A stretch of DNA of 64,000 nt, taken from a virus. The stretch lies in IMG/VR virus record IMGVR_UViG_3300021962_000025, positions 96,001-160,000 of that record; one strand, 5' to 3'. This document shows positions 1 to 64,000 of this stretch, piece by piece. Both the position numbers and the translations under genes were made by a program. Every line of letters starts with the position of its first letter. Within the stretch, counting starts at the first letter, position 1. The notes below the pieces were generated by a model. That model saw only the letters and a program-made list of their open reading frames with translations, was not told the origin of the DNA and did no database searches.

Positions 1-2
1 CA

Positions 3-3000
3 ACCCTTAGTGGTGAGTTAGACAACTACACTTCTGAGGAATATAGAACAAAAATATATCCGTTTAATTCGGATACTTACTTAGGTTACATAGGAAAACC
101 GTCATTCACAAAATCAGAAATAGACGTTAGTAACCTTTTTATTATTGATACAAATCAAGGGTTTATATCATCACCAATTAACGCGAAGTCTTGGGTTAAA
201 AATGAAACAAATATTTTTAACAAAAAAATTGGTATCGAATCAAATAGTGTTAATGTATTAAACAGTCCATATTTCCATAAAACTCTTTTTGAAGAGTTCC
301 ATAATACCAACGCTCAAGCGAAGTATAAAGGGTCCGCATATCTTTTATTAAATTCTTTAGATTTTAAAGATCTTACTGATAAGATAAAGTTTGGTGACAA
401 AGAAATACTAATGTCATCATTGTTTACTGAAGTGGGATCAACTCATTATATACCCTACCATTTAATTTTAAAATGGGGTTCCATTTACCATAGATATAAA
501 ACATTTATAGTTGATGGGGTGGACATCATTGATAATGCAGAAGACAATATAAACATTCAAACCTATTTTGACAACTCATACGGGTATACGGGGTCAACAT
601 ATTCGTTAACAGATAGTGTTGGTTTATACCCATATTACTATTCAATATATCACCAGGTACTTCATGACTATACCTTTTTCGATCCAAATGATCAGACAGG
701 TGTATCCTTTGAAAGTGTAGTTACGGATAAAAGTATGCTGATAGATTCTTTTAGGGTTTTTTCTGATGGGATTGATGGTCTTTATTACCACAACTCATTT
801 GTAGATAATAGTCGTTTTGTTTCTTCTGACTTAAGGTACACAATCTTACCATCTTTTGGTAGTACGGTTGGTAGATTCAATTACTTAGAAGATCAAATCG
901 ATTCCTGTCATTTTAATTTCAGATCTAATTGGACACAGGATGAGTACGAAGAGTTTACTTTAACGGGACAAACTTTACCATCATATAAGGAACACTTTGT
1001 GGAGATGTCCTCGAATAATAAAAAAGTGATTGACCTTATAGGTGTGTTTAGCCCACCAATATTAGATTCTTTTGAGAAGGCATTTTTAAACTTTGCGTCA
1101 GAAAAGATTGACTCTTATGAATCGTACAAACAATATGAAAACACTACACATGATAATTTTCAATCACTGTTAAAAGAAATATGTTCAGTTAAGAAAGAAT
1201 CCTCAGACAACTTAAATAACCTACCCACGGTAATATCTAAAATTAAGGAAAGACAAACACAAAAATTAAAGGACATTACTGCTGAGTTATTATCACAAAA
1301 TAACTTACTTAAGTTAACTATTAGTAATCCAAAAGAATTGGATACCTTCTTTTTAAGTGCGTATGCGGGTGAGATAGAAAGACAGGTAAACTTTGGTTCC
1401 TTTGACGCCACCCAACTGACTACAGGTACGAAATACATTGAATTATATATAGGTGAGGATATAGATGGATACTACTCGGAATTTTTCTCAGTAAGTAATA
1501 TTGAGTTAAGTGATGATAATATCTTCAATTTTAGGTCAATAGTAAAAATCTATGGTGGTTATAGGAAATCGGGAGGTTCTGCAAACAGGGATAGTTTCCA
1601 AAACTATCTATTAAACGAAATTATAGTACCTCACCAAAAAAGACACGGGTATTTCCTACAAAAACTAATACCTAATTTTTCGTCATTAAAGAGAGATAAG
1701 GATGAAAATAATAACCAATCTATCGTTGGTAACTATGGAGACACCCCACTAAAACTACAAACATACAATACGTTTAAATTATTTAACGATTCATGGATTG
1801 CGGGTAACTCAATCGGACAAAAACTATTAATGGAAGAGTTTCTATTTTTAGATAAAGCCAATAAGGATATCGGAGACGACTTCTTCATAGACATTAAAAA
1901 ATTAATTGCCTTAGATGATTATAGGAATCAAGGTTTGGAACTATATGGTGTTATATCAATGATACTAAGTAGATCAAATGTTGATTTAAGGGCACTACCC
2001 GCATATGTTAACTTTTACGGTAATAGTTCTAATAAAACTAAAATAAAACCATCGAGAGATATTGCGAATATAATGTTTGGTAAATACTTAGAGGTTGATT
2101 TAGAGTATGCGACACCCAAGATAATATTACAATATGTTGGTAGAACCTCTAAACACTTAGATCTATCGACCATAAGTAAAGAATATCTTTATTTGAATGA
2201 TGGATTTAATATAGCCGATTCACAAAACAACCCATTACTTATAACTAACCCCAAATTTTTTGAATCAAATAGTTTATCCAAATCAAATAAGGTTGTTGCT
2301 TTTGAGGTTAGTTTCGGAGATCAAAACCAAGGAATATTCAAAGGAGTAAGTTTGGATCAATCACAATTCAGAAATACTTACGAAAGTAATTTGGCTATTG
2401 AACGTTTAGGAAGATCCGAATCGGGTTCAGGTACTGGACAAATCGACATTGGGTTATATGACATTTATGAATCTAGATCGTATTCATGTCAAGTAGAGGC
2501 AATGGGTAATGTTATGATACAACCTACCATGTACTTTCAGTTGAAAAACGTTCCTCTTTTTGAAGGGGCATATTGGATTGTTGAAGTAAGTCATAGGATA
2601 GAGGGTAACACAATTAAAACCACTTTTAAAGGAGTAAGAATACCTAAAGATTCATTACCCGATCCTAAAGAGTCGTTTACAGCATCGTACAGAGTGTTGT
2701 TTGACAAAATACTCAACGCAGCAACGGCTAAAAATTCTACAACTACGGGTGTCACAACAGAAGAAACAATTACAACGAGTAATGGTACTTTCACCACCGA
2801 TAGAAGTGGAACCATTATTCCTGGTGAGGAATTATTAAAAGAATCTGGAATCACAAACCTGTGTATACCATTTAATGGATATGGTGGCGATAAGACAATC
2901 CAAAAGGTAAAATATAAATCTAATACGTGGTATAGATCATTAGTTATCACTATGGACTCGGGATTAAACGACAGTACTGTAATGTTTCTCCCCACAAAAA

Positions 3001-3404
3001 TTAAAAGAAATACGGTCAACCCATCTAAGTTAATGTGGTCTGAAATAAAAAACAGTAATAAATATTTTTATTCGGCTCCATTTGTTGTGTCCGAATTTAA
3101 AGAAACACCCAGCACTCTCGCTGAGATACCTACTGCAGACTATTTAATGTATAACTCAAAAACACATTTCTTTAATCCGTTAAATAGTAAATCTAAAACG
3201 ATTATTGCTGATTCCAAATTAGACATTAATAATCTTCCGGCGGGTCCAGGTGTTAGTAGATATGTTAATGGTCCCATAGATGTGGGGCATAGGGTAATAA
3301 CCAAAGACGGTAAAACACTTTTGGTTGGATTAACACTTTCAAAAAACCTAATGAAAGACTTAGGATTAAATGATGGCGATGTTGTCTATTTTAAAATTGA
3401 ATAA
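3..3404 (+). CDS. Baseplate hub / late-control-D (gpD/VgrG/gp27)-like tail protein, 5'-truncated
   Basis: I translated the same frame upstream of the ATG at 411 and it is open to the window edge (TLSGELDNYTSEEY...), so the true start lies outside the window. The segment SYSCQVEAMGNVMIQPTMYFQLKNVPLFEGAYWIVEVSHRIEGNTIKTTFKGVR resembles the C-terminal fold of gpD/VgrG-type hub proteins. Confidence 0.6.
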   Translation, partial: TLSGELDNYTSEEYRTKIYPFNSDTYLGYIGKPSFTKSEIDVSNLFIIDTNQGFISSPINAKSWVKNETNIFNKKIGIESNSVNVLNSPYFHKTLFEEFHNTNAQAKYKGSAYLLLNSLDFKDLTDKIKFGDKEILMSSLFTEVGSTHYIPYHLILKWGSIYHRYKTFIVDGVDIIDNAEDNINIQTYFDNSYGYTGSTYSLTDSVGLYPYYYSIYHQVLHDYTFFDPNDQTGVSFESVVTDKSMLIDSFRVFSDGIDGLYYHNSFVDNSRFVSSDLRYTILPSFGSTVGRFNYLEDQIDSCHFNFRSNWTQDEYEEFTLTGQTLPSYKEHFVEMSSNNKKVIDLIGVFSPPILDSFEKAFLNFASEKIDSYESYKQYENTTHDNFQSLLKEICSVKKESSDNLNNLPTVISKIKERQTQKLKDITAELLSQNNLLKLTISNPKELDTFFLSAYAGEIERQVNFGSFDATQLTTGTKYIELYIGEDIDGYYSEFFSVSNIELSDDNIFNFRSIVKIYGGYRKSGGSANRDSFQNYLLNEIIVPHQKRHGYFLQKLIPNFSSLKRDKDENNNQSIVGNYGDTPLKLQTYNTFKLFNDSWIAGNSIGQKLLMEEFLFLDKANKDIGDDFFIDIKKLIALDDYRNQGLELYGVISMILSRSNVDLRALPAYVNFYGNSSNKTKIKPSRDIANIMFGKYLEVDLEYATPKIILQYVGRTSKHLDLSTISKEYLYLNDGFNIADSQNNPLLITNPKFFESNSLSKSNKVVAFEVSFGDQNQGIFKGVSLDQSQFRNTYESNLAIERLGRSESGSGTGQIDIGLYDIYESRSYSCQVEAMGNVMIQPTMYFQLKNVPLFEGAYWIVEVSHRIEGNTIKTTFKGVRIPKDSLPDPKESFTASYRVLFDKILNAATAKNSTTTGVTTEETITTSNGTFTTDRSGTIIPGEELLKESGITNLCIPFNGYGGDKTIQKVKYKSNTWYRSLVITMDSGLNDSTVMFLPTKIKRNTVNPSKLMWSEIKNSNKYFYSAPFVVSEFKETPSTLAEIPTADYLMYNSKTHFFNPLNSKSKTIIADSKLDINNLPAGPGVSRYVNGPIDVGHRVITKDGKTLLVGLTLSKNLMKDLGLNDGDVVYFKIE

Positions 3405-3419
3405 TTACGTAAAACGGGA

Positions 3420-3426
3420 TATTTAT
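3420..3426 (+). promoter_or_regulatory. TATTTAT putative late-promoter motif
   Basis: Lies 19 nt upstream of ATG 3446. One of about 15 copies found upstream of gene starts (see findings). Confidence 0.5.
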
Positions 3427-3445
3427 TATAAAATGGAATAATATT

Positions 3446-3649
3446 ATGGCAAATTTAAAAGTAGATTCCGCATTAGAAAACTTCTTAGGTAATAAGTCAG
3501 TACGCAATTTGAACGAAGAGGGTACTGAACAAGAGGTTTGTGATATGAACACTGGTGAGTGCTACGTGATTCGTAGTAAAGACGGACTAGTGGAAAGAAT
3601 TAATAAAAAATACATTACCGAAGACGGTAGACAACTATTAAGTGATTAA
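3446..3649 (+). CDS. Small conserved-looking hypothetical phage protein (67 aa)
   Basis: ATG with an AT-rich leader and upstream TATTTAT motif; contains CDMNTGEC. Confidence 0.7.
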   Translation: MANLKVDSALENFLGNKSVRNLNEEGTEQEVCDMNTGECYVIRSKDGLVERINKKYITEDGRQLLSD

Positions 3650-3652
3650 GAG

Positions 3653-4345
3653 ATGAAATTAGAGGATAAATTACACGAAGAGTTAATGCGTTATCGTAGT
3701 ATCAATAACTACGGTAAGAAAATGATCATGGAACAGGAAGAACCTGTTGATCCTACTTCATTACCTGGAGGTGCCGAAGAACCTGTTGATGATATCCCTG
3801 CGGGAGATGCTCCTGTTGATGATATCCCCGCGGGAGACGCACCTGTTGGAGACGCACCTGTTGGGGATGCACCTGTTGGGGATGCACCTGTTGGTGATGC
3901 TCCTGAGTCGGGAGGAGACACGGAGGAAATTGATATAACGGATCTCGTTAACATGACCCAAAATATTAAAAATCAGTTAGACGACAAGCAAAGTGAAAGT
4001 GATGCCGTAATGGGTAAAATGGGTGACCTATTCTCTAAGTTGGATGATTTAGAATCTAAGTTATCCCAAATGGATAATGTCATTGCCAAGATTGACAATT
4101 TAGAATCAAAGGTTGAGACCATGAAGGCACCAACCCCACAAGAAAAATTGGAGATGAGATCATTGGATTCCTATCCATTTAACCAAAAACCATCCGAATT
4201 CTTCTCTCAAAAACAACTTGACATGAAGGCAAGCGGTAAGAACGAATACATCATCACCAAACAAGACATTGACGATTATAACGATAAAGAGGTAAGAGAT
4301 TCCTTCAACATAGACCCCAACGCTGAAAATGAAGTTGAATGGTAA
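3653..4345 (+). CDS. Acidic coiled-coil protein with pentapeptide repeats (possible head scaffold/internal protein)
   Basis: 230 aa, very Asp/Glu-rich, PVDDI/PAGDA/PVGDA repeats, central heptad region. Confidence 0.7.
   Translation: MKLEDKLHEELMRYRSINNYGKKMIMEQEEPVDPTSLPGGAEEPVDDIPAGDAPVDDIPAGDAPVGDAPVGDAPVGDAPVGDAPESGGDTEEIDITDLVNMTQNIKNQLDDKQSESDAVMGKMGDLFSKLDDLESKLSQMDNVIAKIDNLESKVETMKAPTPQEKLEMRSLDSYPFNQKPSEFFSQKQLDMKASGKNEYIITKQDIDDYNDKEVRDSFNIDPNAENEVEW
3783..3903 (+). repeat. In-frame 15-bp tandem repeat (PVDDI / PAGDA / PVGDA)
   Basis: About 8 units such as cctgttgatgatatc, cctgcgggagatgct, cctgttggagacgca. Confidence 0.85.
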
Positions 4346-4694
4346 TGTTAAATTTTTCTTAGAACTCCAAGCCCAATTAAGAATCCTTCATTGGCAAACA
4401 AAGAGTCATGCTAAGCATATCGCCATTGGTGGTGCGTATGAAGTGTTAGACGGTCTTATAGACTCTTATGTAGAGACCTGTATGGGTCTTCATGGGAGAT
4501 TTATCTTAGACGATGAACACAAGACTCTAACAATCAACAATCTTTCTGACGTGGATTTATTAGGAATGATAAAGACGGTTAGAAAAACACTCCAAGAAAT
4601 GGAGATCAGTCCTACTGATAGTGATTTGTTAAATATCAGAGATGAAATGTTGGCACAAATCAACAAACTCTCTTATTTACTGACACTTAAGTAA
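4329..4694 (+). CDS. DUF5856-like ferritin/Dps-like four-helix-bundle protein
   Basis: QLRILHWQTKSHAKHIAIGGAYE...IDSYVETCMG...NIRDEMLAQINKLSYLLTL matches the pattern of this family, common in T4-like phages. Confidence 0.65.
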   Translation: MKLNGNVKFFLELQAQLRILHWQTKSHAKHIAIGGAYEVLDGLIDSYVETCMGLHGRFILDDEHKTLTINNLSDVDLLGMIKTVRKTLQEMEISPTDSDLLNIRDEMLAQINKLSYLLTLK

Positions 4695-4722
4695 TCAAAA
4701 ACAAAATATTTGGTATAAAATT

Positions 4723-4754
4723 AGTCTGGGGGCCTTGACCTTTAGACTTTTTTT
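4723..4754 (+). terminator. Rho-independent terminator whose loop overlaps the ssb promoter -35
   Basis: agtctggggg-ccttga-cctttagact forms a 10-bp stem with 3 G-U pairs, followed by a T-run. Confidence 0.55.
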
Positions 4755-4763
4755 GTGTACCAT
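4735..4763 (+). promoter_or_regulatory. Sigma70-type promoter TTGACC-N17-TACCAT upstream of ssb
   Basis: Exact 17-nt spacer; 31 nt before ATG 4795. Confidence 0.55.
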
Positions 4764-4794
4764 TTATATACATAACAATTTAAAATAATATAGT

Positions 4795-5646
4795 ATGAAC
4801 AATTCGATTGACGCGATTCTTTCTCAATATCAGAAGAATACGCAACCTGCCGCAAGCGGCAACAAAATGTCGAGTGAAGATCGACTAAAAAAGTACTTCA
4901 CAACTATTTTACCTAAAGGTTCTAACTCTTCACAGAAGAGAATAAGAATTCTACCTACAACAGATGGATCAAGTCCATTTAAAGAAGTCGAGTTTCACGA
5001 AATCCAAGTAAATGGTAAGTGGTTGAAACTTTATGATCCCGCTCAAGACGGTGATAGATCACCCCTGAACGAGGTTAGAAAAAGTTTGGAATCAACAGGT
5101 GTTGAGAGTGATAAAGTACTCGCAAGATCTTACAGATCTAGAAAGTTCTACATTGTTAAAGTCATTGACAGAGACAACGAACAAGATGGACCTAAGTTTT
5201 GGAGATTTAAACACAACTACAAAGGTGACGGACCTTTTGACAAAATTATCCCTATCATCAGAAGTAAAGGTGATATCACGGATATGTTAGAGGGTAGAGA
5301 TTTGATTCTTTCGTTAACTCTTAACAAAGCACCTAACGGTAGAGAGTACACCACCATTAATTCAATTATTCAGGAAGACAAGAGTGGACTACACTCAGAT
5401 CCTGAAATTGCTAATGAGTGGATTAACGATCCCGACACATGGAGAGATGTATACTCAGTTAAACCATTAGAATATTTGGAAATGGTTGCGTTGGGTGAGG
5501 TACCTGTGTGGGATTCCGAATCAAAGAAATATGTGTCTAGTTCAGAATCTGAAAGTGACTACGGACATACATCTACCTTAAGTCCTAAGGTAGAAGTTGA
5601 AGATCCACAAGTTAATGAGGATGTTGATGATGATTTACCATTCTAA
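4795..5646 (+). CDS. ssb: Single-stranded DNA-binding protein (T4 gp32-like) with acidic DDDLPF tail
   Basis: RIRILP, FYIVKVIDR and GRDLIL motifs typical of gp32-like phage SSBs; acidic C-terminus; adjacent to recA. Confidence 0.8.
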   Translation: MNNSIDAILSQYQKNTQPAASGNKMSSEDRLKKYFTTILPKGSNSSQKRIRILPTTDGSSPFKEVEFHEIQVNGKWLKLYDPAQDGDRSPLNEVRKSLESTGVESDKVLARSYRSRKFYIVKVIDRDNEQDGPKFWRFKHNYKGDGPFDKIIPIIRSKGDITDMLEGRDLILSLTLNKAPNGREYTTINSIIQEDKSGLHSDPEIANEWINDPDTWRDVYSVKPLEYLEMVALGEVPVWDSESKKYVSSSESESDYGHTSTLSPKVEVEDPQVNEDVDDDLPF

Positions 5647-5656
5647 ATAGAACTAT

Positions 5657-5737
5657 GGGTCCCCACCTCGAAAAAAATGATGTGTGAACATCTGGTGGAG
5701 CAGAAACCGATTATATCGGCCCTGAGGATGGGGACCC
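5657..5737 (+). ncRNA. Candidate multi-stem structured RNA between ssb and recA
   Basis: Closing stem GGGTCCCCA/TGGGGACCC plus CCTC/GAGG; internal hairpins GATGT-GTGA-ACATC (GNRA loop) and CCGAT-TAT-ATCGG. Confidence 0.45.
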
Positions 5738-5755
5738 TTTTATAAAAATTATCAT

Positions 5756-6757
5756 ATGGCAATTAAAAAGAAAGATTTTAAAAGTATCAAATCAAAGTTC
5801 TCTGTTCAGGCGAAATTTAAGTCTGATAAGTTTTTTGACTTGGGTGATGCTTTCTTAGACGCAACAGGATTACCTGGACCTGCCATGGGACACATTAATA
5901 TGTTCTTAGGTCACTCAGATACGGGTAAAACTACGGCATTGGTAAAGACCGCCGTGGACGCACAAAAGAAAGGTGTTTTACCTGTCTTCATTATTACCGA
6001 ACAAAAATGGGATTTTCCTCACGCAAAGTTGATGGGTCTCGAAGTTGAAGAAGTAGTGGACGAAGAAACGGGTGAAATAGAATATGATGGTTTCTTCCTA
6101 TTCAACAATCAATTTGAGTATATCGAACAAATCACCGATTACATTAATGAATTGTTGGACGCACAGAAAAAGGGCGAAATCGAATATGACATGTTATTCT
6201 TATGGGATTCAGTTGGATCCGTTCCATGTAAAATGACCTTCGATGGTAAAGGTGGTAAACAACACAACGCATCGGTATTGTCAGATAAAATAGGAATGGG
6301 ACTTAACCAAAGAATCTCAGGATCAAGACGAGTAGATTCTCCATACACAAACACTTTAGTTATTGTTAACCAACCATGGGTTGAGTTACCTGATAACCCA
6401 TTTGGTCAACCTAAGATCAAAGCAAAAGGTGGTGAGTCTGTGTGGTTAAACTCAACATTGGTATTCAGATATGGAAATCAGAAAAATGCGGGAACTAACC
6501 CAATCTCAGCCGTTAAAGGTGGGAGAAAAGTAAAGTTCGCAACTAAAAGTAAGATTTCTATCATGAAGAACCACGTAAATGGTCTTGGTTACGAAGATGG
6601 CAGAATCATTGTTACGGCACATGGATTCCTAAAAGGAAAAGATGCGGCCGAGGAGAAAAAATCCTTAGAACAATACAAGAGTGAGTACTCAGAATATTGG
6701 AAAAATCAACTTGGTGAAGGGGGAGACTTTGTCATCAGAGAAGAGGATGGGGATTAG
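5756..6757 (+). CDS. recA: RecA/UvsX-like recombinase
   Basis: Walker A GHSDTGKT, Walker B LFLWDSVG, plus IVNQ and KNHVNG segments of the RecA fold. Confidence 0.9.
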   Translation: MAIKKKDFKSIKSKFSVQAKFKSDKFFDLGDAFLDATGLPGPAMGHINMFLGHSDTGKTTALVKTAVDAQKKGVLPVFIITEQKWDFPHAKLMGLEVEEVVDEETGEIEYDGFFLFNNQFEYIEQITDYINELLDAQKKGEIEYDMLFLWDSVGSVPCKMTFDGKGGKQHNASVLSDKIGMGLNQRISGSRRVDSPYTNTLVIVNQPWVELPDNPFGQPKIKAKGGESVWLNSTLVFRYGNQKNAGTNPISAVKGGRKVKFATKSKISIMKNHVNGLGYEDGRIIVTAHGFLKGKDAAEEKKSLEQYKSEYSEYWKNQLGEGGDFVIREEDGD

Positions 6758-6789
6758 AAATTTTTTGTTGAACCTATAAAAGGTTTTAA

Positions 6790-7809
6790 ATGTCAGTTTT
6801 ATTAGTAGACGGAGATAACTTACTTACTATCGGTTTTTTTGGAGTAAAAAATTACTTCTATAAAGGAGATCATATTGGTGGTATTTATCACTTCCTCAAC
6901 ACATTAAGAAAATCCTTTGAAAACTACAGACTTGATAAGATTGTGGTTTTTTGGGACGGGGAAGACGGTGCGGCTACTCGTAAAAGAATGTACCATCGTT
7001 ATAAAGAAAATAGGAGAGAAAGGGTACGTACCGATAACGAAAAGGAATCTTACACAAGACAAAGACGTAGAATCCAACAATACTTAGAAGAACTCTATGT
7101 TCGACAAGGTGAATTTGAATTCTGTGAAACAGATGACTGTATTGCGTTTTATACACAAAATACAGATGAGAATTGTATTGTGTATTCTTCTGACGGAGAC
7201 CTTACTCAGTTAGTGTCGACTAACGTAAGGGTATATAACCCCTCTCACAGACACCTTTACGAACAAAATGACATCATACCTTATGATAAAGAAGAGATCC
7301 ACATACAGAACGTTAAAATCGTTAAAATGATATGTGGGGATCGGTCCGATAACATCGCGGGAATAAAGAACATGGGAATCAAAAAATTTATATCCATGTT
7401 CCCCGAAGTAAAGGAACGACCAATCACCATGAATGAGGTGATTGAGAAAACCAACAAAATGTTCGAGGAGGATAAACATAATTCTACGGTTAAGAACCTG
7501 TTAACAGGTGTCACCAAATACGGGGTCTACGGAGAAGAATTTTTTACTCTTAATGAAAGTATCGTCAGTTTAGATCACCCATTTCTAACAGACGAGGCAA
7601 GAGAGACAATTGTTGAACTTATTAAGGAGAATTTAGACCCTGAAGGACGTTCATATAAAAATACCATGAAGATGATGATGGAAGATGGAATCTTTACGGT
7701 TCTACCTAAATCAGATGACGCGTGGATAAATTTCCTAAACCCTTTCCTTCGTTTAACGCGTAAGGAGAAAAATAAAAAAATAATAAAATTTAAAAACGAT
7801 GAGTACTAA
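6790..7809 (+). CDS. 5'-3' exonuclease / flap endonuclease (PolA N-terminal / T4 RNase H-like)
   Basis: LLVDGDN, VFWDG, YKENR, ETDDCI, SSDGDLTQL and GDRSDNIAGIKNMG (H3TH) motifs. Confidence 0.9.
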   Translation: MSVLLVDGDNLLTIGFFGVKNYFYKGDHIGGIYHFLNTLRKSFENYRLDKIVVFWDGEDGAATRKRMYHRYKENRRERVRTDNEKESYTRQRRRIQQYLEELYVRQGEFEFCETDDCIAFYTQNTDENCIVYSSDGDLTQLVSTNVRVYNPSHRHLYEQNDIIPYDKEEIHIQNVKIVKMICGDRSDNIAGIKNMGIKKFISMFPEVKERPITMNEVIEKTNKMFEEDKHNSTVKNLLTGVTKYGVYGEEFFTLNESIVSLDHPFLTDEARETIVELIKENLDPEGRSYKNTMKMMMEDGIFTVLPKSDDAWINFLNPFLRLTRKEKNKKIIKFKNDEY

Positions 7810-8242
7810 CGAAACAACTAAATGTGAATTTCTATTAACCCTTAGTGGTAATATTATTTGTCAAAGATTCTTCAATGTTAGAAATTTTAACAACGAGTCG
7901 CGAAGATCTATGGACATTTACTATAATGTGAAAAATATTTGTGAAGAAATTACCGCAGATTTGAAAGAAAAAACTTTGGAATATCTACACGATAATCAAA
8001 ATTATTTTCCACTTTTCGACCCTTCGACCGATGAAGGACCGGACACTGAAGAGTACTTTTTACTAGAGATTAAGCAGGAAAACGATGTATTTATTTCAAG
8101 AGTATTCCCCGCACATATCTTCCATCCTAAGGTTAGATATGCGGTGGACATTCGACCAAAGTTGAGAAGAATCCTAGGTGGACTTAGTGAGACACTGTCT
8201 TCGACCAACTTAGAAAAAAAATACCTCAATTACGAACTATAA
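7799..8242 (+). CDS. Hypothetical protein (147 aa)
   Basis: Overlaps the upstream stop in operon fashion; no recognisable motif. Confidence 0.7.
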   Translation: MSTNETTKCEFLLTLSGNIICQRFFNVRNFNNESRRSMDIYYNVKNICEEITADLKEKTLEYLHDNQNYFPLFDPSTDEGPDTEEYFLLEIKQENDVFISRVFPAHIFHPKVRYAVDIRPKLRRILGGLSETLSSTNLEKKYLNYEL

Positions 8243-8271
8243 AAAAAAGATGAAAAAGTAAATTTTGAACA

Positions 8272-9663
8272 ATGACAGAAAATAATTTTAACAAATTAGG
8301 GAATCAATTCCAACAAGTATTAATTAAATCAATAATAGAAGATCCAAAGTACGGAGAGCAGATAATTGAGGTTTTAGAAAGTAAATATTTTGATAATAAC
8401 TCCTTTAGATATATTGTACAAAACATAAAAGAATTAACGGACACGTATCGTAAAATTCCTAATTATGTTACATTAAAACAAAAGATATCTGAGGATACCG
8501 CATCAAACCCAATTGCAGGACGATTACACACGGATACTCTCCAAGAGATTGAAAATTTGGAGGAAACTATTATGGGTCCAACATACGTGAAGGACACATC
8601 ACTAAATTTCTGTAAACAACAAAATCTATTAAAAACCCTAAAGAAGGTTAATGGTATTGCGGAGAATGGGGAGTTCCAAAACTATGAGAAAATCCAAGAG
8701 ATGATCGTTGAGGCACTACAAGTTGGTACTACTGATGATGATATCGTTGATATTTTAGAAGACCTTGAGTCTGCTTTAGAGAAGGATACCAGAACACCAA
8801 TACCGACAGGGGTTGCAGGATTAGATAATCTTTTAAAAGGTGGTTTAGGTCATGGTGAGTTAGGTATGGTTATTGCCCCCACGGGGGTTGGTAAGTCTAC
8901 AATTCTTACCAAGTTTGCCAATACCGCGGCGAATACAGGATTTAAGGTGGTACATATCTTTTTCGAGGATAGAGAATCTGAAATTAGAAAAAAACACTAC
9001 ACGATATGGTCTGGAAAACCAAGTGATTGGCAAACCGAATCACAAGAGAATAAGGACTTCGTAATCCAAAAAGTTAAAGAGACAACCAACCACCCAAACT
9101 TCGGTGCGTTGAAACTCATCAAAATGGAAAGTGACAGAACCAGTGTTGGTGAAATCAGACGTAAACTAAGAAAATTAGAGTCCCAAGGGTTTAAACCTGA
9201 TCTTTTAGTCATAGATTATATAGATTGTGTTTCATCTGATAAGGGTGTTTTCGGTGAGGAGTGGAAAGGTGAAGGTTCAGTAATTAGGGCGGTTGAGTCA
9301 ATGTGTGCTGAACTTAATATGGCAATATGGACCGCCGCTCAAGGTAATAGAGGGTCGATTTCTGCGGATATTGTAAATGTGGATGATATGGGAGGGTCTA
9401 TTAAAAAGGCTCAATCAGCCCACGTGATTATTTCAATTGCTAAGAGTTTAGAACAAAAAGAAAATAAGACCGCCAACGTTACATTAGTAAAATCAAGGAT
9501 TGGTAGGGACGGTGTTAACTTCGTTAACTGTAAGTTCGATAATGAATACTTAGATATCGACGTAAGTGAACAGGAGACATTATTAGGACATCAAATGCGT
9601 AAGAGTGAAGATGGACTTAAAAGAGCTCAGGAACTTTACAAGAAGACACACGGAATTCAATAA
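8272..9663 (+). CDS. dnaB: Replicative DnaB-like helicase (T4 gp41-like)
   Basis: IPTGVAGLDNLLKGGL, Walker A APTGVGKS, Walker B LLVIDYID, WTAAQGNR, LVKSRIG. Confidence 0.92.
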   Translation: MTENNFNKLGNQFQQVLIKSIIEDPKYGEQIIEVLESKYFDNNSFRYIVQNIKELTDTYRKIPNYVTLKQKISEDTASNPIAGRLHTDTLQEIENLEETIMGPTYVKDTSLNFCKQQNLLKTLKKVNGIAENGEFQNYEKIQEMIVEALQVGTTDDDIVDILEDLESALEKDTRTPIPTGVAGLDNLLKGGLGHGELGMVIAPTGVGKSTILTKFANTAANTGFKVVHIFFEDRESEIRKKHYTIWSGKPSDWQTESQENKDFVIQKVKETTNHPNFGALKLIKMESDRTSVGEIRRKLRKLESQGFKPDLLVIDYIDCVSSDKGVFGEEWKGEGSVIRAVESMCAELNMAIWTAAQGNRGSISADIVNVDDMGGSIKKAQSAHVIISIAKSLEQKENKTANVTLVKSRIGRDGVNFVNCKFDNEYLDIDVSEQETLLGHQMRKSEDGLKRAQELYKKTHGIQ

Positions 9664-9683
9664 GAATAATAAAATTTTAGAAA

Positions 9684-10658
9684 ATGACTGAAAAGATTTT
9701 ACAAGAAAATCAGGGACGTTTCGTCCTTTTTCCTATCGAACATCATGACATATGGAAGTTCTATAAACAACAAGAAGCGTCATTTTGGACTGCGGAAGAA
9801 ATTGATTTAGCTCAAGATATAAGTGACTGGTCAAATAAATTAAACGACGATGAAAGACACTTTGTTAAACACGTTCTGGCATTCTTTGCTGCCTCTGATG
9901 GTATTGTGAATGAGAATTTGGCGGAGAATTTTGTAAATGAAGTTCAATACACTGAGGCCAAATTCTTTTATGGGTTCCAAATTGCTATGGAGAACATTCA
10001 CAGTGAAACCTATTCATTGTTGATTGACACCTATATTAAAGATGTTGAGGAACAAAATTATTTGTTTAATGCAATTGAGACAATTCCTGCAATTAAGAAA
10101 AAGGCGTCGTGGGCACTTAAGTGGATCGAGTCTGATTCTTTTGCTGAAAGATTAATTGCATTCGCGGCGGTTGAGGGTATCTTCTTTTCAGGATCATTCT
10201 GTTCTATTTTCTGGCTCAAAAAACGTGGTTTAATGCCGGGACTTACATTCTCTAATGAATTAATTTCAAGAGATGAGGGGTTACATTGTGATTTTGCTTG
10301 TCACTTGTACAATGAGCACATTGAGAAAAAGTTATCACACAAACGAATTAAGGAGATCATCGTCTCCGCATTAGAGATTGAAAAGGAGTTTATTTTAGAG
10401 GCTCTACCTGTTAGATTAATTGGTATGAATGCCGACCTAATGTCTCAGTATTTGGAGTTTGTTGCTGACAGACTTTTAGATTCATTAGGGGTACCAAAAC
10501 ATTTTAATTCAGAAAACCCTTTTGATTTTATGCAAAACATCGCACTACAGGGTAAGACTAACTTCTTTGAGAAGAGAGTGGCTGAGTACCAAAAAGCGGG
10601 TGTGAATAAAGATGCCGAAGAGGATTTAGATTCCGCTTTTGGTGATATGGATTTTTAA
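9684..10658 (+). CDS. nrdB: Ribonucleotide reductase class Ia beta subunit
   Basis: [22 protein letters not shown] (ExxH plus radical Tyr), [28 protein letters not shown]. Confidence 0.97.
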
Positions 10659-10672
10659 AAATTTGAAATAAG

Positions 10673-13126
10673 ATGAAGGTAAAAAAGAGAGACGGGTCCT
10701 TAGAGGAAATGAGATATGATAAGATCACAAGAAGAATTTCTGCCTTGTGTTCTGACTTAAATTTAGATTATGTGGATCCCACATATATTACCCTTAAGGT
10801 TACACAGGGAATATACGATGGAATATCAACCACTGAGTTAGATGTATTGGCGGCGGAAACTGCGGCGTCGATGACAACAACACATCCTGATTACGCAAGG
10901 TTATCGGGACGTATCGCAGTGACTAACCTACATAAAACAACCCCAAAAAAATTCTCACAGTCTATAAAGGAACTCTACTCATTTATTGAGCCAAGAACTG
11001 GTGTCGAATCTTCATTGATTTCTGACGAGTTATATGAATTCGTCATGAAAAATAGGTCTATAGTCGATGGTGCCATTGTACAAGAGAGAGACTTTGATTT
11101 TGACTATTTTGGGTTTAAAACCTTGGAAAGATCTTATCTTTTAAAAATAAGTGACCGAATAGTGGAAAGACCACAATACATGTACATGAGGGTTGCTCTC
11201 GGTATTTGTAATGGTGATTTGGAAATGGGTCTTAAAATATATGACGACCTATCACAACATTTCTATACACATGCAACCCCAACCCTTTTTAATGCGGGGA
11301 CTAGAAGACCACAAATGTCTTCATGTTTTCTAATTGGTAACAAGGGTGATGATATTAATGGATTATTTGATACAATAAAAGACGTGGCAAATATTTCCAA
11401 GTGGGCAGGTGGTATCGGTCTTCACGTACATGATGTGAGAGCCAAGGGTTCTTATATTAAGGGAACGGGTGGAGAATCCGACGGATTAATCCCAATGATG
11501 AAAACTTATAACGAGGTTGCTCGTTGGATTAATCAGGGTGGTAAAAGAAAGGGATCGTTCGCGGTTTATTTGGAACCATGGCACTCAGACATCTTTGAAT
11601 TTATTGATCTGAGAAAAAACCATGGTAAGGAGGAGATGAGAGCAAGGGATCTATTCCTCGCTATGTGGACTCCCGATTTATTTATGGAACGTGTTGAACA
11701 AGATGGGGATTGGACTCTGTTCTCACCCAATGAAGCACCTGGATTGTCTGATGTCTACGACTCACCCGACAGTAAAAACTTTACAGAATTGTATACACAA
11801 TATGAAAGTGAAGGTAGAGGACGTAGAGTTATCAAGGCGAGAAAATTAATGGATGCCATTTTGACAGCACAGATTGAGACAGGAACGCCTTATATGTTGT
11901 ATAAGGATGCTGCAAACTATAAGTCAAATCAACAAAATTTAGGTACCATCAAGTCATCTAATTTGTGTACCGAGATTATTGAATACAGTTCACCAACGGA
12001 ACAGGCAGTATGTAATCTTGCATCTATTGCTTTACCTAAGTATATTATAGACGGTGAGTTTAGTCATGAACTTTTGTATGAGTATGTCTATCAAGTTGTT
12101 AGAAACTTAAACAACGTTATTGACCTAAACTTTTACCCTACCGAGGAAACAAAAAGATCTAACTTTAGACACAGACCTGTTGGTTTAGGTGTACAAGGTT
12201 TGGCAGATGTTTTCTGTATGTTGAGATTACCTTTTGAAAGCGAGGAGGCGGATAAATTACAAACAGATATTTTTGAGACAATCTATTTTGCGGCTATGAC
12301 CTCATCAAAGGATTTATCAAAAGAAGTTGGACCGTATGAATCTATTTCAGGATCTCCTGTTGAAAAGGGGGTCTTCCAATACCAAATGTGGGGACTTAAA
12401 GATAAAGACCTATCTGGTAGATGGGATTGGACATCACTCAGAAAAGAAGTGGTTAAATTTGGTGTAAGAAATTCACTATTGTTCGCTCCGATGCCAACCG
12501 CATCCACCGCACAGATATTAGGTAATAATGAGGCGTTTGAACCATTTACAACAAATCTTTATTCTCGTAGAACTTTAGGTGGTGAGTTTATTGTTATAAA
12601 TAAACATCTAGTAAAAGAGTTAATGAGTAGTGGATTCTGGAATGATGAGATTAAGGATAAACTCATAATGGAAAATGGGTCGGTTCAAAACATTCCTGAA
12701 ATACCAACAGAAATTAAAGAAATTTATAAAACTGTTTGGGAAATGTCTCAGAAACGATTGCTAAACATGGCGGCTAATAGATCGGTATTTATTGATCAAT
12801 CACAATCATTAAATCTTTTTATTAGTAATGCCACTAAAGCGAAGTTATTGGCCGCTCATTTACATGGATGGAAATTGGGTCTTAAAACGGGTATGTATTA
12901 TTTAAGAACAAGATCTGCGGTTGACCCACTTAAAGGGTTGGGTATTAGTACTACTAAAACACAACCTCTCCCCGAACAAACTGTAAATGAAACTATAGAA
13001 CATAAAGAAAATCCAACACCTACGTCAAATTCTTTGTTAAGTGACAACACGGTGTTAGAAATGGTATCACAACCAACCATAAGACCTGATGACTCTCCGT
13101 TTGATTGTGAAGGTTGTGGTTCTTAA
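10673..13126 (+). CDS. nrdA: Ribonucleotide reductase class Ia alpha subunit with N-terminal ATP-cone
   Basis: ATP-cone MKVKKRDG; QMSSCFL, SNLCTEI, AVCNLAS, APMPTAST, GMYYLR; C-terminal CEGCGS. Confidence 0.97.
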   Translation: MKVKKRDGSLEEMRYDKITRRISALCSDLNLDYVDPTYITLKVTQGIYDGISTTELDVLAAETAASMTTTHPDYARLSGRIAVTNLHKTTPKKFSQSIKELYSFIEPRTGVESSLISDELYEFVMKNRSIVDGAIVQERDFDFDYFGFKTLERSYLLKISDRIVERPQYMYMRVALGICNGDLEMGLKIYDDLSQHFYTHATPTLFNAGTRRPQMSSCFLIGNKGDDINGLFDTIKDVANISKWAGGIGLHVHDVRAKGSYIKGTGGESDGLIPMMKTYNEVARWINQGGKRKGSFAVYLEPWHSDIFEFIDLRKNHGKEEMRARDLFLAMWTPDLFMERVEQDGDWTLFSPNEAPGLSDVYDSPDSKNFTELYTQYESEGRGRRVIKARKLMDAILTAQIETGTPYMLYKDAANYKSNQQNLGTIKSSNLCTEIIEYSSPTEQAVCNLASIALPKYIIDGEFSHELLYEYVYQVVRNLNNVIDLNFYPTEETKRSNFRHRPVGLGVQGLADVFCMLRLPFESEEADKLQTDIFETIYFAAMTSSKDLSKEVGPYESISGSPVEKGVFQYQMWGLKDKDLSGRWDWTSLRKEVVKFGVRNSLLFAPMPTASTAQILGNNEAFEPFTTNLYSRRTLGGEFIVINKHLVKELMSSGFWNDEIKDKLIMENGSVQNIPEIPTEIKEIYKTVWEMSQKRLLNMAANRSVFIDQSQSLNLFISNATKAKLLAAHLHGWKLGLKTGMYYLRTRSAVDPLKGLGISTTKTQPLPEQTVNETIEHKENPTPTSNSLLSDNTVLEMVSQPTIRPDDSPFDCEGCGS

Positions 13127-13150
13127 TTGATTTTTTAATCTCGTTTTTTT

Positions 13151-13176
13151 AACCCCTCGATATCGAGGGGTTTTTT
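13151..13176 (+). terminator. Rho-independent terminator after nrdA
   Basis: Perfect 22-bp palindrome aacccctcgatatcgaggggtt followed by a T-run. Confidence 0.85.
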
Positions 13177-13213
13177 ATTTACACTCATTTTACTATTGAA
13201 TATATTTATTAGT

Positions 13214-13666
13214 ATGGCAGTAACCTATGGAATTGATTTCCCCTTTAGGGAAAGTGTAACAGGAGATTATTTTAAAATGACGACCTCACCTGAAAAAGAG
13301 GTTCGTGCTAACCTTATACACCTTATTTTAACTAAAAAAGGTAGTAGATTTTATTTACCTGATTTTGGTACGAGAATTTACGAATATATTTTCGATCAAA
13401 ATGATATGGTTACATTTAATTTAATTGAGGAAGAAATCAGAGAGGGTTGTAGAAAATATTTACCTAATCTAGATATTAATTCTATAAAAGTAATTTCTGC
13501 GGAAGAAGACCCCACATCACATTCTAAAGTAGATGAAGATGATGATGAGAGACTATTCAGATTAGCGGACGAATCTACTAAACCGTATACTGCGAAAGTG
13601 AAGATAGATTACACTGTTAATGATGGTGCCTTTTCCTCTTCAGATTTCGTTATAATTAACATATAA
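13214..13666 (+). CDS. Baseplate wedge protein, T4 gp25-like
   Basis: GIDFPF start, EVRANLIHLILTKKGSRFYLPDFGTRIYEYIFD, KYLPNLDI. ATG 13214 is preferred over the track start 13196 because it follows TATTTAT at 13203-13209. Confidence 0.85.
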   Translation: MAVTYGIDFPFRESVTGDYFKMTTSPEKEVRANLIHLILTKKGSRFYLPDFGTRIYEYIFDQNDMVTFNLIEEEIREGCRKYLPNLDINSIKVISAEEDPTSHSKVDEDDDERLFRLADESTKPYTAKVKIDYTVNDGAFSSSDFVIINI

Positions 13667-13667
13667 G

Positions 13668-15500
13668 ATGAGTAAAAAAATATCATACGCAAAAAGAGAC
13701 TTTGCGGGTCTTAGACAGGAATTAGTTAATTTAACTAAGGATTATTATCCCGATTTAGTTAAAAACACTAATGATGCCTCAATATATTCTGTTTTATTAG
13801 ATATAAACGCAGCGATTGGTGATAATTTACATTATCACATAGATAGAGTTTGGCAAGAGACTATGTTGGATTTTGCTCAACAAAGAAGATCACTTTTTCA
13901 TATTGCTAAGACGTATGGTATCAGAATACCTGGAAATAGACCATCTGTTGCTCTTTGTGATTTTACCATTAATGTACCTGTAAGGGGTGACAAGGAAGAT
14001 GAAAGATATTTAGGTGTTCTAAAAGCGGGGGCTCAAGTTTCGGGTGGAGGACAAACATTTGAAACCATAGAAGACATAGACTTCTCAAACCCATTCAATA
14101 ATAAAGGAGAACCCAACAGATTAAAAATCCCAAATTTTGACACAAACAATAAATTAATATCCTACACCATTGTAAAAAGAGATGCGGTTGTTAACGGTGT
14201 ATCGAGGGTTTTTAGAAGAGTTATCTCATCACAAGATCAGAAACCATTTTTTAAAATTTATTTACCTGAATCAAATGTTTTGGGAGTTACATCAATAATT
14301 CATAAAGAGGGTACCAACTATACTTCAAACCCAACATCATCTGAATTTATGACAGGTACCAATAGATGGTATGAGGTTAAAAGTTTGATGGAAAATAAAG
14401 TGTTTATTCCTAACAAGACCTCTACATCAGATACGTCCAATTTTACTGCGGGAGAATATATGACCGTTAATAATAAATTTATTAGTGAGTATACACCCGA
14501 AGGTTTTATGTCAGTAACCTTTGGTTCAGGTGCCATAGACCCACTTGAGAATTTGGATTCTTTTAACGATGGTACACTTAAGGTAAATTTAGGTACCTAT
14601 TTAAACAACCTATCCTTAGGTGCCACACCTAAAACCAACTCGACCATTTTTATAAAATATAGAGTCGGTGGAGGTAAAGACACCAACTTAGGAGTTAATG
14701 TTATTACTAGTGTCGATAATGTAGAGTTTAATGTGAGTGGACCCCTAACCAATGTTAATAATCAGGTTGTACAATCATTAAATGTGACGAATATAACGCC
14801 TGCGGTAGGTGGGGCGGACCAACCAACTGTTGAGGAAATTAGAAATATGGTTGGATATAACTTTGCGGCTCAAAATAGGGCGGTGACTCTTAACGATTAC
14901 AAGTCACTAATTGAGACCATGCCCTCAACGTTCGGTGCTCCGGCAAAGGTCAACGTAATGGAAGAAGATAATAAAGTAAAAATAAAATTATTGTCTTACG
15001 ATGATCAAGGTAATTTGACAGATACTGTTTCTAATACCCTTAAAAATAACATATTAAGATACCTCACCAATTATAGAATGATCAACGACTATATTGATAT
15101 ACAAAGTGGGGAAGTTGTGGATTTTGGTTTAGAATTGGATTTGTTAGTTGATAAGAATATAAATCAGTCTGAAATTTTAAAAGAGGTAATAACACAAGCA
15201 ACTGACTTCTTTAATATTAATAATAGAAAAATGGGTGACCCACTTTATGTTGGTGAGTTACAAAAAACTATTTCAGATATTGTTGGTATAGTAAACGTTG
15301 TTGATGTCAGAGTTTTTGGTAAAACAGGTGGGGAGTACTCTACCGCAGAGATAAGTCAAGGGTATTCAGATGAGAATACTAAACAAATCTCACAATCGGA
15401 CTCAACAATATTCATGAAAAGTAATCAGATTTTCCAAATTAGGTTCCCTAATAAAGACATTAAAGTTAGGGTCAAATCATTGGGTTCCACTACATACTAA
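13668..15500 (+). CDS. Baseplate wedge subunit, T4 gp6 / baseplate J-like
   Basis: YAKRDFAGLRQEL, SLFHIAKTYG, KYRVGGGKDTN, GGADQPTVEEIR, QNRAVTLNDY. Confidence 0.9.
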   Translation: MSKKISYAKRDFAGLRQELVNLTKDYYPDLVKNTNDASIYSVLLDINAAIGDNLHYHIDRVWQETMLDFAQQRRSLFHIAKTYGIRIPGNRPSVALCDFTINVPVRGDKEDERYLGVLKAGAQVSGGGQTFETIEDIDFSNPFNNKGEPNRLKIPNFDTNNKLISYTIVKRDAVVNGVSRVFRRVISSQDQKPFFKIYLPESNVLGVTSIIHKEGTNYTSNPTSSEFMTGTNRWYEVKSLMENKVFIPNKTSTSDTSNFTAGEYMTVNNKFISEYTPEGFMSVTFGSGAIDPLENLDSFNDGTLKVNLGTYLNNLSLGATPKTNSTIFIKYRVGGGKDTNLGVNVITSVDNVEFNVSGPLTNVNNQVVQSLNVTNITPAVGGADQPTVEEIRNMVGYNFAAQNRAVTLNDYKSLIETMPSTFGAPAKVNVMEEDNKVKIKLLSYDDQGNLTDTVSNTLKNNILRYLTNYRMINDYIDIQSGEVVDFGLELDLLVDKNINQSEILKEVITQATDFFNINNRKMGDPLYVGELQKTISDIVGIVNVVDVRVFGKTGGEYSTAEISQGYSDENTKQISQSDSTIFMKSNQIFQIRFPNKDIKVRVKSLGSTTY

Positions 15501-15559
15501 AATTCTTTTTCTGTATTATTATTAATTAAGGAAAATAGGTTCTAATCTATTTATATGAT

Positions 15560-18500
15560 ATGGTACAGAAGCATCGTATACTTACGGAAATTGGTAAGGA
15601 TCAAAAGATCACTGTTGAGTTAAAACAGGATTATGATCTTTTAGAAATTCTTTCATTAAAATTCACACAACAAGAGGCATATACGTCTCTTTGCGCTGAC
15701 TACGGTGTTGTGTGCGGTAGAATATCTGTAAATGATGGGTTCGGTGTACCAAACGCTAGAGTTTCAATATTTGTTCCTTTAAGTGATGAGGACGCTGAAG
15801 ACCCTGTCATAAAATCTCTCTACCCCTACACTACTACGGTTGATAGAAATGATGCTGGGTATAGATATAATTTACTCCCTTCTAGAAAACAACATTCAGG
15901 ACACACACCAACGGGAACATTTCCCGATCAGGAAGACATCTTAACTAGAGAAGAGGTTTTAGAAGTCTATGAAAAATATTATAAGTACACTGTAAAAACA
16001 AATGATTCGGGGGACTTCATGATATGGGGGGTTCCAGTTGGAAGTCAAACCTTACATGCGGAGGTTGACCTATCAGACATGGGATGTCAATCTATGGTCC
16101 CATATGATTTTATATATGAAGGAACCTCACCTGAAAAATTTGAGAATGGTTATACATATATGTCTTCGGACAATATTGATGGTCTTCCTCAGATAGTGAC
16201 TTTTGAAAAAACAATAGAAGTCTATCCATTTTGGGGTAATCAGGACCTATGTGAAATAGGGATAACCAGAACGGATTTTGATTTAAAAGAACAGGGTATT
16301 AGAATTGAACCATATGCAATAATGATGGGTGGTACATTTACCGACTCGGGAAAAGACGCATTAAGGGTTAATTGTAATGTCGACAACCAAATGGGTGAGA
16401 AGTGTAGACTCACAACATTTAAGGGAGATATTGAGGCCATAAGATTTAGTGGTGTGTTTGAAAAAAATTCAGACGGAACGACAAATTACTCCAGACCAAT
16501 ATTAGAAGCCATATCAATTGATAGTCAAATAGATGAACATGGACGTTTCTTCTTTAGAGTTCCAATGAACACGAGAAGATTGGTTACAGATGAATTTGGA
16601 AATCTAGTTGAGACTAAGGACCCTAGAAAGGGTATTGCCACAGAAGGAACTTACAGATTTAGGTTTTCTCTGAATGAAGATACGGGTGAAAGAAATAGGT
16701 ACACGGCTAAATTCTTAGTACCAAATATTAGGGAAATACATACGGATGATCTTGGGAGTGAGTTGGGTAGATCGGCGACGATTGATAAAAAATCGTACGC
16801 TTTCTCCACCAATTTGGACGATTACCCTGATATCATGATCCCTTATATGACCGGAACAGATTCTCAAAGCATTGCCGAGGGTAAGTTTGGTGTGCCACAG
16901 GACTATTTTTATAGTTTAAGGTATAATAGGGTTTACACTGTCACACAATATATAAATAAATATTTTAAACAAAGTTCACTCGAATCTCGATTCAATTTCC
17001 TTGTTAGAGATAGGAGGGAATCGTTCATTGGAATTAAAGAGATTTGGCCGGCTGAAAAGGATGACTGCGCCCAAACAAACAATTATTTCCCAATTAACGA
17101 GGCGGTAAGAAATCATAGGTTTAATTTCTTTATCATTTCATTCTTAATATTATTAGAACAGGCGTTCAACACTATCACTCTTTTTATTAAAGAATTTGTT
17201 TTGAAACTTTTATTTGACCTGGCCGACACTATTCAAGGTTTCCCATTTAAGAAAATAAAACAACTCGGTAATGATCTTATGATTTTTACTAAAAAACTCC
17301 AATTTAGTTATATCAGTAGATTTAGTTTAGTCACCTATCCCGATTGCCAAAAATGTACGGAGGATAATATAAATGACGATCTTCTAAATTTGGTTGGAGA
17401 GGTTGACATTAACGAGGTACGAGATGGTACTGTTGGGACATTGGTTTTTGAAAATCAGGATATGGTAGAGCAGTATACAACATCATTGGGTAGTGGTTGT
17501 AGGGAGTATTCGGTTACCGAAACAAGTGGTGTATCAGGTACCATATTTTCTTATACTGTATGTGGGGGTAATAGTGCCACATATAATATGGGTGCGGGAG
17601 AAGTGAAGACCATTTACTCAGAAACCACCCCCACCGCAACTAGTGGAACAATAACTGTTGTGGATAATGGTAGTGCTAGTGGTTCTAACTTAGATACTGA
17701 TTTATATTTTACAACCGCACAAAAACAAACAATACAAAGTGCGGCGTGGAGTAATGGTGATATAGATACCCATCGTTATGTTTTGGAGGTTGAGATCGTC
17801 CCCTCAAGTGTTGGTGAGGCAGATCCACAAGGATTTGATTTAACGGGGTCGAACGATCATTATTATTATTTTATAATAGGTAATGCGGCTCAATACCCTA
17901 TTGATGAAGGTGATTATTCCATAAACGGTTTGTATGGAGATATAGCCGAAACCATCGCCTTAATTTATAACAAAAACATTGATGAGACAGTAAACAACAC
18001 TTGTCACACATCACAAGGTAGTGTGAAAATTAAAAGATTAATTTATATCGATACACCTGAGGTTGATACACTATCATCAAATATAGAAGAAGGGTGTTCT
18101 AAATATGACACCATATATGATCCTGACGGTAAAATGAATTTAGTGGCACTAACATTACCCACTGGTGATGGTATTCCATTAAGTGGTGGAACAACCACTT
18201 ATGGTAATTTAACCGGATCTCCCTATAATGTTGGTATGATAACATCCGAAGATTTAAACAGTATCGGGTTCGATGGTTCAACATACGCAGGTGTAAGGGA
18301 TTTTCTTATTTCAAGAAATTACCACGGAGAAAATCTAACCGCAAGTAACAGCCCTTTAAATAATCCATGGTTAAATCGGGGTTCTAACAATACAAATGTG
18401 GTAAAATATCCGTGGCCATTATATAACCAATTGGATGGGTCTTATGATATTTCGTGGGGAGATGATGAAGATCCGTGTGGTGTAAGACCTCAAAAAAATT

Positions 18501-19888
18501 ATGCGGCTGTTGTGTCTCTATATACTCGTAATGGGGTTGCTGATGGACGTTGGTGGCAAAATAGATCGTATCGTTGTATTGTTGGCGCACCATTTAAGGC
18601 AAGGGCAAACAAAAAAAGAAGAAAGACCAAGACCGGTAACTATATGGATCCTGAAAATAAAGGGACTATTTCTGGATACTCAGAATTTAGAGACGGAGTT
18701 TATGCAATCGTCCCATTAGCGGGTAGAAACACACAATTATTAAATGATTATATAAGAAGAAAAAGATTAGGTATGATTATGTGTGGTGGAATTACCTCAT
18801 ATATTTTTACCGATAGCTGGTTATCAGGTGCGTTGTACTTCTTCCAATTTATGAAAAGAGGGTCTTCAGATTCTAAGAGGTACTGTACGGATAATCTTGT
18901 CCACGTTAAAGATGACAATGGAACCCATTTTTATTATAGGTCAACCCCATGGTCACCTGATTATAACCCGAATAGTTCTGACTATAATAAGGGGTTTTTT
19001 GGACAAAACAGGTTCCCACTTCAAACAGCATCAAGAAAAGAAATCAATTACCCAACGACCATCATTGATTTAGGTCCAAGAACTAGTTGGATTAATGAGG
19101 TTTGTGTGGATCCCGAACTAGACCCAAACTGTTCTGTCGTGAGGAGTATAGGGTCAACATCATATAAACCGATTGATGATTTAATGGAATATGTCCTACA
19201 ATCAAAAGAAATAAAGGAAAAAGGTAGGTTAGATGCTGAAGATTTATTTGATGTGAGAGGTCGTGGTAGAATGGATGGTGATATTGTACAACTCTTAAAT
19301 TATAATACACAAACAGGTATATATCCGTTTGAAATTGAGGAGGCGGATTCACCCTATTTAGAATACATTGACAATTTCGACGGTGTCGGACCTGTGGGTA
19401 TAAATTTTATTTATTCTGAGGACGACCCTGATACCGAGACGGTCGAATATAATGGATATAGAATTAGGGTTTGTCTTAATAAACCTGGGTATTTGGGAGA
19501 TAAGTCACAATATGTACCATACTATAGATGGAATACGTGGGGTCACGGTTTTGGTGACAAGACGGCATTTGCCAATGCGGGTAAAGGAGAGGCGCAAGAT
19601 TGGATGGACAACATTATCTATACCCAAAGGATCCAAGAGATGAAGGGTAACATGAATTTAGATCAGAATAATAATTCATCGGATGATTACTACTACGATG
19701 CATACGCACTACCCCCAATTAGAGATTGTTTGGAAATTAATGGTGTGGCATCACAAGAAAATGATAACTATAAAGAGTATAATGGTAACCACCACATGGA
19801 GTTAACCGGACCTTTCCACTACGTATTTGGAATAAGGAAGGGAAATACCGCGTGGGATAAATTCGTTGAAATGTACGGACCCAAATAA
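15560..19888 (+). CDS. Large baseplate/tail structural protein with N-terminal carboxypeptidase-regulatory-like beta domain
   Basis: YGVVCGRISVNDGFGVPNARVSIF and TNDSGDFMIWGVPVG; located directly after the gp6-like gene; upstream TATTTAT at 15548. Confidence 0.6.
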   Translation: MVQKHRILTEIGKDQKITVELKQDYDLLEILSLKFTQQEAYTSLCADYGVVCGRISVNDGFGVPNARVSIFVPLSDEDAEDPVIKSLYPYTTTVDRNDAGYRYNLLPSRKQHSGHTPTGTFPDQEDILTREEVLEVYEKYYKYTVKTNDSGDFMIWGVPVGSQTLHAEVDLSDMGCQSMVPYDFIYEGTSPEKFENGYTYMSSDNIDGLPQIVTFEKTIEVYPFWGNQDLCEIGITRTDFDLKEQGIRIEPYAIMMGGTFTDSGKDALRVNCNVDNQMGEKCRLTTFKGDIEAIRFSGVFEKNSDGTTNYSRPILEAISIDSQIDEHGRFFFRVPMNTRRLVTDEFGNLVETKDPRKGIATEGTYRFRFSLNEDTGERNRYTAKFLVPNIREIHTDDLGSELGRSATIDKKSYAFSTNLDDYPDIMIPYMTGTDSQSIAEGKFGVPQDYFYSLRYNRVYTVTQYINKYFKQSSLESRFNFLVRDRRESFIGIKEIWPAEKDDCAQTNNYFPINEAVRNHRFNFFIISFLILLEQAFNTITLFIKEFVLKLLFDLADTIQGFPFKKIKQLGNDLMIFTKKLQFSYISRFSLVTYPDCQKCTEDNINDDLLNLVGEVDINEVRDGTVGTLVFENQDMVEQYTTSLGSGCREYSVTETSGVSGTIFSYTVCGGNSATYNMGAGEVKTIYSETTPTATSGTITVVDNGSASGSNLDTDLYFTTAQKQTIQSAAWSNGDIDTHRYVLEVEIVPSSVGEADPQGFDLTGSNDHYYYFIIGNAAQYPIDEGDYSINGLYGDIAETIALIYNKNIDETVNNTCHTSQGSVKIKRLIYIDTPEVDTLSSNIEEGCSKYDTIYDPDGKMNLVALTLPTGDGIPLSGGTTTYGNLTGSPYNVGMITSEDLNSIGFDGSTYAGVRDFLISRNYHGENLTASNSPLNNPWLNRGSNNTNVVKYPWPLYNQLDGSYDISWGDDEDPCGVRPQKNYAAVVSLYTRNGVADGRWWQNRSYRCIVGAPFKARANKKRRKTKTGNYMDPENKGTISGYSEFRDGVYAIVPLAGRNTQLLNDYIRRKRLGMIMCGGITSYIFTDSWLSGALYFFQFMKRGSSDSKRYCTDNLVHVKDDNGTHFYYRSTPWSPDYNPNSSDYNKGFFGQNRFPLQTASRKEINYPTTIIDLGPRTSWINEVCVDPELDPNCSVVRSIGSTSYKPIDDLMEYVLQSKEIKEKGRLDAEDLFDVRGRGRMDGDIVQLLNYNTQTGIYPFEIEEADSPYLEYIDNFDGVGPVGINFIYSEDDPDTETVEYNGYRIRVCLNKPGYLGDKSQYVPYYRWNTWGHGFGDKTAFANAGKGEAQDWMDNIIYTQRIQEMKGNMNLDQNNNSSDDYYYDAYALPPIRDCLEINGVASQENDNYKEYNGNHHMELTGPFHYVFGIRKGNTAWDKFVEMYGPK

Positions 19889-21657
19889 TGGAAAATAAAA
19901 GAATATTATCACCAAGTAAAAGGTATAAAAGGGCCGAGTCCGAGGACCTATCTCTAAAAATTAATTTAGAGAGAGATGAGTCTATATTAAGAGAGGGTGA
20001 TAGAACAATTATTTTGGATTTAGAGGAACTTTATTCTAAAGAAAGGAATGAAAGTACCAAGTATAAGATATATGGTAAGTTGGGTATGGTGTTTAGGAAC
20101 CTAAACGCTGGTACGAGTGGGTATAACCCCCTTTTAAATAGATTATATCTTACATCTGCCGTTTATGATGAGACCGATTATTCAGGGTATGTACCATATG
20201 ACGAATTCGCCTTTCTAAGAAAAGATTATGTGAGGGAGGTCTCCAATCCAACAACAAACACTATTGGACAATTCACACCAAACATTGTTCTTTCTGGTGA
20301 CACATCCCACCAAACCTTCACACAAATGGATGCTCCATTTATGAATTGGAATTTATATCTAACATACGTGTATGAAAATGATTATACATACCCGATGAGG
20401 TATACTCTTTCGGGAAATACAGTTTATAATTTCACAGCAGAATGTGGTATACCCTTTAGGGTTACAGAATTGGACACTTACTTCCAATTAGTGAGTCCTG
20501 TGCCGCATAATATGTCACAAAGTGAGTATGTTATATTATCGGGAGCGACATTGAATGAAAATAATAGAACAGGCAGAATATTTGAAATTAACTCTGTCGG
20601 TAATGAAACGTTTAATTCTGAGAAATACGTAATTAACTTACAAAAATCACAATTAACTCAAAACCAAATAACTATAATTTCTAATATTGGAGTGGTGTTT
20701 GGACAAAGATGTTTGGACAAGAACAATGTCTCGGGAACTACGTCACAATACTATGTTAGGAAACATAAAACTATAACCACAACCGACGATTATATATTAG
20801 ACACACCGGGGTTTGAAATACCCATATTCGAAAATGAAAGGAAACTACAGTTTATAACCGCAAATGGGGATGAGAATGTATATGTTGAACAGAATAGACC
20901 TGAAAAAGTCCTATATCATTTTAAAAACAGTATAGATATAAGTCAGTATAGAAATAACTTCGGATATACCCCTACTGAACTTTACTTAACGACAATCTTT
21001 AGAAATGGTAATGGATACTTTAACTACCCACCCCGTATGGGATGGAGATTTAATTTCCATGATTCGTGGGGGGACGCACAATTTGATACAACATACTCAT
21101 ACGGAAGTACAAACCTACCATCCACAACGTTTACCAATAATGGTGTGACATTTACTAAAGGGTTGGAATTACCATTAGACACAATACTTTACGGGGATTT
21201 TGTAGAATACAATCAAAGTGATTTTAAGGAAACGGTAATTTCCGATACCTATCATAAATTTAGTTTTAATCCAAACGCATTTGATCACGGACAAACCTCA
21301 GACTCAAATTACAGTGGTTCGTCAAACAATAACCCGTATGGATACTTCCATAAGGTTCATAATAGAATAAAACTCAGAGAATTATCACCATACGTGGAGA
21401 CATCGGACACAGAAAATATTCTAAATCTTCCCGAAAACACCATATATGATGAAAATATCGGTTTATGGAAGTGGAGGGATTTATATGATCACGGATATAT
21501 AGATGTGGATGGGTATGGGACAGATTTCCCGTTCACCAACGGACAACATTACGTCATGAATGACATAAACTTTTTTTTAAGAGGTGAAGACATCTTTAAA
21601 AATAAGGCAGACGGTATTACCTCATTTAGAGGTGGTCCGAAAGATTCTCTATGTTAA
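19888..21657 (+). CDS. Putative baseplate/tail structural protein (589 aa)
   Basis: Start overlaps the upstream stop within the baseplate operon; aromatic, beta-rich composition. Confidence 0.6.
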   Translation: MENKRILSPSKRYKRAESEDLSLKINLERDESILREGDRTIILDLEELYSKERNESTKYKIYGKLGMVFRNLNAGTSGYNPLLNRLYLTSAVYDETDYSGYVPYDEFAFLRKDYVREVSNPTTNTIGQFTPNIVLSGDTSHQTFTQMDAPFMNWNLYLTYVYENDYTYPMRYTLSGNTVYNFTAECGIPFRVTELDTYFQLVSPVPHNMSQSEYVILSGATLNENNRTGRIFEINSVGNETFNSEKYVINLQKSQLTQNQITIISNIGVVFGQRCLDKNNVSGTTSQYYVRKHKTITTTDDYILDTPGFEIPIFENERKLQFITANGDENVYVEQNRPEKVLYHFKNSIDISQYRNNFGYTPTELYLTTIFRNGNGYFNYPPRMGWRFNFHDSWGDAQFDTTYSYGSTNLPSTTFTNNGVTFTKGLELPLDTILYGDFVEYNQSDFKETVISDTYHKFSFNPNAFDHGQTSDSNYSGSSNNNPYGYFHKVHNRIKLRELSPYVETSDTENILNLPENTIYDENIGLWKWRDLYDHGYIDVDGYGTDFPFTNGQHYVMNDINFFLRGEDIFKNKADGITSFRGGPKDSLC

Positions 21658-22920
21658 ATGAAGATCAGGTATACAAATGACGAAAAAAATATACTTTTAA
21701 ATCAGGATCAGAGTTTTAAGTCTGACTTAGGTTGGGTTAATTCTATTGAAAAATATGAAAGAGAATTGTTATATGAAATCGTAAACCCTGTAGAAAATTA
21801 CGAAACATGTCGATTCATTCATAAACCGTACACCTCTTCAAATGGAATAGATCAAACAGATATTTGGTTTTACTTCTATTTCAGAGATTCTAATAATAAC
21901 TACACAAACGGTTTAGATTACATACACCAAGGATTAGACCAAGGATCAACTATTAATGCCGATTTAAAAAATAGTTTTTTTAGGTTGGAGTTCTATAAAA
22001 CAGACAACAATGATCCACCTAATAGAGAAAACAGAAGATTAGTTTTTGCTAAGAACTTATCGGTACCTGTAGGTGAAAGATGTGTGGTCAGTGGGGAGAC
22101 CACCTTTAGGTATGTTCCTGTTTTTATGGGGTCTAACTATAAGAATAAGGAAAACATGTATCTATTTTGGTTTGAGGACGATACCGTGTTAGAGGAAACA
22201 ACTCTTACCGGTAGTACCTTCTTCATGACCGCAAAATTCTACAACGCACTTAATGGGGAAAGAATACAATTTACCAATAAACAAGTTCAAAGTTCTTCAA
22301 TAGTTGAAGAAGACGATCTATATTTTATAGTTGAGATGGATAGGTCGAACGCCCCTTCATTCCACTATGATATATCTGATTACGATAGTACGGGTAATGT
22401 GAGAGGTAATAGAAGAGGAACTAGTTCGTCCCCGATAAAATTTTATGAGATGGGTGGTAACGTTGGAAGTGGTAATACCCCGACACCTTCATCTACAACT
22501 GTACTTACACCAACACCAACACCTTCGTCGACTGTCGTACTTACACCGACCCCGTCTTCAACAACGTTGGGACTTTCTTGGAGTAATGGTAGTTCAATGT
22601 ACCATAGTGGAAGTACATCCGGAGACAATCCATCAACAGGGACAACCACAGGTACCTTGACGGTCACTAACGGTCCTGCTAATCTATATATTACAGTAAC
22701 CCACCAATCAGGTTTTGATAATGTGGGATATGGATCTATAGAGGTGAGTGGTGTTGGTAGTATATCCACTCAGACTGTTTCGGGTAATCAGAGTTCAACA
22801 AGTTTACCATCCACACTTACAGTCCCGACAGGAACATACACATATACCATAACCTCAATATTGACAATAGAGGGATCTAATTCGTTTGGTGTCATCACAA
22901 CTGCGGTAAGTAATCAATAA
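21658..22920 (+). CDS. Putative tail structural protein with short PT linker and Ser/Thr-rich C-terminal beta domain
   Basis: TPTPSSTT repeats near 22480-22570 separate the two domains. Confidence 0.6.
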   Translation: MKIRYTNDEKNILLNQDQSFKSDLGWVNSIEKYERELLYEIVNPVENYETCRFIHKPYTSSNGIDQTDIWFYFYFRDSNNNYTNGLDYIHQGLDQGSTINADLKNSFFRLEFYKTDNNDPPNRENRRLVFAKNLSVPVGERCVVSGETTFRYVPVFMGSNYKNKENMYLFWFEDDTVLEETTLTGSTFFMTAKFYNALNGERIQFTNKQVQSSSIVEEDDLYFIVEMDRSNAPSFHYDISDYDSTGNVRGNRRGTSSSPIKFYEMGGNVGSGNTPTPSSTTVLTPTPTPSSTVVLTPTPSSTTLGLSWSNGSSMYHSGSTSGDNPSTGTTTGTLTVTNGPANLYITVTHQSGFDNVGYGSIEVSGVGSISTQTVSGNQSSTSLPSTLTVPTGTYTYTITSILTIEGSNSFGVITTAVSNQ

Positions 22921-22921
22921 A

Positions 22922-23845
22922 ATGAAAAAGAATAAACACAAGATATTACGCACAACAACAGGGACAACATATAATTTACCTGTTTATTTAGATTCTACCG
23001 CCTATGAAATGGGTGGTATGGTTGGTTTTGATGGTGATATTGAGCAAGCGGAACAAATCGTAAACTTTACTTACCAACACATCAGTCCTGCGGGGGGAAA
23101 TAACATTAGACTCTTTAATAGCACTAATAAAGATTTATTAAAGATCATTAAAGACCAAACTTTCATTATTGATTGGGGTGATGATACAACTGATACAATA
23201 GGGGTGTCCGCGGGGAATAGTTTATCGTTCATACAACACACTTTTCCATCTGCAGGAACCTATGAGGTTACCATAAGTCTAATTAATGCGTGGACAGAAA
23301 AAAAGTTGAGTAGAAAAATAACTGTACCTAAAGATACCACAGTCACTAATGAGGATGGGACTTTTGGACCATTTACAATACCATATACTAATATAACAAC
23401 CTCACAAAATTACATTAATGATTTGGATGTCACGGACAATGATGATGACGCGACAATTTATTTTGCTGCTGTGGGTAGAAGTAGGGTTAGTGAATTAAAA
23501 AAATATGGCGAAAACTCATACATTGGAACATCCACAGGTTCGGACGATTACGGTGCATACACGGGTTATACAATTGATAATCTTTATTACAGAGATTATT
23601 TTGATGGAACCACAACAATTACTGGTAACACGACCAATTTTTATAGGGAGGAAGTATTCAACCAAATGCTAACGAGAAATGAAAATTTCATTGGTTTTAT
23701 CAATGAACCTGTCATTTATTCAGACGTATTTGTTGAAAGGGGAAGACAAGGTGTTTTAGAAATGAATCTAAGACTTGGTGAAATCGATAACATAGGAGAA
23801 TTAGATATCTATGGTAACGGATTTTTTCAAGTTAAAAAACAATAG
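22922..23845 (+). CDS. Putative tail structural protein with a PKD-like domain
   Basis: FIIDWGDDTTDT...IQHTFPSAGTYEVTIS matches the PKD WGDG...HTY..G.Y.V pattern. Confidence 0.6.
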   Translation: MKKNKHKILRTTTGTTYNLPVYLDSTAYEMGGMVGFDGDIEQAEQIVNFTYQHISPAGGNNIRLFNSTNKDLLKIIKDQTFIIDWGDDTTDTIGVSAGNSLSFIQHTFPSAGTYEVTISLINAWTEKKLSRKITVPKDTTVTNEDGTFGPFTIPYTNITTSQNYINDLDVTDNDDDATIYFAAVGRSRVSELKKYGENSYIGTSTGSDDYGAYTGYTIDNLYYRDYFDGTTTITGNTTNFYREEVFNQMLTRNENFIGFINEPVIYSDVFVERGRQGVLEMNLRLGEIDNIGELDIYGNGFFQVKKQ

Positions 23846-23870
23846 AATAATATTTATTAATTAAAAGAAT

Positions 23871-24788
23871 ATGGCAATAGGAAGTTATGGTACTGTAAGA
23901 CCTTCAGATGTTTCACCTTCAGACGTGGAAATCTTCTTTCACTATGTGACAGGGAGGACTTCTAACGCTCCGGTGCAGTTTAAAAAATTAGATTCGGAAG
24001 ATATTTTGACACCCGTATATCATAATTCATTTACTACGAATGCTGCTTCGGCGGTAGATACTGAGATTTTAGGTGGTTTATACAACCTAAGGTTAGATTC
24101 GGACGATTTTGATGAGTTGGGGATTTACACTCTCCACATTAGACCTAAACAGATAAGAACCTCAATCACTGATTGTGGGATTTTAGCATCTCTATCATCT
24201 GTCAGAGGGATTATTATTGATTTAAGTAATGTCCCCTCGGATGACAGAAATAAATTTACACCCCAAGGATTGGTGGGATATAGAATAGAATATTTGAATA
24301 GTGATGGTAGTAAAATACCAAACTTTTACAGAATGGTTACGTCCTCATTCTACTGTAATCCAATCGCATCTAATTTAACTAGTACAACACAAAAAGCCAT
24401 TAGATATCAGTACACGGATCAAGCAACTAATTTATTGTTTCTTACTGTGACCCCGTCATCGGCACCAACCAATAAACCAAACACAGTTCCTTTTATTGGT
24501 GAACCATCACAAAACATCATTTTAACTAATACCTTCTTCAATCCAACAACAATTGAAATTGAAATGGTTGAACATGATGACACCACATTGGCATACGCAC
24601 TTTATGGTAATCAAAGTAAATCCGTCTCTGATGGTATTTACACAATTTACACTGCGGATAACAATATATACAAACAGTTTAACCTGTTTGAAATCAAAGA
24701 TGAGTTCAACGAAACACTTTACGAAATACGTGAAGAAAGGGACGAAATTGATGATACTAAAAACTTTGATGATATCACTGAATTATAA
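23871..24788 (+). CDS. Putative baseplate/tail structural protein (305 aa)
   Basis: Upstream TATTTAT at 23851; stop overlaps the start of the 2720-aa gene. Confidence 0.6.
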
Positions 24789-27700
24789 TGGCGAAAAGAA
24801 AAGTTCCAAGTCAAGCGGCAAGTGGAAGGGAAACCTTTAACGACAACTTGATCGGTAACCAAATTACCGATGGGTCTAGCCAATTTACTGCTACGAACTT
24901 TTCAGTTGAAAAAACCATTCCTCAGAGAGATAGTAAAACTTTTAAATCAGTACCATTTTCTGAGTTTCTTACCTTAGAAGATCTTGGGGAAGAAACTAAG
25001 GCACCGACAACATCATCACCAACCACCAGTAAAAAAGATAATAAAGTAAAGTTTAGGGATTCTAAACAAGATGGTGGAAAATCACTTTATGGATCTCTTA
25101 AAGAGAGATTATCGGTATCCGTACAAAGAATTGTAAGGAAGTTCCCTGCGGGGTTCTATGTTGATGGAGACACCCCTGTGGCATCCACCATCTACACCGC
25201 TGAAAACATTTCATACAATCAAAGAACTAACGTTACAACGTTTGAGTTTGAAAAGTCAAAAATATTCAATCCACTTGAGGTTGTTTTCACTAAACCTAAG
25301 AGTAATACTCAACCAACAGTTGACAACGAGTTTAAAAATTTCTTTTCAAACTATTCAAAATATGCTTTATCGTTAAATAATAAAACTTATAATGTTTTAA
25401 GTTTTACTGACGATACCTCCACAATTACTTTAGAGGTTAGTGGTAGACCATTTACCTCATCAACATACAGTGAAAGTTTTTTAATAAGACCTGTTGATTC
25501 TATTGTCGAGGAATTTTTTACAAATCTAGATGATTTAGAGTCTGTTTTACTTAATAGGGAAACTAGTCCAATTTATACTGCTAGTTTTAAGGTACCACAG
25601 AATTCTTTAGATGGGTCTAGAACTGAATTAACCACTGTTAAACTTAAGTGGCCACTTTTTAAGGATGGGTGGAACATAAAGATAACAGGGTTAGAATACT
25701 CTAATTACCTCACCAGGCTTAAGGACATTGGGGAGGAAATAGATAACTATAAATCTAATTTGGTTGTCAGGTTCCTAACAACCGCATCCCTTAACGAATT
25801 CGATACCGAAGACAAAAGGATGGGTTCGGTTTTACAACTGTACGGTACATCCTTTGATCAGGTAAAAAAATTCATTGATAATGTGGCTTACATGAGAAAT
25901 GTAAGTTATGATGGGATTAAAAACGTACCGGACATTTTATTAAAAAATCTATCTAACACTTTAGGATTAGATTCGGTAAATCTATTTGATGAAAAATCAT
26001 TAGAGGACACACTTTATAATAGAATAGAAAGTCAATATGGTGGTGTAGGTCTCGGTATGAACATGGTTGAGGCCGAAACAGAATTCTATAGAAGATTAGT
26101 AATAAACTTAGTTCATATCTATAAATCTAAAGGAACTAGAAAGGCGTTAGAATTCTTTCTGAGATTTATAGGGGCACCCGAACCTTTAATTAAAATAAAC
26201 GAACATGTTTATAGGTTTGATGATGTTAGAAAGGTGGATGAGGATATTGATTCGGATATCTACGATTTAGTACAAGGAAATAAGACATTTAATGTTGCGG
26301 AACTATCCACAACAGGTTTCACATATTCAAACACAACAACCACAGGATCAACAATTTACTCTGATTCTGAATATCCAATTGTACTTACGGGTGTTACAAA
26401 ATATGGTGACGTAAAACCAATTGTAAGTGAGGATAATGATGTGTTTTTCCAAAAAGGTGCGGGTTGGTATGATATTACATTAGAACACAGATCTTCTTTA
26501 GAAATTGATACGGAAAGGTCTAATCTAACCAGTAACCCAAAAGTAATTAAGACGAAAAATAAGGATTATACATATGGTGAGGAATACTTCACATTGTATA
26601 GACAATTTTATGGTTTAGATTATGGGTATGAATTACACAATACCGTCAATAACGAAAAGGCGGAATTATTGGGTGACACAGATAGTAAAACACTTAACAG
26701 AAAGAATATACAAATCTATCTTTCCTCTGCCCAAGCATTGGAGTATGATGTTTATAGACAATCGAGAAAATTAAGGGTAACCTTTGGAACCAACACGATG
26801 AAACCTCAAACAGGTTTTACGTTTGCGGAATTTTTAGATCAAGTATTAAACGAACAAATAAGGAATTCTCACACTGTTCGTTACCAAAAGTCCTATATCC
26901 AATTAGAAGATATATACACTAGTTACTTGGAGAAGGTTCCAAATCCTTATAGTAACCCAACGGTAAGTGAATTCATTAATAGAATGAGTCCATATTGGGT
27001 ACAAGTAATTGAACAATTTGTGCCTGCAACTACACTATGGACCGGTGGTAACATTATTGAGAATCATAAGTTAGGGAGGTCAAAATATGAATACATTAAA
27101 CCTTGCCAAACAAATGAGTTTGTACAAAATGTCTTCCCCGAATTTGAAACCGCAATTGAGGAGGATTTAGAAACACTGATTTTAGGTGATAAGGATGTCT
27201 TTAGAGGTCTTACCATTCTTAGTGGTGTGACATATACCCTTTTCATTGAGTTAGAGGGCGAGATCTACCAAGGTGACGACTCTATAGTTTTAAGTGGAGA
27301 AACTCAAAACGTAAACTCTTTAGCTTGTGAAAATATTATCCAATCACACACTCATGCGGGTTTATTTGAACCTTTTAATATCACATCCGAATGTACATCA
27401 ATAAACGATGTAGAGTTTAACGGGGTTCCATTTGATAAAACAAAACACCTCCCATTACTTTGTGATTTTAAATGTCATTTAGAACCACAGAGAGAGATAT
27501 TAGATTGTTTATGGATTGAAGAATTAAAAGATATTATCGATAATCAAATCAATACCAAATACTATAAAAGAACACTTTATAGTGGGGGTGAAACCATAAA
27601 TAATCACGCGGGATGGGTGGACTATCAAGTAAGTGGTAACACAACCTTAGAAGGTAATTACTTAGGTGAATTAACAACAAATTCGGAAATCTATGGGTAT

Positions 27701-30700
27701 GAGATAGCACCTATTATCTCCTACGAGATTTTCACAGATACTGATGGTGTTAAAAAGATAAGTGTTACCCCATTTAAGTACGATACACCACTATACATCC
27801 ATACCCCAAACAGTAAAGATGAATATACACTTGTAGAAATTGAGTGTATCGACCCATCAACATTTGATTTTTATTGGGCTGCGGAATACCTAACAGGTAG
27901 TACGGAATGCAATCCTCAGGTTGAGGTTACGGGTACCGGAGAAATGTTCGTTTTACCTGAAGATACAGATCACTGTGTTTTAAGTTCGGACATTTACTTA
28001 GAGATTTCGGGAATTACATTCGGAAATGAGGATACTGTAGATAATGGTGATCCATGTGACGATTGTCCCGCATTCAATACTGAGTGGCCCGTTAACATAT
28101 TTTTAAATTGTGTTGGTGGATATAATGAATCAATCACTGGTTATACTGTTCAACACGTGTCGGGATGTACGTTTGTAATTAAAGACGTAAAAGAGACCGA
28201 TGTTTTTGATGTGATCATCACTGACGGTGCGAACTGTGATCAAAAAATAAGGATAGAGGGTCTACAACAAAAATTAGAATGGGACCCAACAGGAAAAAGT
28301 CATTATTTTAACTATTCTGTCGATACATTCTTACCTAATGACATTTATACTCCAATAGAGAGTCAAAGTGGTATAACTTATTGTGATAACTACTTAGGAT
28401 ACACTCTACACCCAAAAGTACAATATAGACCAACGTTTGATTATGGTTTAAGACAAGGGAGTTATGTTTTAAAAATTGATAACAACTTCACAGAGGACTT
28501 TAATACGTTTACGTGGAGAGATATTAACGAACATCTCGGACATGGCCATATCAGTAGAGTAAAGATTGAAGATATCGTTATTGGTGATAAAGTATTATCC
28601 GCAACATATAAAGATTGTCCTTATAGTTCACAAGACTTCTTTAATTCTCCTATTGAAGGTTACGGATTCTCAATGGAATACCAAGTTCTCTTAGTTGAAA
28701 ATAAAGATTGTTTAGGTTCCATAAAAGTTAATAGAATCAATGATAGGTTTAGTGTATTACCCAATAGTAAACTCAGAGTTTTAACAAACGATTCAGGACG
28801 TTTTGAATTCACAGAAAAATATCCTGAACAACTAACTGTTAGACCTGAGGAGGACGTTACGCCATGTTGTAGTCATGACGTGACTTATCATGAAAATGGT
28901 GACTACATGATCAATGAGTTCGGTTTCCCCGTGGAAGTCCTTTCATTGGATTTGGATTATTGTGATAGGGACATATATTATCATTTAAACGTAAGTACTG
29001 TTGGTAAAATAGATCAGACAGGTTGTGGTAATGTTGTTATTTTCAACGGAGACATCAATGACTCCGTCTTATTAGAACATATTGAACAGAAGTTTAATAC
29101 TTTAGATTTAAAAACACAACAATACTTCCAAGACAATCTAGATTGTGAGGACATACCAAGTATTGATGAATTGGAAAGACCTGTTTATACAATTGATTGT
29201 GAAGAGGTTAATGCGTTTAAGGTTCAAAACTTTATTACGGGTGACATTAAATATGTTACATACAATCCTGATTTCTCAGTTGGTGATTATGTCGAATTAA
29301 GATTATTACCCGATGGACAAAGAAATAGAATCCAATTTATTAATTTGGATTGTTATGTTATTGTGGATCTGGCGAGTTATGGTAACATTACTTTTGAGAT
29401 AAGTAGATACTGTATCGGATCAACCAGACCACCTCAACCAACCCCAACACCATCATCTACTCCTCATCCTACACTACCACCAACCCCAACACCTAGTCCA
29501 TCACCTAGTGTGACTGCTAGCCCAACACCGAGTACAACAGCCAGTCCTACACCAAGTCCTAGTCCATCACCAAGTACAACTGCGGATCCTACACCAACTC
29601 CAAGCACAACTGCGGATCCTACTCCTACACCTAGTAGTTCACCGACACCTTCTGTGACTCCAGATCCAACTGCGAGTCCGTCACCATCCCCTGCACCAAC
29701 AAATACTCCAACCCCAGATCCAACATCTAGTTCAACTCCTGCACCTACAGGTACACCAACACCTACCCCAACGGCGACAATTGATTGTAATTTCGATGCG
29801 GATTTTGACGAGTATTTTGAACCAACACCAACACCTACCTATACTCCTTCACCAACACCGAGTACAACCGCTAGTCCTACTCCGTCTCCTTCACCGTCTC
29901 CTTCACCGTCTCCATCACCAAGCACAACCGCTAGTCCTACACCAAGTCCTAGCCCATCACCAAGTACAACTGCGGATCCTACACCAACACCATCGCCATC
30001 GGTTACCGCTAATTGTGACTTTGGTGTGGATGTAGATATTGCCACCCCAACCCCAACTCCAAGTAATTCACCAACACCTTCTCCATCACCAAGTACAACT
30101 GCTAGTCCTACACCAACACCGAGTAGTACTCCGAACTGCGACTTCGGCGTAGATGTAGATATTGCTACTCCAACACCAACACCTAGTCCATCGGCTACAC
30201 CTAACTGCGACTTTGGTGTGGATGTAGATATTGCCACTCCGACACCAACACCATCTAATAGTCCAACTCCAACACCTAGCCCATCGGTTACCGCTAATTG
30301 TGACTTTGGTGTAGATGTGGATATCGCAACACCTACTCCGAGTCCAAGCCAAACTAATACTCCAACACCAACACCATCACCAAGCCCATCACCTTCGGTA
30401 ACTCCGAATTGTGATTTCGGTGTGGATGTGGATATTGCCACTCCGACACCAACACCAAGCAATTCACCTACACCTTCCGTAACTGCGAGTCCTACTCCAT
30501 CACCATCTCCGAGTAGTTCTCCAACTCCATCACCTTCGGTAACTCCGAATTGTGACTTTGGTGTAGATGTAGATATTGCTACTCCGACACCTAGCCCAAG
30601 TCAAACTAATACTCCAACCCCATCACCATCACCATCACCAAGTACAACCGCTAGTCCTACCCCAACCCCATCACCTTCGGTAACTCCGAATTGTGACTTT

Positions 30701-32950
30701 GGTATTATTGTAGACATCGCAACACCTACTCCTACACCATCTAATAGTCCAACACCAAGTACAACCGCTAGTCCTACTCCTACACCATCTAATAGTCCAA
30801 CACCAAGTACAACCGCCAGTCCTACTCCAACACCTAGTAGTACACCTAACTGTGACTTCGGAATTATAGTGGATATTGCCACTCCAACCCCAAGCGCTAC
30901 TAACACCCCAACCCCATCACCTAGCCCATCACCGTCATCAACTCAGGTACCAACAGAAACGCCTCAACCAACGGCAACATTTACACCCACACCAACCCCA
31001 TCACCTTCGGTAACTCCGAACTGTGACTTCGGAGTAGATGTGGATATTGCTACTCCAACACCTACACCATCTAATAGCCCAACACCGAGTACAACCGCTA
31101 GTCCTACACCAAGTCCTAGCCCATCACCAAGTACAACCGCCAGTCCTACTCCAAGTCCTAGCCCATCACCAAGTCCTTCGGTAACTCCGAATTGTGATTT
31201 CGGTGTGATTGTAGATATCGCTACCCCAACACCTACACCTAGTAGTTCACCAACCCCATCTCCATCACCAAGTACAACCGCTAGTCCTACACCAAGTCCA
31301 AGTCCGAGTCCTACCCCAAGTAGTACACCTAATTGTGATTTCGGTGTGATTGTAGATATCGCAACACCTACCCCAACTCCAAGTAATTCACCTACACCTT
31401 CCGTGACTGCGAGTCCGACCCCATCACCGTCTCCATCACCAAGTCCTTCGGTAACTCCGAATTGTGATTTCGGTGTGATTGTAGATATCGCAACACCTAC
31501 TCCTACACCATCTAATAGTCCTACACCAAGTCCTAGCCCATCTCCATCACCTAGCCCATCTCCATCACCATCGGCTACACCTAATTGTGATTTCGGTGTG
31601 ATTGTAGATATTGCTACTCCAACACCTACACCATCTAATAGTCCTACACCAAGTCCAACCGCTAGTCCTACACCAAGTCCTAGCCCGTCGCCATCACCAA
31701 GTACAACCGCTAGTCCTACTCCAACACCGAGTAGCACCCCAAATTGTGATTTCGGAGTTATAGTGGATATCGCAACACCTACTCCTACACCATCTAATAG
31801 TCCAACACCATCACCTAGCCCATCGCCGTCTCCATCACCGAGCCCAACACCACCACCTACCGCTAGTCCTACACCAAGTCCAACGGCTATTGATTGTCCA
31901 CCTAACTGTGGCACCTCAATATACCAAAACATCTTTGTTAGTACAGGTACAACCGTTGCGGGTCTTGGAATCTATGAATTAGGTGGATGGTGTGCTGAAA
32001 CACCGGGTGTGGATAGTCAGGGACAAGAGTGGTGGTACGATAGATACACATGTACTATTTACACTCGAGAATATTCGGGAGGATCTAACACAACATGTAT
32101 CGGTGAACAAGTAACACCTGTTGGTACTCAAGTTTCAAGTGTTACTCACTCAAACGGAACACTAACCCCAACGGGATCTAACAAGTTGTATAACACAGGA
32201 ATTAGATTCATTGATTCTAATAATAATGCGGTATTCATCGTAACCGAATGGCACTCAACATTACTCGATTTGGTTTATGTCCATATTTTATGTGATTGTA
32301 CGTTTGAGGCGATAGCTACAGAATACATTGAGGGTGAGATTGTAATTGATGAGAATACTGAAATTAATATCTTCTTTGATTCATCAGGTTCAATGAATAC
32401 AACGTTGTCACCCCTTCAAACAATGAGAAATACAATACTTAAAGATTGTTTGTTACCATTCTATAATAATGATAGTACCAAATACGATGAAAATGTAACA
32501 ATAATACAAAGTGGAACTGAAAGAACATTTAATTGGCTACAAACAACAGGTTCTACTAGTGGAACCACTAAGGTTATAAATTTAGTATTCACTGATGAGA
32601 ATAGTCCTTACGATAATGGTTCGTTGATTTGGCAGACAAATAGAACGTCACAGTATGACACTGATATGTCCGCATTAAGAAATGTATTGTCAACAACTCC
32701 TAACTCAGACTATTATAGAGGTGTAATATTTAGAGTTAATACGGGACCAAATAGTTACGACTTCTTTAGACAGTTTTTAGTGGCGGTCATGAACGGTACA
32801 TATCTATATAATGGAATAAATGGATTATCTGATAAGACAGAAATTGGTTTAGAGCAAACTGTAATTGCGGGTTCAACGCCAACCTATTACGCTAATACTA
32901 TAATAAATGCATTGAATAATTTGGGGTACAGTATCCCTAATTGTAACTAA
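24788..32950 (+). CDS. Giant baseplate-wedge (P2 gpI-like) protein with Pro/Thr/Ser stalk, 14 NCDFGxxVDIA modules and a C-terminal vWA-like domain
   Basis: gpI/gp7-like segment [15 protein letters not shown]...[29 protein letters not shown]; PTS stalk ~29425-31890; MIDAS-type IFFDSSGS at 32378-32392. Confidence 0.75.
29425..31890 (+). repeat. Pro/Thr/Ser low-complexity stalk with 14 interspersed NCDFG(V/I)(D/I)VDIA repeats
   Basis: Counted directly in the translation; first unit at ~30011, last at ~31742; spacers vary in length. Confidence 0.95.
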
Positions 32951-32992
32951 AAATGGATACATAAAACGAGATAAAAAGTATATATTTTAATA

Positions 32993-44981: not shown

Positions 44982-45760
44982 GTAAGTTAATAAGAATAAA
45001 TCTAGGTGTCGACCCTGATCACAATTTAGCGGATTTTCCCGTTAATATATATACGGGTACAACTACAGGAGATACAACAAATTGGGGTTTTACAGAAACC
45101 CCCGTTATAACATTTCCTATGGTTATTACCACACCTTTTGAGTTTTGGGTTGACGACGAACTACTCTCTTTTGGTATAAGGTTAGAAAGCGGTGGATGTA
45201 ATAATGTTGATCTTTTGGTTAACGCGCCACGAGTTGATTGTGAAATGTGTATGAATGTAGTACCATACAATGCACCCCAACCGACATCAACTCCCCAACC
45301 AACACAACAACCCACAGCAACACCAATCCCATCATCAACACCTAATTCTACCAATTCACCAACATCAACACCTAATTCTACCAATTCACCAACATCAACA
45401 CCCAATGCGACTCCTAACCCAACACCCAATGCGACTCCTAACCCAACACCCAATGCGACGCCTAACCCAACGGTTGGTACGTCATCTTATTATCGAATAC
45501 AGACTTGTAATAATGCATTAGATATACATGTGCCAAAGAATGTTTATTGTGCTGGTGGATCACTCTCGACATTGACAAACTCGTTTAGTATCGGTGAAAC
45601 CGTACAATTAATATTTGCTAATGGGGGATGTGGGTCGGCAACTTATTGTGGTATCATAGTCGATGAAAATTTCCAAGCACCCTTAAATTCAGAAAATGGT
45701 TATATTTCTAGAATCGTTCCAGTGGGGGGATGTGAAGATGACTCACATTGTGTTCAATAA
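44978..45760 (+). CDS. Modular appendage protein with PT/PN stalk and tip domain shared with 32993..40675
   Basis: IQTCNN...C.GG.....SFSIGETVQ....C..ATYCGII aligns with ITTCNN...CNGG....SFKLGDVVQ...C..ATYCGTI. Confidence 0.7.
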   Translation: MSKLIRINLGVDPDHNLADFPVNIYTGTTTGDTTNWGFTETPVITFPMVITTPFEFWVDDELLSFGIRLESGGCNNVDLLVNAPRVDCEMCMNVVPYNAPQPTSTPQPTQQPTATPIPSSTPNSTNSPTSTPNSTNSPTSTPNATPNPTPNATPNPTPNATPNPTVGTSSYYRIQTCNNALDIHVPKNVYCAGGSLSTLTNSFSIGETVQLIFANGGCGSATYCGIIVDENFQAPLNSENGYISRIVPVGGCEDDSHCVQ

Positions 45761-45810
45761 ACTTATAATTTGATATTTATTAATAAGATTAAAAAGGATA
45801 TATTTTAAGG

Positions 45811-48102
45811 ATGAGTTTTTTAAGTCAAAATAATGCAGAATTCCTCTCAGCAAGGTTAACCCAAAAGGGTAGAAGATCCATTGCTCAAGGAAATTTTCAA
45901 ATTAAATTTTTCCAAATAGGAGATTCTGAATTTGATTATACCGCACCGTTCAATAGTTTGGATGGTATACAAGATAACCCACAACAAAATGTTTTTTCAC
46001 CTTTCGATAAAGACTCACAAGTTAAATACCCGTATAAATTAGATAATTCTGATACTACAACCACATATGGTGTACCTATTATGGATTCTATTACGGAAAC
46101 AATAAGAAACGGAATGGGACCTGCGGGTTTCGTAACTGAACATAAAGAATACGATTCCGTGGAGTGTAGTGGTACGACAATTGAATGTACTAGTATTAGA
46201 TTACCACTATCGGGTTTTACGGGAACTAATACAATTACATTTACTCAGACAATCAATTACGGTACATGTACAGGAATTACTCAAACAGATGAGGATATAC
46301 TTAACATACATAGTTTTAATGATGTTGAATTTATAACAATTGCGTTTGGTAATGAGTTTGTAAATGAGGATCAGGTTGTTACGGGGAACTCCATGAGTCT
46401 TATATATAAGATTACTGGAATAACAACAGTAACAGGTAGTACAACAACACCCAACTGCGATGTTATAATAACAGGACAAACCACATTATATTTAGACAGG
46501 AACACCCCTGACTTATCATCATTGTCGGGATACGCACAAATAATCAGAAATGAGTGTAGAATTGAAAATCCGATAAGTGGCGAAACTTCACCATCTTGTG
46601 TCTCAAATCAGATCGATCCAAGTGAACAACACGATCCATGGACATTAAATGTAGTATGGCAAGAAAAACCAATTGGTTCAGATGTCAGTGGTAACGATGA
46701 AAGTGTAAGTGGTTACACCAGTAGTAAACATATCTCAACTATGGAATATTTGGGTTATGGGATATCAGACGGTCAGGTGACGAATACCGGAACAACGTAC
46801 TACAATTCATATGATGAGGTCATAACGGTGGTCCCTGAAGAACAAAAATGTATTGCGATAATTCACTATTCTGAGTTAGGACATATATTTGATGATCCCG
46901 ATAGATTTTTTAAATACGATGACTATATAGGGTCGTCAAATACTGAGGGTGTGTTGGTCGAAGACGAATTAGTCACTGACATTGAGTTTTTTAACGTATA
47001 TATTCCTTTTATACATTATGAAAATAGTACGGGTACAACTATCGGTGCTGAATTTAAAATGGATATAACCGATTACTATTTAGATTCAACTGTTGCGGGA
47101 ACTCCTGGTGATATAAGAACACAATATATTAAGTACAGATACCTATTAGATGAAATCGGTAAAAAAGTCGGTAAGGTATTCGTTGACAAAAAAATAATTG
47201 TTTTTGACGACCAAGAATTGGTAGCCATATTGGATTATAGATCTAATAGAAGATTTACTTTACCGGCACCAAAAACATACCATATACCAAGTGATAACTC
47301 ACCCGCAAATTCAGTAATATCGGGCGGAACGGCACAGACTTTTTGGATGACTTACATGTTTGAATACACGGGAGATTCACAACTTAATAGTCTACCGTGT
47401 AATTATTTCTCTAAAATAGAAGTTAACTCAGGGGGAGAATGTGATGTGACTTACCCATCTAATATTGCTTTTAAATTTGGAGGAGAAGAGTATCACCCCA
47501 ACACCGTTGGATCATTCCAACACATGAAGACGGCATTTTCTGATGTTATAGATGGTTATGTTGCGGATAGAATGTGGGTGATAATACAAGAAACAACGGA
47601 CGAGGTTGATTTATTACCCGATCCAAAATTGTGGCAAAAAATAGATGTTACTAGTAAAATACCTAACCATACTTTGGGTTCTCTAATAGATCCGTCAGAT
47701 TTGAGAGATCATAGTTTTATTATAACAGGGTTAGAATTTCAAAATGCGAGTCTCTTTGATTTAGAAACTTACTTAAAAAACAATCCATCAGACACAAATT
47801 ATTTGGGAGACTTATCGTACACCAACGAACCACAATTCGGTGACGAACAACCATTCCCCGGAAGTGTCAAATTGGTTAGATGTACAGATATTGAGGAAAT
47901 GAGGTTCTTAGTTAACTTACCTAATACTCAATTTGTAACTACACAGAACCCGACATTCAGTCAAGAACAGAGAAATGCCACTAAGTATGTAACAGAAGTG
48001 GCCCTTTTAGATCAAAACAAAAACGTTTTGGTTACCGCTAAGACATCGTCACCCATTAAAAGGGTTGGTACTCAGGTCTTCTCAGTAAAAATAGATTTCT
48101 AG
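45811..48102 (+). CDS. Tail collar/fibre-attachment protein, gpH N-terminal (DUF3751)-like fold with a large insertion
   Basis: N-terminal ARLTQKGRRSIAQGNFQIKFFQIGDSE and C-terminal VTEVALLDQNKNVLVTAKTSSPIKR...VKIDF; TATTTAT at 45774. Confidence 0.6.
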   Translation: MSFLSQNNAEFLSARLTQKGRRSIAQGNFQIKFFQIGDSEFDYTAPFNSLDGIQDNPQQNVFSPFDKDSQVKYPYKLDNSDTTTTYGVPIMDSITETIRNGMGPAGFVTEHKEYDSVECSGTTIECTSIRLPLSGFTGTNTITFTQTINYGTCTGITQTDEDILNIHSFNDVEFITIAFGNEFVNEDQVVTGNSMSLIYKITGITTVTGSTTTPNCDVIITGQTTLYLDRNTPDLSSLSGYAQIIRNECRIENPISGETSPSCVSNQIDPSEQHDPWTLNVVWQEKPIGSDVSGNDESVSGYTSSKHISTMEYLGYGISDGQVTNTGTTYYNSYDEVITVVPEEQKCIAIIHYSELGHIFDDPDRFFKYDDYIGSSNTEGVLVEDELVTDIEFFNVYIPFIHYENSTGTTIGAEFKMDITDYYLDSTVAGTPGDIRTQYIKYRYLLDEIGKKVGKVFVDKKIIVFDDQELVAILDYRSNRRFTLPAPKTYHIPSDNSPANSVISGGTAQTFWMTYMFEYTGDSQLNSLPCNYFSKIEVNSGGECDVTYPSNIAFKFGGEEYHPNTVGSFQHMKTAFSDVIDGYVADRMWVIIQETTDEVDLLPDPKLWQKIDVTSKIPNHTLGSLIDPSDLRDHSFIITGLEFQNASLFDLETYLKNNPSDTNYLGDLSYTNEPQFGDEQPFPGSVKLVRCTDIEEMRFLVNLPNTQFVTTQNPTFSQEQRNATKYVTEVALLDQNKNVLVTAKTSSPIKRVGTQVFSVKIDF

Positions 48103-48156
48103 TTTAGTATTTACAATATTCAAAAAAAAGCTTATTTATTATTCATAATATATTAT

Positions 48157-48762
48157 ATGGATAATAAGTTTAAAAACAAGGCGAAGATCTTAGGTTTAGA
48201 TATTTCGACAAAGACTATTGGATGGGCGTTATTTGATATAACGGGTTCCCATTTATTAGAATTAACCCATTTCTCACCAAAGATTAAACCACAACCAGAA
48301 GACAAGATTGAAGAATTGTTGAAGAAGGCGGACGGGTTTAGAAAACATCTTGAGAATTATAAAGATATGGGTATCACCAAAGTCATTATCGAAGAACCAT
48401 TATTAAACTCTAATAACGTTTATACTGTGGGTACACTACTTAGATATAATAGTATGGTCTTAAAGTCGTGTTATGATGTGTTGGGTATAGTCCCAACATT
48501 TATCTCCACTTATAATGCAAGGAAGTTTGCATTCCCTGATTTAGTTGGACCAAACGATAAAGGGAGAAATGTTTTGTTCGGTGGATACCCGAAAAATATT
48601 GATAAAAAACACGTTATATGGGAACATGTGAATGATTTGTTTCCTGAAGTTAAATGGGTTCAAACTAAGACGGGTAACCTCAAAAAAGAGAATTACGATA
48701 TGAGCGATGCCGCTACGGCGGTTATTGGGTACGTGAATAAATTAAAGACGGAGAAAAGTTAA
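48157..48762 (+). CDS. RuvC-like Holliday junction resolvase
   Basis: ILGLDISTKTIGWA, VIIEEP, DMSDAAT (RNase H-fold acidic residues). Confidence 0.8.
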   Translation: MDNKFKNKAKILGLDISTKTIGWALFDITGSHLLELTHFSPKIKPQPEDKIEELLKKADGFRKHLENYKDMGITKVIIEEPLLNSNNVYTVGTLLRYNSMVLKSCYDVLGIVPTFISTYNARKFAFPDLVGPNDKGRNVLFGGYPKNIDKKHVIWEHVNDLFPEVKWVQTKTGNLKKENYDMSDAATAVIGYVNKLKTEKS

Positions 48763-48769
48763 AAGGTAC

Positions 48770-48801
48770 TTTACTTTTTATTTTTAATTACGTATATTTA
48801 T
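48770..48801 (+). promoter_or_regulatory. TTTACT-N17-TATATT promoter with overlapping TATTTAT motif, upstream of the candidate small RNA
   Basis: Exact 17-nt spacer; TATTTAT at 48795-48801. Confidence 0.5.
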
Positions 48802-48804
48802 TTA

Positions 48805-48874
48805 CGGACGGGGCGTGTAGCAATACACGTTAGTTGGTGTGTCCCAGGGAGTGGTGTCCCTGGGACTTTTTTTT
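48805..48874 (+). ncRNA. Candidate ~70-nt small RNA (GNRA hairpin plus terminator)
   Basis: CGTGTA-GCAA-TACACG hairpin at 48814-48829, then the terminator hairpin; a GC-rich island in an AT-rich intergenic region. Confidence 0.45.
48841..48874 (+). terminator. Rho-independent terminator
   Basis: gtcccaggga-gtggtg-tccctgggac (perfect 10-bp stem) followed by T8. Confidence 0.85.
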
Positions 48875-48900
48875 CTCATTTTTTTTTCGTATATTTTAGT

Positions 48901-49842
48901 ATGATGACCCAAGAAGTAGACTTCATACCCATAGTTGATGTACTCCACGACGTTTTCGGTGACAGCCGTTACCATAACGAGTATAGGGGTCAAATTACTT
49001 TTGACTGTCCCGTATGTTCTCATGATATAAAAGGATTGGATGATGGGGATGGTAAAGGTAATTTGGAGATTAACTATAAAATGTATGTCTATAAATGTTG
49101 GGTCTGTGCGGAGACTCACGATACTCATGGACACTTAACCAAACTAGTAAAAAAATACGGTTCACCTAAACAGATAAAGGATTTTCATTTATATAGTCCT
49201 GAAGAAATAGTTTCAGTTGGTAAGGGGGAATACAAAAAAATAAGACTCCCTAAAGAGTATGTTGATTTTATGGGGGCTAGTGAGGGTAGAAAGATCACCC
49301 ATAGATATAAACAGGCACTTAATTATCTTAAAAGTCGAAACATAACAGACGATATGATAGAGACGTATAAGATAGGGTATTGTGATAGTGGACAATACGA
49401 GAATAGAATTATCATACCGTCGTATGACTCAGAGGACGAAATAAATTATTTTGTTGCTAGATCTTATTTGAGATATAGTAAACGAAAATATATGAATCCA
49501 CAAGCCGATAAGGAAAGTCTAATTTGGAATGAACACCTTATCGATTGGGATAAGCCCGTTTACGTTGTGGAGGGTGCCTTTGACAGTATTTTCCTAAAAA
49601 ACTCTATACCGATGTTAGGAAAGTACATGACAGATAAATTACTTATGATGATTTATGAGAGATCATCAAAAGTGGTAATTGTCTTAGATGGGGATGCGTG
49701 GGCGGACACTGAAAAATTATACCACAAATTAAATGTCGGTAGATTAATGGGTAAGGTGTCTGTAATAAAATTACCCTTAGATATGGATATTGCAGATCTT
49801 AAAGGAGATCTGTCGTCATACAATGAAATAAAACTTGATTAA
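48901..49842 (+). CDS. dnaG: DNA primase (zinc-binding domain plus TOPRIM)
   Basis: CPVC...CWVC zinc motif; RIIIPSYD...YFVAR; VVEGAFD; LDGDA. Confidence 0.88.
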   Translation: MMTQEVDFIPIVDVLHDVFGDSRYHNEYRGQITFDCPVCSHDIKGLDDGDGKGNLEINYKMYVYKCWVCAETHDTHGHLTKLVKKYGSPKQIKDFHLYSPEEIVSVGKGEYKKIRLPKEYVDFMGASEGRKITHRYKQALNYLKSRNITDDMIETYKIGYCDSGQYENRIIIPSYDSEDEINYFVARSYLRYSKRKYMNPQADKESLIWNEHLIDWDKPVYVVEGAFDSIFLKNSIPMLGKYMTDKLLMMIYERSSKVVIVLDGDAWADTEKLYHKLNVGRLMGKVSVIKLPLDMDIADLKGDLSSYNEIKLD

Positions 49843-50696
49843 TGGATTTAAAAAAAGAGTCAGAAAAAATACGGAAATTATTAAATAGGAGGAGAAAGGA
49901 AATTGATCTGACATTTATTGAAGAAGATCACCTTTACTATATGAGAGGTGATGATGGTATTATAAGAAATAATTACCCCTCAGTTTCTAAAGTAATAAAA
50001 TTGTTCTATGAGGAGTTCGATTCAGAGGGTATATCCCTCAGAATGTCTGGAGGAGATAGACAAAAACAAAAGGAATTACTCAAAGAGTGGGAGGATAAGG
50101 GAACCTACGCCACAAATCAAGGGAGTAGGGTACACTTTCTATTAGAAAAAGAACTAATCAAACAATACGGAGACTATAAAAGTGTCAGAGAACCCATTTA
50201 CCAATGTGACTCTGAACAAATAGAACGTAGTGACAATATGATTACGGCGGGTAAAGACTTCCTTAAATTAATGCATGAACGAAATGCGGTTCTTTTAGAT
50301 ACTGAGATTGTTTTGGGTGATCCCGAGTTGGGATATGTTGGGCAACCTGACAAAGTTTGGTTAGTTGAAAATAAATCGGGGACGGACTTCGGGATTTTAA
50401 TAACTGATTGGAAAACCAATAAACCCGAGAATTTTAAAAAACAGAGGTACACTAAAAAAATGTACTCCCCATTCGATAACATTGATAGTACCGCGTTAGG
50501 ACATTACTATCTACAGTTACCGTTTTATGGTAAACTCCTCATGAAAATGTTAGAGGGTACCGAATATGCTGACAAAAAATTATTAGGGTCTATTGTTGTA
50601 TTAGTGAAAGAGGATGGGACATTTGAGGAATATAAAGTACCGTTAGATGTAATTCAAAAAATTCTCTTAATGGATATGAAAAAGGTTTTAAAATGA
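49842..50696 (+). CDS. PD-(D/E)XK exonuclease (Cas4/YqaJ-like, no Fe-S cysteines)
   Basis: PSVSKVI, GSRVHFLLE, GQPDKVWL...ITDWKTNK, HYYLQLPFYG. Confidence 0.8.
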   Translation: MDLKKESEKIRKLLNRRRKEIDLTFIEEDHLYYMRGDDGIIRNNYPSVSKVIKLFYEEFDSEGISLRMSGGDRQKQKELLKEWEDKGTYATNQGSRVHFLLEKELIKQYGDYKSVREPIYQCDSEQIERSDNMITAGKDFLKLMHERNAVLLDTEIVLGDPELGYVGQPDKVWLVENKSGTDFGILITDWKTNKPENFKKQRYTKKMYSPFDNIDSTALGHYYLQLPFYGKLLMKMLEGTEYADKKLLGSIVVLVKEDGTFEEYKVPLDVIQKILLMDMKKVLK

Positions 50697-51196
50697 TAAA
50701 ATCAATTACACCTAAAAAAATAGTTGGATTTACCGCGGGTAACTTCGATCTACTACATCCGGGTTACATATATACGTTTGAGGAGGCTAAAAAACACTGT
50801 GATAAATTCATTGTCTTATTACAGAGAGACCCCTCGTTACACAGAAAATCAAAATATAAACCCGTATTGTCTCTGTACGAAAGGTACAAAGCGTTAATGT
50901 CAATACGGTACATCGATGAAGTGTACACCTACCAAACGGAGGATGAATTGTACCACCTGATAAAATGGATTAAACCTGATGTGAGGATTTTGGGTGAAGA
51001 CTATGTATGGGAAGGTAAAGACGGTAAACCCAAAAAATTTACAGGTGATGATTTAGATATTAAGGTTATTTACACAACAAGATCCCACGATTGGTCAACA
51101 ACCAAAATAAAAGATTTAATAACTAAACAAACGTTAGAACAAAATCCAAACATAATTAATGAAATCAAAGAAAAGGAAAATGAAACGATTGATTGA
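50693..51196 (+). CDS. Cytidylyltransferase-family protein (TagD/RfaE-II-like), HxGY variant
   Basis: GNFDLLHPGY, KPVLSLYER, IKPDVRILGEDY, SHDWSTTKI. Confidence 0.85.
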   Translation: MIKSITPKKIVGFTAGNFDLLHPGYIYTFEEAKKHCDKFIVLLQRDPSLHRKSKYKPVLSLYERYKALMSIRYIDEVYTYQTEDELYHLIKWIKPDVRILGEDYVWEGKDGKPKKFTGDDLDIKVIYTTRSHDWSTTKIKDLITKQTLEQNPNIINEIKEKENETID

Positions 51197-51479
51197 AGAT
51201 TATAAAGAAAACGATAAGAAAGAGATTTGGGTAGATGGGGTACTTTATAATTTTATATACGGATTCTTAGGTGCCATCGTCATCGTGGCCATCACAATTA
51301 AGATTGATATTGGTGTGTTGATTGCGTATCTACTTTACTACTTCTTTTTAGGTAAAATAGTTAATCGACCTAAGTATGTGACTGATTTAGGTAAGTTCAT
51401 TGTATTCCCCGTACCGACTGCGATGGGTGCCTTCATAGGATATAAGATAGCTCCTACATTAATAGGGTTTTTATTATGA
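51180..51479 (+). CDS. Small membrane protein
   Basis: Three hydrophobic segments; ATG 51180 preferred over 51159 (smaller overlap). Confidence 0.6.
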   Translation: MKRLIEDYKENDKKEIWVDGVLYNFIYGFLGAIVIVAITIKIDIGVLIAYLLYYFFLGKIVNRPKYVTDLGKFIVFPVPTAMGAFIGYKIAPTLIGFLL

Positions 51480-51913
51480 GCGACAAGTTTAAAAAAGGTG
51501 TAATTGCAGGAAACTTCGACGTAATCCATCCAGGATACATCGACATGTTTAGAGAGTGTTCTGAGGTTTGTGAAGAGTTCATAATCTTACTACATACAGA
51601 CCCATCAATTGAAAGACCTGAAGAAAAATTAAAACCAATCCTCTCTATTGAAGATAGGTTTAAAATTCTATTTTCTCTTAGGTATGTTTCGAATATATAC
51701 ACATATACATATGAGAAAGATCTAATGGAATTATTAAAAACTATAGAACCAGACGTTAGGTTTTTAGGTGACGATTATAAGGAAAAGACCTTTACGGGAC
51801 AGGAACTAAACATACCCATACATTGGATCAATAGAGACCATGGATGGAGTACAACAAAATTCAAACAATTGATACATGATGAGTATCGTAAAAAAATGAA
51901 ATTAGATGATTAA
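51476..51913 (+). CDS. Second cytidylyltransferase-family protein, HxGY variant
   Basis: GNFDVIHPGY, KPILSIEDR, IEPDVRFLGDDY, DHGWSTTKF. Confidence 0.85.
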   Translation: MSDKFKKGVIAGNFDVIHPGYIDMFRECSEVCEEFIILLHTDPSIERPEEKLKPILSIEDRFKILFSLRYVSNIYTYTYEKDLMELLKTIEPDVRFLGDDYKEKTFTGQELNIPIHWINRDHGWSTTKFKQLIHDEYRKKMKLDD

Positions 51914-52706
51914 GAAAATTATTCACATTGCAGATGTCCACATACGAAGGAATAAGTACCATGACACCTACGAGAGACAATTTGAATTGTTTGTTGAAGA
52001 AATAAAGGAATGTGTGACAAATCATGCATACGAGGAAATAAGGATAGTTATTGCAGGAGATATCGTACACGAAAAGATCAACATCTCAAACGAACAATTA
52101 CTTATCACTTCCAAGTTTCTAAATGATTTATCTGAAATAGGGAAGGTTGTCATAATCCCCGGTAACCATGACTTCTTAGAGAATAATCATGAGAGAATTG
52201 ATAGTATCACACCTATAGTTGATATGTTAAGAAATAATAATATTTCTTATTATAAGGATAGTGGTGTTTATGAAGATGACAATATTAAGTGGGTTGTTTA
52301 TTCATTATACCAACACAATCAAAGACCGGAATTTGAAAAAGAAGAGGGGTTTTACGTCGGACTTTTCCATGGACCCATCCAAGGACTATCAACAGATACG
52401 GGATATGAATTTGAGGATGCATACTCACAATTAAACTTCTCAGGTTTAGATCTACTTCTTTGTGGGGACATACACAAACGACAGGTGTTTGAATTACCTG
52501 ACGGAGGGAGAGCGATCATGGTTGGATCACTAATCCAACAAAACTTTGGTGAGACCGTGAAACACCATGGTTATGGTATTTATGATATGGTAAGTGATGA
52601 ATATGAGTTCCATGATTTAGATAACAAACAACCTTTTCTTCATTTCTCCATAAACGACATCAAAGACATTGATAATGAAAAAGAAATCCTCCTTAATATT
52701 GGATGA
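51906..52706 (+). CDS. sbcD: SbcD/Mre11/T4 gp47-like metallophosphoesterase nuclease (catalytic domain only)
   Basis: HIADVH, IAGDIVH, PGNHD, LFHG, GDIH motifs; sbcC-like gene nearby. Confidence 0.85.
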   Translation: MIKKIIHIADVHIRRNKYHDTYERQFELFVEEIKECVTNHAYEEIRIVIAGDIVHEKINISNEQLLITSKFLNDLSEIGKVVIIPGNHDFLENNHERIDSITPIVDMLRNNNISYYKDSGVYEDDNIKWVVYSLYQHNQRPEFEKEEGFYVGLFHGPIQGLSTDTGYEFEDAYSQLNFSGLDLLLCGDIHKRQVFELPDGGRAIMVGSLIQQNFGETVKHHGYGIYDMVSDEYEFHDLDNKQPFLHFSINDIKDIDNEKEILLNIG

Positions 52707-53229
52707 CGAGTTCGTTGAATTTTGCGACTTAAATGACGTAAAAGACATCAATAAACTCGCAAAGGAAACATTCAATAGAGGGTTTTCAATTCTGAAATTC
52801 GGTGAAACGCCGACACCACTAAAGGGTAAAGAAACCATAAAAGAAGTGGTTAAGGAAGTGCCTGTGGAGGTGGTTAAGGAAGTAGAAAAGATTGTAGAGG
52901 TAGTTAAAGAAATAGAGAAGATAGTCGAAGTTGAGGTTCCTATTGAGGTCATTGTTGAGAAAGAGGTTTACATAACAGACGACCAACAAGTAAAGGAACT
53001 TGGTAGTAAAATTGTCGAGTTGGAAAAACAACTAAAGAAAAAACCTAAAGAGGTAATCAAAGAAGTTGAAAAGATCGTTCAAGTAAATAATGAAGATGAG
53101 TTATTAAAACTTAAAGAAGAGAACGACAAACTCAAAAAGGACTTGGAGAACTTAAATTCGGTTCTGAATAAATTCAACAAAGCAACATATTTAAAAAATT
53201 CCAATCTATCGTCATTGTACGACGAGTAG
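52675..53229 (+). CDS. Hypothetical protein with (V/I)EVVKE(V/I)EKI repeats and a coiled coil
   Basis: ATG 52675 (the track start 52669 is TTG); low-complexity VKE repeats at ~52840-52970. Confidence 0.7.
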   Translation: MKKKSSLILDDEFVEFCDLNDVKDINKLAKETFNRGFSILKFGETPTPLKGKETIKEVVKEVPVEVVKEVEKIVEVVKEIEKIVEVEVPIEVIVEKEVYITDDQQVKELGSKIVELEKQLKKKPKEVIKEVEKIVQVNNEDELLKLKEENDKLKKDLENLNSVLNKFNKATYLKNSNLSSLYDE

Positions 53230-53234
53230 AGGGG

Positions 53235-53263
53235 TTGACTCTTAATTTTTAATTCCGTATATT
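53235..53263 (+). promoter_or_regulatory. Sigma70-type promoter TTGACT-N17-TATATT
   Basis: Exact 17-nt spacer; -10 ends 5 nt before ATG 53269. Confidence 0.6.
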
Positions 53264-53268
53264 TTAAT

Positions 53269-53580
53269 ATGATCGGAATTATATTATTGTGGGGTTTTAT
53301 GGCTTATGGTATGACTACCATTTTAGTCTATGGTTCTATTTTCGAAGGGACACGAGCTTGGATAGTTCGCAATTCAAAGTTTTTTGGTGAATTAATCGGA
53401 TGTCCTTTATGTACATCTACATGGGTTGGGTTCTTCCTTTCCATAACCTTAGGGGGGTTAACAAACCAAATTTTTGATGTAGGGTATTTCACAATCTTTT
53501 TTGATGGGATGTTCACCGCGGGTATTGTTTGGGCGATAAACTCTTTCATTGAATTTTTTGAGGAGAGTAGAATAAAATGA
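53269..53580 (+). CDS. DUF1360-like small membrane protein
   Basis: Hydrophobic helices and the LIGCPLCTSTWVG motif. Confidence 0.6.
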   Translation: MIGIILLWGFMAYGMTTILVYGSIFEGTRAWIVRNSKFFGELIGCPLCTSTWVGFFLSITLGGLTNQIFDVGYFTIFFDGMFTAGIVWAINSFIEFFEESRIK

Positions 53581-53587
53581 AAAATGG

Positions 53588-54142
53588 ATGTTTATACCCG
53601 GTAAGTTTAATGATACTCTCATTAGAAACGCGGTGATTGAATTTTTTAATCAAAGGTTCAGAATCAAATTGAAACACAATGAAATCAACAACAAAATTGA
53701 TTTGGTTGGGGTGAATGACCCCTCCTTAGGAGTCGAAGTAGAACATGGTAAATGGGTTGGTAATTTTTGGGATAACGATAATTACTCGTTAATATCAGAA
53801 CAACCATTTAGAACGGCCAATATACCTTCTAGAAAAGAGAAGTATTGGATGGATGAGTTTATCTCATATGGTAAGGTAAGGGAGAACAGTAGTTCTAATA
53901 AAAACATTTTTGTGAGGTCTAACGCAGACTTTACACAGTTTTTAGTAATCAGACCGACAACCATTAGAGACAAAGAAAAATTGGTGAGAACCAGATTCAA
54001 ACCCACAAACAGTAATGATGTGGAAGAATGGTTATCATTTAAAAGAGAGGACGTTGAGACATACGATCTAAAGAACGGCAGGTATATAAAACAAAAAATT
54101 AATGGAGTACAAAGATCCATACATCAAAGTAACTTGGGCTGA
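53588..54142 (+). CDS. Hypothetical protein, possibly a PD-(D/E)XK-type free-standing endonuclease
   Basis: KIDLVG...GVEVEHGK resembles a D...E-x-E nuclease core; weak evidence. Confidence 0.4.
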   Translation: MFIPGKFNDTLIRNAVIEFFNQRFRIKLKHNEINNKIDLVGVNDPSLGVEVEHGKWVGNFWDNDNYSLISEQPFRTANIPSRKEKYWMDEFISYGKVRENSSSNKNIFVRSNADFTQFLVIRPTTIRDKEKLVRTRFKPTNSNDVEEWLSFKREDVETYDLKNGRYIKQKINGVQRSIHQSNLG

Positions 54143-56444
54143 CACACCTGAGTCTTTTACGCCTGAGAGGGTTAAGAGAGTTAAAGAATATTTTAAAGAG
54201 AAGTACAACACTAGACACGTAAATGTCATAACTAAAATTATTACTAACGGTAATAATACTAAGTTAAAGACGTTAGAACTCTCTGAAAGTATTTTAGACC
54301 CAACCCATCAGAAGAGATTGATGATGGAGTTTATCAAACAAAACGATTTAAAGGTAAATGAAATACAGATAGATCGTTTAGATAATACCGTAAACGAAGA
54401 TCTATTCCAAAAAGACGAGAATAGGGTTAAGTATAATAGATGGTATATCAAAAATGTGGAGTTCTCCAACTTCCTTTCTTTTGGCGAGGGTAATAGGATC
54501 GATTTTGAAAATATGGATGGTATTACTGTTGTTGAATCAACCCCTAAAAATTTTGGTGGGAAGTCAACGTCAACAGTAGATCTTCTTCTTTTTCTTTTCT
54601 TCAACACAACCACTAAAACAAAAACCAATTCAGAAATCTTCAATAGGTTTACTGATAAGGATGATGTTAAAGTGAAAGGTATCATCACTATTGATGGTGA
54701 CGATTATATTATTGAACGAACAATAAACAGAAAAAAGAGTCGTAGCGGCGAATACACTGTTAGGACCGAGTTAGAATTCTCTAAAATATTACAAAACGGG
54801 GAAGTACAGAATCTATCAGGGGAACAGAGAAGGGAAACCGAACAGTTCATCACTAAGGCAATTGGGACTCAGGAGGATTTTCTCTCCACGATACTCACAA
54901 CAGGTTACAATTTAGAGGAGTTAATTGATTCTAAACCCACGGCAAGGGGACAAATACTAAGTAAGTTCTTAGGGTTAGATCAATTGAAGAGTAAAGAGGA
55001 CGTATGCCGAGAACGGTTCAATGAGTTCCAAAGAAAAATGGTATCAAATACACATGATAAGTTTACTTTGGAAAAACAAATTGAGACTTTTCGTGAAACT
55101 ATTGGGACAAGAGAACAGGACATTGTGGATAGTGAGACTAAACTAAAAACAACCACAGATTCTTTAACGGATTTACAAACGACGAAAGATAAGTTGTTAG
55201 GTGAAAAACATGGAGATGTTGACAATGACTTGGTTAAGACAAATCCACAAACATTGAAAAACGAAATCTTAGAGATTGGTCTTAAAATAAAGGGGATAAC
55301 TAAGACTATTAAGGAAACTATCGTTAAGGAACCGGAACAGTATTATTTGGAGGATAATCACGATAAATTAAAAGACACAATACGTGAATTGAATTTTAAA
55401 GTTAAGGAGGATGAACTATCCATTGAAAAATTAAACTCACATATAAAACAATTGACCGAGGGTAGTATTTGTCCTGAGTGTAAGAGACCCTTAGAGAATG
55501 TTGATCATAGTAAAGAGATCCTTGAAAAAGAAAGGGGTATAAAGGACATAGAAAAACAAATCAAGTCAACCCAAAAGTTAATTGAATCAACAATAAAGGA
55601 AGAAGAAAAATACTCCAAGTTAAAGAAGCAGTATGAGTTGTACGAAAAAAACAAACTAATTAGTGCTAAGTATGAATTAGAGATTGAACACAAGAAATTA
55701 GAGTTAGAAACTAAAAATAAAAAGTTAGAATATTACGAAACAAATAAGAAAAAACACGAAAGAAACATACAAATAGATAAAGAATTAATAATACTAAAAA
55801 CCAAAATAGAAACCGCAACTTCAGATATAAAACATTTTAATATACTAATAGAGAGATATAGAAATGAAATTAATAGTTTAAAAGAAAAGATAGAAACAAA
55901 TCAAAATCTAATTAAACAAATTAACAAAGAAGAAGAAATACAAAATACATTTAAAGTGTATATGGCGGTGTTTGGTAAGAACGGTATTTCGAAAAATATT
56001 TTGAGGGAGATGATCCCATTACTAAACAATGAATTGGGACATTTATTGGATGATAGTTGTTACTTTAAATTAGAGGTTAATATAAATGAGAGGAATGAAC
56101 TCGAGTTCGTAATGATTGATACGGAAACCCGTGTAGTCAAGCCATTGAACGCGGGATCGGGTTATGAAAGAACAATTTCATCTCTAGCATTACGTAGTGT
56201 TTTGACTAAGATTTCTTCATTACCTAAACCTAATATAGTTGTTATGGACGAAGTCTTCGGTAAAATTGCTGATGAAAACTTAGAAATGGTGGGAGAATTC
56301 TTCAAGAAAATTAAAGACTATTTTGAACACATATTTGTCATATCACACAATCCATTGATTAGGACTTGGTCAGATAACTTACTAATGGTAGAGAAGGAAG
56401 ATAATGTTTCTAGAATTCAAAATATAACAATGAAAATTTCTTAA
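54102..56444 (+). CDS. sbcC: SbcC/Rad50/T4 gp46-like SMC ATPase with ~110-aa N-terminal extension
   Basis: WYIKNVEFSNFLSFG, Walker A FGGKST, zinc hook CPEC, signature GSGYE, Walker B VVMDEVFG, H-loop ISHN, long coiled coils. Confidence 0.92.
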   Translation: MEYKDPYIKVTWADTPESFTPERVKRVKEYFKEKYNTRHVNVITKIITNGNNTKLKTLELSESILDPTHQKRLMMEFIKQNDLKVNEIQIDRLDNTVNEDLFQKDENRVKYNRWYIKNVEFSNFLSFGEGNRIDFENMDGITVVESTPKNFGGKSTSTVDLLLFLFFNTTTKTKTNSEIFNRFTDKDDVKVKGIITIDGDDYIIERTINRKKSRSGEYTVRTELEFSKILQNGEVQNLSGEQRRETEQFITKAIGTQEDFLSTILTTGYNLEELIDSKPTARGQILSKFLGLDQLKSKEDVCRERFNEFQRKMVSNTHDKFTLEKQIETFRETIGTREQDIVDSETKLKTTTDSLTDLQTTKDKLLGEKHGDVDNDLVKTNPQTLKNEILEIGLKIKGITKTIKETIVKEPEQYYLEDNHDKLKDTIRELNFKVKEDELSIEKLNSHIKQLTEGSICPECKRPLENVDHSKEILEKERGIKDIEKQIKSTQKLIESTIKEEEKYSKLKKQYELYEKNKLISAKYELEIEHKKLELETKNKKLEYYETNKKKHERNIQIDKELIILKTKIETATSDIKHFNILIERYRNEINSLKEKIETNQNLIKQINKEEEIQNTFKVYMAVFGKNGISKNILREMIPLLNNELGHLLDDSCYFKLEVNINERNELEFVMIDTETRVVKPLNAGSGYERTISSLALRSVLTKISSLPKPNIVVMDEVFGKIADENLEMVGEFFKKIKDYFEHIFVISHNPLIRTWSDNLLMVEKEDNVSRIQNITMKIS

Positions 56445-56451
56445 AAAATGT

Positions 56452-56483
56452 TTTGGCCAAACCAAAAAAATTACTTAACTTTG
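56452..56483 (+). promoter_or_regulatory. Bacteroidota-type promoter TTTG-N20-TAACTTTG upstream of clpP
   Basis: Matches the Bacteroidota -33 TTTG / -7 TAnnTTTG consensus with a 20-nt spacer. Confidence 0.6.
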
Positions 56484-56500
56484 AATAAACCACATTTATT

Positions 56501-57175
56501 ATGATATCAAAAGAATATAAAGACTTTAATCTGTATGCTAAAGACCACAATATCAGTGGTTCTAAACTACATTACTACAATCAACAGATTGAAAATAGTT
56601 TAACACCTTACATCTTAGAAGAGAGACAACTTAACGTTACGGTCATGGATGTCTTTTCTCGATTGATGATGGAAAGAATCATATGGGTTGCGGGTCCCGT
56701 AAATGATAATATGTCAACAATTGTTCAAGCTCAACTTATGTTCTTGGATAGTTTGGACAATAATGATATCACCATGCATATTGACACCCCAGGAGGATCC
56801 GTTAAGTCGGGTCTATCCATGGTCGATGTTATGGACTACATTAACTCAGACATCCAAACCATCAATACGGGTATGGCAGCATCCATGGGATCTATTCTGT
56901 TGGGTGCGGGAACTAAAGGTAAACGAGGTTCACTCTCCTTCTCTAGAACTATGTTACACCAATCTAGTGGTGGGTTTCGGGGAAATATCCAAGACGCTGA
57001 GATCGATATGGTGGAATGGAAAAAACTAAACAAACAATTATTCGACCTTCTTGGTGGGTATTGTGATAAAAAACCTGAAGATGTGATGGCCGACGCGTCA
57101 AGAGATATGTGGTTATCTGCGGACGAGGCGGTTGATTACGGAATCATTGATAGGGTTGTTAAAAAGAAAAAATAG
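56501..57175 (+). CDS. clpP: ATP-dependent Clp protease proteolytic subunit
   Basis: DVFSRLMMERII, IDTPGGSV, GMAASMG (Ser), MLHQ (His), RDMWL (Asp). Confidence 0.95.
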   Translation: MISKEYKDFNLYAKDHNISGSKLHYYNQQIENSLTPYILEERQLNVTVMDVFSRLMMERIIWVAGPVNDNMSTIVQAQLMFLDSLDNNDITMHIDTPGGSVKSGLSMVDVMDYINSDIQTINTGMAASMGSILLGAGTKGKRGSLSFSRTMLHQSSGGFRGNIQDAEIDMVEWKKLNKQLFDLLGGYCDKKPEDVMADASRDMWLSADEAVDYGIIDRVVKKKK

Positions 57176-57209
57176 GGTGCTATAAATAAACTCATAATAT
57201 TTATAATCA

Positions 57210-57902
57210 ATGGAATCTCTTTTAAAAATTTTAAAAAAATTAGACTTACGAACAATAATCATTGTTGGTCTTGTGATTTTGTTGCTTTTAAGAAATTGTG
57301 GGGGTTCTAACGGAGATAAAGAAATCGTTAAAGTTGACGGTAAGAAATACGAATTAGTAAAGCATACTGTTGATACCGTCTTCGTCGAGAAAAAAGTTAT
57401 TGTACCGACTTACGTACCTAAGTATGTTACAAAAGTAGTGACTGAAACTGTCCAAGTACCTATAGACGTTGATACTCTTAGTATACTTAAAGACTACTTT
57501 GCGACTTATGAGGTTAAAGACACCTTGAATCTAACATACGACTTCCCGTCAAATGTGATCGATTCCTTGGGACAGAAACCATCACCCAATTTAGGGTATG
57601 GACTTCTAACGGATAAAATTTCCCAAAATCAAATTTTAAGTAGAGACATTACGTGGAATTTTAAGATACCCACGGTCTACAATACCACGATTGTTAAGGA
57701 ATTACCAAAATTAGAATTCTATTACGGTTTTAATTTAGGAATGAATAGTCAGGACCTCTTTAATAATGCGAGTGGTGGTATTATAATGAAAAGTAAGACT
57801 GAGAAGTTATATCAATTGAATTTAGGGGTACAGAACGCCCCAAATGGAGTGGCACCTTATGTAGGTGGAGGTTTGTATTGGAAAATTAAACTAAAGAAAT
57901 AA
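57210..57902 (+). CDS. Membrane-anchored protein with C-terminal amphipathic beta strands (spanin-like candidate)
   Basis: N-terminal TM ending LLLRNCGG; C-terminal YVGGGLYWKIKLKK; TATTTAT at 57198. Confidence 0.55.
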   Translation: MESLLKILKKLDLRTIIIVGLVILLLLRNCGGSNGDKEIVKVDGKKYELVKHTVDTVFVEKKVIVPTYVPKYVTKVVTETVQVPIDVDTLSILKDYFATYEVKDTLNLTYDFPSNVIDSLGQKPSPNLGYGLLTDKISQNQILSRDITWNFKIPTVYNTTIVKELPKLEFYYGFNLGMNSQDLFNNASGGIIMKSKTEKLYQLNLGVQNAPNGVAPYVGGGLYWKIKLKK

Positions 57903-58345
57903 TGAATAGCTACATTTTGTTTATTTACGGAATGTTCGACGACATTGAAGAAATCGAATATTACTGTAATGAAGTTCTTCTTACTAACCCCGTAATCAAC
58001 GGGTTAAAATTCATTGTGGAAAATACCAAGAACCTAATAATCGTATTAGACTCTGACCTTCCCCAAGACAAACTCACTCAAGAATTACACAAAGACCTAC
58101 TTGATCAGAATGTGAAGTTCTATTTTATGTTCAGGAGAGACCAAGTAGTGTCGGCACATCTACCAGAACAAGTGAAAAAATTTATATTCGAACCTGTTAA
58201 GGACTCGTTTATACAAATTACATATAACAGGGTTCAAAAATCTGAGTCCTTAGACCTTGACGACCTTCTTGAGAAAATTAAGAAGGACGGTATTGATAGT
58301 TTAACATCTGAAGAAAAAAAATTTTTAGATGATTATGAGTATTAA
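57902..58345 (+). CDS. Hypothetical protein with DUF6576-like C-terminus
   Basis: LDDLLEKIKKDGIDSLTSEEKKFLD pattern. Confidence 0.55.
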   Translation: MNSYILFIYGMFDDIEEIEYYCNEVLLTNPVINGLKFIVENTKNLIIVLDSDLPQDKLTQELHKDLLDQNVKFYFMFRRDQVVSAHLPEQVKKFIFEPVKDSFIQITYNRVQKSESLDLDDLLEKIKKDGIDSLTSEEKKFLDDYEY

Positions 58346-58398
58346 AAAAAATATTTTATATTAGTCTTATCGTTCGTTCCACCATAAAAAGTCATCCT

Positions 58399-59205
58399 AT
58401 GCATCAAAAACTTAACACGTCCTTCCTTAACACTGAGGAAATCGTCTACTACTTAAAAGACATTAAAAGAATACCAATCACATCTAATGAGAGACTTAAG
58501 GAGATCATCAAAGGTCTTAAGTCTCCATCTATTAGCGAGTCTGATAGAAACTCATTACTAAATGAGTTGGTGGTCGGTAATTTAAGATTTGTAATTAGTG
58601 TTGCGAAACAATATCAAAACCAAGGATTGGATCTACCTGACCTTATTTCAGAAGGTAACATTGGTTTGATGAGAGCCGCCCAAGAATTCGACCCCACAAA
58701 AAAGGTTAGGTTTATTTCTTACGCGGTTTGGTGGATAAAACAAAGCATCATGGCATCCCTGAATGACAATGCCAGAACGATACGAATCCCATCTAATATT
58801 ATCCAAGACTACCAAAAGGAAAAGAAGAAACCCTTAAAGGAAAATGAGTTAGAATTTAGTGGAAAGGCTTCACATTTAATCCCATATAGTGTATCTTTAA
58901 GTGAACAAATAAATGACGAGGGAGACCAACTGATTGATATTGTGATTAATAAAGATTCAGTAAGTCCCGATTCTTTTATTGATAGTGAAGAGGACATCAA
59001 AAAACAAGTACGTAAGGCTCTCTCCATCTTAGATGATAAAGAGAGGGAGATAGTCGAAAAATATTTTGGTTTAAATGGTGTCCAATGCAATCTTGAAGAC
59101 TTAGGTGAGGAGTTTGGTTGTACCAAAGAAAGAATCCGACAAGTTAAAGAGAAGGCAATGAAGAAGTTAAGAAATGAGAGTTTTACTCTCCTAAAGTATT
59201 TATAA
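58399..59205 (+). CDS. Phage-encoded sigma-70-family RNA polymerase sigma factor (RpoD/RpoS-like, no region 1.1)
   Basis: NLRFVISVAKQY, DLISEGNIGLMRAA, FDPTKKVRFISYAVWWIKQSI, region 4.2 TKERIRQVKEKAMKKLR. Confidence 0.92.
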   Translation: MHQKLNTSFLNTEEIVYYLKDIKRIPITSNERLKEIIKGLKSPSISESDRNSLLNELVVGNLRFVISVAKQYQNQGLDLPDLISEGNIGLMRAAQEFDPTKKVRFISYAVWWIKQSIMASLNDNARTIRIPSNIIQDYQKEKKKPLKENELEFSGKASHLIPYSVSLSEQINDEGDQLIDIVINKDSVSPDSFIDSEEDIKKQVRKALSILDDKEREIVEKYFGLNGVQCNLEDLGEEFGCTKERIRQVKEKAMKKLRNESFTLLKYL

Positions 59206-59224
59206 TAAAGTAATTGATATAGTT

Positions 59225-59515
59225 ATGAAAAATTTTTTAGAAAAATATTTTGTAGTGATTGTGTTTATTGTCTTGATTCTAACATTCTTTAAAGGATGTG
59301 GGGACGGTAGAGAGTTATCAAAGATTAGACAAGAAATACAAGACATAAAAGAAAATACCTACTCAAAAGAACAACTTGATTTAAGACTTCAAATAGAGGG
59401 TTTAAAGAGTGAACACAGGATGATCCAAGCAACGGATAGAAAAATGTTCGACTTGAATAGACAAACCCAAATCGAGAAGGAGTTGGAGGTATTAGAAGGT
59501 CAACTCAAGAATTAA
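59225..59515 (+). CDS. Small membrane-anchored coiled-coil protein (possible lipoprotein/spanin)
   Basis: N-terminal TM ending FFKGCGDG, then heptad repeats; TATTTAT at 59197. Confidence 0.55.
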   Translation: MKNFLEKYFVVIVFIVLILTFFKGCGDGRELSKIRQEIQDIKENTYSKEQLDLRLQIEGLKSEHRMIQATDRKMFDLNRQTQIEKELEVLEGQLKN

Positions 59516-60865
59516 ATGGGTAAATGGTTTAGTAGGAATTTTAGGTCCATAATATACATTGCGTTTCTTGTACCAATCATAACAGTCGCAATCGTATCCA
59601 TTTCTCACGTTACAGTGTGGTATGGTATCTCGAACCCATTGTCTTGGGCGGTATACCTATCGATAGGTATTGAAATTGCGGCTCTCTCAGCACTTGCAGC
59701 AATATCCGCACAAATGGGATCTAAAGTTTACGTTCCATTTGGTATTGTTACCCTCATACAGTTTGTGGGTAACATATTTTTTGCGTTCGAGTTTATCAAG
59801 ATAGATTCGGTACAATTCCTATCGTGGGTTGAACTCACAGGACCAATCTTAGAGTATACAGGTATTGAACAGGGTGACCTACAATCACACAGAAGATTCT
59901 TGGCAATCTTCGCGGGTGGGATGTTACCACTTATATCCTTATCGTTCCTTCACATGTTGGTTAAGTTCAATGAGGAGAACACTATTAAATCTAAAGAGAA
60001 TAAAGAAGATGAAACTCCAAAGGAGGAACCAATTCAAGCTTCAGACTTAGTTGCTGAAGTTTCTCGTTTTAGACCTAGTGAAGAAGACTTACAAAACTTG
60101 GAGGACTTACTTAATAAGTTCAAACCCGAGGAAGAAAAAAAAAGACCCACTAAAGAAGAACAAAGAGAGATCCTAACTCAAATGATGAGAGAGTCTGAGG
60201 AAATGGGACTCTATGATGAACCGTTTGATAATCCATTGATTAAAGAGGAGACACCAGAACCACCATCGTGGTTAAATGAGGTGCCAGAACCAACCGAAGA
60301 AGATTATAGAGATTGGGATGTTACCTTGACAGATGGTTTAGATCAAGATGTGACGTGGGATGAAGACCATGCATTGGATATGGTAATGAATGATATGGTA
60401 TCTGATTTATCTGAAGAAGAGGTCCGAAGTCTTATCGACGAAACGGAGACAGAACCATCCCTAACATCAGAAGAGATTAGAAAAATTGAAGTAGTACTGG
60501 ATGAACTACCAACACCGAGAAATAATTTTGACGTTAATGTTGTGGTATCCGAATTACCTGATGAGGTAGTAGATGAAATTATTGAATCAGAGGAATTTGA
60601 AGTAGAGGATGATTATGAAATCGTTATACCTAAGAAAGTTCCTAACAAATATGAACAAATAGAGGAGTACCTTAAATACACGAGAGGATACGACGATATA
60701 GAAGAGAATATAGGTGACGCACAATTACCTGATAAAATAGAAAGTGCCGAGTTGGATTTAGATAGTGGAAAGATAATTTTACCAACACCACAACCAACAC
60801 CTAACTTTAATTTTAGAACCCCTCTACCACTACAGGATCAAGAAGACCCTGAAAAAAAAAATTAG
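59516..60865 (+). CDS. Four-TM membrane protein with long acidic C-terminal tail
   Basis: Four hydrophobic segments in the first ~150 aa; ends on an A10 tract (EKKN-stop). Confidence 0.7.
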   Translation: MGKWFSRNFRSIIYIAFLVPIITVAIVSISHVTVWYGISNPLSWAVYLSIGIEIAALSALAAISAQMGSKVYVPFGIVTLIQFVGNIFFAFEFIKIDSVQFLSWVELTGPILEYTGIEQGDLQSHRRFLAIFAGGMLPLISLSFLHMLVKFNEENTIKSKENKEDETPKEEPIQASDLVAEVSRFRPSEEDLQNLEDLLNKFKPEEEKKRPTKEEQREILTQMMRESEEMGLYDEPFDNPLIKEETPEPPSWLNEVPEPTEEDYRDWDVTLTDGLDQDVTWDEDHALDMVMNDMVSDLSEEEVRSLIDETETEPSLTSEEIRKIEVVLDELPTPRNNFDVNVVVSELPDEVVDEIIESEEFEVEDDYEIVIPKKVPNKYEQIEEYLKYTRGYDDIEENIGDAQLPDKIESAELDLDSGKIILPTPQPTPNFNFRTPLPLQDQEDPEKKN

Positions 60866-61140
60866 TAGAGGAAACACCTACAGAAACCCCAATCCCAACA
60901 TCAACCTCGGAACCTACTAATACTCCGACCGAAACTGTTTCACCCACACCCACGGTGACACCTACATCAACAGTTTTACCAACACCAACACCATCACCAA
61001 CAGAAACTCCATATGTTGATGATTTATACTTAGAAAGTGGGGCGGATCAAATTCCGGTACCACAATCACCATACTTAAAATTGGGGTCTAAAGTAATTGT
61101 GAGAAATGTTGGAAATACGAGACGTAGAAACAATAGATAA
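60853..61140 (+). other. PT-rich reading frame, probable -1 frameshift extension of 59516..60865
   Basis: The -1 frame is open from 60853 (KKKLVEETPTETPIPT...RRNNR-stop) and has no ATG. Confidence 0.55.
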
Positions 61141-61708
61141 AAATTCTTTAAATATTAATAGAAGAAAATCTAAGAAAAAACAGATACTTCTCTACGATAC
61201 TAAAAGACGTATTGATGATTTTGTTAATAAATTAAAATATCGACAAAATGGTCAATATGAAGATATTCCACACTTTATCATAAGTAAGTTGGGACATGTT
61301 TATAGGGTTATGGACCCCCAATACTCATCTAATACGTTTGGTCAACCCAACATCGACAAAAAACAAATAAAAATCGCAGTAGAAAATCTCGGTTGGTTAA
61401 ATAAAAATACCATTACCGGATACTACACTAATTGGGTGGGAGACCCGTATAGGTCGGAACCTTATGTTAGGAGTTGGAGGGATAAATTCTATTGGGATAG
61501 GTATCCCGAGACACAGATGGAGTCCATTGTACAGTTATGTATAAAGTTATGTGATGAGTTTAACATTAAGACTAGAGTTGTGCCATCTCATGGATTTATA
61601 GAAAATGCGGATAAATTCGAGGGAATACTATGTAAATCCAACTTTTCAAATATTTATACAGATATAAACCCTTCGTTTAATTTTAAAATATTTTTAGAAA
61701 ATGAATAA
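61106..61708 (+). CDS. N-acetylmuramoyl-L-alanine amidase (Amidase_2)-like protein with degenerate Zn site
   Basis: IPHFIISKLG, IAVENLG, QMESIVQLC, TDINPSF fit the fold, but ILLYDT and ILCKSN replace the HHT and SH/GH ligand motifs. Confidence 0.65.
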   Translation: MLEIRDVETIDKNSLNINRRKSKKKQILLYDTKRRIDDFVNKLKYRQNGQYEDIPHFIISKLGHVYRVMDPQYSSNTFGQPNIDKKQIKIAVENLGWLNKNTITGYYTNWVGDPYRSEPYVRSWRDKFYWDRYPETQMESIVQLCIKLCDEFNIKTRVVPSHGFIENADKFEGILCKSNFSNIYTDINPSFNFKIFLENE

Positions 61709-62195
61709 AACATACATGAACTACGATAATACAAAGAAGATGTTAAACACATTGAGAAACCTCAATGAGTCACATTTTCCAAAGAAAACTCTTTCCGAAC
61801 AAGAAGAGGAGAAAAAATTAAATGATTCGGTAATAATTGTGGATGGTGTTGAGGTGAGAATGATTGCATCCACCGACGAAGATTTACAATTAGATGATCA
61901 ACAAAAAAAGATCATATCAGACGTTATTTCTAATTTTGGTACTCAGGTATCTGATTTGGGAGATCTACGTCCAGGATTCACCATACAGTCAAATCAAATA
62001 CGTTTAGATGGTACATTACCTGACGTAGAATTGGATTTTGTAATTATTGCGGGTTCTAACAAAGGAGTGTACTTAAACACAGCAATGTTAAAGGTGACCT
62101 ATGATTTGTTAGAATCGATTGAAAAACTATTAAAATTTGAAGATGTGTTTGCGGATTCTGTAAACGAATTAATTGTACAAAGAAGAATAGATTAA
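61701..62195 (+). CDS. Hypothetical protein (possible head/internal protein)
   Basis: 164 aa; LNE and LSE motifs near the N-terminus; TATTTAT at 61651. Confidence 0.65.
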   Translation: MNKTYMNYDNTKKMLNTLRNLNESHFPKKTLSEQEEEKKLNDSVIIVDGVEVRMIASTDEDLQLDDQQKKIISDVISNFGTQVSDLGDLRPGFTIQSNQIRLDGTLPDVELDFVIIAGSNKGVYLNTAMLKVTYDLLESIEKLLKFEDVFADSVNELIVQRRID

Positions 62196-62196
62196 G

Positions 62197-62436
62197 ATGT
62201 CATTAACCGCTACAGATAAAAAAGATATAGAATCAATCGTTAAGAAAGAAATGAAAGACTTTCTTAATACCACTCAAGCACATAAGATTGTGGTTGACAT
62301 GGTTAAGAAAGAAATGGGTACGAGAGATATTAACGATAAGGTTGTAGAATTATCCACAAAGGTGGTTGTTGAATTATTTAAACAATTATGGCAACGTAAG
62401 TCCTTTTGGGAGGGTCCTTTAAAAAATGTGAGATAA
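62197..62436 (+). CDS. Hypothetical protein (79 aa)
   Basis: Operon-like packing between neighbours. Confidence 0.65.
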   Translation: MSLTATDKKDIESIVKKEMKDFLNTTQAHKIVVDMVKKEMGTRDINDKVVELSTKVVVELFKQLWQRKSFWEGPLKNVR

Positions 62437-62933
62437 TGAAAAAAGAAACTAAAGAAGCTACAATGGCGGGATCTGCAGGGTCTTTTGTTGCCCCTATGGG
62501 ATTCATCACGAAAAAGGAGATATATAAGATCCACAACAAAAAAAAGTACAACCCTAAAGACATCAAGGAAGAGGAAGAATTTACCGAAGCAACCACCACA
62601 GCAACCTCTGCGGGTGGGATGTACGACGCCCCATTTGGTGACGGGGCAAGTAACCCATTAAAAATCGGAGGACCAAACACTATTAAAAAAAGAATGAAAA
62701 AACTCCAAAAGAAGAACTTCCCTAAATGGGGTGGTCCTGAAGGAGTGTATGTTGCGGTCAAAGAGAAATGTAAAAAATATCCATATTGTAATCAAGGTGA
62801 TGTAAATGCGTTGGAATTCTATGAGAATGAGGAATTAAACGAGGCAGTAAATCAGATATCAAAAAAGTATGGATTACCACGTAAGGAAGTGGAGAAACTA
62901 GTGATAAAAGAGATAAAGAGTATATTTATATAA
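62436..62933 (+). CDS. Hypothetical protein with EAT-x(2-3)-SAG repeats and a KKYPYCNQG motif
   Basis: ATG 62436 overlaps the upstream TAA and is in frame with track ORF 62406..62933. Confidence 0.65.
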   Translation: MKKETKEATMAGSAGSFVAPMGFITKKEIYKIHNKKKYNPKDIKEEEEFTEATTTATSAGGMYDAPFGDGASNPLKIGGPNTIKKRMKKLQKKNFPKWGGPEGVYVAVKEKCKKYPYCNQGDVNALEFYENEELNEAVNQISKKYGLPRKEVEKLVIKEIKSIFI

Positions 62934-62934
62934 T

Positions 62935-64000
62935 ATGAAAGTTTCAGAATTAAATAAAATTATAGAGGAAACTCTCGAAAACGAGGTTAAAACCACCATC
63001 ATTAAAGAAAGTGAGGGTAGTAAAACCGCATATTGTATTAAATGTGAGGGAGAATACATTGAGATTTGTGACACAAAAGAAGAGGCAGATCAAAAATGTG
63101 AAGAGTATAATAAAAACAACCCCGACAAGAAATATGTCGTGGAAACAGAAACCTACGAATCCAAAGAAGAGTTATTAGATAAAATGGATGAGTTAGGTGA
63201 AGAATTAGATTCAGAAAACATGGAAAAAAATCAACCAATGGACGAAAAATTACACGGCGACCAACACAAGTTGGACGTGGATAACGATGGGGAGATCGAA
63301 GCATCTGATCTTGCATCCTTGAGAAAAGGAGATACTAACGAATCAAATGTTGAAGATAGTATCGATGACATCCAATGCGAAAAATGTGGAAAGTCCGATT
63401 GTGAGTGTTCTGATTCCGAAGAAGATTTGGAAGAGGGTACATGTGAAAAATGCGGTAAACAATTATGTGAATGTGGTGAGTTATATGAAACCAAAAAAGA
63501 ACGTAAAGTTCTAAGGTTGACCGAATCACAGTTGGTGGACATGATTTCTAAGATTGTTAGTGAATCGGTTCCAGGTTTAACCGCGGTAGAAAACGCACAT
63601 AAGGGTACTGAAAAAGAGACTAAAGAACATATGGGTCAAGTAGATAAGAAAATTAAAGACGCATTATCAATTGAGGGTAATGATAACCCCGAATTCCCTA
63701 AAGCGGTAGGTAAAGGTGAAAAAATGGCGGTGAACAACACTGATGAAATGGACGAAGAAATGTCTATGGATAGAGGTGAAGGAGCACTTGATTTAGATTA
63801 TGACCATGAACCTTCAGAATCCTTCAAGGATAGAGTTAAGAAAGCTTTAGAAGGTGATTCTACAATGGGTAATGCTGACGGTGGTAACACCGTTCCAACA
63901 GATACAGGTAAGAAGTTGGCGGACATTGCTGAAAAGAGAAAGAAACACAAAGAAGAAGCTCCAATGTACGTTAAAGATGTACAACCTGTAAATGAAACTG
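62935..64000 (+). CDS. Acidic putative head/internal protein, 3'-truncated (not in the ORF track)
   Basis: I translated MKVSELNKIIEETLENE... open to the window end. It has an EF-hand-like DVDNDGEIEASD, two CEKCGK-x2-CEC motifs and KVLRLTESQLVDMISKIVSE; TATTTAT at 62923. Confidence 0.75.
   Translation, partial: MKVSELNKIIEETLENEVKTTIIKESEGSKTAYCIKCEGEYIEICDTKEEADQKCEEYNKNNPDKKYVVETETYESKEELLDKMDELGEELDSENMEKNQPMDEKLHGDQHKLDVDNDGEIEASDLASLRKGDTNESNVEDSIDDIQCEKCGKSDCECSDSEEDLEEGTCEKCGKQLCECGELYETKKERKVLRLTESQLVDMISKIVSESVPGLTAVENAHKGTEKETKEHMGQVDKKIKDALSIEGNDNPEFPKAVGKGEKMAVNNTDEMDEEMSMDRGEGALDLDYDHEPSESFKDRVKKALEGDSTMGNADGGNTVPTDTGKKLADIAEKRKKHKEEAPMYVKDVQPVNET

Follow-up and report, generated by a model that had tools for sequence, protein, structure and literature searches.

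The window analysed here, a stretch of 64,000 nucleotides, corresponds to bases 96001-160000 of the 183,758-bp IMG/VR viral record IMGVR_UViG_3300021962_000025, a genome of 36% G+C. Within it, the genes of a RuvC-like resolvase and of a DnaG-type primase are separated by a spacer of 138 bp, which holds a predicted promoter, two hairpins, a run of eight T and the element CGTATATTTT, in the following arrangement:

48157..48762, + strand: gene of a RuvC-like Holliday-junction resolvase of 201 aa, upstream neighbour of the RNA (phrog_159, E=1.4e-8; phrog_827, E=2e-4)
48770..48798, + strand: predicted promoter of the RNA (-35 TTTACT, 48770-48775; 17-bp spacer; -10 TATATT, 48793-48798)
48805..48874, + strand: predicted RNA of about 70 nt (covariance model match at 48805-48875, 80.1 bits, E=3e-14)
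48806..48813, + strand: conserved 5' segment GGACGGGG, consensus GGACGGGA (ACGG at 48808-48811 invariant; zero-entropy columns 4-7)
48814..48829, + strand: hairpin P1 (6-bp stem, CGTGTA at 48814-48819 with TACACG at 48824-48829; GNRA loop GCAA at 48820-48823)
48830..48840, + strand: linker TTAGTTGGTGT, as RNA UUAGUUGGUGU (GUUGG at 48833-48837 invariant; the base before GUUGG always a purine)
48841..48874, + strand: predicted intrinsic terminator P2 (10-bp stem, arms GTCCCAGGGA at 48841-48850 and TCCCTGGGAC at 48857-48866; loop GTGGTG at 48851-48856; T8 at 48867-48874)
48875..48900, + strand: promoter-like module of the primase gene (T-rich tract, TCA, T-rich tract, CG, -10 TATATT at 48890-48895, 5 nt to the ATG)
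48901..49842, + strand: gene of a DnaG-type primase, downstream neighbour of the RNA (PF08275, E=4.6e-9; phrog_47, E=9e-40)

The resolvase-like protein has no match in Pfam and no relative among the 50,697 GenBank phage records searched with tblastn. At the DNA level, blastn finds no relative of the locus in cultured phages, and the matches obtained with the RNA of a relative as the query, being limited to T-rich stretches, were discarded. Just 5' of the resolvase-like gene, within the replication module, lies the gene of a 763-aa protein (45811-48102, + strand), which has no match in Pfam, PHROG or the PDB sequences. Outside the window, on the minus strand, ARAGORN predicts a tmRNA (predicted tag VDSKVAVA) and a cluster of nine tRNA genes (G000:C1:22912-27282), one of which has an odd anticodon loop.

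An earlier note, made from the DNA letters alone, had proposed that the spacer encodes a small RNA with a GC-rich segment of about 70 nt, a CGTGTA-GCAA-TACACG hairpin and a perfect 10-bp terminator followed by T8, and these three elements are all found. The G+C content of the segment is 55%, versus 36% for the genome, and the folding energy of the 76-nt RNA is -36.4 kcal/mol (z = -5.8), a value that none of 200 shuffled sequences equals. From the position of the promoter, the RNA would start at 48804-48806, and it would end within the U tract. With seven G-C pairs out of ten in its stem and a loop of 6 nt, P2 has the make-up of an intrinsic (Rho-independent) terminator. It is the sole strong terminator within the 10 kb scanned, and no other GC-rich hairpin with a T tail that bears the P2 loop motif is found genome-wide.

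The note was also right in its claims that the RNA contains no sense ORF and is not tRNA-like. The only sense frames across it are two of 21 codons, starting with TTG/GTG, which run through the T tract and are broken by 1-nt indels in relatives; on the opposite strand, the sole frame (48802-49134) is mostly antisense to the primase gene and has no match in anything tested. ARAGORN, the same program that finds the nine tRNAs and the tmRNA elsewhere in the genome, reports no tRNA or tmRNA gene in the window. As for the linker, it is present at 48830-48840 as described, but its single-stranded state is uncertain, and it may not be free but paired with the 5' segment. RNAfold pairs 48807-48809 with 48833-48835 and 48812-48813 with 48830-48831, and the matching pairs of the consensus form in 93-100% of the relatives, with changes on one side only (G.U to A-U). 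In a single case, L217, two changes (GGAC to GUAC and GUUGG to GUUAC) jointly fit this helix, which is not proven, since its columns hardly vary.

Relatives of the locus were gathered via the primase and via the resolvase-like protein (216 IMG/VR relatives found, of which the best 80, at 78-91% identity, were kept), and they carry the RNA element in the same position. A covariance model (R1), built from 39 sequences, matches 84 of 94 related loci, with 60-92 bits save for three atypical or cut copies; the copy of the window, at 80 bits, is the only one in its own 183.8-kb record. The model gives further matches as well, and a looser DNA pattern retrieves 101 IMG/VR contigs with the element. 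A first, narrower pattern had also returned four chance matches in G+C-rich viral contigs.

The covariation statistics were computed on 43 distinct sequences. The earlier note had called for such a comparison and would have given up a separate RNA if there were no discrete transcript and the first hairpin proved unconserved in relatives; both hairpins are kept with compensatory changes, at 6 of 6 pairs in P1 and 10 of 10 in P2, that is, at all 16 base pairs. The four outer pairs of P1 are formed in 100% of the sequences and the two inner ones in 90.6%, and P2 is paired at 96.3%. Overall, 96.5% of the cells are paired, versus 64.4% in shuffled alignments (none of 500 reaches the observed value) and 33-65% with slid partners; in an alignment made with MAFFT only, the figure is 93%. 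The pairs with the highest mutual information are exactly those of P1 and P2. Wobble cells comprise 60 G.U/U.G versus 0 A.C/C.A, which designates the + strand as the folding strand.

The consensus reads (a)gGACGGGaC, P1 (6 bp, mostly with a GAAA loop), GUUURGUUGGU, P2 (10 bp, loop GUGGUG) and U8-9, with zero variation in ACGG, GUUGG and the terminator loop GUGGUG. Most members have GAAA, GUAA or GCAA as the P1 loop and some have UUAAAAU or a longer one, so that the sequence of this loop is not essential. The P2 stem varies freely, its G-rich and C-rich arms being even exchanged, while the loop and the U tract are invariant. P1 and P2 do not overlap, the linker lying between them, and none of the other columns shows covariation with the arms of P2; this lack of a covarying alternative pairing for the terminator arms argues against a switch of the riboswitch or attenuator type. 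A G-quadruplex was considered and dropped, half of the members having AGUUGG, not GGUUGG. Two variants stand apart: in L024 (2653-2777), about 55 nt are inserted near the tip of P1, leaving its base and all other parts of the RNA intact, and L009 (2827-2959, the same as L210) has a variant RNA of about 130 nt, in which a linker GGUUGGU is followed by its own complement ACCAACC, an extra hairpin and a terminator with the loop CACGGUGUAA.

The position of the element is as constant as its fold. Of 84 distinct contexts, 83 belong to the family and one to a chance match, and 73 of the 83 have the resolvase-like gene at most 150 nt upstream and the primase gene at most 150 nt downstream. In L045, L238, L270, L277 and the L290 type, an inserted gene separates the RNA from the resolvase-like gene and leaves the RNA unit intact; the insert is a dehydrogenase-like gene in three contexts and a different gene in the L290-type clade, and after both types of insertion the RNA and its promoter remain in front of the primase gene. 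In L006/L014 (one contig), a gene lies between the RNA and the primase gene, which are 1.3 kb apart, and the RNA unit is again intact. L010-type phages have a primase gene without the RNA element nearby. As the unit stays intact despite insertions on its flanks, it behaves as a self-contained cassette, and it is strongly tied to the replication module.

The promoter TTTACT-N17-TATATT read by the earlier note is present and starts directly after the stop codon of the resolvase-like gene. Sigma-70-like matches in this A+T-rich DNA (37 found versus 42.6 expected per 10 kb) do not exceed chance, so that only its conservation among relatives lends the promoter credibility. In 65 of 66 distinct upstream contexts a -10 hexamer (TATATT, TATACT or TATAAT) is found, ending 4-11 nt, mostly 8-11 nt, 5' of GACGG. 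A -35 hexamer, mostly TTTACT or TTTACA, lies at 16-18 bp from it in 48 of the 66 contexts, the spacer being 17 bp in 40 of these 48. Hairpins and promoter hexamers are thus conserved at a fixed distance, in keeping with the self-contained small-RNA unit first proposed, and this locus appears to be a stand-alone RNA gene, with its own predicted promoter at a fixed distance 5' of the structured part.

The second element pointed out in that note, cgTATATTTT at 48888, is also found ahead of the primase gene (CGTATATTTT, 48888-48897), its TATATT hexamer ending 5 nt before the ATG at 48901; in relatives, the ATG lies 5-11 nt 3' of the hexamer. The suggestion that the small RNA is possibly expressed both early and late is not supported. 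The second TATATT, being 3' of the terminator, cannot drive the RNA. It is kept at the primase gene in L006 with the RNA 1.3 kb off, and the T-rich/TATATT module stands without the RNA in L006 and L010. It also resembles the leaderless-type starts of 11-13 other genes, at which TATA[ATC]T ends 5-10 nt before the ATG, several of them following a terminator and some having a good -35; at 11 genes of this genome the distance is 5-7 nt. We read the second TATATT as a putative promoter of the primase gene itself, from which the mRNA would start with little or no leader; its -35 region is taken up by the T tract of the RNA terminator. A Shine-Dalgarno-like motif is found in only 5 of 166 genes (the long ORFs of the genome). 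These start regions suggest widespread leaderless or near-leaderless mRNAs and a host not using Shine-Dalgarno sequences, and the scarcity of such motifs suggests a Bacteroidota host.

In clades whose primase is merely 52-59% identical, the order promoter, 5' hairpin, terminator, primase gene is retained. The 5' hairpin is unrelated in sequence in L219-L235, L246, L248 and L290-L294, and its flanks are altered in L217 and L218. The terminator loops of these divergent clades always contain (U/C)GGUG(U/G), in the form of UUGGUGU, AUGGUGUA, UUGUUGGUGUAC, CACGGUGUAA or UUUUUGGUGGAAA, with CGGUGU in L210 and UGGUGG in L248 as rare variants. The terminator-loop motif is thus the most deeply conserved feature of the family, and this depth of conservation makes it the best candidate for the working site. 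UGGUG is also complementary to CACCA, a common 3' end of tRNAs, in the manner of the T-box UGGN contact; we rate low the possibility that the loop might contact a tRNA 3' end in this way.

The family has no catalogued counterpart in Rfam. The Rfam search that had been recommended, run with Rfam 15, returns no family at gathering score for 48000-49600, nor in relatives L020, L217, L219, L290 and L210. The sole match, Spot 42 (RF00021), was rejected, with 36.2 bits versus a gathering score of 80: its terminator hairpin and U tail align with those of the phage RNA and drive the alignment, and the 5' two-thirds aligns to coding and promoter DNA with many non-pairs. A pattern scan of 185,579 bacterial and archaeal species genomes gives seven matches, of which only four have E<=1 with the model, at 13.7-17.4 bits versus 60-92 for most members. 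These seven cellular matches were judged to be chance, and a host-derived small RNA, copied from a cellular gene, was discarded. A 2023 catalogue of candidate structured RNAs from IMG/VR comprises 8,495 unnamed ones (PMC10690425), and the present family may be among them.

The search for targets of the linker, also advised in the earlier note, was run on the phage genome and yielded none: neither exact complements nor gene start regions make a target stand out, and, over the starts of 166 phage genes, shuffled seeds give duplex energies as good as those of the RNA. Complements of the linker are enriched in the genome only because its Thr/Pro/Asn-rich coding DNA is C/A-rich, and the best exact complements are one of 12 nt, deep within a 3678-aa ORF at its codon 1236, and one of 11 nt, antisense to a gene. 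In the T arm of a phage tRNA-Asp, 9 nt pair with the 5' segment of the RNA (-18.5 kcal/mol), which was judged a coincidence, as near-complements in such number are expected genome-wide. An 8-nt complement in the leader of the family-B DNA polymerase gene (PolB) was likewise set aside, as it is part of a hairpin in that leader and three relatives have not retained it.

This PolB gene has features of its own. A promoter, T-rich and then CNTATAYTT, is conserved ahead of it (L295:475-550, that is, G000:C1:73274-73349; about 1425-1500 in L296-L298), as is a structured 5' leader, whose hairpin is flanked by AAUGUAAC and GUCACAUU; between this genome and three relatives the flanks are kept and the hairpin sequence differs. 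The leader hairpin may serve as a translational operator. The resolvase-like ORF of most main-clade relatives has GGCAACTAA at its end (for instance L020:2600-2615), of which 7-8 nt are complementary to UU(A/G)GUUG of the RNA linker, the A/G variation of the linker keeping the pairing with the U of this tail. The tail is absent from the window's own subclade (48750-48762) and is thus not a general target.

Taken together, the covariation, the conserved promoter and the constant position make it very probable that a discrete conserved RNA is made from this locus. It would be a genuine gene with its own transcription, encoding a structured RNA of about 70 nt, and it belongs to a family common to a large group of uncultured large and jumbo phages. 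As to its function, the reading that we prefer, tentatively, is that of a trans-acting early regulatory RNA, the G/U-rich loop of which, perhaps with the linker, would pair with C/A-rich sites. What we infer is that the locus is transcribed, where the RNA begins and ends, and that it acts in trans by base-pairing. Transcription would start at about 48805 from the host-type promoter TTTACT-N17-TATATT. The 5' half would form a long hairpin, P1 with its GNRA cap, which G.U-rich pairs between the 5' GGACGGG and UU..GUU of the linker probably lengthen; as it would begin only a few bases from the 5' end, this hairpin would protect that end of the RNA. The 3' half would be a strong intrinsic terminator, also ending the resolvase-like transcript. 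The working part would most likely be the invariant loop GUGGUG, or (U/C)GGUG(U/G) in all clades, perhaps with GUUGG of the linker: the loop would be the first to contact a C/A-rich site (..ACACCA..) in an RNA of the host or the phage, and the pairing would alter the translation or stability of this target early in infection. It counts against this reading that no phage target was found and that the RNA always adjoins the primase gene, which fits a role in cis equally well.

A role in cis is one explanation that fits the gene order, and we regard it as rather unlikely. The element would then be the promoter-proximal leader of a primase/replication operon and the short RNA a by-product: polymerase, starting from a constitutive promoter, would stop at the terminator, and a phage factor or an RNA element would permit read-through into the primase, exonuclease and further genes, as at PR'-tR' of lambda (6S RNA, StxS). 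Promoter, structured RNA, terminator and primase gene indeed follow in fixed order in the 73 contexts, the arrangement persists in divergent clades, and the RNA is found directly 5' of the primase gene after two independent insertions behind the resolvase-like gene. However, the primase gene has its own conserved -10 module, which also occurs alone (L006, L010), the terminator is strong (10 bp, U8-9), no antiterminator pairing is conserved, and control of read-through does not explain the conserved terminator loop. This loop and the other two invariant segments, next to stems that vary freely, could alternatively be recognised by a protein, which we consider unlikely: the RNA would be a decoy or cofactor whose ACGG/GUUGG helix and GUGGUG loop would titrate or guide a phage or host protein, for instance one that acts in replication or recombination and is encoded nearby, or an RNA-binding protein of the host. 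The invariant bases in the possible helix between 5' segment and linker, which is rich in G.U pairs and changes on one side only, are as compatible with recognition by a protein as with base-pairing, and the lack of a base-pairing target points the same way. Nevertheless, there is no candidate protein, nor any array of repeated motifs typical of sponge RNAs, and the divergent clades drop the 5' helix entirely and keep the loop motif only. For Bacteroides RbpB, no short binding motif is described with which these segments could be compared.

The place of the element beside the primase gene, within the replication module, could also reflect an action at the DNA level. In such a replication start, activated by transcription, the promoter would open the duplex and the hairpins of the + strand would present GGTGT/TTGGT as the entry or start site of the DnaG-type primase. 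These motifs resemble the recognition sites of the T7 (GTGTC, TGGTC) and T4 (GTT) primases, the origins of both phages being promoter-dependent; the pairing is specific to the + strand, and a T-rich tract of about 35 bp, easy to unwind, follows immediately 3'. We hold this to be very improbable, as the hairpin with U8-9 is a textbook intrinsic terminator, which would release the RNA, and 60 G.U pairs suit RNA better than DNA. Moreover, cumulative GC skew follows gene orientation without a turn at the element (genome position 144.8 kb), and the L010-type phages do without the element near their primase gene. The least probable explanation is that there is no separate gene, the hairpins being the terminator of the resolvase-like gene and a stabilising hairpin of its 3'-UTR and the promoter-like hexamers a product of chance in A+T-rich DNA. 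Lone promoter-like matches are not above chance here, and P2 must also end the resolvase-like transcript; yet the -10 and -35 are conserved in the 66 contexts in sequence, spacing and distance to the 5' segment, the unit keeps its promoter when inserted genes separate it from the resolvase-like gene, and termination needs neither an invariant loop nor an invariant linker.

This RNA family, found in about a hundred contigs, with complete covariation and with promoter and terminator both conserved, is very well supported and merits an Rfam entry. It comes from a lineage of uncultured large and jumbo aquatic phages, whose hosts are probably devoid of Hfq and make little use of Shine-Dalgarno sequences. 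The invariant motif in the terminator loop offers a precise experimental handle, and the fixed place of the RNA beside the primase gene points to a link with the early control of replication. A new principle would be at stake only if the origin/primase explanation were true, in which case the element would be an origin signal of the G4 or T7 type in a jumbo-phage lineage.

To our knowledge, few phage-encoded small RNAs have an established role, and almost all of them come from coliphages. The OOP RNA of lambda (77 nt) is a cis-antisense RNA which overlaps the 3' end of cII on the opposite strand. Like the regulatory RNA that we favour, it is short, has its own promoter and intrinsic terminator and lies in the replication region. 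Unlike OOP, the phage RNA is on the same strand as both neighbours, with no credible gene opposite and thus no cis-antisense arrangement, and there is no sequence or Rfam relationship between them. Small RNAs that act via conserved hairpin-loop motifs are known in RNAIII and RsaE of S. aureus (UCCC loops) and in the kissing loops of OxyS and fhlA. The phage RNA shares with them a short invariant motif in hairpin loops, including that of the 3' terminator hairpin, and stems that vary, but their motifs are C-rich and pair with the Shine-Dalgarno sequence, whereas its own is G/U-rich, in a phage that, presumably like its host, hardly uses Shine-Dalgarno sequences. A further comparison is with GcvB, an Hfq-dependent enterobacterial small RNA of about 200 nt, whose R1 is a G/U-rich single-stranded seed against C/A-rich mRNA elements: the conserved G/U-rich sequence of the phage RNA would also pair with C/A-rich sites. 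The seed of GcvB is however single-stranded, whereas the phage motif is in the terminator loop, and Rfam indicates no homology.

Two further systems resemble the phage RNA in layout. In lambda 6S and StxS, as here, a constitutive promoter is followed by a strong terminator within about 70-200 nt, just 5' of a gene block, and StxS of Stx phages illustrates that a terminated promoter-proximal by-product can be a trans-acting small RNA (PMC7547250). In the phage locus, by contrast, no Q-type antiterminator or qut site is identified, the downstream gene has its own promoter-like element, and structure and loop show conservation by covariation, a trait that the 6S leader does not have. FopS and GibS of Bacteroides combine a 5' functional region with a Rho-independent terminator in a lineage without Hfq; FopS, which is reported to be deposited in Rfam, has its seed in a single-stranded 5' stretch (PMC11697453). 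The phage RNA, which matches no Rfam 15 family, differs from FopS in having its motif in the terminator loop, but it shares with FopS and GibS (PMC11697453) the combination of a 5' functional region and a Rho-independent terminator, and the host phylum may be the same.
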